This document shows, in pieces, positions 1 through 64,000 of a DNA stretch of 64,000 nucleotides (position 1 is its first letter; each line of letters starts with the position of its first letter). The notes beneath the pieces were generated by a model. It had not been told where the DNA came from. It saw only the letters and a program-made list of their open reading frames with translations, and did not search any database. Made by a program: the position numbers and the translations under genes. The stretch comes from Neodothiora populina (lineage: Eukaryota), in NCBI RefSeq assembly GCF_041146345.1, contig NW_027191415.1, positions 1-64,000 of the forward strand, in the 5' to 3' direction.

Positions 1-1341
1 ATTTAAAGGAGAAACGTGGTAGTCCCTACTACACGGGACTTAGCGGCAGCATAAGGCGAGATATACTTTAAAGAACGGCCCGACACGAATACCACTACAG
101 CCGTGAATAGCACCTTTATAGCAAGACCGGTCCACTTAGTGCGTTGCAGATATAAATAAAGTAAGGAGACAGCTACGTACAGCACAGAACTACGGGCCTA
201 TAATTGTGTATAACGACGCTTCCGTGCAGAATGAGGTAAGCGGGTGTGCAGTAGTAAGAAAGGTCGGTTCGTCCATATTACAAGTTGTAAACAAGGCGAC
301 TATCGGATGGGCTAAGACATGCTCGGTCCTATCTGCGGAGCTATAAGCGATAAAGATAGCGTTAGATCATATCCTCACCTTGCACGGTCCGAACTGTAAG
401 CATGTAATTGCTACAGACAGCTAAGAGGCACTTTAAGCTATAGTGAAGAGCAACAGTACTAAGCGAGGCAGAGAAGCACTTTAAGGCACCCTTTAAACGC
501 TTCGAGACGCTGAATAGAGTGGACTTAACGTGACCTTTGTCTAAGTACTAGCACATATAGGAAATGTAGGAAACGAATGTGCTTACTAAGCTGCTTAGAC
601 TACTACAGAGACAGGCACGAAACTATTTAGGAACTTTAACGTCCGAATTAAGGAGAGCGGGGTAGTTTAAACACTCCTCGTTAAGGACCTTACAGAACAA
701 AGGCGTTTAGAAGCCTAGACACTAAGAACGAACAGATGGGGTTAATACACATGGAGGCTAGATGCAGCTCTCCTAAGCAAGCACACGCTTAAGCTCTACG
801 GAGCGCTGAACTCTAAGTAAGCGGGTATTCTCGTACAAGTAAGAACGAACTATACTCATCTCCGATCCCATTTAGCAAAGATCGAAGTCGAGGAAAGTAG
901 TAAATGCGAATGCAGGCAGGAAGACGAGACAGTAGCTCACGTGCTTCTTTAATGCTAGCGCTAAACAAGCATACGAGCAGAACTTAAGCAGATAGCAGGG
1001 AACAGATAGGGTGACTTGTCCTTTCTACTAGGAGGGTATAGTAAGAAATGAGAAATGCACATAGATCAGCTAGTAGATGGCCCGCTCGAGTAGTGGAGAC
1101 CGAATTTGAAAATAGTGAAAGCGACGGTCCGGTTTCTTTAACAGATAACCAGGATGGCAGCTATCCCTCTACAGCAACAGGAGGGTGGCGATTAAGGAAC
1201 AAGGGGCGTTAGGGTTCTTCTTTTATTATCCGTGAGGCTAAGCAACAGACAAGAAAACGAGGGAACGACATTGGACAGCTCATACGGACGATAAGACCGT
1301 GAATAGCTTAATAGACTAATCAATCAATCAATCAATCAATC
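1..1341 (+). mobile_element. 3' part of a RIP-degraded non-LTR retrotransposon (LINE, Tad1/I-like with RNase H); runs off the left edge
   Basis: Stop-riddled + strand translation retains RNase H motifs (YNDAS ~209, SAEL*AI ~335, TDS*EAL*AI ~413, HIGNVGNECA ~553) and a C-terminal CxCx7Hx4C knuckle (CECRQEDETVAHVLL*C ~905-955). It ends in a (CAAT)n tail at ~1318-1341. The stops are the TAA/TAG expected from C>T/G>A RIP. Confidence 0.88.
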
Positions 1342-1351
1342 GATTTTGGAT

Positions 1352-1937
1352 AGGCTAGATGCAGCTCTCTTAAGCAAGCACACGCTTAAGCTTTACAGAG
1401 CGCTAAACTCCGAGCAAGCGGGTATTCTCGTATAAGCAAGAACGAATTATACTCATCTCCGATCCCATTTAGCAAAGATCGGAGTCGAGGAAAGTAGTAA
1501 ATGCAAATGCAGGCAGGAAGACGAGATAGTAGCTTACGTGCTTCTCCGGTGCTAACGTTAAACAAGCATACAAGCAGAACTTAAACAGATAGCAGGGAAC
1601 AGATAAGGTGACTTGTCCTTTCTACTAGGAGGGTATAGTAAGAAAAGAGAAATGCACACAGATTAGCTAGTAGATGGCCCGCTCGAGTAGTGGAGACCGA
1701 ATTTGAAAATGGTGAAAGCGACGGTCCGGTTTCTTTAACAGACAACTAGGATGGCAGCTATCCCTTTACAGCAACAGGAGGGTGGCGATTAAGGAATAAG
1801 GGGCGTTAGTGTTCTTCTTTTATTATCCGTGAGGCTAAGCAACAGACAAGAAAACGAGGGAACGACATTGGACAGCTCATACGGACGATAAGACCGTGAA
1901 TAGCTTGATAGACTAATCAATCAATCAATCAATCAAT
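1352..1937 (+). mobile_element. Second, 5'-truncated copy of the same LINE 3' end with (CAAT)n tail
   Basis: Near-identical direct repeat of 755-1341 (both start AGGCTAGATGCAGCTCTC and end GACTAATCAATCAATC). Differences are almost all transitions. Confidence 0.9.
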
Positions 1938-3065
1938 ACTGGGTAGTGGGACAGAGCGTTCGTAGAGAGCTTGAATCATAGCCGAGTCTCTCAAGCACAC
2001 CGGGGCGAAAACCATCAATCAAGATATCGGCATCTATGATGAGTCGCTCAAAGTCCTTCTTTCCCTTGCTGGTTTTGAGATCGATAAAAGCATCTCTCTT
2101 TCCGGTGCTCATGTCTACCATGAGAATGTCGATTTCGGGATTCTCTGCGTGCGAAACCTTCAGCACATCGGCGCCTAATGCGGCGAGAAGCTTAGATACA
2201 GCCGGCGCAGCGATGACACGAGAGAAATCGATGACCCGTATCCCGGCAAGTGGCCTCTCATAGTCATTCGAGTCTGGCCAAGGCATCATAGGGGCTGAGA
2301 TCTGCTTCATAGTGTAGAGAGGTTCTTCACCCATGATCCTGCCCTATAGGGTATCGATTAGTAGGGTCCAGGGTCGTTCCGTTGACACTGTGACATACAT
2401 GATGTGATTTTAAGGACTCTTCGGGCGTGTTGCACAGCACGCCTGCTTGCTCTAAGGACGTCGTTCGCATTATGATCGAGGTCCTTCGAATTCCAAGAAC
2501 CACATTTCTCTGCGAACAAGGCCCAGGCTTCGTCATTTGACACATCTTGCTCTGCGACACCCACCATCTGCATGGTCTTTGTAGCGTTCATGAAACCATG
2601 GAGATGAAACCATCCGCCATCTTTGCAACGGTAGACGTTGGTACATTGACGATGAATTGGTTTGAACATGTCATACTTGTTGGCCTCAGAGAGCGCCTCT
2701 CTTATTCGTAGGTGCTGCACAAAAGGCTGACCATTGATGGTAGGTAGCAACGCTGACATGAGAAAGAGCGTAGCTTTGTCCCTGAGCTCCTGTCAATGAC
2801 AAAACTTTTCAATTTTATCGGCCAAGTGGAAAGCATCAACTTACGTATCAACAGCGACGCTATGATCGATACCATAGCGTTCTTTTGCAGTCACGGCGGC
2901 GAGTGCCCCGACTAAACCAGAGAGAGCTGAACATGACTCCGTTATCTTGCAAGGTGTTGGCACGAATGGCTTGCTATCGCCATGAAAGCATTGTCTCAGA
3001 CGGGGATCTGTGATTGTTTCGAGAAGGATTCGTTTTGCTTCTGTCTGAACATTGTACTCCGTCAT
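1938..3065 (-). pseudogene. CoA-transferase family III (CaiB/BaiF) pseudogene, frameshifted and cut at its 3' end by the LINE
   Basis: Motifs RPLAGIRVIDFSRVIAAP, LGADVLKV, DLKT, ADILIDGFRPGVLERLG; N-terminal PTPCKITES and TNVYRCKDGGWFHLHG. ATG at 3065, intron ~2844-2782. The reading frame is split over three frames between ~2330 and ~2470 and stops at the LINE tail. Confidence 0.85.
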
Positions 3066-3152
3066 ACTGGGAAATGCGTGCCATACTGTAAGACAGCGTG
3101 GCGCGGACAAGGGCGTGAACAAGATAAAAGCGTTCGATCCGGAGCAGTACGC

Positions 3153-3182
3153 ATATATATATATATATATATAAATATATAT
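3153..3182. repeat. (TA)n microsatellite
   Basis: Direct read: atatatatatatatatatataaatatatat. Confidence 0.9.
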
Positions 3183-5353
3183 CTGTAGTGGTTCGATCGC
3201 TATAGATCTTTGTCTAAGACCGGCAGCTCCGGCACAGGTTCGGAGATTTTCATACGTCCTACGTGAAAACCATTCTATTCTATACATAAGACCTCATGTC
3301 CTCAGGGTATGCTTCAGAACGGTGAATGATATCCTTGTGAAATGTTTTATAATTACCGAGGTCCACTTATCAAGTTCAGATGATCAGCACATCGAGCGCC
3401 GAGGTGACGGGGGTATTCCGCTGCTTGCTTCACATCTCGCGGCCGCCATTCAATCTGTGAATGTCATGAGGCAGCACGATCAATCGATCCTTAGCTTGTA
3501 TCAGTCTGATAGAATATCACAGGAAACGATAACCGTAAGTCAATTCAAGGCTTAGCGTCTGTAAAGATTGATTAATATTATTACCTACTCTAGGGGCAAC
3601 AACTTAGACGCAACCAAGAACCTCGTGACCGTGGTATACTCTAAAAGTGGCGCTTAGGGGCACATTTGTTCTCCGGAACGGGTCGACTACAGCGGAACAA
3701 CTTAATATAGCATGTTTTATGTGCATACGGGCCAATCTTCACCAGTCTTTGTATCTGTACCTGCATTAAAGAGGCGTCCCAGATCACCTCAAACCTACTC
3801 GTCTAGGTACAGTATGTAAACAAGGGTTGTGATATTGACGTTATCGAGTACTCAGTAGTTCTTAAGGACAGTGCCGAGGACTACTGTGACGATTCAGACA
3901 GGGTCGCCCCAGAGTCCGGGTCCTGGGTATATATTGAGGTGTGTTCAGTCACACCCATACTTCGTAGAGATATGTGGTTCTTTTAGGCCATTGTGGTCTA
4001 GGAGTACTGAACGTCCCCTAGAAGCCTCACAACTACCCGCGTTATGATTGCTAAGACGAGGTACACAGAGCAGACAGTATAGCTTTCGGCTATTACACTT
4101 CTTGACCTTAATCTACGCTAGGTGTGCCCAGATACTAGATCACTGCCTTCACACTTGTCGGGCTCGCCGAGATCTACGATAAGGTTCCCAAATATCGTAG
4201 TAAGATATTTACGAATACGATGCGGAGAACGATAGAAGTCATAGACTCAGCACTAGATTCAGCAGCTAACAAGCGTGGCTTACATTAAAGGACAGCAGTC
4301 GGACAATCGCTGTGTGCTGAATGCTCAGGTTCGGAGTTATGTGCTGAATTAACGCTTATCCACTTTTAGTAAGTTCTGCGCGGAGATCACGCTAGTAGTC
4401 CACCTTCGATAAGATCTTTGCCGGGCCGACAGTTTGGGACACGATGTAAAATATCTAAGCCGTTCATATCTCTTTCACCTCGTACTTATCCCTGTTGTAT
4501 CGCTGCAAAATGTAATCATACGACCCCTTTTCAGCATCCATTCACAACGTATGAATACGATGGATCCAGAATCAGCGAAGCAAAAATGCCAATTCTGAGT
4601 AGGGATGGAAATTGTCAAAGTGATAGCAGTCGTCACTGACCTCTCGTTGGGAGAATGGAATGGTCGAAGTCCATCATTCACGGTAGTACGCGCAATATCG
4701 AAGACCACAGATCACTAATCTCTCGGAGAGGGAGTCATGTATATTGATCAAGATCATTGGAGTACCTTTGACATGGTCGTTGATTGTGAGATTGTGGCTC
4801 GTAATGCTTTGAATTGATGCAGCGCACATCTTGATTCTCTACACACCACGTTCGAGAACACAAAACGGCCCATCCGTGAAATCTGCATCTTACATGTAAA
4901 GCTAGTTGTCTACCCGTCAACTGTCGCATTGCGTGGCTTATTGTGCAGAGTTCAACAAGAGTACACTGCTGGAGGCGCAGATCCTGTTCCCGAATCGCGA
5001 CTTGCTTCTGTGTCAACAATATTAATTACAGATGTCACAGCTTGTACAATACACATATATTTCATACTTTTGACTGTTAATCCGTTGCAACGAGAAAAAT
5101 GGTTTCTGATATCCTAATACGTTGTGCTCGAACGACCTCTTGCTATCTGGAGATAAGGTCCTTATTCCAAGCTCTTCCTCTTTGATGGATGTCAATTATA
5201 AAAAGGTTATCAAAGCCTCCATTGTTGTCGAAGAACCAACAGCGACACAAGACTGGCACAGGACAGTATTCATACAATCAGTCTTCGTTCAGGAGGCTTC
5301 ATTCCTCATTACATTCGTTTGATATAAACACTAATTATAATCCTTTCGAAGTC

Positions 5354-6862
5354 ATGATCCATTCACTAGCTCTCTTAGCCCTCTTGGGTCCTTCTTTGAT
5401 ATCCGGAGCCATAATTCCTCGTTCTACCAGCACCATTACCCAGACTTCTTGGTCCACTGTGACCACCTGCGCCAATACCGTCGCAGTCTGCGAGCCGGGA
5501 TGTTCAGCCCCTGCTTATGTGTTCCCTCCTGGATCGTCGGGCGCTACGTCCAACAACCTTAGTGGTAACAATTCCGATGCTGGTAATTCCTACTACATCG
5601 CCACAACTACGTTGAGAGTCGGTGAGACTATTACCATCTCAGGCACACCTACTGTTCTGAAAGCAGATATCGCTGTTTTCACGACTGCTACCACTCCAAT
5701 GAATTCTGCCAGCGACTCTGGCGACAGTTTTCGTGCAACTGGGAACACTACATCTGCAGTGATCACATCTTTGGTCTATCCTGCTTCTATGACTTGCGAC
5801 GTTGGTGATGTTGTGACCATCACAGGCGCTGTCACCACTATTACTGCTGCTACTGTTATTACTGATTGCCCTTGCACGAAAAAGACCACTGTGGCGGCTG
5901 CACCCACATCATCATTCTTATTTCTCTCGACTTTTGCCCCTGGTCAAGCCAGCACAGCTGGAGGCCAGACTGCGGCGTTGTCTTCCTCGAGCGTGATCAG
6001 TATTTCCAGGACTATCCCGGTCTCAAGCGTTGGCTCAATCCCTGATGGAACAGCCTCTAGCACCGCACAAGTAAATCCACCAGTATCTAACACCTCAGCT
6101 GTCAATGGTGTGAGCTTCAGCACTGCAACTATATCTACCTCGGTGTCTTCATCGACTACTGCGCCGGCTCCGGGATCATCTTCAGTGACGGTTAACGATG
6201 TCAGCTTCTTGGTCCAGCAAAACACAATTTACGATGGCACTGTTCTTTCCCTTCCTCAGAAGCATCAGACAAGTGGATCGATAGATGCCTGCCTCAGCGT
6301 TTGCGCAAGCAATACAAATTGCGTAGCTACTTCCTTCAGCAGTAGCATTACTGTGTGTTCCTTTTTCAGTGCCATCATCGATTCAAGTCACCGTACAGAA
6401 ATCGGAGTCACCTTCGCCATCGCCAGTAATCGCATTGCGGTCTCATCCTCTGCGGCTTCATCGACTGCGGCTTCAAGCTCATCCGTCCCCACCTCGACCT
6501 TCGATGTTTCCTCCACGATGATCTCGTTCACTACGATGTCGAACGCGACTTCGACCTCATTCAGTGTGGCGAGGTCAGCCATGTCATCCTCGGGCATGAA
6601 CCCGTCCAACTTGACTATGACAACGTCTGGCACCATTTCGTCCGACATGACGTCGGCAGGCGTGATCTCATCGACAGTCACATCAGGTGCTGTAGGAACT
6701 TCTTCAAGTGCGGTATCATCTGCTATCGAGACCTCTTCAGGTGTGACGTCGTCTGCTATCGAAACTTCTGCAGGTGCAACATCATCTGCAGTCATCACGT
6801 CAGTCGCTACTGCGAGCAGTTCTACCGCTACGGTATTGTCCTCTACTATCCTCGCCACTTAA
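5354..6862 (+). CDS. Secreted Ser/Thr-rich cell-surface protein with a PAN/apple-like Cys domain; probably truncated by a frameshift
   Basis: Signal-peptide-like start MIHSLALLALLGPSLISG; TITAATVITDCPCT cell-wall motif; SIDACLSVCASNTNCVATSF..CSFF apple-like motif; long S/T stalk. Mucin-like repeats continue past the stop in another frame. Confidence 0.7.
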   Translation: MIHSLALLALLGPSLISGAIIPRSTSTITQTSWSTVTTCANTVAVCEPGCSAPAYVFPPGSSGATSNNLSGNNSDAGNSYYIATTTLRVGETITISGTPTVLKADIAVFTTATTPMNSASDSGDSFRATGNTTSAVITSLVYPASMTCDVGDVVTITGAVTTITAATVITDCPCTKKTTVAAAPTSSFLFLSTFAPGQASTAGGQTAALSSSSVISISRTIPVSSVGSIPDGTASSTAQVNPPVSNTSAVNGVSFSTATISTSVSSSTTAPAPGSSSVTVNDVSFLVQQNTIYDGTVLSLPQKHQTSGSIDACLSVCASNTNCVATSFSSSITVCSFFSAIIDSSHRTEIGVTFAIASNRIAVSSSAASSTAASSSSVPTSTFDVSSTMISFTTMSNATSTSFSVARSAMSSSGMNPSNLTMTTSGTISSDMTSAGVISSTVTSGAVGTSSSAVSSAIETSSGVTSSAIETSAGATSSAVITSVATASSSTATVLSSTILAT

Positions 6863-6977
6863 CTGCTCCTGTCCCATCGCCTACCGCTAGCGACAACTCT
6901 ACAGTTCCTGTACTTCCCCCTACGACTAGCGGCAACTTAACTGCTCCTGTCCCATCGCCTACCGCTAGCGACAACTC
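6857..6977 (+). repeat. 78-bp-period repeat (43-bp identical core) encoding LTAPVPSPTASDNS
   Basis: ACTTAACTGCTCCTGTCCCATCGCCTACCGCTAGCGACAACTC occurs at 6857 and 6935. Confidence 0.9.
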
Positions 6978-7952
6978 CACTATGCCAGTGCCTTTTCCGG
7001 AGACAACCAGCAACTCCACTGTCCCCGTGACTTCTCCAGAGGTGGCTTCAAATAAGCTGTTGACCTTGACTCCAAGGCATCGTGATTCCGGATTATCTAT
7101 AGCTCATCACCTTTGTCCTCCCTGGATTAACTCACGGTATCGTTCGACAATTAGACCATATATGAACAGTATTATCTGTGTCTTTGTTCTATGTCAATGG
7201 GTCGAGACAGATAGTAATATCCTGAATACGAACAGTTTCCTTACTTTCTGCCCAAATTGTGATATACAAATCTTCCATCCACACTAGTTCCGGCAGCTAT
7301 GAACCGTGATACTTATCCATCTCTTATGTCGTATTTGTCAAGTATCTCTTCTAAGATCGTAACATAGTAGATCATCACAATCTGGCCTGCTCAATTTCAG
7401 ATCGCATATAGCCATCCCCCACTGCCGGTCAAGAAACGACTTGGAGCGAGCGCAGAGTGTTCTCATGCTGTCTCATCGAGCTGTCGTACACTACAGCAAG
7501 TAGACTGATCGTTTAAAGGTGCAGTCAAGAGCGAATTTGTGAAATTCGGAGACTGTTGGTAAGCTGGCCGATTATTGAAACCCGACTGCACGTTAACCTA
7601 CTGTATGTTTTCGTAAGCAAGTTGTCGCTGTACTGCACACTGCGTATCGTGGCCTGCGTGCTAGAGCGATACATGTATCAAAGTCTGTGCGTTTTACTAC
7701 TTATCAATTGACGCCTTTCCGTATGCTTGGTGACTACCGGTCAATTGTACGGCCTTCCATGTGCTGAGTGATCCCCTGTTGACTGTATTGCATGATGTTT
7801 GTGACTGGACATCCGGGTTGGTATAAAGTACTTGTTGGGTACCAGGACTTGAGTGGATACTATTTCCTGTGACACTTTGATCGTCTTGTGCTTCTCGTTC
7901 ATCAGCTTCACATCATACCAAAATCTATACGTTGCCTGTCAAAAAGACTGTG

Positions 7953-9273
7953 ATGAGACAACCTAAGAAAAACGTGTCGTCTCTGAGGCCTGGACTACAT
8001 GAGTCCCCTGAAATCGATAGTCAGCCGCCAGATGGTGGGTCAAGAGCATGGGTCCAAGTGCTGGGCTCATTCTTCCTCTTCTTCAACACTTGGTGCATAA
8101 TTCTTCCCACGCTTAGCAACGCACGCGATGGCTGGCTCAAGAGAGTTCAGGGGCCTGGTGAACTCCTTCGGCGTTTACCAAAGCTTTTACGAGAGAGACC
8201 TCTTGAAGACGGAATCTGCGTCCAAGATTGCTTGGATTGGCTCTACCCAAGCCTTCCTGCTTCTCATCATTGAAGTCGCGACGGGCCCGATGTTCGATGC
8301 CAGTTTCTTCAACCTTCTTCTGTCGGTTGGATCCTTTTTCGTTGTCTTCGGCTCCCTCATGACTAGCCTCTGCAATAAGTATTGGCAAGTGATGCTAGCC
8401 CAGAGTGTCACTGTAGGCCTCGGCAGTGGTTGCCTCTTTATTCCAAGTGTCGCTATCATGTTCACATAGTTCACCACGAAAAAGCCTTTCGCAACAGGGA
8501 TTGCTGCCAGCGGTAGCAGCGCCGGAGGGATTATCTATCCCATCATGTTTTCGAAGCTTAAGCCCTACATCGGCTTTCCTTGGACAACCCGGATCATTGC
8601 CTCCATGATACCAGGTATGCTGCTTATGAGCAACGCGGCGATGCGTGTTCGAGTTTTACCCACAGTCAAACCAAAGATATTCGAAGTGGAAGCATTCAAA
8701 GACCTTGCTTTTACTAGCTTCAGCCTTTCCTTGCTCATTGGATTCATGGGCCTTTATGTTCCTTTCTTCTACATCCAGACCTATGCAACGGAGAAACATA
8801 TCACGAACCCGGGATTGGCGTTCTACATGCTGCCCATACTCAATGCCGCTTCTACCTTCGGCAGAGTTATTCCCAATTTCTTTGCGGATAAGACTGGACC
8901 TTTGAATATTCTTGTACCTTGTGCAGCCATATCTGCTATCTTGGCTTACTCTTGGACAGCCGTAAACAGCACGGCTGGTGTTATTCTATTCTGTAAAATT
9001 TTACGGCTTCTTCTCCGGGACATTTGTTTCGCCTCCCCCAACTACAGTCGTCAGTCTTTCTCCTAGTATTAGCCTGGTCGGTACAAGGATGGGAATGAGC
9101 TTCGCGTTGCAGATTGTGGCCTTCTTATCGGTGCACCAGTGGCGGGAATCATCTTGAACAATCATGGCTGGATGAGTCTACAAGTCTTCTGTGGGACATC
9201 TATCGTGGTCGCCACGATCCTTTGCTCGATATCCCGTATCGCCAAGTCCACTGCTTTCTTCGCGCAAGTTTAG
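7953..9273 (+). pseudogene. MFS monocarboxylate-transporter-like (MCH family) pseudogene
   Basis: PPDGGSRAWVQVLGSFFLFFNTW / GLVNSFGVYQ, intron ~8093-8150. In-frame TAG at 8467-8469 (FT*FTTKK), and frameshifts near 8996 and 9112 separate the remaining TM segments (YGFFSG; GLLIGAPVAG). Confidence 0.88.
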
Positions 9274-9559
9274 ATGTAGCTTTAGCTGGTATCCAATTGT
9301 ATGTAGCTACTGTGGAATACTGTTTTAAGGTGACGGTCTCCTTGCGGGATAACCCGAGACAGGATCATGTGCTAGTTTCTCGGCTGGTAGGGCCTTATCT
9401 CAGATTGTCCAACTTCTTGCCAAAAGCAAATTCAATTTCTGTCTCGCTTTTTGCTCCAATCTTCTCTAATGTTATCTGCGGCGCGTTCGGCAGAAGCATA
9501 CACCATAGCGAGGATATTTCCGACGGGAATGATTTAAAAAAATGCTAGTATCGACGACT

Positions 9560-10285
9560 GTTAGGTTACGAGTACCAACATCATCGTCATGATAGGCTGC
9601 AGCTGAACATGTGCGAGTCTGAGAATTGGAAATATGGTTACAGGATTTGTAAAGGCTCCGAGCTTCTTCCCATGAATGGAATCGCCGGGAGCATCAAATC
9701 AAAGCGTTGCGAATGATTCGATCCACGCCTGGTGGGTCTTACCATATGATTCAAGGTGAGAGACGGGCACTGGACCGTCGCTTCTCTCGACGCTCTTATG
9801 GATACAGTGATGCAGCTGCATCTTGTCTGGTGAGGGTAAATAGAATCTCTGGAATCTTCGAAAGTAGGGCTCGAGGTCATTACTACCCCATCCGCAGTTG
9901 TCTAGCTTGGTTCAGGCGTCCAGATCCCCAGAACTGGGATATAGGATCGCGCAGAAGTTCATATCGGACGAGCCGCCCAGCATCTTACCTCGCGGGCATG
10001 AGATCTATTTTCCTCGTAAAGCGTCCTAGCCCTTCGGTCAACTGATGGAGTCATACTGAAATCATCGCTGCTCACTTGTGGAGCAGTCATGAAGCACCAG
10101 TCATACTGCTCTTTGCCATATAATTGGGTCATCGAACCTGGCACATCGACAAAAGGATCGTCTTTGTGGTAGGCTCCAGCTTCCACGACAAGGACATTGA
10201 CCTTAGAGTCTTCGCTCAAACAGGAAGCAAGCACCATTCCAGCGGTACCTCTCCCTACTACGATGATCAGGAGTCCTTGATCCAT
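9560..10285 (-). pseudogene. GMC oxidoreductase N-terminal fragment (pseudogene)
   Basis: IIVVGRGTAGMVLASCLSED..VLVVEAG (GGGTAG dinucleotide motif altered to GRGTAG), YDWCF.T.PQ, then GKMLGGSS..N after an intron and a frameshift. Similarity fades within ~700 bp, so the 3' boundary is approximate. Confidence 0.8.
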
Positions 10286-11199
10286 GCTGGTCAAACTCGG
10301 TTGGGTTGTGCATGATTCGGAAGGACTACACTTTAGCGCGACTCTGAAGACAGGTGGGAACGCAGTAATGTTCTGGATATTAAGCTTGCCAGATCAGCAA
10401 GTAAAAGAGCAGCAAGTTACAAGTCGCGATCGGCTGCCTTTTTGTCGATAGCGCTGCTCAAGAAAAGTATTGATTGTCGGCATTTCAAATATATTGCTTG
10501 ACTACGACGTCGCCTGACCGGAGTAAACTGTATAGGCGCTGCTTTATATGAAGTGGTACCCAGTAATCAGAAGCTTGACTTCTTCCGGGCTTTCACACGG
10601 CCTCCTCGTATGCAGTCTCGAGGCAGTTCGAAACACAACCTGATGCAAGGAGATGGCTTCTCTTGCTTGAGAGCAGTGAGCTGGTGGAACAGGTTTCGAC
10701 TACGCCTTAAGCAGACGTGTCAATGAGATGGAAGCCGAGCGCCCGATATGCCATGTTTTTGAGACCAAACGATATTGATATGGTAAGGTTGATGCAGTCT
10801 GCGCAGCCACCCAAGGGTCTTCTGTCAACCCCACTTTGGAAGCTAAATGAGGGTACTTTAATTGATACTTGTACAGGTACTTGTAGCTTGCGTGGAGGAA
10901 TAGTTGTGCACTTTTCTTAAACAAAACAGATTGACAGTCGTCGATACTGTTCCGAAAAGCTACCACAAGCACAGATATCTGCGCCATGACTGCTGCCACC
11001 CACTCCTTACTTGTTGGGATCGAGTTGACTACAAGTTGCAAGAATGCGAATTTGGTTTTATTGGAAATGCTGACATACCCAGGTAGGCCATCGCTATATA
11101 TACTACCCCATCGACTCCTCATGCAAATGTCTATGATCTGGAAGTCGAGAACTTTCGACACGCCACTACCACCTCGAGGCTGTTAAACACGGTCATCGG

Positions 11200-11890
11200 G
11201 TATCCACTGGCGGCAATTCATGAAAACCTCGTTGTTGTAGTTGTAAACACTATCTTGGTTGCTCTGGCCACCCTGTCAATCGGGCTCCGAATATGGTCGA
11301 GACATCTTTCCAGAGCAGGATTGGGGACCGATGACTATCTAGCTGCCCTTTCTATGGTATGCATCATTCCTTGGCAGTCAGTTGAAGACGTCTAAAAATG
11401 GTAATTTATTCTATATGCCATTTATGCCATCTTCCTCCCCAATGTAGTTTTTGGTATACGACGAGATGTGACCGACATTCCACCTGAAAATCTCACCATA
11501 ATCCTCAAGGTAAGAAACCATCCATCAACTTGTTCTCCGTCATATGCTAATCGACTGTACAAGATGCTGATTGCTTACCAAATATTGTACGGTAGTGCGA
11601 TGGTAGCAGTGAAACTGTCTTACTTGAAATTCTTCTGCCGGATTTTCAAGATTCGCGCCCGATTCACTATGTGGGCTTACTCTCTCATGGCCGTCGTCGG
11701 TTGTTGGTGGGTTGCCAACATACTACAGATCTTTCTGATCTGTCAGCCCTTGCGATTGAACTGGGACCCAACGATTTCCGGTCATTGCGGGAATAGACCA
11801 TTGGGATATGTTCTTATTGCGACCTTCAACATAATCACGGACGTTGGCATTCTGCTCCTTCCCATGCCCTACATAAGAAGCATTAGACAG
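11200..11890 (+). pseudogene. PTH11-like integral membrane protein (fungal rhodopsin-like domain), truncated
   Basis: VVNTILVALATLSIGLRIWSR...LGTDDYL; VKLSYLKFFCRIF; CQPLRLNWDPTISGHC; NIITDVGILLLPMPYI. The last two TM helices expected after LP.P.I are absent and there is no clean start. Confidence 0.75.
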
Positions 11891-12616
11891 AGTGTTTACG
11901 TCCATCGAGAATACGTTGCTCTTGTTCATATTGATGCTGAAGCTTGGCTGTGTTAGGTGAAGCTGTAGAGTTTATGGACCTAGCAGACATCGTGAGATAT
12001 CGTAAAGTGGATTTGCGTGCGAGTCAACATGTATAGGAAACGGAGTGCCAGTATGAACCATATGTGGTGCTCTAGATGGGATCAAGCACACAGACAGCGC
12101 AGGCAGCGTGCGAGCGACATAGACATTGACAGCTATCGCTCCCTCGCATATGTTAGCCTATGTGGAAGTCAGGTAGACAGACAAGAGGTTGTGCAGTTGA
12201 CCTCGCACTGCTCACGAATCCTGGCCAATTATGTCTGTTTCGCTTCTAACAGCCAAATATCGTTAGTCGGGCCAATTGATCTGGCCATACTGAATGCCCG
12301 CAATTTTGAGGTGGATGAATGAGATATGAGGTCATCAGCGTGGCACAAGGTAAGGTACCTGGTACCTCATTACCGCAGCTTAAGGTAACACTAAACCTTA
12401 CCGTACCTTGCATCAATCTTCACCAAATTTGCTTCAAGTAGGTATGTAGAAGTAACATATATGGCTTAACCTTCACTGAAGCCAGCTACATGCATTTGAA
12501 GTATACACGTACTCTAGCAGAAAGTGCATAAGTGTTCAAATTTGATGCAATGGCTGCATAGTGCGTAGCAGGAATATCGGTCGCTAACACCTCATCACAA
12601 GATACAAAAAAAAAGG

Positions 12617-14360
12617 ATGATGATTGATCCTCTTACAGTGCTGCCTGCTGAGATCGTTCTTCGATTCATCGATTTTACCACACCTGCGGACGTTGCATGT
12701 CTGACCAGATTGAACAAAACTTGGCACAGTTTCGTGGACAGCACACATCAAGACCATATCTACTCGTCTCCCACGAAGACTATCTCGCCTCCAAAATGTC
12801 GCGACTTTTCTTTCTTAGGGAAGAGCCAGTGTTTTGCCAGGTATTTTGAAAATGTCGTGGGATGGAAAGAACTCTGTAGAAGACAGACACTACTCAATGC
12901 AAATTGGCGTCAAGAACGCCCTGTCACGCGCGAATCTGTCATCCAGATTGGTGCTACTCCTATATGGCGCTTTCGCCCTGACTTCAAGCGCCGATTCATC
13001 ATCTCAACATCCCAAGCGGGTGGTATAAACGTCACGGACATGGACGATGGAAGGTTATTGTGGTCGCTGGATGTGGACGATGTCCGACCGTACGCACATC
13101 TCGAGTATCAAGATGGTATAGCAACGTGGGACAGATTTGGCAATGCGATCGAGGTATGGAAGGCCGATGATGAGCAGCGAGGCGTCTTTCGACAAACGGC
13201 CGTATTGCAGCACGATTGTGAAACAAGAGGTTTCCAGCATTCTTTCGACAACCTATGTGTGGTGTCATCCGAGGGTCATGGATTCATCTACGATATGACT
13301 CAAACTCCCCCAACCTTACTGAAAAGACCTACAATCGAATCTGACGCAGTCGGACATCTTTATCAGAATCAAGATGTCGTTGTCTATTCAATGGGTGCGA
13401 AAGGGTACCACGCGCATTCCAAAGAGACCGGTGAGCTCTTAGGGGTATTGCAACCCAACACTGGCACCCACATCTACCATATCCGCCATCCTGCCCCGGC
13501 GCCTCCCGCCAGTATCACGACAGCAAGACACGGTGCTACTGACAAAGTTTGCCCACCTGAACATCCTAGCAGGGGACGACTCCTGCCTCTTCGCGTGGAC
13601 CATGGTAGCCATCCGGACATTCCAAGTCCTTATTCACTCGACAATGACGAGTGGGGCGCAGGGATGATCAACGACAATTTCATGGTTGGAGTTTCTCGTG
13701 GCGGCAGAGTCTATATGTGTTCTGACTGGCGTGCTGCTTTGTCCAGTCCCGAACAAGCTGCCGCTACATCTGCCATCATTGAGTGCGAGTCTGATGGCTC
13801 GACATTTGACCTCGGTGGATGGCTTTCCATCAGAAATGACCGGATTATGTTTGAAATAAATGACAGAATCTACATCCTCATGCTGAATCTAGATGGACCT
13901 CTTCCCAGAGCTGGGCGAGAGAGTCTTCCAGTATGGGCCACTTCATCAAGTTCAGCACCACAACTCACCGTCCCTGTCTCATTTATGGCTATATATGACG
14001 ACTGTATCATGACCACTTATACGGTAAGCTCAATAACAAAATAGGAAACCCCGGTCGTTGAGGCTGATGTCTTACCAGACACTGGGCAGGGTCCCCCAAA
14101 ATCCAGAAGCACCGCGCAATGTGCCCGTGGGTATGCATCGACCTCGAGCCTTCCCCACCAAGGCGATCCGCGTGATCAGTCTCGCTCCAGATTTACAAGG
14201 TAATGACCTGCTACTCCAAGATACCGACGATTGGCAGGCAGCATCTGCTGGACGTCCGGAATGTAACACTTCGGACGAGAGGAGTGCGCTACAAGCTGGT
14301 ATTCTTCAATTGGTCTCTTTGCTCGGGAATGACAGTGATGAAGATGACGAGGAAGACTAG
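12617..14360 (+). CDS. F-box domain protein (exons 12617-14023, 14079-14360)
   Basis: N-terminal DPLTVLPAEIVLRFIDF...LTRLNKTW F-box signature, then a probable beta-propeller-like region. The GT-AG intron 14024-14078 joins the ORFs in frame. Confidence 0.85.
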
Positions 14361-16125
14361 AGTGGTAAACAGGATTGTGCTTTGCATCATCTGGAGATTG
14401 CCGAGAATGTACGGGTCAACCGATGCATTACAATCGTACTCTCTTTTGCTCACAAGGGCTGTCGCGTCATGATTACGGTAGACTGCGGTAAGAAGCATAC
14501 CAGCGGTGACACTATATTCTGCGATGAGAATGTAGCATAGCAACGACACTGCAACAATTCATACATGTATTTTGTAGGGTTTCGAAACTGGCACCGCGTC
14601 AGGCTAGCACAATAAAATCAATCAGCAGTTCTCTCCATATCATAACAGCAATGCAACCAAGATCAATCATTTGCGCGCCTTTAGACCCTTGATCTCATTC
14701 ACAGTTGATAGAGGAGAATTTGATGATTTAAGCGATTTGGCAAGGTCGGATAATGTTTTGATCGTGTTCGTGTTCGTGCGTGATGGCGAGAAGCCTTAGC
14801 AATCCTCTCTAAAAGACGTGCACTGCGAAAGAAAAAATACACAGATCTAAGGGCAGTCGCCTTTGGCAGATCCAATATATGCCGGCTCATTCGGATATCA
14901 TGTGCCAGAGTACCGACGAGGATCAGACCTTGTGCGTGAGCAACTCCAGTCGGCCCTGTTGCGCCCGCTATGTCTCGTTGAGTGTGCTTCAAGCTCTATC
15001 ACGCATACATACAACGTGAGCCACAGGAAATCTTTTGAGTAATTTTTCCGATAGATTGACAGTGGGTCGCGCGGAAACGTGAACATTGACACGTTCAAGC
15101 GGAACTAAACTTTTGTGCTGGATATGGTCGCGATTATGGTACAAGTCCCAGACTGACCTCGTGACCTTCACGAACATCCCAGACAACACATCAATACTCT
15201 CCGTATCTTGCCTTGTTCCGCGATTCGACAGGCCAGGTACAGCACAGCGAGCTACACGTGGTCGCGCTGCCATCGAGCCAGCCATGAGACCTGAAGGCGT
15301 CTGTCCCTTTGCCCTATAGTGGTCTAGGGCTGGCGTAAGCAAGATATAAATAGCAAGCGAGGATTCGAGCGTTAGCGCATCTAGAATACGAAGAAGCATT
15401 TTAGTCCATCGTATCTGAACCCAAAATTGTTTTGTTTACCCGTCAATTTGCTTTGCCGTGTGCTGAATATTGCAATTGCTTTTTGGCTTTTTGAGCTGAT
15501 CACAATTCAAGTACATTGAGCAGCATACACACGGCCGATATAGGTCCGCGCTATGCCAGTTTGTATGATCACTCCCGTCAGCTCGAGTGTGTCGAGTCTA
15601 CAACGCTGCTCTGCAGCGAAGTTGAAGCCTCTACCGTGCGATGCGAGACATCTCTCGCTCTAGAAGTGCACTGGCCAATCATTCAGCTGGACATTTTTAG
15701 CAGAGTAAGGAACGGTACTGGCTGCTGTCTTTGGTAAGAACGTGTCAATAACAGTAGCGGCGGCACGGCTCCGGGAGCGATTACGGTCAGTATACAGTAC
15801 TTGTGGTCAGCAATATGTGTGCCCGTTAGGTTCTGCTTCCGCTATACGAGGCAAGGTCTACATCTGTTTGTTAGTACATGCCACTGTGTCTGTGACTTCG
15901 ACTAGACCCTCCGGCCTGGACTGCCCTATACGATGCTTTGATGATCACAACCCACTTGCGATGCAGCCGAATGTTGCTTATAAGCATGGCTGCGAACGTC
16001 TTGGAGAAGTATTGTATCTCATGTTCATCTCTAAGAATAATTCCATCTTTGCTTAGCTCATAGCATATCTTCACACTGCCTACAGAACATCCTGATCATC
16101 TATCTTCAGCTAGACCCTCCGAACC

Positions 16126-17178
16126 ATGCTTTTTTCCACATCTGCGCTGCTCGCGTTGCTCCCTGCAGCCGGGTTCGCTCTGCCCACTCAATTTGATGCA
16201 AAAGTCAAGACGACAGGTTCTACACATATCAAATTCGCCATCAGCCAGGACTTTGCGGACCCTAGCCTGCTCCAAGATGGCTCGCAATGGTATGCATTTG
16301 CATCGAACAACCACAAGACCTTAGGCAACCCTGCAGCCAGTGGTAGCGATCGTCTCATCAATGTCCAAGTTGCAAGGTCGCCAGACTTCAACTCATGGAC
16401 GGTCACAGGCTCCGATGCCCTTCCGGTCGTAGGTGCATGGGCAGACCCCAACGCCGGCAGTCAAGGAGCGGCCGTTTGGGCGCCGTCGGTCATCCAAAAT
16501 GCCAACGGACAGTTCGTGCTTCACTATAGTGCAGCTGTCCGCGGCGACACATCGAAGCACTGCATCGGTGCTGCAACAGCAAACAATCCTGCCGGGCCAT
16601 ATACCCCTCGAGCCACCCCTCTCGCATGTCCGCTGGACCAAGGCGGTGCTATCGACTCTTCTGCTTTCAAGGATGTCGATGGGACGTACTACGTGACGTA
16701 CAAAGTCGACGGAAACTCCATCGGCCACGGTGGTTCTTGCGGCAATACAGTTGCGCCCATCGCCCCCACTCCTATTATGCTCCGAAAACTCGCCAGTGAC
16801 GCTCTTACCCCCGTCGGTGGTCCGATCGAGATGATCGACCGTAGCCAACTCGACGGCCCTCTTGTCGAAGCCCCGTCCTTGGTCAGAACCTCGTCTGGGA
16901 AATACGTTCTCTTCTTCAGCAGCAACTGCTTCGCCAGCTCCAACTACGACGTCACCTATGCTTTCGCGGACCGGATCACCGGTCCGTACGTCAAGCGTGG
17001 TCCCATGCTGATGACTGGCACCGACAACCTCTACTCGCCTGGCGGCGCCGACGTCGCCGCTGATGGAGTGCACGTTGCTTTCCACGCTGGCAACGTCGGT
17101 CCTAACAATGCTAACTGGCGGTCCATGTACACCATGAGCATCACCATCGACGATGTTCGCCAGGTCGTCTCTTCTTGA
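16126..17178 (+). CDS. Secreted glycoside hydrolase family 43 (arabinanase/xylosidase-like)
   Basis: Signal peptide; DFADPS, VWAPSV, HCIGAA, GGAIDSS, LVEAPSL and PGG motifs of the GH43 five-bladed propeller; intronless, 350 aa. Confidence 0.93.
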   Translation: MLFSTSALLALLPAAGFALPTQFDAKVKTTGSTHIKFAISQDFADPSLLQDGSQWYAFASNNHKTLGNPAASGSDRLINVQVARSPDFNSWTVTGSDALPVVGAWADPNAGSQGAAVWAPSVIQNANGQFVLHYSAAVRGDTSKHCIGAATANNPAGPYTPRATPLACPLDQGGAIDSSAFKDVDGTYYVTYKVDGNSIGHGGSCGNTVAPIAPTPIMLRKLASDALTPVGGPIEMIDRSQLDGPLVEAPSLVRTSSGKYVLFFSSNCFASSNYDVTYAFADRITGPYVKRGPMLMTGTDNLYSPGGADVAADGVHVAFHAGNVGPNNANWRSMYTMSITIDDVRQVVSS

Positions 17179-19088
17179 TTTCACATTTGACGAATGTAAC
17201 GCGCTATGAACTCAAAACTTATTCATATCTTTGGAACCGGGGAGTTCTGTCCAGGGGATTTTGTAAGGACATATTTCGAAGCGAAGGCGTTTTGTTGGAA
17301 ATGTACATGTACTGCTCTTTGCACCTATACATATTTGTAAATATAATCACGGTCATACTGAATCTGCTCCTCCACGATCTCAGTTTGGCAGCTTACTACA
17401 ATGCAACAATGCCACGGAAGAAACCTTGTTCATGATTCACGCATCGACGACATCCGGGAATTAGGTTCCTCTGCTTATGTATGCTGAGTAACGAGAAGAG
17501 TCAGACCATATGCCGAAGTCTAGCCTCTCCTGGATCAAATGAATACATGAAGACATAAGGTCATGGATCTGCTTCTTAGTCACTTAACCTCTTCTACTCA
17601 ACGACACCAAACTATCTGGAAAGCAAACAAGGACGTCCCCAACGTTGGACAAGATAAATCGGCAATCGCTGTATGCAGATTTGAAGACGGCTCAAGTATA
17701 GATGAACATAGCTTGGGCAACGAAGAGGTACAGCGAAAGCATAGCCACTTGAAATATAAGGAGTCCACTCATATCAAGTGCGAGGTGCAAGGAGCAGAAT
17801 CCCATGGTATTCTGGTTCGATCCGGTCTTGGGTTGGCCACAAGAACCTCACGCAGGATTTGGTAGCTGTGCATCAATGTATCGCACCAGAGAACGGTCCA
17901 TTTAGATTTAGTATCTTCACTACATCTGGCAGATCTTGTGTACGTGAGAAGTTAAGATCGGGTGGTCAAGCAACAGAGAATCATGTCACTTAAGATTGAC
18001 TTACATTCCGCTCTGGTTTATTGCGCTGGAAACCCTCACTGTGGGCGTGCGCGTAGGTAAGGGTCAATCCATCGACTAAAAAGGATGTCCAGCGCATAGG
18101 AGAAATTCTGCTCCTTTGCGATCTCGGAGACCAGCAATAACGCCATTAGCGGAGTCTCCTGATTCACCTGCACTCACCACGGTAGACAGACCAGACTGTT
18201 GAATTTCATGTAGCTTGATGGGGTTGCTATCGGCCCGTCGAAGCGGTGACAAATGAATGAGCTGGCCGAAGCAGCCCGTCACACAACATGCGTTATCTCG
18301 AGCCACAGAACTAGGCTACTTGTTCGCATTGACGCTTGGTTTTGGCGAAAAGGCGAACTCAGCCTCATGCTTGGCGCATGGTCGAAACCACTGATAAGAT
18401 TCGGCGATCGAACGTGATAAGGTTGCAGCATCGATGTAATAGGGTGTGACCCTGTCTCATCACATGTATTTTGCCACGCAGCTCTGCGAAACAATATACG
18501 CCTTGCCTGACATACTGCGTTGACATGAGAGATTGATGGAGCTCAAGCATGGCTTACACGATCCGCGCAACAGGTTCTTCGCACCGCGCACATGATGACA
18601 TAAGCCATCGAGAAACATGGCGATATCTTGAGAGCAACGAGACGGCAGTCTCAGAAGCAAGTCGATTGGTTTCCAGGTCAGACAGTAGGATGGCACATGA
18701 CTTACTTCATATCTAACATGTTGTTGGGTTGACAGTATAGAGGATTGGAGGGTAAAGGCAGTTGACAATGAAAGCGCGTCAAGATGGTAGTGGAAGGAAA
18801 TTTTTATTGTGCTTATGAATGTGATTGAAGAAGCGACAAAAGAAAATGAAAAGATTGCACGCACGTGGCTCGGAACCAAACGACATCTGTTGGTCGCGCA
18901 GTTGAGGCCCGTCCAGATTTTCGAAATATGGGCAATGGCTGTAAGAAGTCGGCCGATAGAGCCGATGATGGCTGCCATCGTGTGGTCCCAGCCGGCGCAA
19001 ACGCTTCGAATGATCGAGCGCATTGTTAGGAAAGAAATGGGTATCAAGCGTCGCAAGGTAGTGGGTTTCCGTGTTTGATCAACATGGT

Positions 19089-19454
19089 TTAGAAGGGCCA
19101 CCATGATGACTTCTATGTTCATGTTAGCTACGGTAGAATCACCTGACCTAATGAGTCTTATACTCACATTTTGGAATCTTTCCGTAGAGAGAACCCTTCG
19201 TTCAAGTCCTTCTAATTTTCGAAGATTGATTTCGTGGTACTCCTGAAGCATGTTCTTGTGTTCGATCTTCAAGTTTTTGAACTCGTGGTCCAGTTCATGG
19301 TGCCAAGGATATAGGACACCCATCTGGAACCCTAGCGCAGTCGTAGCAACACCAAAATTGATGTATGGGAGCCACATACGAGCAGTTGGACCTGTTCTTG
19401 CACTCAGCCAATGTTTGGATAACACAAATACACGAGCGACTCACCTAAAGGCAT
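19089..19454 (-). CDS. Small (~85 aa) single-TM plus coiled-coil conserved fungal protein (exons 19454-19445, 19391-19168, 19112-19089)
   Basis: Two GTGAGT...AG introns with branch sites give MPLGPTARMWLPYINFGVATTALGFQMGVLYPWHHELDHEFKNLK...RFQNKSSWWPF*. The FQ..VLYPWH motif is familiar from small fungal proteins of unknown function. Confidence 0.82.
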
Positions 19455-19934
19455 GCTTGACAAATAAGACGAAAGAGTGGTTATCTCTGAAGGAAGTGTG
19501 CAACGATAATGAATATTTTCAGGGAGATGGAGAGTAAATGTAAGTTGAGGCTACTATAACAGCCTAGAACCATCGGGAGTCGGTGGCGTGACTGGGCGCA
19601 CGTTCCAGTTTCCGGGTTTTCTGGGCCGAGAACGGCTAGAAGCGGGCACGCGCTTCGGGGTATTCCGCTCGGCCGGTTATATCCAAGACGATATTCCATG
19701 TTCCCTTCCCTTGATGTTCCGACTTAAAATCTTGACGGATGACAACTGCACATGATATTGATTAAATATTGATCATAAAGAGTGCCTCTTATCCTTCGAA
19801 TCACAAGTCACTCGCCAACGCCCATGACGCAAAAAAATCGTTCGAAATATCATGGCTTTCATCTAATCACGATTCCGTGGTTGGAACCAATTGACTTGGC
19901 AAGATCATAGTTAATATTCCTCGAGAGCCAGTGT

Positions 19935-21224
19935 TTACCGCTTGGTCTTCGTTGGCAATCTGAAGAGGCCAGGAAACTGATCATGTCGGCTGATCTGGTT
20001 ACTTAACGAATTCGTGAGCTCCAGATCCTCATAGGTGCGTATCCTTTCCAGGTCATTGTCTCCATGTACAGAGTTGGATCTGGGAGGGTCGAGACTTGGT
20101 TTGGGTGCAAACCACTCGGAGTTGGATCGAGCAGGTCCGTCTGGTCGCATAGAGGCTGTCGGGGTCGTGGGAGTCTTGTCGGGACTTTTATCAGGACTCT
20201 TGCTGGAAAACATGCGGAGCAACTTGGGTCGCAAGGCCATCAAGCCACCTTGTTTCTTGGGCTTGTCGGTATAACGTTCAGGTGAGACTTCTCTCGACGG
20301 AGAGTGCAGGAAAGTCTTCTCAATGGCAGGATTCAGATGATCAGGCCGCGGCGCATAGCCTTTGGTGCCCTTCCACCGATCCATGATGTTATCCAGAGCC
20401 TCCTGAGCGGCATCGCTGTACTCGGGATACTCGGTCTCCGAGGCTTCTTGCATGAGGGACAGCTTCCAAGTATTTCGTGAAATGCGCACGACATCATCCG
20501 AAGGATGCCAACCCATGGCTCTGACATCAAGCTTCATGGATCTGTCCACCTTTGACTGAACATCCATAAGCGAGATAAGATAGTCGATGTTCTCACGGAT
20601 CAGCTTCAGCAGAGCAGGGAACTTGGATTCATCACGGATTGCCCAAGATTGCTTGGGTGGCGCATGAATGCGCTTGGGTATATGTGGAAAAGAAAGAGAA
20701 ACGTCGCGCAAAAGGGTGCGCTTCTCGCGAAAAGCTTCCAGCCTGAAGTCGTCACGATCTGGCTGCGGCTGCTCCGCGTCAGGTTTGATGGGCTTGACGA
20801 AGTGTTCCAGTCCATACAGCTGCAACATCTGAGCTCGAGAGAAATCTCTGATGGGTTCAGCGATACCGTTGAGCGCCATATAGATGATTTGTCTGGTACC
20901 AGCCTCATCCAGTCTGGGATCACGAGCATCGAAATTGACAGGCTTGTCTGGCTCTGGGTTCCAGTTGCCAGGGTGCAAGGGTACTGCTTGGGTAATGCCA
21001 GTGACAGCTGGCGGCGATGTGATCCCCAGAACGCCTCCCCAGATGAGAAGGCGCGATTGCTGAATGCTCAGTTGCGCCAGCAGTAGCTCTTCGCTGTGCG
21101 AACCCTCGTGCGCGGGGTTGATCAGATTGATTGACTCAACACAATTGCTGAACAGGCTCACAAGACCGAGCGCATCGGAGAGCGCGTGGGTCTGCTGCTC
21201 GTTCTGGAGAGGAGGATTCGGCAT
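19935..21224 (-). CDS. HeLo (prion-inhibition and propagation) domain protein
   Basis: N-terminal ALGLVSLFSNCVESINLI...LLAQLSIQQSRLLIWGGVLGI and later WAIRDESKFPALLKLIRENIDYL match the HeLo pattern; disordered C-terminal tail; intronless. Confidence 0.8.
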   Translation of the reverse strand: MPNPPLQNEQQTHALSDALGLVSLFSNCVESINLINPAHEGSHSEELLLAQLSIQQSRLLIWGGVLGITSPPAVTGITQAVPLHPGNWNPEPDKPVNFDARDPRLDEAGTRQIIYMALNGIAEPIRDFSRAQMLQLYGLEHFVKPIKPDAEQPQPDRDDFRLEAFREKRTLLRDVSLSFPHIPKRIHAPPKQSWAIRDESKFPALLKLIRENIDYLISLMDVQSKVDRSMKLDVRAMGWHPSDDVVRISRNTWKLSLMQEASETEYPEYSDAAQEALDNIMDRWKGTKGYAPRPDHLNPAIEKTFLHSPSREVSPERYTDKPKKQGGLMALRPKLLRMFSSKSPDKSPDKTPTTPTASMRPDGPARSNSEWFAPKPSLDPPRSNSVHGDNDLERIRTYEDLELTNSLSNQISRHDQFPGLFRLPTKTKR

Positions 21225-21791
21225 TATTGCGCTGCGCTGCGATGTCACGTATATTGTTGTGCAAGACTCATGCCCCGACTCAGAAGACCGACGTCGTAGA
21301 TCGTCAAATCATAATTTATTACATTCAAGCTCGCAACGCGCATTTTAAGGTTTGCGCTGTCGTGACGTTGATGGCGTTCTAGAACCCTTGTTTTCAAGCA
21401 TTTGCGACCCAACAGAGTCAACAGAACCGACGTGTAACCTGGGATCAAAGGGAAAGCTGAAGCGCGGAGGGCCCTCTAGATTGGAGATCAAGAAAGATAA
21501 GATAACGACCGAAATTGTTCAGATACCATCACACCAGGTCGCCGATGCTCGAGTCGCATTACGAATTGTTCAACTGGGTGGTCTATCGCTCTGTGGCTGT
21601 TGTGTATAATTTGATCAGGTGGCATGCTATGTGGTCTATTTGTATTTCCCCTCTTAATGCTTGAAAACAATGCATCCTCGCTTTTTGGTATAACCTCCTT
21701 GCGCCCAACTCCTCCGATGCAGTGGTGAGTGAGATTGCTGTCACTCTGTACGGGCTCGTATCGTTCCAGACGTGACTGGTCTCTCGCATTC

Positions 21792-23459
21792 TTATGCACC
21801 TTTCCTTGCGAACCTGGCGAGAGCAGGGCCCAGCTCGACATGACCTTGTCGCCCCTTGCTGTTCCTCTTTGCCTGCTCTTTCCTGAGCTCTTGAATACGA
21901 ACCTTTCTCTCGTCGATGATGTTCTTGCTGCCCTTCTTCCTCAGGTACTTCCTCAGACTGCTATTTTTTCCTCTTCCTCTGTTCTTCAACTTGGCGATGG
22001 GATCTTCGGGCGGCGCATCGAGGTCCTTCTCCTTCTGTCGTTGCTCGTGAGAAGCGCGATCCAGGTTACCGATGAAGTCTGGCTCAAGCGAGATCATCTC
22101 TGGCTGCAGCTTGTTGAGCAGGCTCTTGACCTCGGCTTCCTGGCGCTGTTTGGTGTCCTCGTAGGGGTTGACCTCGAGAGCGTCGTAGTTGGGCTCTCCT
22201 GCTCCGGGCACAATGGCGCTGCTGAAGCCTTTATTGTGACTTATTCCGAGAACATCTTCGAAAGGACACCAACGCACCCTCTCGATGCGCTGGCCTTCCC
22301 CACCCCATGCGAGGTAAGGACTCTGAACTTTTTCTTGATCGCTAGCATTCTTCTTGAACAGGTCCTTCCATACCGTGGTCTGGGTGCCCCAGCCTACCGC
22401 GGTGAGGTTGCGATCTGAGATGGCGATGGAGGTGGCGGGCTGACGTAGAAAGTAGTTGTTGACCTCCTTGAACATGCGAATGTCCCAGACGGACATCTTC
22501 ATGTCCTGTCCGCCAGACACCATATATCGGCCCTCGCGATCCATTGCCAACGACCTCACCGGGCCTCTGTGAGCCAGCATCTTGACGAGAGGCTTGGTGT
22601 CGTTTGGAGACCACAGGCTGACGGTTCCGTTCTGGTGACCGACATGGAGCACGGCGTTGTGGGGATTCTGGGCGAAGGCGGTCGGAGAGCCCTGCTTGGT
22701 GGGCATCTGGGCAACGAGACGACCGGTGCTCGTGTCTTGATACTTCAGGTAGCCCGCATTGCCGATGGTGGCAAGGAGGAAGTGGTAGGGGAGGAACTCC
22801 ATGTGGGTGACGTCGATGTGATCTTGGAGATTGTGGATCTCGACACCTTGGGCGTCGTAGATGTAGACGTATTTCTTCTGCGCCACAGCAAAATACTGGT
22901 TGTTGTGCAGCCACTTGGCGTCCCGGACGGTCTCGTTGAGGTTCAGTTCGCAGCCGAGTTTGCCGTCCCTCCAGTCCATGGTGGCGATGTGACCTTTTCG
23001 CCCGGCGAGCAGTAATTCTCTGCCGTTGCGCGTGTAGTCTGCCGTGTAGGGTCCCAGTCCCTCCAGCCTCAACTCGAAGCCCTTCTTCGCCGTCTCGAGG
23101 CCGACCTCGCTCTGTATATCGGCCTGTCGTACTTTGTAGGTTCTCTCCAGCTCTCCCTCGGGCTCCAGGAAGCCTGACGTGTTCTCGAACAGGATCTCCG
23201 AGTCTTTGGCCTTGACGGCGGCATCCTTGTATTTGTTCTCCAGGGCGCGCAGGTTGCCCCGAAGCTTCCTGTCTCTGACGCCGCGTGTCTGGATCCTCTG
23301 ACCACGGCCATATTCCTTTTGTGCAACGAGAGCCCTCCTCTTGACTTCGGCGGCGTCTGGGTCGACTGGTGCAGGCGCGGCTGCGGGTGCGAGAGCGGTG
23401 GGGGTGGTGCGCTGCGTCGGCGGCGCGGCCGTGACTTGGGTCCTCTCTTCGGTAGCCAT
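21792..23459 (-). CDS. UTP7: U3 snoRNA-associated WD40 protein Utp7 (WDR46/BING4)
   Basis: YTRNGRELLLAGRKGH, HMEFLPYHFLL and the BING4CT motif PGAGEPNYDALEVNPYE...EVKSLLNKLQPEMISL. Confidence 0.96.
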   Translation of the reverse strand: MATEERTQVTAAPPTQRTTPTALAPAAAPAPVDPDAAEVKRRALVAQKEYGRGQRIQTRGVRDRKLRGNLRALENKYKDAAVKAKDSEILFENTSGFLEPEGELERTYKVRQADIQSEVGLETAKKGFELRLEGLGPYTADYTRNGRELLLAGRKGHIATMDWRDGKLGCELNLNETVRDAKWLHNNQYFAVAQKKYVYIYDAQGVEIHNLQDHIDVTHMEFLPYHFLLATIGNAGYLKYQDTSTGRLVAQMPTKQGSPTAFAQNPHNAVLHVGHQNGTVSLWSPNDTKPLVKMLAHRGPVRSLAMDREGRYMVSGGQDMKMSVWDIRMFKEVNNYFLRQPATSIAISDRNLTAVGWGTQTTVWKDLFKKNASDQEKVQSPYLAWGGEGQRIERVRWCPFEDVLGISHNKGFSSAIVPGAGEPNYDALEVNPYEDTKQRQEAEVKSLLNKLQPEMISLEPDFIGNLDRASHEQRQKEKDLDAPPEDPIAKLKNRGRGKNSSLRKYLRKKGSKNIIDERKVRIQELRKEQAKRNSKGRQGHVELGPALARFARKGA

Positions 23460-23551
23460 ATTGGAATAGATCTGTGGGTCTTCTTGGACTTATGACTTGC
23501 ACATGGCGACGGTGATTGTTGGTTGTTGCAACAGAGAGAAACCGACGCTCA

Positions 23552-23584
23552 CAAAAGTTCAAAAGTCCAAAAGTCCAAAAGTCC
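23552..23584. repeat. Four tandem CAAAAGTY octamers upstream of UTP7
   Basis: caaaagtt caaaagtc caaaagtc caaaagtc, ~90-125 bp upstream of the UTP7 ATG. Confidence 0.8.
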
Positions 23585-24426
23585 GAGCGACTTCCTCCAA
23601 CATTTCTGTTGCAAATCTTGGCATTCGTCCGCTCTTTTCCCACAAAATAAACTCCGATGTCCGTCACTCAACTCGAGCGGGCAACTCCCGTCTGCAACGC
23701 AACATTCAGGGAGCATCCTCTCAAGGCTTGCATTAATCACATTGTTAATACCGAGGCTCTCAACAGTCGAACTTGTGGGATCGACATATCGACATGTTCT
23801 TCTTCCAGCATAGCGGACATTATCGACAGCTCCCGCCGTGCATCTGTGCGGATCCTTCGACCAAAAACCCTGCTGTTCTACTTTGTCATACCTGTAGATA
23901 AATTTGGGTGCAATCTATATGTCTGCCCATACTTGTACAGGAGAGTCGCATGTATTGGTTGTATCGTATAAGGCGTCCACTCGCAGATTGTCTCAGTCCA
24001 CGGAAGGGCCCTTTCCATCTGTGGAACCTGCGTTAGATCAAGCCTAGCCTACCCTGGTCGTGCCTCTACTGCATGTTTCGACAATCCACCTTACCGTAGG
24101 AGGACATGGTACGGCGGTTTTAGCCCCCCATTCTAATTATAAGTACCCGCACTGCCGTCAGGTCTCCATCGCTCTCTTGTTCCTTCGAACACAAATGACG
24201 TGAAAGTCATGCCGCGAAAGGAAGGACGACATCAAGCTTTCAAATGCCTCATCGACTAGTGAGTGGATGAGGTGTGGATCGACTGACCGACCGACCGACC
24301 GACCGCGAATAATGCCTCCTTCGAGTCACTTGATCAAGTATATAAAGCCCACGCCGCTGTTCGTGAATTTTGTCTCCTCATTCTCATCGTAAATTCTCAT
24401 TCTGGCTCACTGCAATCCTCGTCGAG

Positions 24427-25786
24427 ATGGTTACTTGCAAGAGCTTTGGCATCGCAGTCGCTGTTTTCCTGGCACAGGCTCCAGTCAGACATGCACTCTG
24501 CGACAAAGAAGTATTTGCCCATCTGATCATCGGCAACACCTATGGCTATACACAGGCAGACTTTTTGAACGACATCAAGGCCGCTCATAACGCAGGCATC
24601 GATGGCTTCGCTCTCAACATAGCTACGCCCGCAGTCTTCCCAGCCACGGATGAATCCTTGAACAACGTTTATTCTGCCGCCGAGCAGTACAACAATGGCT
24701 TCAGTCTGTTTCTTTCCTTCGACTATGGTGCCGCACCTGACTGGGATCCGACCATGATCATTTCATACATCAACGAGTACAAGGATAGTGCAGCGCAATT
24801 CAAGTACAACGGCAAGCCTTTTGTTTCCACATTCGAGGGTCCAGGTCATGCGAGTAATTGGGATGACATCAAGACCCAGACGGGTTGTTTCTTCGTGCCC
24901 GACTACTCGAGTCTAGGAGCGAGTGCTGCTGCCGCCCTTCCGGAAGTCGATGGACTCTTTTCCTGGGACGCTTGGCCCAATCATGAGGACAGCGTTCCAA
25001 CCGCGGATCAAGACGTGAGCATGCTGTGTATCGAGATTGACGTATGAATACTGACGCATAAACCAGTACCAAAATGCCTTGGCTGGTCGTCCGTACATGA
25101 TGCCCGTCAGTCCTTGGTTCTATACGAATGTCTATGGCAAGAACTGGATCTGGCACACAGACGAACTTTGGTCTCTACGTTGGGACCAGGTCTTCCAGTT
25201 CAACCCGACATTTATCGAGCTGCTGACCTGGAATGACTGGGGCGAGAGTCATTATATCGGTCCTCTCACGACGATAACTTCAGATATCCCGGCGGGAGCG
25301 CAATGGTATACCTCAAACATCCCTCACAACGCATGGTTGAACGATCTGCCATATTATGTTGCAAAGTACAAGAGCGGTGGAGTGGAGCCTGCTGCGAGCT
25401 CGTATACTCATCACATCACGTTCTGGTACCGACTCAATCCAAAGGCAGCATGCTCGGCTGATGGTACGACATGCAACAGCGCAGAGAACGGTCAAACGGA
25501 ATACCCTGTCACGGACTGCGCCACGGATCAGATCAACTTTGCCATTTTCACTCCGAGCAAGGCGACCGTCACGGTCACGGTGGGCGGGGTCGCTCTCCCC
25601 GTGCAGACTGCAACGGCGGCTGGTTTGTTCCACGGTAGTGTTCAGTATGGGTCGGCGAGGGGTGCAGTGGTTGTGTCGGCGAGCATGAGCGATGGATCGA
25701 CTATGGAGACCGCGGCAGGGCCCGACATTACCGACAGTTGTACCGATGGAAACGTTAACTGGAATGCTTGGGTGGGAGGTAGCTGA
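24427..25786 (+). CDS. Secreted alpha-1,3-glucanase, GH71 (exons 24427-25014, 25067-25786)
   Basis: VFAHLIIGN, GIDGFALN, LFLSFDY, GKPFVSTFEG, YMMPVSPWFYT, TWNDWGESHYIGP; signal peptide; the intron restores the frame. Confidence 0.94.
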
Positions 25787-26128
25787 AGGGGTCGTGACGC
25801 GAGCCGCGGGGGTGTAGACCTGTCTACCTATGTAGACTACGTAGACTTGACGAGAATACTGCAATTTCATGGCAAATGTCTCCACCCGTCATTGTCATTG
25901 CCAGACATCAACGATTGCGATTCATCCTCTGTTCTAATCTACGGAGTCCAGTAATCAAGCAGATGTTTATAAGGTAGACATAAAAGGTAGAGGTGAGAGA
26001 CAGGGTCCCGGTCAGTACCTACAGTAAGGTACCTTATCAAAGAGAGAGCGGTCTTGGCGCGGGCAGTGGTCCCGACGTCAGCGGGGACCGACTTGTCTTG
26101 TTTAGGAGTTGCCTGCCTCAAGGTACTG

Positions 26129-26172
26129 TACTGTCTATCTACTCTACCTTTACTGTCTATCTACTCTACCTT
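26129..26172. repeat. 22-bp perfect tandem duplication upstream of SEC17
   Basis: TACTGTCTATCTACTCTACCTT x2. Confidence 0.9.
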
Positions 26173-26322
26173 TGTGCCATCAACACCACCATATTGCAAA
26201 CCTTGCGCTCTACTCCAGACGCAGAACAGTCAAAGCTGCAGAGACAAAACAAGTCGACATCATTTCGAGAGACGTAATTCTGCATAATCAACAAACGACG
26301 AGACGACCACGCCAACGACAAG

Positions 26323-27381
26323 ATGGCCCAAGACCCTAGAGCTCTGCTCCAGAAGGTGCCCTACTGCTGAGACAGAGAGAAAAGGGCAAAGAAAAGGGCT
26401 GATGAGAGAGACAGGCAGACAAGGCAGCAGCGAGCGCGGGTTCGGGCTTCAGTTTCTTCGGCGGCAAGACGGACAAGTACGAGAACGCAGTCGAGTTGTA
26501 CACACAAGCGGCCAACGCCTTTCGCATGCAAAAGCAAGGTATTTCTCTCTGATATTCCAAAGAGAGAAAGAAGCGAGAAGGTTGACGAGAAACGCCGAAA
26601 ACAAACAGGCAAATCAGCAGGACTCGCCTTCGAGCAAGCCGCGCAACTGCAGACCCAAAAACTCAACGAACCCGACGACGCAGCCAACACGCTGACCGAA
26701 GCCTTCAAGGCGTACCGCACCGAAGAGCCCGAGGAGGCGGCGCGCGTGCTCGAGCTGGCCATCTCGCACTACACGCTCAAGGGCAACTTCCGGCGGGCGG
26801 CGACGCAGAAGCAGAATGTCGCCGAGCTGTACGAGGTGACGCTGGGCGACAACAAGCGCGCGCTCGAGGCCTACGAGACGGCGGCGTCGTGGTACGAGAG
26901 CGACAACGCAGAGGCGCTGGCCAACAAGTTGTTTCTCAAAGTCGCCGATCTGGCCGCGCTCGAGGGCGATTACTACAAGGCCATCGAGCAGTACGAGAAG
27001 GTGGCCAGGTCGTCCATCAACAACAATCTGATGAAGTGGTCGGTCAAGGAGTATCTGCTCAAGGCGGGCATCTGTCACTTGTGCACAGGAGTGAGTTTTC
27101 TCTTTTCTTTTTGTCTCGTTGATGATTAAATAATTGTACAGGACATGGTGGGCACGACACGAGCACTCGAGAGCTACCAGGACCTCGACAACACCTTCCC
27201 GTCGACGCGCGAGTGCCAGCTGCTCAACGACCTCAAGGAATCCGTGGACCAGGGCGAGCAGGAGATGTTTGCCGACAAGCTCTATCAGTTCGACCAGATG
27301 AGCAAGCTGGACAAGTGGAAGACGACGCTGCTGTTGAGGGTCAAGAATGCGATTGAGGAGAAGGGCGAGGATTTCTCGTAG
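26323..27381 (+). CDS. SEC17: Alpha-SNAP vesicle fusion protein (exons 26323-26355, 26415-26538, 26609-27090, 27142-27381)
   Basis: MAQDPRALLQKADK...GFSFFGG..KYENA; GNFRRAA; MKWSVKEYLLKAGICHL; TRECQLL; SKLDKWKTTLLL; three canonical introns. Confidence 0.96.
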
Positions 27382-27775
27382 GTTCGAAGGAATGCCTTCG
27401 TTCTCGTCTCCTACCCTGTCCTTTGTTGCCATACAATACAGGCAAAGTAGACTTTTGACAGCAGTAGGATGACGATGTGGGCTCATATACAGAGCGGACA
27501 CGGGTGTTTGGGTGTGGGTTGCTCTGCAGGCGTAGTATAGTGTGTGTCCTGTATTCTGTATTCTCTCCCCGCAGTTTCTGTGGACTGTAGCAGTCTTGTG
27601 TCGGGGGGTTTTGTATCGTTCCATTACGGTGGTTTCTTGCCTGTGAAGCAAGCGACTCTTCCTTCCTTCCAGACAGACAGACGGACAGACGGCCGGACGG
27701 GGCGAATCCTTCTCGCAACTGGAAGTGGTGGTGGATGTAGTCGTAGTGAACCAGTCGAGTCTTTTGAGATCAAGA

Positions 27776-27817
27776 TCATGGGTTCTCCTTGTTGTCATCC
27801 TTCGGTTCCTTGGTGGG

Positions 27818-27851
<34 letters not shown>

Positions 27852-28216
27852 GAGCTACGACCGCCGAAAGCACTCCCGAAAGCGCCGAGGCCGAACCAGC
27901 CGACACTCGGTTTGGCAGCAGCGGCGACGTCGGCTTTCGTTTCCTCGAGTGTCTGCTTGACTTCTCGTCCTATGGACTGGTCGTTTGAGATGATTGTGGT
28001 GCTTGTGGTAGGGCTGTCATCATCGGGAGAAGAATGCTGGGTTTGGAATTGGCCCGATTGTTTCTCTGCGGCTTGTCTCTGGAATTCGGGACCCAGAGTC
28101 GCGTAGGCTGCAGTTCGATTAGAGTTGGTCAGTCCGATGGAGGAAGAGAAAGACTTGCCAGTGCAGACACCGCAGACTGTGGCGAGGATCGGGCCTGATG
28201 CTCTTGCGAGAGACAT
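27776..28216 (-). CDS. Small protein with N-terminal hydrophobic segment and poly-Ser; probable GC-AG intron 28158-28108
   Basis: The spliced product MSLARASGPILATVCGVCTAYATLGPEFQRQ gives one continuous hydrophobic helix; donor G|GCAAGT, branch CTGAC/CTAAT, acceptor CAG. Confidence 0.7.
27818..27850. repeat. (ACT)11 microsatellite encoding poly-Ser on the - strand
   Basis: Direct read. Confidence 0.9.
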
Positions 28217-28437
28217 GGTTGATTTTTTGTAAATTCAGTTGCTTGCCTGAGATGAAATTGGGTGGAAATTGTGGTATAGGGTATAGCCAGTCAGAGTGAA
28301 GCTGCATGTGTTTTGGCAAATAATGGAAGGAGCAGTACTGTAGCTCGAGAGTTATGAGCGTCATGCCAAGCCTCTCGGGAATCTTTAATGTTTCCAGCGT
28401 CGTTGGAGACGGGAAGGAAAGTGAAAGGACGAAACGA

Positions 28438-28453
28438 ACGCGTCTGGACGCGT
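28438..28453. promoter_or_regulatory. Tandem MCB (MluI cell-cycle box) elements upstream of MMS22
   Basis: ACGCGT at 28438-28443 and 28448-28453, ~310 bp upstream of a replication-repair gene. MBF-type G1/S control is inferred. Confidence 0.6.
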
Positions 28454-28760
28454 CTCTCTCTTCAGGGTTGGAATATTGCTCATTGCTAGAATACTATCCA
28501 TCTGCCACTTTCTCAGAGTAGAAGGTGCAATTACTGCTTCTGTAAACCCGTAACTGCCTGGACTGTACACCTGCATCTTACCTGGCGATTTATCCCACAC
28601 ACGTACACTCACACAACATAAGGTACCTTACCTACAGATATTCGACATATCCCATATCTGTGCTCGTCCAACCAGTGCCATGCTCCGCTTCTGATCTCTT
28701 TCCTTCTTCTCTCGTCTTTCTTTCCTTCACATGACATCGACATGAAGCACGAGCCCACCA

Positions 28761-31700
28761 ATGTCGGTATGGAGAGAGCGTGGTTATGTCCCAGACTCGG
28801 ATGAAGAAGAGGAGGAATCCGGTGGTCTTTTCTTTGACCGCAACGATGGCCATGACGATGACAGAGACACAGATAGACGGGGCAAGAGACATGATGCACA
28901 CGATGATGGAGGTCGGAGCAGGGATAATACACCTTCCGACGTCGCCAGTCAAGAGTTGGGTCTGAGTGCACAGAGAAAGTGGCCTCAGGCATCCCAAGCT
29001 GTCCAGGCATCCACAATCGACCATGGCGATGACCACCTGTGCATCCTATCGTCAGACCACGACGAGGCGCCTCCCTCACCAACGCTGTCTATCCCGCGAC
29101 GCCACGACGATAACGACGACGGAAACAAAGGTGGCCGACTTCCCAAGTTGAACAAGTACACCAAGATAGAAAACCCCAGCCTCGAACCCATCGTTGTCAT
29201 TCCGCAATACCCATCCACTACCGACGTCGGAAACTTCTTCCCCAGCAGTCTGCCCACAGACATTGATGTACCAGAACTGCCACCGAGCTCGACACCTCTG
29301 CAACCTCAGTCTCAACCTCAACCTCGGCCCGACAGTCCCTCCCTCGGGCGCCGCGCCTCGGTGTCGAGTTCCGATCTCTCTGATGTCGACCTGCACATCC
29401 TCGCCTCTTCGCATCCTCCTTACGACCGTTTCTCATCCACACACGATGCTGCTTTCCGCGCCTTGGCTGCTCCCGTCCGCAACTTTCGAACCCGCAAAGC
29501 CATCCAACTGCACCCCTACCTGCTCGAGCAAGAGAAATACCGTCAGGCACTCAAGGCTCGTGGCTATCGACCCGTCCACGTCGCCACTTCCCAGCAGAGA
29601 CCGCAGGATCACGCCGAGGACACGCAAGAGCAGGAATTCAACAACGATGGCTTCGTCGTGTCAAACAGTCAGAAAGCCACTCAGGAAACCACGCCGCCAG
29701 ACTCGTCTGAGTCCTCTATGCCGACCCAAGTCGTTGCCACCCAGTATCCACGCTACCGTCGCGATCGGCCTCTACTTCGCTTGAGCAGCAGTGATGAGGA
29801 AGAAGCCGGAGGGTATGAACGACCCCTGCCTGCTGGCATCCAGTATGGCGCCAAACGCCGCAAGACTCTCGACACTCCCGTCACCTCGGCCCACTCGCTG
29901 CCTCATCCTTCCTCGGCATCTGCCTCAACGGGCAAACTTCCCTCTCTTAGTCTTGCTCAGCGATCACTGTCGCTCCATGCTCCGTCTTCACCGCCCTCGA
30001 CCTCTAGTCCGCCCAGCCTCGACGACACCCCGCTTGCTGTTCCTCGCTTCAGACGACCACGAGGGCTGACGCCACTGGCCATCGAGACCCCTGTACCCTC
30101 CTCTCCGCCGCCGCCGGGGCGCACTGAATCCTCTCGTCGCCCTCCTCAGACCTTGTCAGACTCGGACTCCGATCGCCCTTCCAATCCATCAGCATCGCCA
30201 GCTCCCGCGGCCGAGGAAATGGACATACAACGCATGAGGAAACGCATCAGAGGCGTGCTGCCGGCCTCGTGGCTGAACCTCGATCGCAAGACGCAGCGGA
30301 CACCGTCTCATCCCACGCACAACCACAAAGACGATACCCCGAAGCCTCCCGTTCCCGTCAAAGGTGTCGCACAGCGTGTCAGCTCTGCGAATGCAAGTCT
30401 ACGGAGGAAGTCGACCATTGTGCTTTCTGACGATTCCGAAATGTCCGACGCCTCCTTGCCCAAACTCCCACCCATTGACGGCCCTGCAACGACGCCACAT
30501 TCTCCTCGGCTACGACAGTTGAAACCCTTTGATGACACTGCCGAGGTGGAAGAATACGATGAAATCGACCGTATGCTGCCAAACCCTACACGCGCGAGCA
30601 ACAGTAAAAGAAGCAAGAAGACGCAGTCCAGACTGACGGATGCTTTTGTCAGAGCGAAAGATGGCGAGCACCAGCGAAATCGTGTTTCTGGGCCTACGAC
30701 CACGGGCAGTGGTAATCGAGCAGGAGCCAAGAAGATACGACCGTGGACGAGACGACCCCAACGGCCGGTGCAGCTCAGTATCCTTGATGTCAACCCAGAT
30801 GTCACCAGACAACCCAAAGGTCAACCCAAGTTCCTCCGTCTCGCCGCTCGTCAAGCTCGAAAGAGGCCCGATCTTGCACGCCAGAGCCCCACGCAAAAGA
30901 CTGTGCGTCTGGCCACACACGACGACACCCTGGATGCCGTGCTCCCACTCAAGTCATGGCGAGAAGGACGACTCAAGCCGGCAACCTTTGTAGACTTGTT
31001 CGACGAAGAAATTGACCCAGCGGATCGCATGTCCTTGTCGACCAGCACGTCAATCAGGAGGGCCTTGGAGCGGGCAAACATGAGCACGCATGCCCGCATC
31101 GCATCAGATACCAGCAGGAATGCCATTGCAAAAGCCAAAAGGCGTGCTCTCAGACCGAAGCAAGCATTTGCGACCAGTTTACGTCCAGGCCAACTCGAGA
31201 CCATGACGTCGAGACAAGACCCCGATCGTGACCTCCTGACTTTTGCTCCGCCGCCCTCCCGTCTTTTGCAGATCTTCCGCAAGGACAGAGCCGACGGTCC
31301 ACCCTTACGCTTCCGCCTCGAGAGGTTCCTCGAGGATAGAGACACCGTCACTGCAGGCGGTGAGGCGGACAACAATGGAGATGTCGCCATGCAGGACGTT
31401 TCTGCCGTAGAGAATCGCTCTGCACCCAGGAAAGGGCGCAAGCGCTTGGCGCGTCGTGTGGACGTCGAGCTCCGTACATTTCGCCAACCTAGTGAGCCAA
31501 TTCCGGTTGAGATTGCGAGCGACAGTGCACCCCCGCTCATAGTCAATGCTTGCGAGGTAATTGACGAGGCGACGTTACAGGGTCTGGGTCCTTCTGGAAC
31601 ACGCTATCCTGTTGACTTTGATGTACGACCTTTGGAGATGGGCACTTACTTCCACCCGAGCACTTTCATCGGTAGCGGGGGTCTCGCGGATGCTCTTTCC

Positions 31701-34700
31701 ATAGAAGAACGTGACCTGGATCTGCCGGCAGGACGAATCACTATCCCTCTTAGAGAGCAAACCCTGGAATGGAGTGGGTGGAATGAGGATGTCTCAGCTG
31801 GGCTCGCAAGCATTCTTGAATTCTCAAGTTCCAGCTTACAGTCACTATCCGACGTCCAGGATCACGAGCGCAACCTTCTAGAAAACCTTTCCTCCTGGAC
31901 CACTATCGATCGTGTTCTCAAATTGATAATCAAGTACTGCTCTGAGTGCTTATACTTTATTGATCCCGTTGATCGACTATCTTGCCTCACTAGGTTTTCC
32001 CGATTCGTCGCAGACTTTGAGGAAATCCTCCAAGATCACGCGTCCAACCTCAGGCAGGTCCCAGATCACGCCGTCCGCATGGAGAAAACACTACTGGATT
32101 CCACATTGTACTTGCTGTGTCTCCGCGCACAGCTGGTTCATATTGCGCAGCCTCTTGGAGTGGATATACAGACACAGACAGATCTCATGCAGAGGCTGAC
32201 GAAGACGGCTCGCAACGTTCTGTCTATCTGCTTTCCTAAGCATTTCTCTGCCCTGCGGTCTTTCCTGGAAGATCACAGACGTCATGCCAGGCGAGAAACT
32301 GGCATACATGACAACGAAATGGCTGTCAAATGTGCCGTGGTTGTCAATCACGTCTTATCCTCGGTGTCATCGCCTATGAGCCTCTCGGGTCTTCTTTTCG
32401 AGCAGTACACCAGCAGCGCACACCTGTCGAACAGCGTCCGAACACTGGATCAGATCTGGTACGATATTTTCACTGTGCAGCCAATCCTCGAGCTTGATCG
32501 GCGAGGAATCTATCATCCGGGTAGCCGATACCAATCTCCGAATGAAGCCTGGGCTGCTGTACGAAGCTTGCTGGATCGTTCTCTGAAATTGTCCGCCATC
32601 ACCGTGCGGTCTGGAAGAAGTACAACAGCAAACGAGTATGTGCGTACCTGCTTCTCGCGCGTGTACCAATTCATTACGCGATGGGGCTGGCGTCAGTGTG
32701 AAACGGTCCTCGGTGCAATCTACGACTTCTTTGCCCGAAATGGTTTCCGCCACTTGCACGAAGAGCAAGTTCGAGGTTCTCCACAATTCCTAGAGGATCT
32801 CGATAAGACACCTGAGATCCAGCTGGACAATGCCGATCCTGCATTCCACATCTTCTTGAAACTACTCGTGGTGGGAATCCAAGCTCTGCAGACAATCCTT
32901 CCAAAGCACAAAATCCGTGGCTTCGCCTGGAGATTCATACCTAACCATGGGCGGACTTACCAGAAAGACCAAGAGCTTGTCCAATCGGACTTGGACGCGC
33001 TGCGTAACAACCACGACCTGCTATGCACTCTCTACTGGGTATTGCCACCGGGGAGTGGACCACGCTTACAGATGATTCAGAGCCTTGTTGATCACACTTC
33101 TTCTCATCAAGAAGCCTGCCGACTCTCAGTCCATGCATGGGCCTTATTGGCGAGATACCACACCGCGAACGGCCAGCGGTTCGATGATCTAAATACGCTA
33201 GCTGCGTGGTTCAAGGATATGCTTGTAACAACCATGTCTCAATATCGTCTGGCACGCTCCGAAGTCGAGACTCAGTACGCCGCAGAACGCGCCATGGGAT
33301 CCACCAGCATTACTGAAGCCATGGTCGAGGCAACAATTGCGAGCAATCAGCGCAGCATTCTAGCAATCGTGATGGATCTGTTGCATGCACTCCAACAAAC
33401 TGTCTGTGTTTCTACTTCGTGGGACATATCGCGTGAACTGTTGGAGCTTTCGGGTCTAATAGAAGTATTTGACCTCTTTGACGCCGCCCAACCGAAGGTC
33501 TTTGGTCCTATCGCTCAGGCTCTTGCAGTCGTCCAGGACCTTCACCATACCAAGCCAGCACCTCAGATCGTCGAAAGCCAGCCAACCACTGAAGATAGCC
33601 AGGAGTACGGCGATTGGTCGTACCTCGAAGATATCGAAGACGGGCTTGTCGAGACTACTGTAGAAACCCGAAATTCTGCTATGGGCTTTGTCCATGGTCC
33701 GTCGGCCAAGTTGCTATCTTCAGCATTCGGCTCGGACACGAGCCCCGACGACGACTTGCTGAAGACACTGGTGGATACATGGCACTTGATAGCATCATAT
33801 CACGTCAAAGAGGGCGTCAACGAATGGCATCATTACTTGGATGCTTACAGCCCGAACTCATGGTTCCAGCTGCGCCTCACAGACCAAAGGCGGAAATACA
33901 CGGCTTACTTCTTGTCAGTCGTCGTTGATGGCACACCTTCGATATTGCAGGAGCATCGGGCGATCTTCCTGGGGACTTGGCTACTGAGTCTGTTGGAGCG
34001 GGAGTCGTTGCTGAAGTTCCAGCATACGCTCACGAGCAGCTTACTCAACGCCATTCCAGACGATGTTCTGCTGTATAATCTGCCGTTTGCGTCTGATGGT
34101 CGTACTGGCCGCTACAACATCAGCTTGACCGATCTCCGTGCGCGACGCGAGAGTCTTGTCGAGTGCATTCTGTCGAACATGCAAGCCTCGTATTCGAACG
34201 CTATCGAGTCAATGTCTAGTACCACGCAAGAGATGAAGGCCGAATACGCCGAGATGCTCAAACAGGCCATGACCTTTATGCGGAAGAATTACGAAGAGCT
34301 CCAGCAAGCATCCTCGACAAGGGACGACACTCGAAGCACTGCTCAAGGTGCATATGTCTTGTTCGTACAAAACATCATATCCTCGATGCAACAGTACACG
34401 TTCGATATATGCAAGATCGACAAGTTCTTTGTCGATTCTTCTGCATTCCCGCTGCCTTCCCATGATCCCACCTATGTCGTTGGGCGTCTGAAACGCTATG
34501 CATTCAAGCTCGAGAACTCGAGGGCGCGCAAAGAATTGTCGATGTTTATGCAGACGGTCAGCGAGCGAGCAGCCCTTGACAATGAGCAGATTTATCTTGC
34601 TGGTCAGCTTCACCAGGCGATGACCGGTAGGGGAGCAGTAGCGTTGCGGACTTTCTTGATGTCTACCATTTTCCCGGCATATATTGAAGCCGCACAGACT

Positions 34701-35360
34701 CACATTTGTGGATGGATCCTTGCCTTACCTCTGATTCAAGCGACAACCGCAGTATTCCAAGATCTGTTCTACGATTTTAATGCTCAATCAGACATCGAGG
34801 CCAATATTGGAGCTTTAACCGCCATGCTTTCTGCGGTACTTCGGATGAATCTACGATGTGTACAATATCCAAGTCTAGTTGAGCAGCCGCATATATTGCA
34901 CCTACTCGGTACTTCTTTCCGATTGAGTCAGTCTTGTCTGACGGTGGTCGATCACGTCAAGCGGAGGAGTGAAGAGGCCGTGGAGCCTGCACAGATCATC
35001 CATCTATTCTTGCTGCTGGGCCGACTTCTCCAGAACCTCTTCCCATTCGTCGACATGGCCGAGCATCCAGACCTTGACAATCCTCCTAGGATACCTCCAC
35101 CTCGACACGGCGACGCTGCGAGATTTAGCAGTGACAATCTCCGCAGTGACCTGGACAGATACTGGGCGAGGCGCGGTAGCGAATACTTTGTGATTCGTGG
35201 CAACAATACAAGAGAAGTTCAAGTGGATTTGGGGCCGATGGAATTCGAACGAGATATTGCCATGCAAGCGTTGGCAGACTTTCTGAATGATTACGACGTC
35301 ATCTTCATGCGTCGACCGAGAGTCGAAGATGCGAGCATGATACCAATGGTATTTTTATGA
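28761..35360 (+). CDS. MMS22: Mus7/MMS22 family replication-fork repair protein (2199 aa, intronless)
   Basis: Family motifs WRERGYVPDSDEE, RNFRTRKAIQLHPYLLE, IRGVLPASWLNLD, FHPSTFIGSG, PNHGR.Y, LDALRNNHDLLCTLYW, FPLPSHDPTYVVGRL. Confidence 0.9.
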   Translation: MSVWRERGYVPDSDEEEEESGGLFFDRNDGHDDDRDTDRRGKRHDAHDDGGRSRDNTPSDVASQELGLSAQRKWPQASQAVQASTIDHGDDHLCILSSDHDEAPPSPTLSIPRRHDDNDDGNKGGRLPKLNKYTKIENPSLEPIVVIPQYPSTTDVGNFFPSSLPTDIDVPELPPSSTPLQPQSQPQPRPDSPSLGRRASVSSSDLSDVDLHILASSHPPYDRFSSTHDAAFRALAAPVRNFRTRKAIQLHPYLLEQEKYRQALKARGYRPVHVATSQQRPQDHAEDTQEQEFNNDGFVVSNSQKATQETTPPDSSESSMPTQVVATQYPRYRRDRPLLRLSSSDEEEAGGYERPLPAGIQYGAKRRKTLDTPVTSAHSLPHPSSASASTGKLPSLSLAQRSLSLHAPSSPPSTSSPPSLDDTPLAVPRFRRPRGLTPLAIETPVPSSPPPPGRTESSRRPPQTLSDSDSDRPSNPSASPAPAAEEMDIQRMRKRIRGVLPASWLNLDRKTQRTPSHPTHNHKDDTPKPPVPVKGVAQRVSSANASLRRKSTIVLSDDSEMSDASLPKLPPIDGPATTPHSPRLRQLKPFDDTAEVEEYDEIDRMLPNPTRASNSKRSKKTQSRLTDAFVRAKDGEHQRNRVSGPTTTGSGNRAGAKKIRPWTRRPQRPVQLSILDVNPDVTRQPKGQPKFLRLAARQARKRPDLARQSPTQKTVRLATHDDTLDAVLPLKSWREGRLKPATFVDLFDEEIDPADRMSLSTSTSIRRALERANMSTHARIASDTSRNAIAKAKRRALRPKQAFATSLRPGQLETMTSRQDPDRDLLTFAPPPSRLLQIFRKDRADGPPLRFRLERFLEDRDTVTAGGEADNNGDVAMQDVSAVENRSAPRKGRKRLARRVDVELRTFRQPSEPIPVEIASDSAPPLIVNACEVIDEATLQGLGPSGTRYPVDFDVRPLEMGTYFHPSTFIGSGGLADALSIEERDLDLPAGRITIPLREQTLEWSGWNEDVSAGLASILEFSSSSLQSLSDVQDHERNLLENLSSWTTIDRVLKLIIKYCSECLYFIDPVDRLSCLTRFSRFVADFEEILQDHASNLRQVPDHAVRMEKTLLDSTLYLLCLRAQLVHIAQPLGVDIQTQTDLMQRLTKTARNVLSICFPKHFSALRSFLEDHRRHARRETGIHDNEMAVKCAVVVNHVLSSVSSPMSLSGLLFEQYTSSAHLSNSVRTLDQIWYDIFTVQPILELDRRGIYHPGSRYQSPNEAWAAVRSLLDRSLKLSAITVRSGRSTTANEYVRTCFSRVYQFITRWGWRQCETVLGAIYDFFARNGFRHLHEEQVRGSPQFLEDLDKTPEIQLDNADPAFHIFLKLLVVGIQALQTILPKHKIRGFAWRFIPNHGRTYQKDQELVQSDLDALRNNHDLLCTLYWVLPPGSGPRLQMIQSLVDHTSSHQEACRLSVHAWALLARYHTANGQRFDDLNTLAAWFKDMLVTTMSQYRLARSEVETQYAAERAMGSTSITEAMVEATIASNQRSILAIVMDLLHALQQTVCVSTSWDISRELLELSGLIEVFDLFDAAQPKVFGPIAQALAVVQDLHHTKPAPQIVESQPTTEDSQEYGDWSYLEDIEDGLVETTVETRNSAMGFVHGPSAKLLSSAFGSDTSPDDDLLKTLVDTWHLIASYHVKEGVNEWHHYLDAYSPNSWFQLRLTDQRRKYTAYFLSVVVDGTPSILQEHRAIFLGTWLLSLLERESLLKFQHTLTSSLLNAIPDDVLLYNLPFASDGRTGRYNISLTDLRARRESLVECILSNMQASYSNAIESMSSTTQEMKAEYAEMLKQAMTFMRKNYEELQQASSTRDDTRSTAQGAYVLFVQNIISSMQQYTFDICKIDKFFVDSSAFPLPSHDPTYVVGRLKRYAFKLENSRARKELSMFMQTVSERAALDNEQIYLAGQLHQAMTGRGAVALRTFLMSTIFPAYIEAAQTHICGWILALPLIQATTAVFQDLFYDFNAQSDIEANIGALTAMLSAVLRMNLRCVQYPSLVEQPHILHLLGTSFRLSQSCLTVVDHVKRRSEEAVEPAQIIHLFLLLGRLLQNLFPFVDMAEHPDLDNPPRIPPPRHGDAARFSSDNLRSDLDRYWARRGSEYFVIRGNNTREVQVDLGPMEFERDIAMQALADFLNDYDVIFMRRPRVEDASMIPMVFL

Positions 35361-36939
35361 TGTGAAATGTACAAGTATATACAATGTATCTATAGGAAGA
35401 GAAAAGAAGCCATTGATAGTATCGATGTATCAAGTAATCACCCTAAGGTACAACAGTGTTACAAATACCATCGTTCTTCCGCTCAAATCAACATTGCGCT
35501 GTCTTTCATTCGGAACGACTACTACTTCTGATGTGACTCAATTTCTCTTGTGTAATTGTATTATGGAAAAACCTCATGCCCTACTACAACAAAAACCATA
35601 CATGAGGTGGGTAAATGTCGATACTCGCAAAAGTTACCTGTTCCGTACACAAAGTGGAGTTTCACCGAGTTCAGGTTTGGTGCTTGGCGGGAGGTGTGCT
35701 AAAAGACCCGTATAAAACATCGAAGATACGGTAAGGTAGGTAAGGTGGGCTCACTGAACGGATAAATGGTATGTGGTGCTTGAAGTTGTCTTCTCGCAAT
35801 GATTACCTATATGGTACTGAGAGGCACCGTATCATTTGGTTGTATACAACTGTTTGAATGCAGCAGGATACAAAAAGCGATGCATGCTGTGGTGCCTTGC
35901 GTAAGCCAACCCCACCATCTGTTTATTTGCCCTGTCTCGATTCTGCCTCGCGGTCGCTTCAGGATCCCTCCTCTTCCTCCACACCCCTCGCCCCTCGCTC
36001 GTCCTCGCAACATTTTCCTGATTGTTTTATGAGTCGGATATGAAAGTGAACGGGAAGAAGGCCGCGCGTGCATAGCTTGTCACAGTACTGACATAATTTT
36101 ATTGTCTGGCCTTGCGATGTTTCTTCTCCTTTGGACAGTTCTTTACCGCAATTTTATCTCCTTGATCCTTCTCCACAAAGTCGGTGTCGTTCCCGTCTCT
36201 CCGCCATTTCTGGTATGATTACCTACCTAGCTAGAAGGCTCGTTTGACGATTGTTATAGGTAATTTACACTGATTTCTATTCTCTTGTCTTTGTTTTTTC
36301 GTCTTGATCTGACGATGGCTTATTGTTTGTGATCGCATCAGTGCGAAAGATGATACGGATCCTGTTGTTGCAATCCATGTCGGACGCCCTTCGTTGTTGC
36401 CAATGCCACGGAGCTGTCCATGCATCCGTAATTGTCTTGTCTACATTTTATGCATACGCAAAAGATGGAAATCAACTCATTTTCATCTTCATATGCTTAC
36501 TCCCTTTTGATGAAAAAGGGGATCCACCCTATAGGCATCTTAGTTTCGTGGCAGCTTACGTACCCTGATTCGTTGATTCTTTCCGTGCATGCTTTCGTTA
36601 AATGGTACGATGTACTTACCGTACCTTGGATATATGTTGTGTCACCGCCCACTTCTACATTGTCCATTTTTGTTTCTCGAGGTCCAGATCCTGCTTTTCT
36701 GTGTATAGTAGCCGGTCGTTGTCCCTCGTTCGGTCGCTTCTGTCGATTCCTACCTCCACTGGCTTCGCTTTCGCGATCGCCATTGCGACTACACCGCCAA
36801 TCCTTACGGACAAGCGTTTTGATACGCTGGCTACTATCGTGCCAGCAGACGGTCAAAAATCTGCTGATTTCTATCGAGTCCTCCATGAACAGCCATTTTC
36901 GCTGTAACCAGAAATATCGTCAGACGACTCTGTTTCATT

Positions 36940-38346
36940 ATGGCACCTCATCTCGAAGCAAAAGCGATACCACGACCAAGAAAAGGTTCTTCTTCCCTAC
37001 GACCAGAGACGAAGAAAGTCAGCTTCGTTGGATCCGATGAAGACAATGACGAGCTCTATTCTAGCGACGATGATGCTAGTAGCATCCAATGCATCACTCG
37101 AGAACCAAAAAAGGATCTGAAATCCAAGACGATATACAGTATAGCTTATCCCCATGCATCTAGCGTAACGAACAAGAAAAGTGCTCGCACAGGCACATTG
37201 CTACAATTAAGAAGGGTGACAGCCTCAAGAAGGCCGGAGCCCGCTTTTGACCTCGTGCCTTTAAAGTCGATATCGAGTTATGCGCCACAAAAGGTATCCA
37301 AGTCTTTTATGAACGCACACAGTGTGGCACTGGATGACTTTTCTCTTGTCAAAGCCGAGGATTACTCAAATAGCGACGGAAGTGGAGCAGAGCAGGCGAC
37401 AGAGCGCCGTGTGCCTGCTGTCATCAGTAAGCCCCGAAAGCGCAATGGACTGAGTGGCAAGATCGTTCTCGACGACGGGGAGGAATGGACGCCCTCTAGG
37501 CTAGCCAACGGGGCATATGAGTTTGTGACGCAGAACGGGTCCGGAGACAAGCGTACTGTCCGATGGGTTGTAAAGCGTCCGGCACGGCGGAGCACATCCG
37601 CGCAGCAAGAGGACGCCCGTCCGGTCTCTCACGCAGGCGGCAATCGAAACATCACTCCAACTTCTTTCGAAGCAGCAAATGCCACCAAGCAATTCAGATT
37701 CAGTGTCATAGCGAAAGACTCGCGCCGCCATCCCATCATCGCACAACTGACAAGGTCAACAATCGAGATTCAACATTCATACAGCATTCCGTCTTCGGTG
37801 TCCAGTGGAACCACGGCAGCGAGCACAAGCACAGAGACGCTGCCCCAGGGAGACCTACCGCAAGCACAAGCGCAAGCAACAGGCCGACCCACGAAAACGA
37901 CAGAGGCATTACGCATCTTGATTGAAGCCACCGCGATCTGGGTGGTTCTGCACGAGGGCTGGACGCGCGCATACCGCCCTGTTACGACTGCTACTGCTCT
38001 CCCGGTGCTCGAACGCCAGATGTCTTCAGAGAAGACCAAGCAACAGAGACCGCGAACTGCTCCGGAGAAACCCGTGGCTGTGTCGAGAAACGCATCTGTA
38101 GAGAAACTGGTCGTTGTTGCCCCATCGGCCGATGATGATGACGATGACGACGGCGACGAGGACTCTGAAGATGACGGTGCGTCAAAGTCATCGAAGTCGT
38201 CGACTCCGCCGGTGCCGAAATTGCCTAGCAGTGGAACTACTACTGCTCCTGCCGAAACTACTGCTGCTACCATGCTGGATCTGCCTACTGTGGTCAAGAC
38301 TAATGGTTTCATGAAATTTTGGCGCAAGACGACGACGCATAAATAA
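36940..38346 (+). CDS. Hypothetical fungal protein (468 aa)
   Basis: Long intact ORF with ordered blocks (LLQLRRV...PEPAFDL; TVRWV; FRFSVI..SRRHPIIAQL; LIEATAIWVVLHEGW); function unknown. Confidence 0.8.
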   Translation: MAPHLEAKAIPRPRKGSSSLRPETKKVSFVGSDEDNDELYSSDDDASSIQCITREPKKDLKSKTIYSIAYPHASSVTNKKSARTGTLLQLRRVTASRRPEPAFDLVPLKSISSYAPQKVSKSFMNAHSVALDDFSLVKAEDYSNSDGSGAEQATERRVPAVISKPRKRNGLSGKIVLDDGEEWTPSRLANGAYEFVTQNGSGDKRTVRWVVKRPARRSTSAQQEDARPVSHAGGNRNITPTSFEAANATKQFRFSVIAKDSRRHPIIAQLTRSTIEIQHSYSIPSSVSSGTTAASTSTETLPQGDLPQAQAQATGRPTKTTEALRILIEATAIWVVLHEGWTRAYRPVTTATALPVLERQMSSEKTKQQRPRTAPEKPVAVSRNASVEKLVVVAPSADDDDDDDGDEDSEDDGASKSSKSSTPPVPKLPSSGTTTAPAETTAATMLDLPTVVKTNGFMKFWRKTTTHK

Positions 38347-39634
38347 TTTTGATCTTGCCGGCTAAAGATCTTCGAATCTCGACCTTTGGTGGTACGAAAG
38401 TCTAAGGCGAAAGTCTTTTGCTCGGATGGTTCTCCACAGTCCTGGACAGGTATTAGCACCTGCATCGGCTCCCTCTACGACACCGTCATGGCGTTCTTGT
38501 GACAAGTCTTGATATGTGATGATATCTCCCTCCAGAAAACCAGCAAAACGCTCTTCTCGACGTTGACACCGACGACTCACATCTACGACACTCTTAATTC
38601 CACTACGGAATGAAGTAGAGCAGGCGCTGACCAGCAAAAGACATGCCGGAATGGATATTTTCCAACATCAACGCCACTTTTCAGAGACAACGGCAAGATA
38701 AAAACATTCTCTCGGCGTGGTCAACCCTTTTGTATCGTTGAATACCTCTCTTAATCGCAAACACTACTCATGTGACCTCTCCGATCACGCGAGACTTGGT
38801 CCGACAGCCGAGGGAAGCGGCGACACGGACTCGCATCAATTCAGCTTCGATGTCGCCTCCAGCTGCAAAAAGCAACTCGAAAAGGAAACGCGCGAACTTC
38901 TGGCCTTCAAGAATTGTGTAGAGAGACACACGACGCGGATCTCTCCTGCCTGATCGTGACCGGTCCAGAGGCAAGGCTAGGCTATACAGCATCCCTTTCG
39001 GGCTAGCCTACGACCTCAGCCGAAAGCCTGAGGTGCGTCGTTGCTTTGGTATCCGATAGCGGCATCTGTACACTTGGAGAAAATGGTCATCAGTGGATCG
39101 TACAAGTGACGGGGACCACACGCCATAAGGAAAAGAAATTTACCTGACCTTGCTGTACTACAACACAGGATACGGAGTATGTTATCCTCACCGACTTCGT
39201 GCGATCATCCCGAGCAGTTCTGGGCCAGTTTTATGAAAGTATACAGCGATCGCCATCCTTGTCCTCAGCACGAACAGCGTGTCGAATCTACATGGCGTTC
39301 TGAGTGCATGCTCGGAGATAAAATGTTTGAGATGCCCAGACCGTACGAGTGGAAGTGGAAGACGAAGAAAAGAAGGCTCCACGCAGTGGCGCTGTCCGCG
39401 CAGGACTAGTGCTCTTGCGCGAGACGTGACGACCACATTAGTCTGTGTTATAATAGGACGCCATGCAGGAGGATAGTCGTTTCGATACAAGTATATTCTC
39501 TTCTATCTTGGATTCTACTATACAGGTTCATGAAAGCCATATTCACACATTTCTCTTCGCTACTCAGTCATCGGCATCATCTCTATCCGCGTGACATAGA
39601 GAGATCTCGGTCCGTGTCAAAGGCAAAAGGTAAT

Positions 39635-40184
39635 CTACCACTGGTTGCCGAATTGTTGCTACGAGAATCATCAGTCAGTGTTTGCCAAAGGGGGAGGAGA
39701 TATTGAAGAACGAAAGAAACTCACTTGCAACTGCTCCGGCGGGCCCTGGTTCGAGGGGTCGTACCTATCACTGCCGCCATAGTGATCATCATACATATCG
39801 CCAGCCTGCTGCTGCGCATCGCGCTTCGCCTTCTCGCGGTCGACAAAATCCTCTCCCTTTGTCTCAGCCAACTTGTCGACCTCGGCACCTGTGAAGCCGG
39901 CCAGCGCTTCCTTGGCGAACTGGTGCTCGACCGGCTTGCCTTCGGAGCGTTGGTGGTCTTCGAAGGCTTTGAAGCCCGCGAAGGCGGCGCCGCCGGCGAT
40001 GACTTCGTGGCCTAGCGAGGATTGGTTGTCGTCGCCATTGTTGTTGTTGTTGCTGTTGTCGTCGTTGTAGACTTGGTTATAGTTGTCGTTTGCTTCGCCT
40101 GTGGAGGGGTCTTGTGGTCAGTTTTGAGGACGGAAGACAGGGTGTCCTCTCCTCGAAGCGAAAGAGCCGTCACTCACCCCACAT
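39635..40184 (-). CDS. CipC-like (DUF3759) small protein (exons 40184-40178, 40098-39725, 39658-39635)
   Basis: Spliced product contains HEVIAGGAAFAGFKAFEDHQRSEGKPVEHQFAKEALAGFTGAEVDKLAETKGEDFVDREKAKR; two GTGAGT..AG introns. The ORF track captures only part of it. Confidence 0.92.
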
Positions 40185-41139
40185 GATGGATGGATTCGTG
40201 TTTTGTGAAGGAGTATTTCCTGGTTTAGAATAGATCCAAGTCGTTGCGTCGTAGAGGAGAAAGTGCTTGAGGGAATTGATTTGAGCATGTTGTAAGCTGA
40301 GAGACAAGGCATACTTATAAACATTCCGCCGTCTCACTGACGTCGTCGAGGACATACCGTCACATCACGCATAGTACCTACTCTACGTTACAGAGATGCA
40401 GTGGCGGAGCTCGTCGAAAGTGACGCAGCGAGCGGGTACTCGATATCGTGTCAATGCTTGCGAGATACCAAAAGAGCCCGCACCGACTACAAAAGCTCTC
40501 GAAAAAGGGCTCGCACGACAATGACGCAGTATCGTCACTCTGGAGTCCAATCACTCGACAAATATCATCACACAAGACTCGACCATCAAGCTACAATAGA
40601 TTAATCGATGAAGCCACTGACAGTAAGATGCGTCAAGCAAATGATCCACAGACCAAGCCTTCCCGGATCGTCGGACGTGGATTGCTTGTCAATGCTTGAT
40701 TTTCTGATAGCCAGGGACCAATGTGGATCCTACGATGCAGACCGACAACGTCACAACACAAGAAGAACTTGGTCTGGTGAGGGACTTGATAGTGGTTCCA
40801 GACCCCGTCAAGGATTATATTGCAGGGACGGGTCCATGTGCAAGGAAACTCCGAAACGATGGCTTCGCGGCGGCAGGCCGGGGATAACGATCCCGGAAGA
40901 TTCGCTTGGGGTCTCTTCCTCTCCTTCTCCACAATTCGGAATCGAGTCGGAGCTGCGCTGGGTTAATTGGGGCTAATCTTCAACCCGGTACCGCCTGGGC
41001 TTCAGATACTCGACATATTCTATCTTTGGTCGGTGTGCAGCATAGTCCTAGATTCATAGTCCGATTATCAGATCTCGTAAGGTCATTTGCTTTTTGTGAT
41101 GAACACGGGGAGACGGATCGACTGAAACCGCAGAAAATC

Positions 41140-42228
41140 ATGGACGACGAAAACCCCACCCAATGTCAATGGGCTCCGCCCGGGCAGTATCCACGCAAGA
41201 TCCCGATAGTCCTGATACATGATGGAGGAGGCACGACATTCGCCTATCATATCCTTGGAGAGCTCAATCGTGACGTCTATGTCGTTCACAATCCCAATTA
41301 CTGGACGGGCGAACCGTGGGCTGAGGGCATGGATGCCCAGGCCTGTCATTACATTCAACTGATCAAGAAAGCTGGTATTTCTGGAAACATCTTACTCGGC
41401 GGTCAGTCAGTTCATGAGATGCTTGCTGTATTGTCTTGTTGATCCATTGCCCATAGGATGGTCGCTTGGTGGGTTTCTCTCGGTGACAATGGCACGCATG
41501 ATCGCTGCAGATCGTTCTGAGCCACGTCTTCATGTGAAAGGCATGGTCATTATTGATTCGCCATTCCACACTCCTCTGAAGGACTTGTCCGTTGAGACAG
41601 CCAAACCAGAGCTTTCGCACTTACCTGAGCTTGTCCGAAAGTCACTCCATAATTGTGGTGCTTTATTGGCCGATTGGTCATTGCCTGAATGGGATGCCGA
41701 TGCTTACAAAGACCGTGGCATTCGGACCGTGGTTGATTCCACTTCTGCAGACGTTGATGTCCCTGCAGGACAGGTCTGGTACAAGCCGCTGAAGGGACCA
41801 GCAGAGGTGGTGCCTGTCTCGCGAGCTTCTCCTCCTCCTGCAAAGGCCGACCCTGATGCCAGCCATGACGTTCCTCCTTTCTCGGTGCTACTGCGATGTG
41901 TAGACCGAGCTCCTTCGACAGACCCGGACTCGACGAAACCAGCTCATATTGACATTCGCCGTGACCAGCTTGTGCTTGGATGGGATGAAAACTACCCAGA
42001 GTTCATCAAGGCAGTCATTGATGTTGACGCCCATCACTACAATCTGTTCGAGTTCGAACGGGTAAGTCCAAAGGCTAGAAAGACTGCCACTCTTTTGCTG
42101 TATATGGCAGAGCTCTAACAAGACACGAACAGATTGATGCTCAGACGGACAAGATAAACCTGGCATTGAAGATTGTTGATAATCTACGGCCGCTGGACGG
42201 GAACGAGTCAACCAGCGACAGCTTGTGA
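41140..42228 (+). CDS. Stand-alone thioesterase-domain alpha/beta hydrolase (exons 41140-41401, 41457-42061, 42133-42228)
   Basis: PIVLIHDGGGTTFAY, GGWSLGG nucleophile elbow across intron 1, VIIDSP and C-terminal HHYNLF, as in PKS/NRPS TE domains. Confidence 0.88.
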
Positions 42229-42839
42229 ACATGCAGAGTAGGAAACGATCAATATCGGTATCATTCCGCCTGTAATGGTGAATGCAGCCTCGGGTCGTTG
42301 ATACAACCCTTTGTTGTTTCTACAAACTTCACAGCATAAGGCTCACCCCGCCTTGCCCCACAAGGGTCTCTCCGCCACTCAGTAAAGTCAAAGTCACACA
42401 CCTCCACCAAGATAGCAAGATGATGCGGGGAATTGGCCGTACAAGCGGACAGATAGAGAGGTATGCATGACGGGTTCATCGCTGATCAGTCTCAGTTCTT
42501 GTAGACTCAGGAGGAGGAGTCTTTGCATCACGGAATTGTTTCCTGCGAGTTGATAGAGGTGCGGGGTAGATGGTATGGCAGCTGACTGGCAGATGAATTG
42601 GATTTGACGTGCCCCTCAGTACAGAATGGAAACATACCTTAGGCAGAGGCGTTGGATAGAACCATAGCGATGGCTCAGGTACAAGACCAGCTGGAGGTCT
42701 CTTCGGCATCGCCATCAGTCTTTTCGTCTCAGCAGCTTCGATACTTTTGAACAGTCAATTCCTCCTACACATCCTGTCTACAGCATTCTATTACTCTTGA
42801 ACATATCTTCTTATCACTGAATCACATCAAACATCAATA

Positions 42840-44424
42840 ATGAGTAGCGAAGCAGCCGCCCCGCCGTCCTTTGACATCCCAAAGCAATGCAAAGCCGGAG
42901 TCGTAGTCAACGAAGGACCCGACTTTCATATCGAGGTTCGCGATGTGCCCGTTCCTGAAATAGGTAGGTAGGATTGAGAAAGGAGGGATGCTATTTCTTG
43001 AACACAGGGTGCAATTTCCTTCTATCATGTCCTTGTTCAGTCCTCTTCTCGTTGAGACAAACATCGTCTTGATGATGGTATCGAAAAAAAAAGAGACAGA
43101 CCGTGTCACAAAGCAACATATCCCGAGCTACGGAAAGTGAACCACCTTTACTGACACGCAGAAACCCAATAGGTCCCGACGACGTGCTGATCAAACTCAA
43201 CGCCACGGGCCTCTGCATGTCCGACATCCACTTCATGATGAACGACTGGGCCCTGCCTCCCATGTCAACATTCAGCACGCAATGCGCCGGCCACGAGGGC
43301 TCGGGTGTCATTGTCAAGACGGGAGCCAACGTCAAGCACCTCAAGGTCGGCCAGAGGGCGGGACTCAAGCCCATCGTCGACGTGTGCCACACTTGCGCCG
43401 AATGTAAAGCCGGAAAGGACAATTATTGCCAGAACGGCATCTTTACGGGGTTGATGCAGGACGGTAAGTCTATTTGCAACTGTGCCGACACCTTTCCTTT
43501 CCCTTTCTCTGCAAAAACCCTGCTGCGGGATACTGACAGCAACAAGGCTCTTACAAACAATACATCACCTCTCCAGAGCGGTACACGACCATAATCCCCG
43601 ACGGCGTCTCCGACCACGTCGCAGGACCTATCATGTGCAGCGCGAGCACAGCCTACACATCGATCAAAGAATCGGGCCTGCGACCCGGCCAATGGGCCGT
43701 GTTCCCAGGCGGAGGCGGCGGCGTCGGAATCCAAGCGGTACAGCTGGCTGTGGCCATGGGTCTGCGCGCCATTGTCGTCGACACGGGCGACGAGAGACGC
43801 GAGATGTGCAAGAAGTTCGGCGCCGAGCAATTCGTGGATTTCAAGGACGTCGAGGATACTTGTGCCGAGGTCGTCAAGTTGACTGATGGCGTGGGCGCGC
43901 ATGGTGTTTTCGTCACTGCTGTGCAGAGCTATCCCAGGGCGATTGAGTATCTGGGTGGCAGGATCGGTGGCGTCGTCATGTGGTTCGTTATCTCTTTCTT
44001 TCCATTTCACTGCTGCTTGATACTACTTTCTTTCTGTCGAGTCTCTTTCGACACTCAAAAGGAGCAGAAAGAGAATGGGACAACACAGCTGACGCGGAAA
44101 CCAAAACAGCATCGGCCTTCCTCCCGCGGGAAAGTGGCACATGGACATCGACCCTTCACGTCTCGCGTTCAAGAATCAGGGCGTCAAGGGCACACTCGTC
44201 AGCGGCATGCGAGACGTTGACGAGACACTTGACTTTGCTCGGAGAGGGCTGTTGAATCTCTCCGCCACGATAGTGGGATTGTCCAAGTTCAATGAGAGCG
44301 TCATGAAGTTGAAAGAGGGCAAAGTCGCAGGGTCAGTCTTCCCTATCTTAAGAGATATCTCAAGTAATCTTGCTAACCACTTCGATATGACAGACGTATC
44401 GTGGTCGACTTCAACCAAGAGTAG
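42840..44424 (+). CDS. Zn-dependent medium-chain alcohol dehydrogenase (5 exons)
   Basis: GLCMSD, GHEGSG, CHTCAEC...YC structural Zn site, GGGGGVG NAD motif, GRIVVDF end; introns 42964-43172, 43464-43546, 43983-44109, 44332-44393. Confidence 0.95.
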
Positions 44425-44705
44425 AGCTGCCAGTTGTTGATATCATTTTGGAAGTCAATTGCGGCGGACCACACCTTGTAGCAAATTTATTCATTGGGGC
44501 TTCATGTCGGTCGTACCTAAATCCTTGTGTGGTATCTCAATTTGTGTGTCACCTTGACGCCATTTTCCGCGTAATGCTCCGTGTAACACCATTGATTCAA
44601 TCGTCCCCGTAGACCAGTACCCTCCAAACCTGAACCCAGAGCCCTTTTCCCCCTTCACCGACCCCATTTCATATCTTTCGTGACTTGCAGTATGTTCTGA
44701 ACTGA

Positions 44706-46761
44706 CTATGCGGCTGCCTCGACGGCACCAGCAGCGGCTTCGAGCTCCATCATCTTACCCAAAGCCTCTTCCACATCGATACCAGCACCAAACTGCTCAA
44801 TAGCATCTTGAGCTTTGGGGACACCAATAAGTGCTATGCCCCTAGGCACCACGACATCCAAAACTTCGAAGCAGCCAAAGGCAATGACCTGCCTGATCGA
44901 GGGGCAGCTCTTGAAGATTCCAGCCACAACACTGGTGTCGACCGTGCTACAGAAACTGAGATTGATGACTTCAAGCGAAGGATAAACATTTCCGTTGGAA
45001 AAGACATCGAGGAAAGCTTCGAGAGTGATGTGTCGGCAGGATGCAATCTCCAATCTCACGAGCGATGGTCCGGAGTGTTTCATCAAAGCCCTGAAGCCAT
45101 TGGATGCGAGACCTATGGCTTCTTCAGGGCCGACGGGATTGTTGTTGTCGACGTCACGAGTCGAGCTAAAGTCCGCGAATCGCAATGGAGAGTTCTTCCA
45201 ATCGATGAAAAGAGCAGCGTAGGCTGCGTCACTGGACACATCATTCTCTGCGAGTCGGAGTTTACTGAGCTTCAAGCATGAATCTCTGATGACAGCAAGA
45301 ACAGAATCGTCTGCATCAATGTATTTCTCAAGAGACAAGGTGCGCAGACCAGGACCCACAGAGGAAATAAGGCTGGTGAGTGCTGGGGAAGTGCACTCCT
45401 GGGTAGTCTGCAGAGACAGGTGTTCGAGGTTTCGAAGCTTGGAAATCCAGGCGATCGAATCCTGTCCGACGCGACGACACAATTTGAGCTTCAGGCGCTT
45501 CAGATTAGGACAGTCTTCGACCATCTCCTTGACCGTGTTGTCATCAAACGCTGCATCCAACCACTGAAGTTTGACGGTCTCGAGCTGCTCACCGTAGTGC
45601 TTGAAGAGCGTGTGCCACACCTCATTGGTGACCAGATTCGGAGCATACAACTGCAGTGACTTGATCTTGTCACAACGACCCATCATGTACTCGAGTGACT
45701 CGTCCTTGAACTGACAAGCATTGCGAAGAACAAGCTTTTCGATGTTGGGTGCGACGGCGAACATGTTAACGTAATCTTCGACCTCGAGATAGGCAGCGTC
45801 GTGGATGGCTATAGTGTCCAGGTCGGGCCGGACGAACAGTTTGACGGTCCTCGGATTGAGGACGCGCTTCTTCGCAAACAATTCAGACAGTCTCTCCATG
45901 ACAATGGGTGGCATATCGCCCAATTCATCGACGTCCTCGTGGTATTGGGCCACTTTTTCGATACACAGCTGTTGCAAGGACTTCGCCCCACCGACAGCCA
46001 TGCCGTCCAGACGATCGCTCTCCATCTTGCGTCTCTTCTTCCCTGCTGGCTTCTTGCCCTGGGCCTTCTTGTCTGACTTGGCGTCCTTGTCCAGCTCCTT
46101 GCCACACGGTAGACAGAGAAGACCTCCGTCGGGTCCGGTCTTGCTGTAAGGGGTGACTGTAAATCTCTTGTTACAGATCTCGCAGTGCTCGAGTTGTCCA
46201 GGTGCAGGCTGTGACTTTCTATAGATGTTTAGGGCATCTTCATCGTCGTAGTCGGCGTCGCTGTCGTCATCGTCGTCGCTTTGTGGCTTCTTCTTGCCTT
46301 TGGTCGCCTTCTTCTTGCCTTTACCTTTGGCCTTGTTCTTCTTGGCTTTCTTGATGTCCTCTACAGCCTCTGCTTGCTCGCGCTTGCGTTTGCGTGCTTT
46401 CTCTTCGGCCCTTGCGAGAGCTGCAGCACCGGCAGCGGCAGCGACTGCTTCATCTTCGGCTTCTTGATCATTCGCGGCAGTGGAAGGCCCCTCGCCAGCA
46501 TTCCCTTGCTGTTCTGCTTCGGCACGACGACGCTGGTAATCATCACGGATCTGGGCTGCGGAGATGTTGTTTGCCTGTGTAATTTTGTTAGTATGCGCAG
46601 GACCAGAGCAAAAGTGCTGACAGAACTTACAGCAAGGAAATCAGTCAGAGCCGACTGTCTGTTGTTCCCGACATGTTAGCATGTCAGTTCAATCAATTAG
46701 AGGCGCATTGGTCGATGACTGACGGTCCACGGATGCGATTGCCACCACGCCTTCCAGACAT
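44706..46761 (-). CDS. RAD7: Nucleotide excision repair LRR protein Rad7
   Basis: Spliced N-terminus MSGRRGGNRIRGPQSALTDFLAANNISA (two short introns), CEICNKRFTVTPYS Zn motif, KSLQQLCI and RNI-like LRRs. Confidence 0.93.
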
Positions 46762-47664
46762 GACGAGGAATACGGGCGGCTGAGGAGGTTATGGAAAGAA
46801 AGAGAGATGATACAAAGGAGCAGGAGAATCGCTAGAGAGCGCCAACAACCAAAGAGATGCCGATGACTATGAACCGGGTAGAGATGAAGGGGCAAAAAGA
46901 ACGGAGCATTTGTTCCAGGGTCTCCTCTGTCTATACCACTTCTAGCAAAAACGTGGGGGAGGCAACAGCGACCGATGAGCGATAGCGATTAGATCTTCGC
47001 ATCTGTTCTGTCGCGATGCTGACGAGAAGGAACACGCGCGCCGTCACGTGATGATAGTCTGGATGGAATGGATTCTGATCGAAAAACGTCTCCCTTGACT
47101 TACCCTGGTCTAGTTCTTGCATTTCCAGATCTAGCTGTCGTGGCGTGCAACTTCTGAAGCCTGGCGCGAGAGACCATCGTCGATTATGCCTGGATAGATG
47201 TAGCGTGGATGGAATGTGCTTGATGATTTCTGAGGTCGATAGGATGCACAGAAGTCAGCTTGTGAGATGCTTTCCTGAGGTGAAGAAGGGTAGCACAAGC
47301 AATGTGTTGTTACGATAAGCACAGGTGGATTTCAGCGTAGAACACAGTGATTTGTGTTGAGAGTGAAATGATGGTCAGATGCAGTTCAGAAGAAAATAGA
47401 CGTTCGCTGACTTTTCACTCCCTGACCTCCAGATCAACGAATTAGGAAGGTACGAGGTGGTGGGAAGGCACAAGGTGTCAGTGTCAATGGCAGCAGATCT
47501 CGAGATGTTGACGACCCGCCCAGATCTAATGTTCAGTATCTTGCAGTGAACGACGACCTGAGAAAGACAGGAGACTCATAACTCATCCCATATATGGTTA
47601 TTTCCAGTGCAGACTCCACATTATATACACCTTGTAGTGCCACTTTTCATCCGTCGCTGTACCG

Positions 47665-50076
47665 TTAGTGAAATTCTGCCTGCACAAGCCCGTACTGCAC
47701 ACCATCGACCCTGAGCTCAAATACCAAATCTGCACTCTCAATCTTCATTTGCAGCTCAAAATCCAGATTGTCAAAGTCTACTCCTTTACTTGTAGACAGT
47801 CGCGTGAAGAGATGCTTCGGGACGCTTTGTAGGTCTGTCCGTAGGGTACACACTGTGGTCAAGTCCTTCTTGAACGAGTCAGGTGCCTCGTCTGCATCGC
47901 AGGCAATGAGTTCGTCTTCAACAATCAGTGATTGACCCGGTCGGAAGTTTCGCGTGTAGTGGAAAGATATCGGCGTGTCTGGTGATATAGCCGTACCCTG
48001 GAACCACGTTAGTAGGTCGTCTCGCCCTAACTGTGCAGAGTTTCATGGTAGAATTACCTTTGCAATATGCCATTGCATTCGATCGCTCACCATCCATCGC
48101 TCCCACAACGGACTCCAGTATCGATCCTCCATCGGATGCTTGGCCTCGTCAAACACCGTCGCATAGCTGGTGCCATAATGTAGCCTGCTGCGTCGACTCA
48201 GGACCATGTTATCGTCCAGTCCTCTGAGCACAGCGCCGCGCACAACAGCTGTCCAAGCGTACAACGGCTGCATGACTTCGATGTTGCCTGGTCCCGCTAC
48301 CGGTGTGACTGGATGAGTCGGCTTCTCCGTATACGCGGGTGGAGGGGTTGAATTAAAGTGCTTCTTCAGTCGGTCATACAGATAGTTAGACTGACCAAAG
48401 CCACCGACCAAGATGATGCCAGATACGTTGTCACCCTTTGCTCTAATTGCTCCGACCTGACCTTCTAGCAACTTCACGACTTCGCTGATGACTGGATCGA
48501 AAATGTCCATTACTTGTGCCGCCGTCATGATGAGGAACCCGCTATCAAGACCAGCCTCCTCGTCATCAGCTAAACCGGGTAGTGGGACATTGATTTCCTG
48601 GTGATCTTCCTCGTTGAAGTTGCGCTTCACAAATTCCTCGAAGTATCTCAAGCCCATCATCCAGGCCTTGGGCTTGTTTTCTCTCATGTGATCAAATTTC
48701 TCTTGTCCTATTCGTGATCTGACATGGTCTTCGAAGCGATAATTGAGAAAAGCGGACCCACACAGGCCTCCAGTGCCGACTGCGGACTCTTCTACTCGGA
48801 GTGGGAATGCTGAGGTTACTTTGTATGCGATCAGGTCTACAGTACCGCCTCCAGCATCGCAAACCACAAACTACGGTGACATGTCAGCATACGCTATATT
48901 GCGATTGTCAGAAATGAGACTCACATTATCTCCAACATTGACGCTCGCCGCTTGCACCGTCTTGAGGGTGTATATGGCAGCGGCCTCCGGCTCACTGATC
49001 ATCTTGAGTTCCTCTCGATTGCCCATGCCTGCTCGTTCAGCTGCCTGCAGCGTCGCGTTCTTGGCCGAGTCCGACCACACAGCAGGAACCGTGAGGACAA
49101 ATTGTACTTTTGTCATGGCCATGAACGTCTCACCATATCGTCTGGTGAGAGTCTCCATTGTGTGTTTGTACAATTGCGCCAAGTAGTCGGACACACCATC
49201 CATTACGGTCTTGTCGCATTTTCGCAACTGAGCTGCTGTCTCAAGCGGCGAGACGAAGTGCGGTAATTTCTGGTTACGGTCCAGGAACAGCTTTATGCAT
49301 CTCAATCGTGGCTCTTCGGGCTTGAACTGGAATCCCCATCGTATACTGCGCGGTGCGGGCCGGCTGCCTTGCTGCTCGGGTGTGAGGTTGGGGTTTGTGG
49401 TGCCATTTGCGGAGGTGGGTGGTAATTCATAGGCTATCTCCGTGGGTACTTTGTCTGAAGTTATGCCGTTCCCTCCAGGCCAGCTGGAAGTTGTTAGTCG
49501 GCAGTGACTTTTTTGGAGCGGTATTTAGAGGTGTCTTTACGATTTAATTATGTCAATGTCGTCCGGTGTCGCACTATATACAGCAGCCACCCTAATCGCG
49601 AAGTCAGCGTCGAAGGTAGATGTTTACATCTTAGGAGATCTTATTCCTCACCCAGAATACGTGGTACCAAAATCTACACCCACGATAAGTCTATCGGCAT
49701 TGTACCCCTGTGCTATAGAATCCAAAGGACTATTGGTCGTCGTTGGCGTATCCATTCCTGTAGATTCGTTGGTCTCGTTTGTTCCGTCAGACGCGGCAGA
49801 CCCTCGCGTTGTTCCATCAAAGACATGTCCGACTTGCCGAGGAGCCGAGCCCGCAACGAAGTCTGAACCAGCCATTGGCGACGACCCTTTCTCAGGCAAC
49901 GAATTATTGCGTCTGTAGTTGTGTTCTACGATAGTCGCACCACGGCCGAGACTTGAAGAACGAGGTGGGAAGATGACCAGCGGCGCCCGAGCGGGCGCGA
50001 GTCTTTTCTTTCTACTGTTGATGTTGCGCTCCGCACCTTCGTATGGCGTCAAAACTACGACCTTGGCGACTTGCAT
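47665..50076 (-). CDS. Atypical Hsp70 of the HSPA12-like fungal class (multi-exon; start at 50076 or 49875)
   Basis: IVGVDFGTTYSG, WPGGNGITSDKVPT, FVLTVPAVWSD, ISEPEAAA, VVCDAGGGTVD, ILVGGFGQS, AVVRGA; lacks the canonical lid/EEVD; four GT-AG introns join the ORF pieces. Confidence 0.92.
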
Positions 50077-51615
50077 TCGGAAAGCGAGAAAGGGTAGAAA
50101 CTAGATCTACCCTGTTCGCCTCATGTGGAAAAATGAATGGAGCAGGGGTAGGGCGGAGCTGAATGGGGCAAGGCAGCAGATAGAGGCGGGAGTCTCTGCC
50201 TGGGATTGTCTGCTTCGTTCGGACCTTTTGACTTTCTCGGACTACTCTTCTTCGACGGCGGTTGTCGCAGATGTCGATATGGTGATACAAGTTCACGCAG
50301 CGCTTTTGTCACGTTTGACACCACTCGCCAGGCACTAAGCCTAGAAGCAGCACCTTTGTATTATATCATCTGTGATCGAGCAGAGAGGGATGGCCTAAAC
50401 ACGGAGTCCGGATCATCGTTTACATGCATCAATATTTGGGCCTCCCTTTTTCCCAACTGAGTAAAGCCTTAAAAGTGACCATGTCTCGGAGGATTGACTT
50501 GTCGGGCAGAATGACATAGCATCACCATATAATCGTGGTAGGGTCGGATACTTTGCTCGTCTTCTACCACGGTACCGGACGATTTGACAGCCCAGAGACG
50601 CATGGGTAAGGTATGCGGGGTACATACGGATAATCATCCGCTGCTTTGCGCCAACTTCGTTGCATGTTGATTACAGCAATGTTCAACAAGATACTTTGAC
50701 TGTAGATTGCCCTGCCAAGCAATCCTTCTCACTCTAGATCTCGGGTTTCTTTGGGGTCCCGGACTTTATTTTGACCACAAGCTTGAATCGGATACCCGAA
50801 CATCTCTAACCTTGGATTGGTTTCACTTCAGAGGTACCACGTTTCCAGTGATCCTTTTGACACTCGTCGAAAGGCACGTGCTATACAAGGTCGTCGTACA
50901 GCCTGCTTGGGGGGGATGACAATAGTACAGTACTATCGTGCGTCCCCCCGAAAGTGTGCATGAGGTGAGTAGAAACCTTTTTCTCACATGTCTGCAGCCC
51001 ATGTAGCGACAAAAAGCAGAAACGTGAAGGATGGTGATCCTTGGATTGAACCCTAAGAATGAGAAAGGTCACTCTGACAAGAGACTTTCTCTCCATTACC
51101 TCAATCGGGCTCAGCACCGGACAAAAGACGAACAGATACCATCGCGCCCGTTACATACTTTTCTTCACGAATGCACTAGTCGGGCTCACACTTTCTCGGG
51201 AACGGATTGGGAACTCTCTATCGCTGTCGTTGCTAGAAAAGAAGCAGATCTGCAAATGAATAGACTTTTTTGGCTATTTTGGAGTAGTTGCTGGAAAGAG
51301 ACACAGAAAGAAAGGTTGCTGTTACTATTCTGGCAGTGTGGACCGCGTCGAGTGAGGTGGCTGTTATGAAACTCGGACGGTGAGTCGTAGCAGAGGTAAG
51401 GCAGTGAGCATGACCTAGTGTGGTTCCAAAATAGGTTTTCCACGTTCAGATGTGATGACGGTAAGTGATAGTCGAGCTCAAATCAATACGTTTATCTCTA
51501 TGCAAAACATTCATCTGTACCAAAGGCGATATCGAGTTGACCTCTGAAATCCTCGTCGATCTATATCCATCCATAAATTCAGCTACCCAAGCAAAACAAT
51601 AAAGAGGAAAGAAAA

Positions 51616-53211
51616 ATGTCACAGCCATCAACAACGAAAAGACGAGTCTCCCATCTAGTAGGCCAATTCGAACAACTAGCCGCAGCGATATACCCGCTCG
51701 AAAGCCCATGGGCATCATTATCTTCTTGATCGGCATCGGCATCGGCATCATCTGCAGCAACGTCAGATTCGTCATCGTCAACATATTCACGACCAGACTC
51801 GAGTACCAGTTCAGCAGAAGAGCCAGATATTCTAAAGATCACATCGCCTCTGACGAGAGAGGATCGACCATCCGTTTTCTGCTCACCCAGCAGTAATGGA
51901 AGCAGCAACGACACAAAGAACAAATCAGCAATAAGATTCTCCTCTCCGTATCCGGTGCTAAGAACAAATGTCGACTCCCCAAGTACCGCTTATCCAACCC
52001 CGATCACTCAGAATAAAACCAGACCAGCGGCAGCATGCACGTACAAAGGCCCAGCTCCCGCGCCAGCACCATCTACGAAACCCGATATAAACAATCAGCG
52101 GCAGCAGCAAATCAGCGACGGAGACATCAGAGACAGAGTCACGCGATTAGCGAACGAGGCTCAGAACTGGGTCGTGGCGACTTTTAGACGAGTCAATATT
52201 GGTGAGTGAGGTCTTGTACCTCTCCTTTCTCTCTCAATCTCTCTTGGCTTGGACCTTTAGTCGTTGGTCTGGTTCTGTATGCTCCGGTCTGGGTCTTTGG
52301 TAGTACCAGAAGAGAAGACTCACATGCATGAAAGGATCAATGCTGAGATAGTAAATGCTGACTATCGATCTACAGAATCTCTCCGCAAATCATACAAGCA
52401 GAGTTTAGAGACGAGCTTACCTGCTTCACAACCACATGAGATCGATATGCTTTTGGCTGCGTACTCCCACATTGACAATACGAACAAACTATATGTGTTA
52501 CAGCACACGTTGATGCTCTTCATAATGCAAATATTCGAAGAGAGTGGTTTCTTTGGTTTACCAGTGGAGCTATACAAACTAAGGGAAGTGATGGAGTTTC
52601 TTGATGGTGACTTTTTGTCTCTCATGCCCATGTCTCTACAGAAACCAGCTGATAGATCAATCCAGTTCCGACTGCAGCGTATAACGAGTGGCGTTCGCAC
52701 ACGTTCTGGTACACGCTGAACGCAACAGGAAATGTTCAGGAAACAGTCCATCAAGCTACAGAAAACGGAATGCAGGAATTGAGTACTGAGATGTCCGGGA
52801 GTCTGTCCACGATCGCCGGCTTGGAATTGGACGAAAATCGAATCGCATGCTTGAGCAAAGTGATCGACAATGCTGTCGCTCTTGGCCGTACGTTAAGTTT
52901 ACAGCGTGCCAGATACGTGTTCGTCATGCCGGAGCCGAGTGGAAACCTGGATCTACCATTTGATGAGGAGTTGATGGAGGATGTCTTTGGGGATGAAGAC
53001 TCGAATGACCGACTGGTTAGGTGCGTAGCTTTCCCAGCACTGCTCAAATATGGTGATGAGCTTGGAGATGACGTAAGTAGTCGATCGAATGCATGCTTCA
53101 AGATAAGCCACTGACTTCTCGCAGATGCATCTGAATAATGTCATTGTGAAAGCAAAGGTCTTTTGCTACACTGTCGAGGGATGCAAGATGAGCGATGTTT
53201 CTGCGAGTTGA
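51616..53211 (+). CDS. Uncharacterised protein divergent from the Hsp70, with a GrpE-like C-terminus; in-frame TGA at 51727-51729 (exons 51616-52201, 52376-52606, 52666-53072, 53125-53211)
   Basis: Three GT-AG introns with branch sites join four segments in frame: ISDGDIRDRVTRLANEAQNWV; YNEWRSHT; LSKVIDNAVALGRTLSLQRARY; PFDEELMED...VRCVAFPALLKYGDELGDD...VIVKAKVFC. The 5' structure is uncertain because of the stop. Confidence 0.75.
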
Positions 53212-53216
53212 TCCTC

Positions 53217-54210
53217 TCAGAATGTATTTTCCCTCGTGCGTGGTAGCAGTGGGCTTATCAGGGGCTTTTCCGCAATCACAACAGGCTCAGACTTGCTCGG
53301 AGAATGATGCTGCTTGCTGAGCTTAGACTTCTCGACTTCATCGGGAAGCGAAGTCTCAGTACCCTGATCGGAGTGTGGCTGCTCGACCATTGTTGCCTCA
53401 TATTCCTCCCGTATTCCACGACTTACATCATCGACGCGCTCCGACAGCCAGGCGTTCTCGCGAATAAGAAGCGCGATGGGTGTGAGCTGTGGTTCCAGCT
53501 CCCACATATTGTGGCGTGGGTCGGTACGGTGAAGCTGCAAGAATGGGTGATAGACATGGGTGGAGTAGATGCCCGACAGTTCGCGAAAGACAGAGGCTTC
53601 ACGGCCCGTGGGCTTGTGGATAGAGCTGCAAGAGCACATTCAGTGAGAATACAAGTAGCAAATAAATGATATGGACACAGATAGAAACTTACTCCATAAT
53701 CTCGGTCCATCTCAGGGTAGTTGACTCAAGCTCCGCCCGATCCACAGATATAGGAGAAGGCAGATGACGGACTGTTTCGCGTAGTTCCAGCATACGCCTC
53801 TTCAGATACTCAACGACTTGCTCAAGACGAAAATGAATTTCTTCTGCATAGACCATGACTTTCTTCTTGATATCCTGATTCAGAAGATAAGTAGATGGGA
53901 ACAAATACTTGCCGATCTCGACAACCATCAAGACAATGTCGCGCATTCTACGTTTGAAGTGGCGGACAAGACTGCAATGCTTCAGGTATTCCAGCAGCGG
54001 CTTGTAAGGCTCTCGAAGCTGGGATGGATCGGGCTCGGCGTCGAGATAGAAAGAAAGAAAGGCCTCGGAATTTGTCTCAAGCTCGTCGGCGTGTATGAAA
54101 GGGTGTGACATGTTACTGGGCGTGGGAGATGCGCGAGGTGGTATGACAGTCGGAGAGCCGACGAGCGTGGTGTCACGCGAATGTATGAACGGGGTTTCTT
54201 CAGATGCCAT
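53217..54210 (-). CDS. Hypothetical protein (exons 54210-53693, 53625-53217)
   Basis: The GTAAGT...CAG intron joins two ORFs in frame (TEIMD SIHKP); helical core; no family recognised. Confidence 0.72.
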
Positions 54211-54890
54211 GGTTGAAGGAAGGAAGGAGCAATACAGCACGATGTAATGTAATTCAGGTAGTCGCAAAATCGAGCATTTCCAGGTACGTGAAGGCGGCGT
54301 ACACGAAGGCTAGGCAGATTCAAATAGTTGATCCGTCAGCAGGTTAGCGATTCTTAAGATTGGACGTGGAGAATGAGATAAAGTGCCAGGTTAAGACGAC
54401 TGAAAGGGTGATGGTCGCAAAGACAAGACGGCAAAAGGAAAGTTGTGCTACGGGCAACCGCGTGAAAGTGAGGAAGCGCGTGTTCTCTTGAGGCAACACA
54501 GATGCGGAGATAGAAGGCGACAGGAGGTTGTCGAGGTTGACATTGTTTGCTTGACTTGCACATGCGACTCAAGATCACTCGTGCTATACGGAACACAATC
54601 TACAGACCTATTGACAGAAGAAATGTGCCGAGCTCAATGACACCGGTACACCATGGACTTTCGTTTCCGACAGTGGACCGGCAATAAGTGCCAAAGAGCA
54701 CGACAGCGCCTGAACTAGAGTCCCAGAAGCCAGGAGAACAAGACGTTCAACCTGAAGGGCGATGCTGTTCAGACTTTCGATCTGCGCCTACAGACTAATT
54801 CGCAGGCCATAGTGCTAAGGGCGTGAGAACTTAAGAAGAGGCGGTGATGATGGTATGAAGAGGTGATGTAGAAGAGGAGGGGGGATGTGT

Positions 54891-55982
54891 CTACTCGTCT
54901 TCGTCGTCACGGTCGTCTCCCGGTACATCTACAACTTTTTCAGAGACATTCTCGAGCGTCCGACGACTCCAGGCGCGAACGCCCTTCCAAACGGCCTGAA
55001 CTTGGTCAGAAGATGGAAGATCAGATGAAAGACAATATCGGGGGGCTCACTAATAGAACTGTCACGATACCGACCATGACAGTGATCCATCCGATCTGAC
55101 TGATCCTGTCCCTGCCGGTGTTGCCTCTCCTGTGTCCACCTCCCATCAAGCCAGAGCTTCGCCAATTCCACCACTGCCACGGACTAAGGGTCAAGAGGAA
55201 CTTGGCAAATCCCAGCAAGCCGAGAGAGGCCATGCCTTTGAGGAAGTGTTCGATCCACGTGGTAGGTTCGTCATCGTACAGATGACTCGTGCCATGAGAG
55301 AGGCCTTCCGTGAGTGAATCATAAGGATCGATGTAGAGGTTAATGATAGGGTCCGCCACATAGCCAAGGAAGAAGGCGGCGACAAGGAAGATTGCCACGG
55401 TCAGGCCAATCTGGGAAGCTGGGAATCGTCAGCGCTGCGAACAGAGGACGACGAGAGAAATCCGCGCTCACCTGTACTGCTGATCAGTCGCCCCCAGGTC
55501 ATTCGCTCGAGATTGTAGTTGTATTTGCAAGTGGGGCACTGCCAGTAGTTGCGCTTCTCCATGGGGTTCTGCAGTCGCCAGGCTGTCAAGCAGCCCTCGT
55601 GGACGTACTTTTGGCTGCCTTTGCAGAGACAAGGACGGAGCAGACGACCACCGTCCTCGCTCTCGTACGTGACGGAGGGAGTGGACGATTGGAAGACACC
55701 GGCCAGATGCTCCGAAGGGGGGTGGGAGGTCGGCAGGACTACTTCCAAGCAGATGCGGCAGGTGCGAGGGCGGTAGAATCTCTCTTGTCGCGGCTCTGGT
55801 TTGGGACTCCGAGTGCCTGGCGGCGCAGTATATGAAGCCCAGGGTGAAGGGTCTGAAGATGCTGCGGATTCAGTAGGATCGGCCTTGTGGTTCTGAGGGG
55901 GGTGAGTGTTGTCTTGTTCCCAGCTCCCTGGCAGGTCTTGCGGCCACTGCCAGGTGGGCGAATCGGCGGCTCTGGAAGTCAT
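54891..55982 (-). CDS. RING-CH (RINGv, C4HC3) membrane E3 ubiquitin ligase (exons 55982-55472, 55418-55051, 54995-54891)
   Basis: CRIC...PCLCKGSQKYVHEGCL..W...CPTC followed by TM segments; two in-frame introns. Confidence 0.92.
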
Positions 55983-56730
55983 GACCGAAAGAAATTACGT
56001 GTGTTGCGATGTTACCTCTGCAATATGTCGGTCCAGATAATGTGGGAAATTCTACATGCACGTGTTGAGCCAGCCAGCATAAAGAATGTGTGTACAGTGA
56101 GTCGCTCGATCAAGCAGCTACAACATCGACAGCATCATGTAGCAAGCTCAGAGCAGACATGTGTCGTGGTCTCAAGCGAGAAGAGCATAGATCCGACGGG
56201 ACTGATGTCCTGGTGATTTGACTCTACTGATGACAGACTTGTGGCTTAGACGACGGTCAAATCCAAGGCAACCTTCTGGTCGGCTCTATGAGAAGGCACA
56301 GCTGGCGATAATCGAAAGAAAAGGGTTCTGTCGCCGGAATGTGTGGTAGACAGCTTTCTCGGTTCGTGAGATCCGAGTCGCCTCCGAGGCACGAGGGAAA
56401 TGTGAAAGATCCGGTAAGGTACCTGAGGTAAGGTATGGCAGAATTAGGGCTTGGGATAGGGCTGGATCAGGCCAATGGAACTTGGAAGCTCTCACCGCCC
56501 GCGGCAAATGGGGCGCGTCACTGTTTCGCTGCCTGGAGAGCCTCACCTGCAGTTAGTACCTTGCTCTTGGTTGTCATACCTTTGATATTAGAGATCAATT
56601 CATTTCCATCTCGCTTCATCTCATCTGCCTCTTCCCTCTCGACTGCTCGTACAGCTCCCTCTTTCGATCTCTGGTTCATTCTGGACATCTCACTGAAGTC
56701 GGACTCGTCTCTGCCCCTCTCAGGTTCGCC

Positions 56731-57746
56731 ATGGCGGACAGATACTCTTTCTCCCTCACAACCTTCTCGCCCAGGTGTGTATCTCATCCATCACCAGAAA
56801 GACAATGGCAGAAAACTGACCCTGTGTAGCGGAAAGCTGGTGCAGATCGGTGCGCATCTTCCGAGCTTCTGGTGATGATCCGAGGACTTGTACTGAGCAC
56901 AGATTACAGAATACGCCTTGAATGCCGTCAACCAAGGTGTAACGTCTCTCGGCATCAAAGGTAGACCAGACAACAACGACAGAATGACCATACAGCACCC
57001 GCAGTTACTAACGATCAACCACTCCAGCCTCCAACGGAATCGTCCTTGCCACCGAGAAGAAGTCATCGTCGCCGCTCATCGATGCCGCCTCATCATCCAA
57101 GGTCTCCCTCATCACCCCCAACATCGGCATGGTCTACTCTGGCATGGGTCCCGATTACCGCATCCTTGTCGACAAAGCACGCAAAGTCTCGCACACAAAC
57201 TACAAGCGCATATACAACGAATACCCCCCGACTCGCATTCTGGTCCAGGACGTCGCGCGTGTCATGCAAGAGGCCACTCAGTCTGGAGGTGTGCGACCGT
57301 ACGGTGTCTCGCTGCTCGTCGCCGGGTGGGATGACGGCATCGAGCCCGAGAAGGAGGCCGGCGAGACTGACGCAGAGAGAAAAGCGGCGGCCAGTGGCAA
57401 GACTGGAGGAATCCTCAAGGGCGGCCCGTCTCTGTACCAGGTCGATCCCAGCGGCAGTTACTTTCCCTGGAAAGCCACCGCCATCGGAAAGAGCGCCACG
57501 AGCGCAAAGACCTTCCTCGAGAAGCGATACACTGACGGTCTCGAGCTCGAAGACGCCATCCACATTGCTCTGCTCACACTGAAAGAAACCATCGAGGGAG
57601 AGATGAACGGCGACACTGTCGAGATTGGCATCGTCGGTCCTCCGGCTGATCATCTGCTCGGATACGAGGGTGTCGAGGGCGCTCAAGGCCCGAGGTTCAG
57701 GAAGCTGAGCCCGCAGGAGATTGAGGATTACCTGACGAATCTGTGA
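56731..57746 (+). CDS. PRE8: 20S proteasome subunit alpha-2
   Basis: [28 protein letters not shown] across three introns; [36 protein letters not shown]. Confidence 0.97.
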
Positions 57747-58451
57747 GCTATTATTGGTCGCAATAGAAGGACACAATGCAATAATCCATCACCCACACGC
57801 CAGAGGCATGATTCGTGCATCCCTCGGAAAGAAATAGAGGAGAGAGAGAGAAGGGCTGCGGCGCATATAGTTCCGCTTCTTATTGCTTGCTTGCTTGCTT
57901 GCTTGCATGCACGCAGTAACTATTTTCCGCCAGCATCTGTATACTATAGCATGCATGCATCACTGAAAGAGAACCCCGAAAAGGAAACTGTCCCGAAGGT
58001 GACCGAATCGTTCACCATGTATCTGTCACTCCTGTGTCTGTCAGACGACCAAAACCCAAGAATTATCTTTTTCAAGGCAAGTACACTCAATATAGTGCAT
58101 GCGGAACCCAGAAGAGTAGAAAGAGCTCGATCATCAATTCTGTGGTACACTCAACCATGGAGTCCAAGGCAGATAGGTATGTGGTTGTGCAATGTCAGAA
58201 AGAGCCCTCACCAGTTCTTGCCCTTTCCGTTCGCTTTCCTGCTTAGGCTCCTTCCTTTTCTCTCCTTGGCCCCATTCCGCTTTTTGGAGTGGCCGACTCG
58301 AATTTCCCATCTCTGTTGTTTTTCTCTCTCTCCCTTTTCTCGTCTAGTGAATGTAAGACAAATTGTCTTTTCTGCTTTTCTTGGGCTTGCGTAGCCTCGA
58401 CTTGTAACACTCTTCGCGCATAACCTAGTCACTTGCACGGTGCTCGACTAC

Positions 58452-58506
58452 TTCTTCTCTTCTTTCCTCTTCTTCTTCTTTCCTCTTCTTCTTCTTTCCT
58501 CTTCAT
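58452..58506. repeat. CT-rich (TTC/TTTCCTC) low-complexity repeat
   Basis: cttcttctcttctttcctcttcttcttctttcctcttcttcttctttcctcttc. Confidence 0.8.
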
Positions 58507-58795
58507 CTAGTATGTATCTCTCGGGGAAGTGATGAAATAAAGTGTGGATGTGACGATTGAATGATTGATTTCTGTTGATTATGGTCATTGTCTATTCCAC
58601 CGCTCCAAGTTTGTCCCCTCCTTTCTGGTTGCAACGAAAACTAAACAGCCATCCCATGTGCTTTTCTCTGGAGTGCTAATCTCAACTGAAACTGTAACAG
58701 CAAAGCGTACCAACTGATTTGGTTGGGAATAAATAACAAGATTGCTTCTCCTCTCTTCTTCCCCACACTACACACCACATCCCGCCGATTCATTG

Positions 58796-58873
58796 TCAAA
58801 ACGAACGTACGAATCCGTGTTGGTCTCGTCCGCCTGGTTGCTGGTTCGCTTGCTGTTGTTGTTGTTGTTGTTG

Positions 58874-58916
<43 letters not shown>

Positions 58917-58972
58917 GACTGCTGCTGCGACTGCTGTTGGGGCTGCTGTTGGGGCTGTCCTTGGCCTGGCGT

Positions 58973-59003
<31 letters not shown>

Positions 59004-61857
59004 TGCTGCTGAGATTGAGGTGGATGAGGCTGACTGTTCATCATCGCATTACCCAGATATCCACCTGGTCCATGAGGCGGAGGTCGCTGCTGCGGCGGGG
59101 GCGGCAGTGGCTGTTGCTGCTGCGCTTGTTGCTGTCCCTGATACGCGCTCCAAGGTCCATGGTGTCCTATAGTCTGTCCCAGAGACGGCAAAGACGGGCC
59201 TTGGCCGCCACCGCCGCCTACTGTCATGTGTGGCTGTGGCGGGGGTGGTGCAGTCGAAACAGGAAGCCCGGGTTGAGCTACACTTGCGCTCGAAGTGGTG
59301 GGAGGTAGTGCATACGGAACATGGGCGAACCCGGGATGTGCATTTGTAGGGGGGAAGGGAGAGCGGTATTCGCTCGCATGCGGATGTTGTGGCACTTGAA
59401 CTTGAGAAGGATGACTCTGTGGTGGTGCTCGAGGTGGCGGACCCGGTTGTTGTTGTTGTTGCTGTTGTTGCTGTTGCTGCTGTTGTTGTTGCTGAGGGGG
59501 CATCTGTAATTGTGGCTGTAGCTGCGGAGGCGGTGGCGGTGGTGGTCCGAATGGTGATATATAGCCTCCTTGACCGGCGGGATGATACGGCTGTCCATAG
59601 GCATGCACTGGCGGTTGTTGATGAGGGTGAGGATGTTGATGAGGAGGTGGATGATGGAGCGGTGGGGCAGGATGGTGAAGACCGCGATGCATGGGTGGCA
59701 GTCCCATGTGGCTTGCTTGTGCGTGAGCACTCTGCATCGCCACGGCATGTGCTCGTTGCCTTTCGACGTGTTCCGCCTTCTCGCGTGCTTTCTGTGCCGC
59801 TTTCTCTTCCGCTGCCTTGGCTTTGCGCTTGGCCCACCATTCCACCATGCTTTGCGATCGTTTCTCCGACCGTGGGACCTTCTTTTGGGATCAGTAGATA
59901 CTCCTGAGGCCGAGCCCCCTGTCCCTGCCGCAGCGCCTGACGATGGAACACCTGAGACGGAAGGCGTCGCTGAAGAGACAAGCTCGTCTGGCGAACGTGC
60001 GCCTCCGCGCTGTGGTGAGCCTGAGGTACCGTTTGCCCCGGCACCTGTAGTAGGCTTCGGTTGGCGAGGTCCCTTTGGTATGCCGGCATCGGATCGCTTG
60101 TGGTGATTCTTACTTCCCTTTGGACGACCTTTGCGTTTACCACTTGCGGTCAAGGAGACTCCGTCAACACTATAGCCACCATCACCATCGCCATCACCGT
60201 CGCCGTCACCGTCCATGTCATCGCCTTCACCGGGTGAACCTTCGGGATCTGGCGTTTCAGCTGCACTTCCTGCGCCAGCCGCGATGCTATCCTCACGCTG
60301 TGAGTAAGGGGGTACAGAACTTCTTCCGCCCTCTGAGCCCGAAAAGTCACCATCGTCGGCATCTGAGGGCGGCGCCGATGTGCTGACGACACTTTCTGCG
60401 CGCATCTCTTGGATTCGCTTGCCAAGAAGCCCTCCTTTGCCACCGCCGCCTCTGCCGCCACGGTTGGTACCACGTCCACGTGTTGCTGCTGCTCTAGTGC
60501 CGCGCTTGACGGGCTGTGGCTGTTGCTCGATTTCTGGTGTCTCGCTGACTGCGATGTTACGCTTCGCCCTGGTCGATGTCGCAGACGGTGCACCATCGAA
60601 TCTGGTGACGGGCTTTCTAGGCCTTCTACCTACAGCAGGCTCCTCGGGGACGACATTGCTGGTGCTGATACCGGATTGACCTCGAGGTTGCCTCGTGCGC
60701 AGCTCACGACCAGACGAGTCGCGCACAACCCTTTGCGCGATAGGGTCCTGAAAGCCAGTCTTCTTGGCATCGTAGACATAATCGTAGAGATCCGCTTCTT
60801 TCTGATCCTCGAAGACTTGCTGATCGACGGGGTTTCGCTGACCGGTGGCTGGCTTACGCGGTATCGCAGCATGCGAAGCAGTGATTTTCTCAAGTTGAAG
60901 ATACTCGTCTTGCCATGCTCGTAATGCGGCCGCTGTATTGGCGGCGAGTGCGTACAAGTTGTCTGTGTGACGCTTCTCAGGCGCATGTTTGGTCAGGGCG
61001 TCAACGAAGAGAGCGGCTTTAGTCATTGGCTGGTAGAGTTTGAGATAAAGATCTTGAGCTTCATCGTCGGGCAAATTCGGATCATCGAAGGGTTCGTCAG
61101 TAAAGGGCGAAGGGAGCTCGTTGTCACTCAGGACATCTTCTTCTGGGGGCAACAGCTCCGGAGGTGGCGTAGGCTCGCGCGAGAGAGGTTTCGAGGCAGC
61201 CTGTTGGCCGCCCCTGCGTCTCCGTCTGATTGGCGCAGCTCGAGCAGATGCAATTGGCACGGCACTCTTGGGCGCTATTGATCTGGGCTCTGAGTAGTCG
61301 TCGTCGCCATTCAATTGCTTCTGAGGACTTTCGTCCGAAGCAGCTTCTCCCTCGGCATCGTCTTCGGCGTCCTCAACATCGTCTGCGGATGCTTTCTGAT
61401 GCTTGGTCAGGGGTGCGGAAGGGTCATTGTCATCGTCTTCGAAAGACCTTTTCCGTTTCGACGAAGCAATCAGTGGCTTGGCCACACCGGCGCTGCTTAC
61501 CGTGGACTCATGCACATCTTCGCGACGAGCTCGCCTCTCGGCACGTGAGTTGGCAAGATCTGGCTTTGGATGCCTGCGCTTCTGGTCGGCAAATTCATAA
61601 AGCTGAAGAATTTCCGGATTGACACCGGAAACAATCAGGAGATCTCCATCTCTGAAGGTTTCGACTCTGCCTGAATGAGAATTGGCAAATACATTAGAAG
61701 AAGCAGGACCCGAGGCGCCGGCTATTGATCGTGTGACCTTTCTTGGAGTTAGACTTGGCGGTTTACCCGGTGGAGACGAGTTGAAAGAATTGCGAGTTGC
61801 TCTGCTCCTGACTGGACTCACTGCTGGTGGTGGATCATGAGCGCGAGTTTGCATCAT
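58796..61857 (-). CDS. Large, mostly disordered protein with an AT-hook-like motif and poly-Q/Pro C-terminus; apparent frameshift at 59883-59886
   Basis: Ordered block WQDEYLQL...PRKPATG...FEDQKEADLYDYVYD..K.GFQDP; KRKGRPKGSKN; the coding frame switches to KKVPRSEKRSQSMVEWWAKRK and polyQ. Nuclear localisation is inferred. Confidence 0.78.
58850..59010 (-). repeat. CAG/CAA trinucleotide tracts encoding polyglutamine (a further tract at ~59447-59492)
   Basis: (GTT)n/(GCT)n runs on the + strand, in frame with the 58796..59848 ORF. Confidence 0.9.
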
Positions 61858-62944
61858 TTGACTGTTGTGAGGTTGGATCGATCGAGATAGAAGTAACTTT
61901 TGACTTTTTGGCAGACCAGGCAGGGTTTTGACGTAGTGCCGGAGCGATGTGATGATGGAAAGAGGAAAAGTAACGAGGACGACGACAAGAATAAAGAGAC
62001 AGCTATGCGTCAATGAGACGCTGTTGATAAGATGACAAAGAATGTATTGTCGCGGCGACAATTGGAGGATGGTCAGTAAATGGTCGGAAAATGGTGGAGT
62101 CTAGTATATAAAATTGCATTCATCCGAGTTTGTGCAGGACGGTGCAGGCGGATTGGTGCGGCGAGGGATACACGCAGTATGCCTATTATGGCGCAAGATA
62201 ATTTGATGAAGAGAAAGAGAAACAGGTAGATGCAAGTTTCGAGTCGCTGGATGCCAGACAGGAATACACATGGAGGTGAATATGGAATCGCCGTAGACAT
62301 ATGCATACAGTACTTGTTAGGTGAAGATGCTCGCGCGGTCGGCTACGGTACATGGCCAAGTGCGACTAGACCAGAAACAGAAAAGCGCTGGCGGCAGGTC
62401 CGTACCCCAGGCATTGTGCATCTTGAGTTCTGAGGTGACGATTTCCCCTTTGTAAAACAAGTGCCGTACGAACTTGTGAATTCCTCTCCTTACCTTAAGG
62501 TAGGTAAAGATCGATAATTAGCAATATCGTGGACCCTTGACCATTGTTGTGTTCTCAGCGCACGCTTTGACAATTGGAACTCAAGTCACAATTGCTTCCC
62601 CAGAGAAAAGACCCTCGCCCTGTAGGAGGTGGAGCTTCCTGTACTGTAGCTTTCATTTCTAGATCGCCTAAGGTGTCATTGATCAATAAAGTCCGCTTTG
62701 AGCATCGCAATTCGGTTGTTGTTATTGTCACATACCTTAGCTGACCTCACAGCACTTTATGCACCTGCCTTGTCCTTGATATTCGTGCACAATCTACAGC
62801 TTCACCAGCACAACTCGATTACCTTCCAGTGTTGCATCAAACCACAATCTTCCCCCGCTCTTCATCAATTGTACCTTACTTGTAGCATCATACCACAACA
62901 CCATCGTTGAACCCACTTTTATACCACGATATACACAATAAACC

Positions 62945-64000
62945 ATGTCGCACAAGAAGCCTCCGACCAACGAAGATTTGTTTGCAGCCCTTGACGAACT
63001 CCCCTCCGAGGACACTCCTGCAGTGGCATCATCCACCACTCCTCGTCCAGACGCAGCTGCTGCACCCACATCTTCCTCCTTGAGTCCACCACCAGCAGCG
63101 CCCGTTCCCGACGATGACGATCCACTGGCAGAGCTGAGTGCGCTGGCCGCTGCCCGTCCGACCTCGCGTCCCGGCACCCCTCGCCATTCAAGCGCCACGA
63201 CATCCAGCACGAGCACGAAACGAGCAGAACACACCCCCGCAAGCTCTGGTCCCCCTAGCAATAGAACGAGCGAGGACAGGTTGAGGGCTGTCGCACCATC
63301 TGCCCCGAGGAAGAGCACCGAGAGCAGCCGCAGTGCACTCAATCACAGCTTCATCGCCGAGGACAAGAACGAGTCAGCGACAGCGACAGCGACAGCAGCG
63401 GGCACAGACGACACCTCTCACCACACGCCAGAGCAGCCGGCTGCTTCGAGTGGTGGAGGCTGGTGGGGAAGTGTCTTCAATGTCGCTTCTGCTGCCGTCA
63501 AGCAGGCTGAGGCTGCCGTCAAGGAGATTCGTGGCAATGAGGAGGTGCTCAAGTACGCCGAGCAGGTCAAGGGCAATGCGAAGCTGCTGCGTGAGTACGG
63601 TATGTTTGTCTGATGATCATGTTGGGGAGGAATGATGCTGATGCGGACTTTGGTGCTCCAGGTGGCAATGTGCGCTCACTCGCCCTCCCTACCTTCCACT
63701 CCCTCATTCAGACCATCGCCCCGCCCATCTCTGCCCACGAGCGTCTACAGATTCACATCACCCACGATATCCAGGGCTACCCTTCGCTTGATCCTCTGAT
63801 CTACTCGGTCTTCGCCCGTGTCATGTCACAGGTCGAAGGCGGCGATCTCCTTGTCATCCAAAGAGGCAGCGAGTCTCGCGCCCGCTCTGTCTCGGATGCT
63901 GCTTACAAAGGCTCTGTCCTCGGCGGAAACTCTGGATGGACTGATGGCCCTTGGTGGCGTGACGAGAACCAGATCAGGGACATTGCAGCCATCCGCGGCG
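62945..64000 (+). CDS. MTC1: Maintenance of telomere capping protein 1, 5' part (intron 63600-63661; runs off the window)
   Basis: GGGWWGS...SAAVKQAEAAVKEI, then LIQTIAPPISAHERLQIHITHDIQGYPSLDPLIYSVFARVMSQVEGGDLLVIQRG. Confidence 0.88.

Follow-up and report, generated by a model that had tools for sequence, protein, structure and literature searches.

An HSPA12-type Hsp70 gene of Neodothiora populina and its conserved neighbor in Pezizomycotina: a plausible dedicated cofactor pair

Hsp70s of the HSPA12 type are present in animals, fungi, protists and bacteria, and we know of no established cofactors or mechanism for them. The locus analyzed here, located in a 64,000-nucleotide stretch of the Neodothiora populina genome (the window), carries one copy of such a gene and, head-to-head with it, one copy of a gene whose product (the partner) had been read, from the DNA letters alone, as ending in a GrpE-like domain. 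It raises the question of whether an HSPA12-type Hsp70 is encoded beside a cofactor of its own. We found that the linkage of the two genes is conserved in Pezizomycotina, that the partner is a member of an unnamed, fast-evolving family, and that a dedicated cofactor pair is a plausible interpretation.

The Hsp70-like gene (47665..50076, minus strand) consists of five exons (50076-49652, 49591-49541, 49483-48925, 48870-48058 and 47997-47665), ending with the stop codon TAA (47667-47665) and separated by four GT..AG introns of 60, 57, 54 and 60 nt. Its spliced translation is identical, letter for letter, to the deposited 726-aa protein P0150 (AAFC00_006111). One spliced contig of run X2 omits intron 1 and runs on into exon 3, confirming introns 1 and 2, which shows that the gene is expressed and that its splicing follows the model. 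P0150 matches the Pfam HSP70 profile (PF00012) with 49.1 bits (cut-off 20.6) over residues 277-519, the match being confined to profile positions 126-352 of 599. In the PDB, it matched Hsp70 nucleotide-binding domains (NBDs) alone (E 1.5e-8), and these matches end at approximately chain residue 383, inside the NBD; the HscA and DnaK models were matched with E-values of 1e-13 to 1e-15 and scores far under the model cut-offs. The PF00012 and PDB matches identify an Hsp70/actin-fold NBD, and their extents, together with a different C-terminal family, indicate that the protein has no canonical substrate-binding domain or lid. HSPA12A and HSPA12B likewise combine an Hsp70 NBD with the lack of a canonical substrate-binding domain; unlike them, the fungal orthologues carry a C-terminal domain of their own (PF27033, taken from precomputed annotation and outside our local Pfam copy). 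Proteins of this single conserved orthologue group, in which identity stays at 67-80% from Dothideo- and Sordario- to Leotio- and Lecanoromycetes, are named “heat shock protein 12A,” “12B” or “12A-like” by several sources, and the HSPA12 grouping of P0150 rests on these source-given names. Pfam, the PDB and the orthologue names thus agree with the sequence-only reading of a minus-strand, HSPA12-type, NBD-only relative of Hsp70. No paper on the fungal orthologue group was found.

The divergent upstream region shared by both genes (50077..51615) measures 1,539 nt from start codon to start codon, as had been estimated (~1.5 kb), and the Hsp70 transcript extends into it to at least position 50360. 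It contains no three-unit heat-shock element, and tblastx revealed no conservation between it and the syntenic contig L116.

The partner gene (51616-53211, plus strand) has four exons, separated by GT..AG introns of 174, 59 and 52 nt. Exon 1 (51616-52201) encodes a conserved N-terminal motif (RRVSHLVGQFEQL), an in-frame TGA at codon 38 (51727..51729), a Ser/Thr/Pro-rich stretch and, at its end, a conserved “QNWV..FRR” helix. Exon 2 (52376-52606) encodes a helical region with the conserved “KL..Q......M.IF.E..FGLP,” exon 3 (52666-53072) a helix hairpin and most of the C-terminal beta domain (FD..MED, V.C..FP.L.K.GDE), and exon 4 (53125-53211) the last two strands (NVIVKAKVFC), followed by the stop codon (TGA 53209-53211). 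The exons, splice sites and translation bear out the four-exon, plus-strand gene that had been proposed, and PFDEELMED, VRCVAFPALLKYG and NVIVKAKVFC are all present in the spliced product. The model is consistent with relatives: three family members (P0003, P0009 and P0017) match 52438-52593, within exon 2, by tblastn, and the closest relative found (contig L135) keeps the N-terminal motif and the end position of exon 1. The deposited protein P0001 (AAFC00_006112; 165 aa, 52591-52606 + 52678-53072 + 53125-53211) starts at ATG 52591 and covers the C-terminal part alone; it places the exon 3 acceptor at 52678 rather than 52666.

A phmmer search, which supports exon 3, identified 149 relatives. 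The partner evolves fast, with identities of approximately 30-45% where the neighboring Hsp70 keeps 70-80%. Members of the family begin with a disordered N-terminus, in which one short motif is conserved; next come a single long helix, probably forming a coiled-coil stalk, and a helical domain, and the protein ends in a small beta domain. In the predicted model of P0009, a helix (22-105) is followed by seven helices and then by strands (292-361); the predicted model of P0001 has a pLDDT of 91.9. Foldseek returned GrpE chains as the top matches to the partner model, and these were the sole solved chains spanning it entirely. GrpE (PF01025; Mge1, GRPEL1), the exchange factor of DnaK-type Hsp70s, shows the order of parts predicted for the partner, namely a long N-terminal helix, helices and a small C-terminal beta domain; at matching places both have a turn (F-D-x-x-x-[MH]-E-[DA]) and, terminally, an A-x-V strand, and GrpE is likewise encoded beside, or works with, an Hsp70-type ATPase. 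It differs in having two helices instead of the seven in the partner's far larger helical part, and in that the ATPase beside the partner is HSPA12-type, not DnaK-type. Moreover, the GrpE-like long helix is present in the P0009 model and absent from the window copy, and, from a reading of the sequences, the partner N-terminus shows no organellar presequence-like features, unlike Mge1-type GrpE.

Two other families gave higher structural scores than GrpE (TM 0.49). The best look-alike outside fungi was the plant DUF641 family with the GIL1/IRKI C-terminal domain (PF04859 + PF24994; TM 0.61, 90 residues aligned, under the bar for naming a family), whose motif style is presumably similar to that of the partner and for which we know of no Hsp70 link. 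The MIEAP family (PF16026; SPATA18/Mieap of animals, also found in Mucoromycota) combines, like the partner, a coiled coil with a C-terminal alpha+beta domain, and gave a TM of 0.53 over 84 residues in a model-to-model comparison, also under the naming bar. One paper (PMC10845071) describes Mieap as a condensate-forming, cardiolipin-related protein; in the library searched, no paper linking it to HSPA12 was found. Language-model feature scores produced the same ranking, with the GIL1/IRKI cluster as the nearest named one (0.81-0.82; among the ten top named matches, between 3 and 5 belong to the family or clan), ahead of MIEAP (0.79-0.80). No structural score of the partner reaches the level usually required to call a fold shared. 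Its architecture and tail are predicted to resemble GrpE and, more closely, the MIEAP and GIL1/IRKI C-terminal domains.

Sequence comparisons gave no corresponding signal. None of 101 family members exceeded the gathering score of PF01025, none matched MIEAP (PF16026) by hmmscan with the E limit set at 0.1 or 10, and none matched PF24994 by hmmscan. The best PF01025 score, obtained for P0051 (1 of 58), was 15.7 bits against a cut-off of 25.8 (E 0.013, profile positions 53-141), and neither the three exon pieces of the window nor P0001 matched this profile. In hhalign, comparisons of the partner family with GrpE yielded probabilities of 0.1-1% (A1, 1%, inside the coiled coil; A2 against a 30-sequence GrpE alignment, 0.3%, E 0.19, 16 columns), with the best local match aligning the partner FD..MED with the GrpE FDP..HQA. 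With a GrpE HMM, 142 real C-termini scored a median of -0.6 and a maximum of 7.9, no gain over shuffled (-1.4, 9.8) or reversed (-0.9, 9.2) controls. The suggestion of a GrpE-like fold holds insofar as the predicted tail resembles GrpE and MIEAP, and lacks support insofar as there is no significant sequence or profile similarity and the structural scores are sub-threshold.

The linkage of the two genes was observed in other fungi. Adjoining partner/Hsp70 locus tags occur in four named Dothideomycetes (AAFC00_006112/6111, LTR50_004424/4425, DOTSEDRAFT_68492/68491 and MBLNU230_g8460/g8459; LTR50_004424 is the Elasticomyces partner protein), and seven more couples were recognized by identical longest-contig sizes (5903, 7649, 8135, 11759, 117914, 532707 and 984342). 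The total of at least 11 pairs (9 of 30 partner clusters looked up, plus two of four further matches) is a lower bound, since the comparison was possible for 120 of 815 Hsp70 matches. Homologues of the partner thus adjoin Hsp70 orthologues in other fungi, as the sequence-only reading had suggested. Contig L116 shows the same head-to-head layout, and because at least five genes keep their order between it and the window, adjacency within Dothideomycetes may be plain microsynteny; the partner's other neighbor (53397-53633) is also kept beside it in L116, L117, L118, L124 and L135. The evidence for linkage across classes is a single contig, L120, which is Sordariomycete- or Leotiomycete-like and whose Hsp70 has its nearest matches among Scytalidium and Trichoderma proteins. 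Here, the partner and Hsp70 genes lie 5 kb apart, with another ORF between them and in an orientation unlike that of the window, and they are the sole two genes common to L120 and the whole window. No Hsp70 gene was found near the partner within 10 kb on either side in L134 or within 10 kb upstream in L129, and in Cryomyces minteri the two genes are on different contigs.

Given that the genes stay linked in other fungi, their two products may work together. We tentatively propose, with a little less than even confidence, that the partner of this linked pair acts as a private cofactor of the neighboring HSPA12-type Hsp70. It would dimerize through its stalk, and its helix hairpin and beta domain would dock on the ATPase domain of the Hsp70, so that the docked protein could serve as a GrpE-style nucleotide-exchange factor or as an adaptor.

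An alternative, which we regard as only slightly less likely, is that the partner is a coiled-coil scaffold similar to MIEAP and GIL1/IRKI (engaged, e.g., in organelle or condensate organization) and unrelated to Hsp70, in which case the adjacency would be microsynteny passed down from an ancestor and maintained, perhaps, by a bidirectional promoter common to both genes. The structural ranking, in which GrpE comes behind both of these families, the concordant language-model neighbors, the collinearity of L116, the neighbor kept in five contigs and the partner genes of L134 and L129 with no nearby Hsp70 speak for this view. However, L120 has lost all other window genes and yet keeps both members within 5 kb, the recovered pairs come from a small comparable fraction of the Hsp70 matches, and GrpE alone among solved chains covers the whole partner model. 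The notion of a stress-induced or non-self/conflict system fits poorly and is, in our estimation, very improbable: the fast evolution of the partner speaks for it, but an Hsp70 that keeps 67-80% identity in four fungal classes does not look like a conflict gene, the upstream region has no heat-shock element, and the window holds a single copy of each gene. In addition, PADLOC reported no defense family for P0150 and P0001, and the full-length partners P0008 and P0009 produced coiled-coil noise alone, their matches to JetC, ZorA and similar models being confined to coiled coils.

It is rather unlikely, but worth weighing against the cofactor pair, that the Neodothiora populina partner is a pseudogene or remnant yielding no full-length protein, which would leave the module half alive. 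The TGA at codon 38 cannot be credibly spliced out: 52 in-frame GT/GC..AG combinations could excise it, none with a consensus donor, and the just two GT donor sites among them both cut into the conserved N-terminal motif. Reads covering 51727-51729 come from run X1 alone (word depth 28, no differing letters), which is possibly the source of the assembly itself. The deposited model of just 165 aa agrees with truncation, and so does the low-complexity sequence that stands in place of the coiled coil found in L135 and 76 aligned relatives. Exon 1 of L135 encodes a long coiled coil where the window copy has a Ser/Thr/Pro-rich stretch of similar length, and the “long amphipathic helices” that had been described are therefore more a trait of the family than of this copy. 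The first reading had overlooked both the TGA and the missing coiled coil. On the other hand, 157 stop-free codons follow the TGA (chance approximately 5e-4 at 3 stops in 64, by our own estimate), all three downstream splice sites are intact, P0001 retains seven of seven invariant or near-invariant family positions, and read-through, an internal start (ATG 52591) or an assembly error may be at work. Considering the lost stalk and the in-frame stop, the function of this copy may be impaired, its product may be truncated, or the gene may have been inactivated recently.

A conserved neighbor with a GrpE-like predicted shape provides a concrete and cheap cofactor hypothesis for HSPA12-type Hsp70s, and the predicted structure ties an unnamed fungal family to the MIEAP and GIL1/IRKI domains; no paper connecting HSPA12-type Hsp70s, the GrpE-like partner, MIEAP or GIL1/IRKI domains was found. 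If the GrpE link were true, Mieap and the plant DUF641 proteins would be suggested to act via an Hsp70-type ATPase. It is even conceivable, but quite improbable, that the Pezizomycotina family, animal and Mucoromycota MIEAP, the plant GIL1/IRKI C-terminal domain and GrpE all represent a single, ancient module of the GrpE type, whose cytosolic members would be dedicated exchange factors or adaptors of orphan, lidless HSPA12-type Hsp70s; this would open a first mechanistic route to HSPA12A/B, Mieap/SPATA18 and plant DUF641 proteins together. Should binding fail, the locus would represent an ordinary syntenic pair and a new, uncharacterized fungal family. In the Atlas, clusters of MIEAP proteins come most often from molluscs, the animals in which, as far as we know, HSPA12 genes have undergone their greatest expansion.

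The window DNA is fungal, and the Hsp70-like protein that it encodes is identical to the deposited 726-aa AAFC00_006111 of Neodothiora populina. The gene runs from 50076 to 47665 on the minus strand and is composed of five exons separated by four GT..AG introns (54-60 nt), its translation matching this protein (P0150) exactly. A contig of run X2, which shares its sample with the probable source run, lacks the first intron, runs on into exon 3 and extends to 50360, showing that the gene is transcribed and that the modelled splicing is used. Run X2 is labelled 'DNA?', and since this 2,797-nt contig (lying over 49541-50360) is spliced at both 5' Hsp70 introns, the run contains RNA-derived sequence. 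The Pfam HSP70 profile covers only the nucleotide-binding domain of P0150 (49.1 bits, profile positions 126-352 of 599), to which solved Hsp70 domains in the PDB also match with E about 1e-8, while the C-terminal 200 residues are assigned to a separate family (PF27033) in precomputed annotation. Orthologues, named 'heat shock protein 12A/12B' in their sources, share 67-80% identity across Dothideo-, Sordario-, Leotio- and Lecanoromycetes, and the gene is slowly evolving and probably single-copy. The fungal Hsp70 profile had no match in 401 Pseudomonadota genomes, whether at E 1e-25 or at 1e-17. The 3' end of the gene adjoins a Rad7/Rhp7-type DNA-repair F-box/LRR gene (44709-46640, minus strand; zf_Tbcl_Rhp7, E 1.6e-19), which is syntenic in metagenome contig L116 and missing from contig L120.

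The sequence-only reading had described this Hsp70 as standing head-to-head with a four-exon gene. The pair is real, and both genes and all the quoted motifs were found, although an in-frame TGA and the absence of a coiled coil had been overlooked. The start codons of the partner gene (plus strand; exons 51616-52201, 52376-52606, 52666-53072 and 53125-53211) and of the Hsp70 are 1,539 nt apart. A scan for heat-shock elements matched at 24 places in the window (18.2 expected), and the shared upstream region (50077-51615) has no canonical one. The TGA is codon 38 of exon 1 (51727-51729). Of the 52 candidate in-frame GT/GC..AG introns able to bypass it, not one uses a consensus donor, and splicing at either of the only two GT donors would delete the conserved N-terminal motif. 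Contig L135 carries the nearest relative among those found (45% identity in exon 3); its uninterrupted exon 1 spans the shared N-terminal motif and a long coiled coil and has the same exon end. Where L135 has the coiled coil, the window partner has about 125 Ser/Thr/Pro-rich residues. This low-complexity stretch (51730-52100, plus strand) may be either a diverged coiled-coil remnant or a replacement. Downstream of the TGA there are 157 stop-free codons, the splice sites are intact, and the deposited model (P0001, AAFC00_006112), comprising the final 165 residues only, retains every invariant and near-invariant position of the family. The local copy appears impaired; it either retains part of its function or was damaged only recently. 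Run X2 has no contig over the partner, a gap that carries no weight on its expression.

A phmmer search with partner exon 3 against 1.84 billion representatives retrieved 149 proteins with E no higher than 1e-3. Three were set aside: P0005 and P0098, which Pfam marks as bacterial repeat proteins, and P0146, a 1,781-aa protein without a Pfam hit. The remainder look ascomycete, judging from names where given. Full-length members (365-720 aa) contain: (i) a disordered N-terminus bearing a motif of the 'IA.LRAAFE' type; (ii) a coiled coil; (iii) a conserved 'QNWVVNNFRR' helix; (iv) a helical region; and (v) a C-terminal domain with the signature 'FD..MED ... V.C..FP.V.K.GDE.G.N ... NV..KAKVLC'. 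In 101 members scanned, the conserved part fell under no Pfam family. One member (P0061) carries an additional N-terminal AKAP7-type 2',5' RNA ligase-like (2H phosphoesterase) domain (E 1.1e-18), and another (P0040) is named 'activating signal cointegrator complex subunit 1' by JGI. The UniRef name 'involucrin repeat protein' was rejected for the family, as it points to papers, PMC8227032 among them, on a different, giant Woronin-body tether. Further searches added little: a word-index search with exon 3 gave 311 candidates, none of which scored; profile A1 of the family returned, in the near range, four hits among 8,000 candidates, with coiled-coil words crowding out others; and the partner profile found two weak hits in the 401 Pseudomonadota genomes (E 8e-4 and 6e-3, within ORFs of 750-813 aa).

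The pairing of the two genes is conserved, at least in Dothideomycetes. Consecutive locus tags were found in Neodothiora, Elasticomyces elasticus, Dothistroma septosporum and Neophaeotheca triangularis, and at least seven further couples lie on longest contigs of identical size, four of these contigs being only 5.9-11.8 kb. The pairing was found in at least nine of the 30 partner clusters looked up, and for two of the four hits of the profile A1 search. Because the comparison covered 120 of 815 Hsp70 matches, the unmatched cases (Aureobasidium, Sclerotinia, Verticillium, Sodiomyces, Leptodophora and Extremus) are uninformative; the one real miss is Cryomyces minteri, with partner and Hsp70 on different small contigs. 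A metagenome scan with a 14-sequence alignment (A4) added 21 partner loci, one of which (L117) is a duplicate of L116. The head-to-head layout of L116 is that of the window, and at least five genes are collinear, which argues for microsynteny rather than a special linkage. In contig L120, whose Hsp70 most resembles proteins of Scytalidium and Trichoderma, an intronless partner and the Hsp70 lie convergently at a distance of 5 kb, with another ORF between them. L120 shares no further gene with the full 64 kb of the window, which makes it the strongest individual piece of evidence for selected linkage. Some family members lack the linkage: no Hsp70 was found within 10 kb on either side of the member on L134 or in the 10 kb upstream of a partial copy on L129. 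The L129 copy (9953-10524) comprises only the C-terminal part of the partner, with 93% DNA identity to L120 (762-1333) from the same metagenome and unrelated upstream sequence, and could be either a partial duplicate or a paralogue whose domains were swapped.

The proposed GrpE-like motif order did not hold up statistically. With hhalign, the C-terminal alignment of the family scored Prob 0.1% against E. coli GrpE. A search of bacterial genome contigs with the E. coli protein returned only enterobacterial copies (86-99% identical), so a more diverse GrpE set was taken by family search; against an alignment of 30 proteobacterial GrpE sequences, the result was Prob 0.3% and E 0.19, which is not significant, even though 16 columns pair FD..MED with FDP..HQA, the very match seen earlier. 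Pfam GrpE (PF01025) touched one of 58 short members, collinearly (profile positions 53-141) and with 15.7 bits against a cut-off of 25.8, and with a GrpE HMM the scores of 142 real family C-termini did not exceed those of shuffled or reversed controls. Searched against the PDB, profile A1 produced coiled-coil matches only (profile positions 50-219), among them the solved GrpE structure 1dkg_A, in its long helix (E 0.22).

Predicted structures make a GrpE-like fold possible. AlphaFold2 gave confident models, in which P0001 (pLDDT 91.9) forms three helices and then six or seven strands (residues 84-153), and a full-length relative, P0009 (pLDDT 90.5), forms an 84-residue helix, seven more helices and strands at 292-361. 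Foldseek of the P0001 model against the PDB returned nothing at E up to 1e-3; its top two hits were GrpE (E 0.054 and 0.17), with six GrpE entries within the top 37. In a second look with VIA-align the highest scores were helix hairpins, and only GrpE rows reached the beta domain; wide searches, dominated by helix hairpins or single long helices, told little about that domain. A search of the Atlas with its own P0001 model (residues 56-165) gave the fungal family first and then a GTPase-linked cluster of Basidiomycota (TM 0.61; an MMR_HSR1 GTPase domain with a similar predicted tail), plant DUF641/GIL1_IRKI_C (TM 0.61, 90 aligned), MIEAP (TM 0.53, 84 aligned) and bacterial GrpE (TM 0.49, 70 aligned). 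Independent language-model features placed GIL1_IRKI_C and MIEAP nearest among named clusters (0.79-0.82), rated as leads only. Both anticipated relatives, GrpE and MIEAP, thus surfaced, but every score lies under the usual shared-fold bar; three programs and two independent models agree nonetheless. From these models, the tail likely adopts a MIEAP/GIL1-IRKI-type fold, and a GrpE-type fold is, on balance, slightly favoured.

A GrpE-like cofactor remains a reasonable but unproven interpretation of the partner, suggested by the conserved linkage and by a weak, consistent predicted structural resemblance, and contradicted only by the sequence-level tests. Tentatively, the leading reading is that the partner is a dedicated cofactor of the neighbouring lidless Hsp70: a putatively dimeric stalked protein, the helix hairpin and beta domain of which would dock on the ATPase domain and could tune the nucleotide cycle or the location of the Hsp70. 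The main rival, also a serious possibility though short of probable, is an unrelated MIEAP-like scaffold held nearby by synteny; the collinearity of L116 speaks for it, and the otherwise unshared gene content of L120 against it. The pair had also been read as a non-self or conflict system, which the conserved state of the Hsp70 and the absence of PADLOC matches make unlikely.

The literature matches gave no work joining HSPA12 and Mieap. GrpE and Mieap occurred together in one paper among the matches listed, which by its title concerns another subject; among the matches listed, the mitochondria-eating protein and HSPA12 were unlinked beyond their co-listing in a mussel proteomics paper, and HSPA12 co-occurred with 'filamentous fungi' in a single, unrelated paper.

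Two runs of a different study (X3 and X4, 'organism B') each contain three short contigs (153-202 nt) that show 0-1 differences from the window sequence (50425-50577, 51753-51954 and 52930-53093), with nothing between them; the same species may be present there at low coverage. The partner is closely followed by a small gene without a Pfam match (53217-54309, minus strand; ORF pieces 53217-53639 and 53689-54309), part of which (53397-53633) is kept beside partner homologues in contigs L116, L117, L118, L124 and L135.
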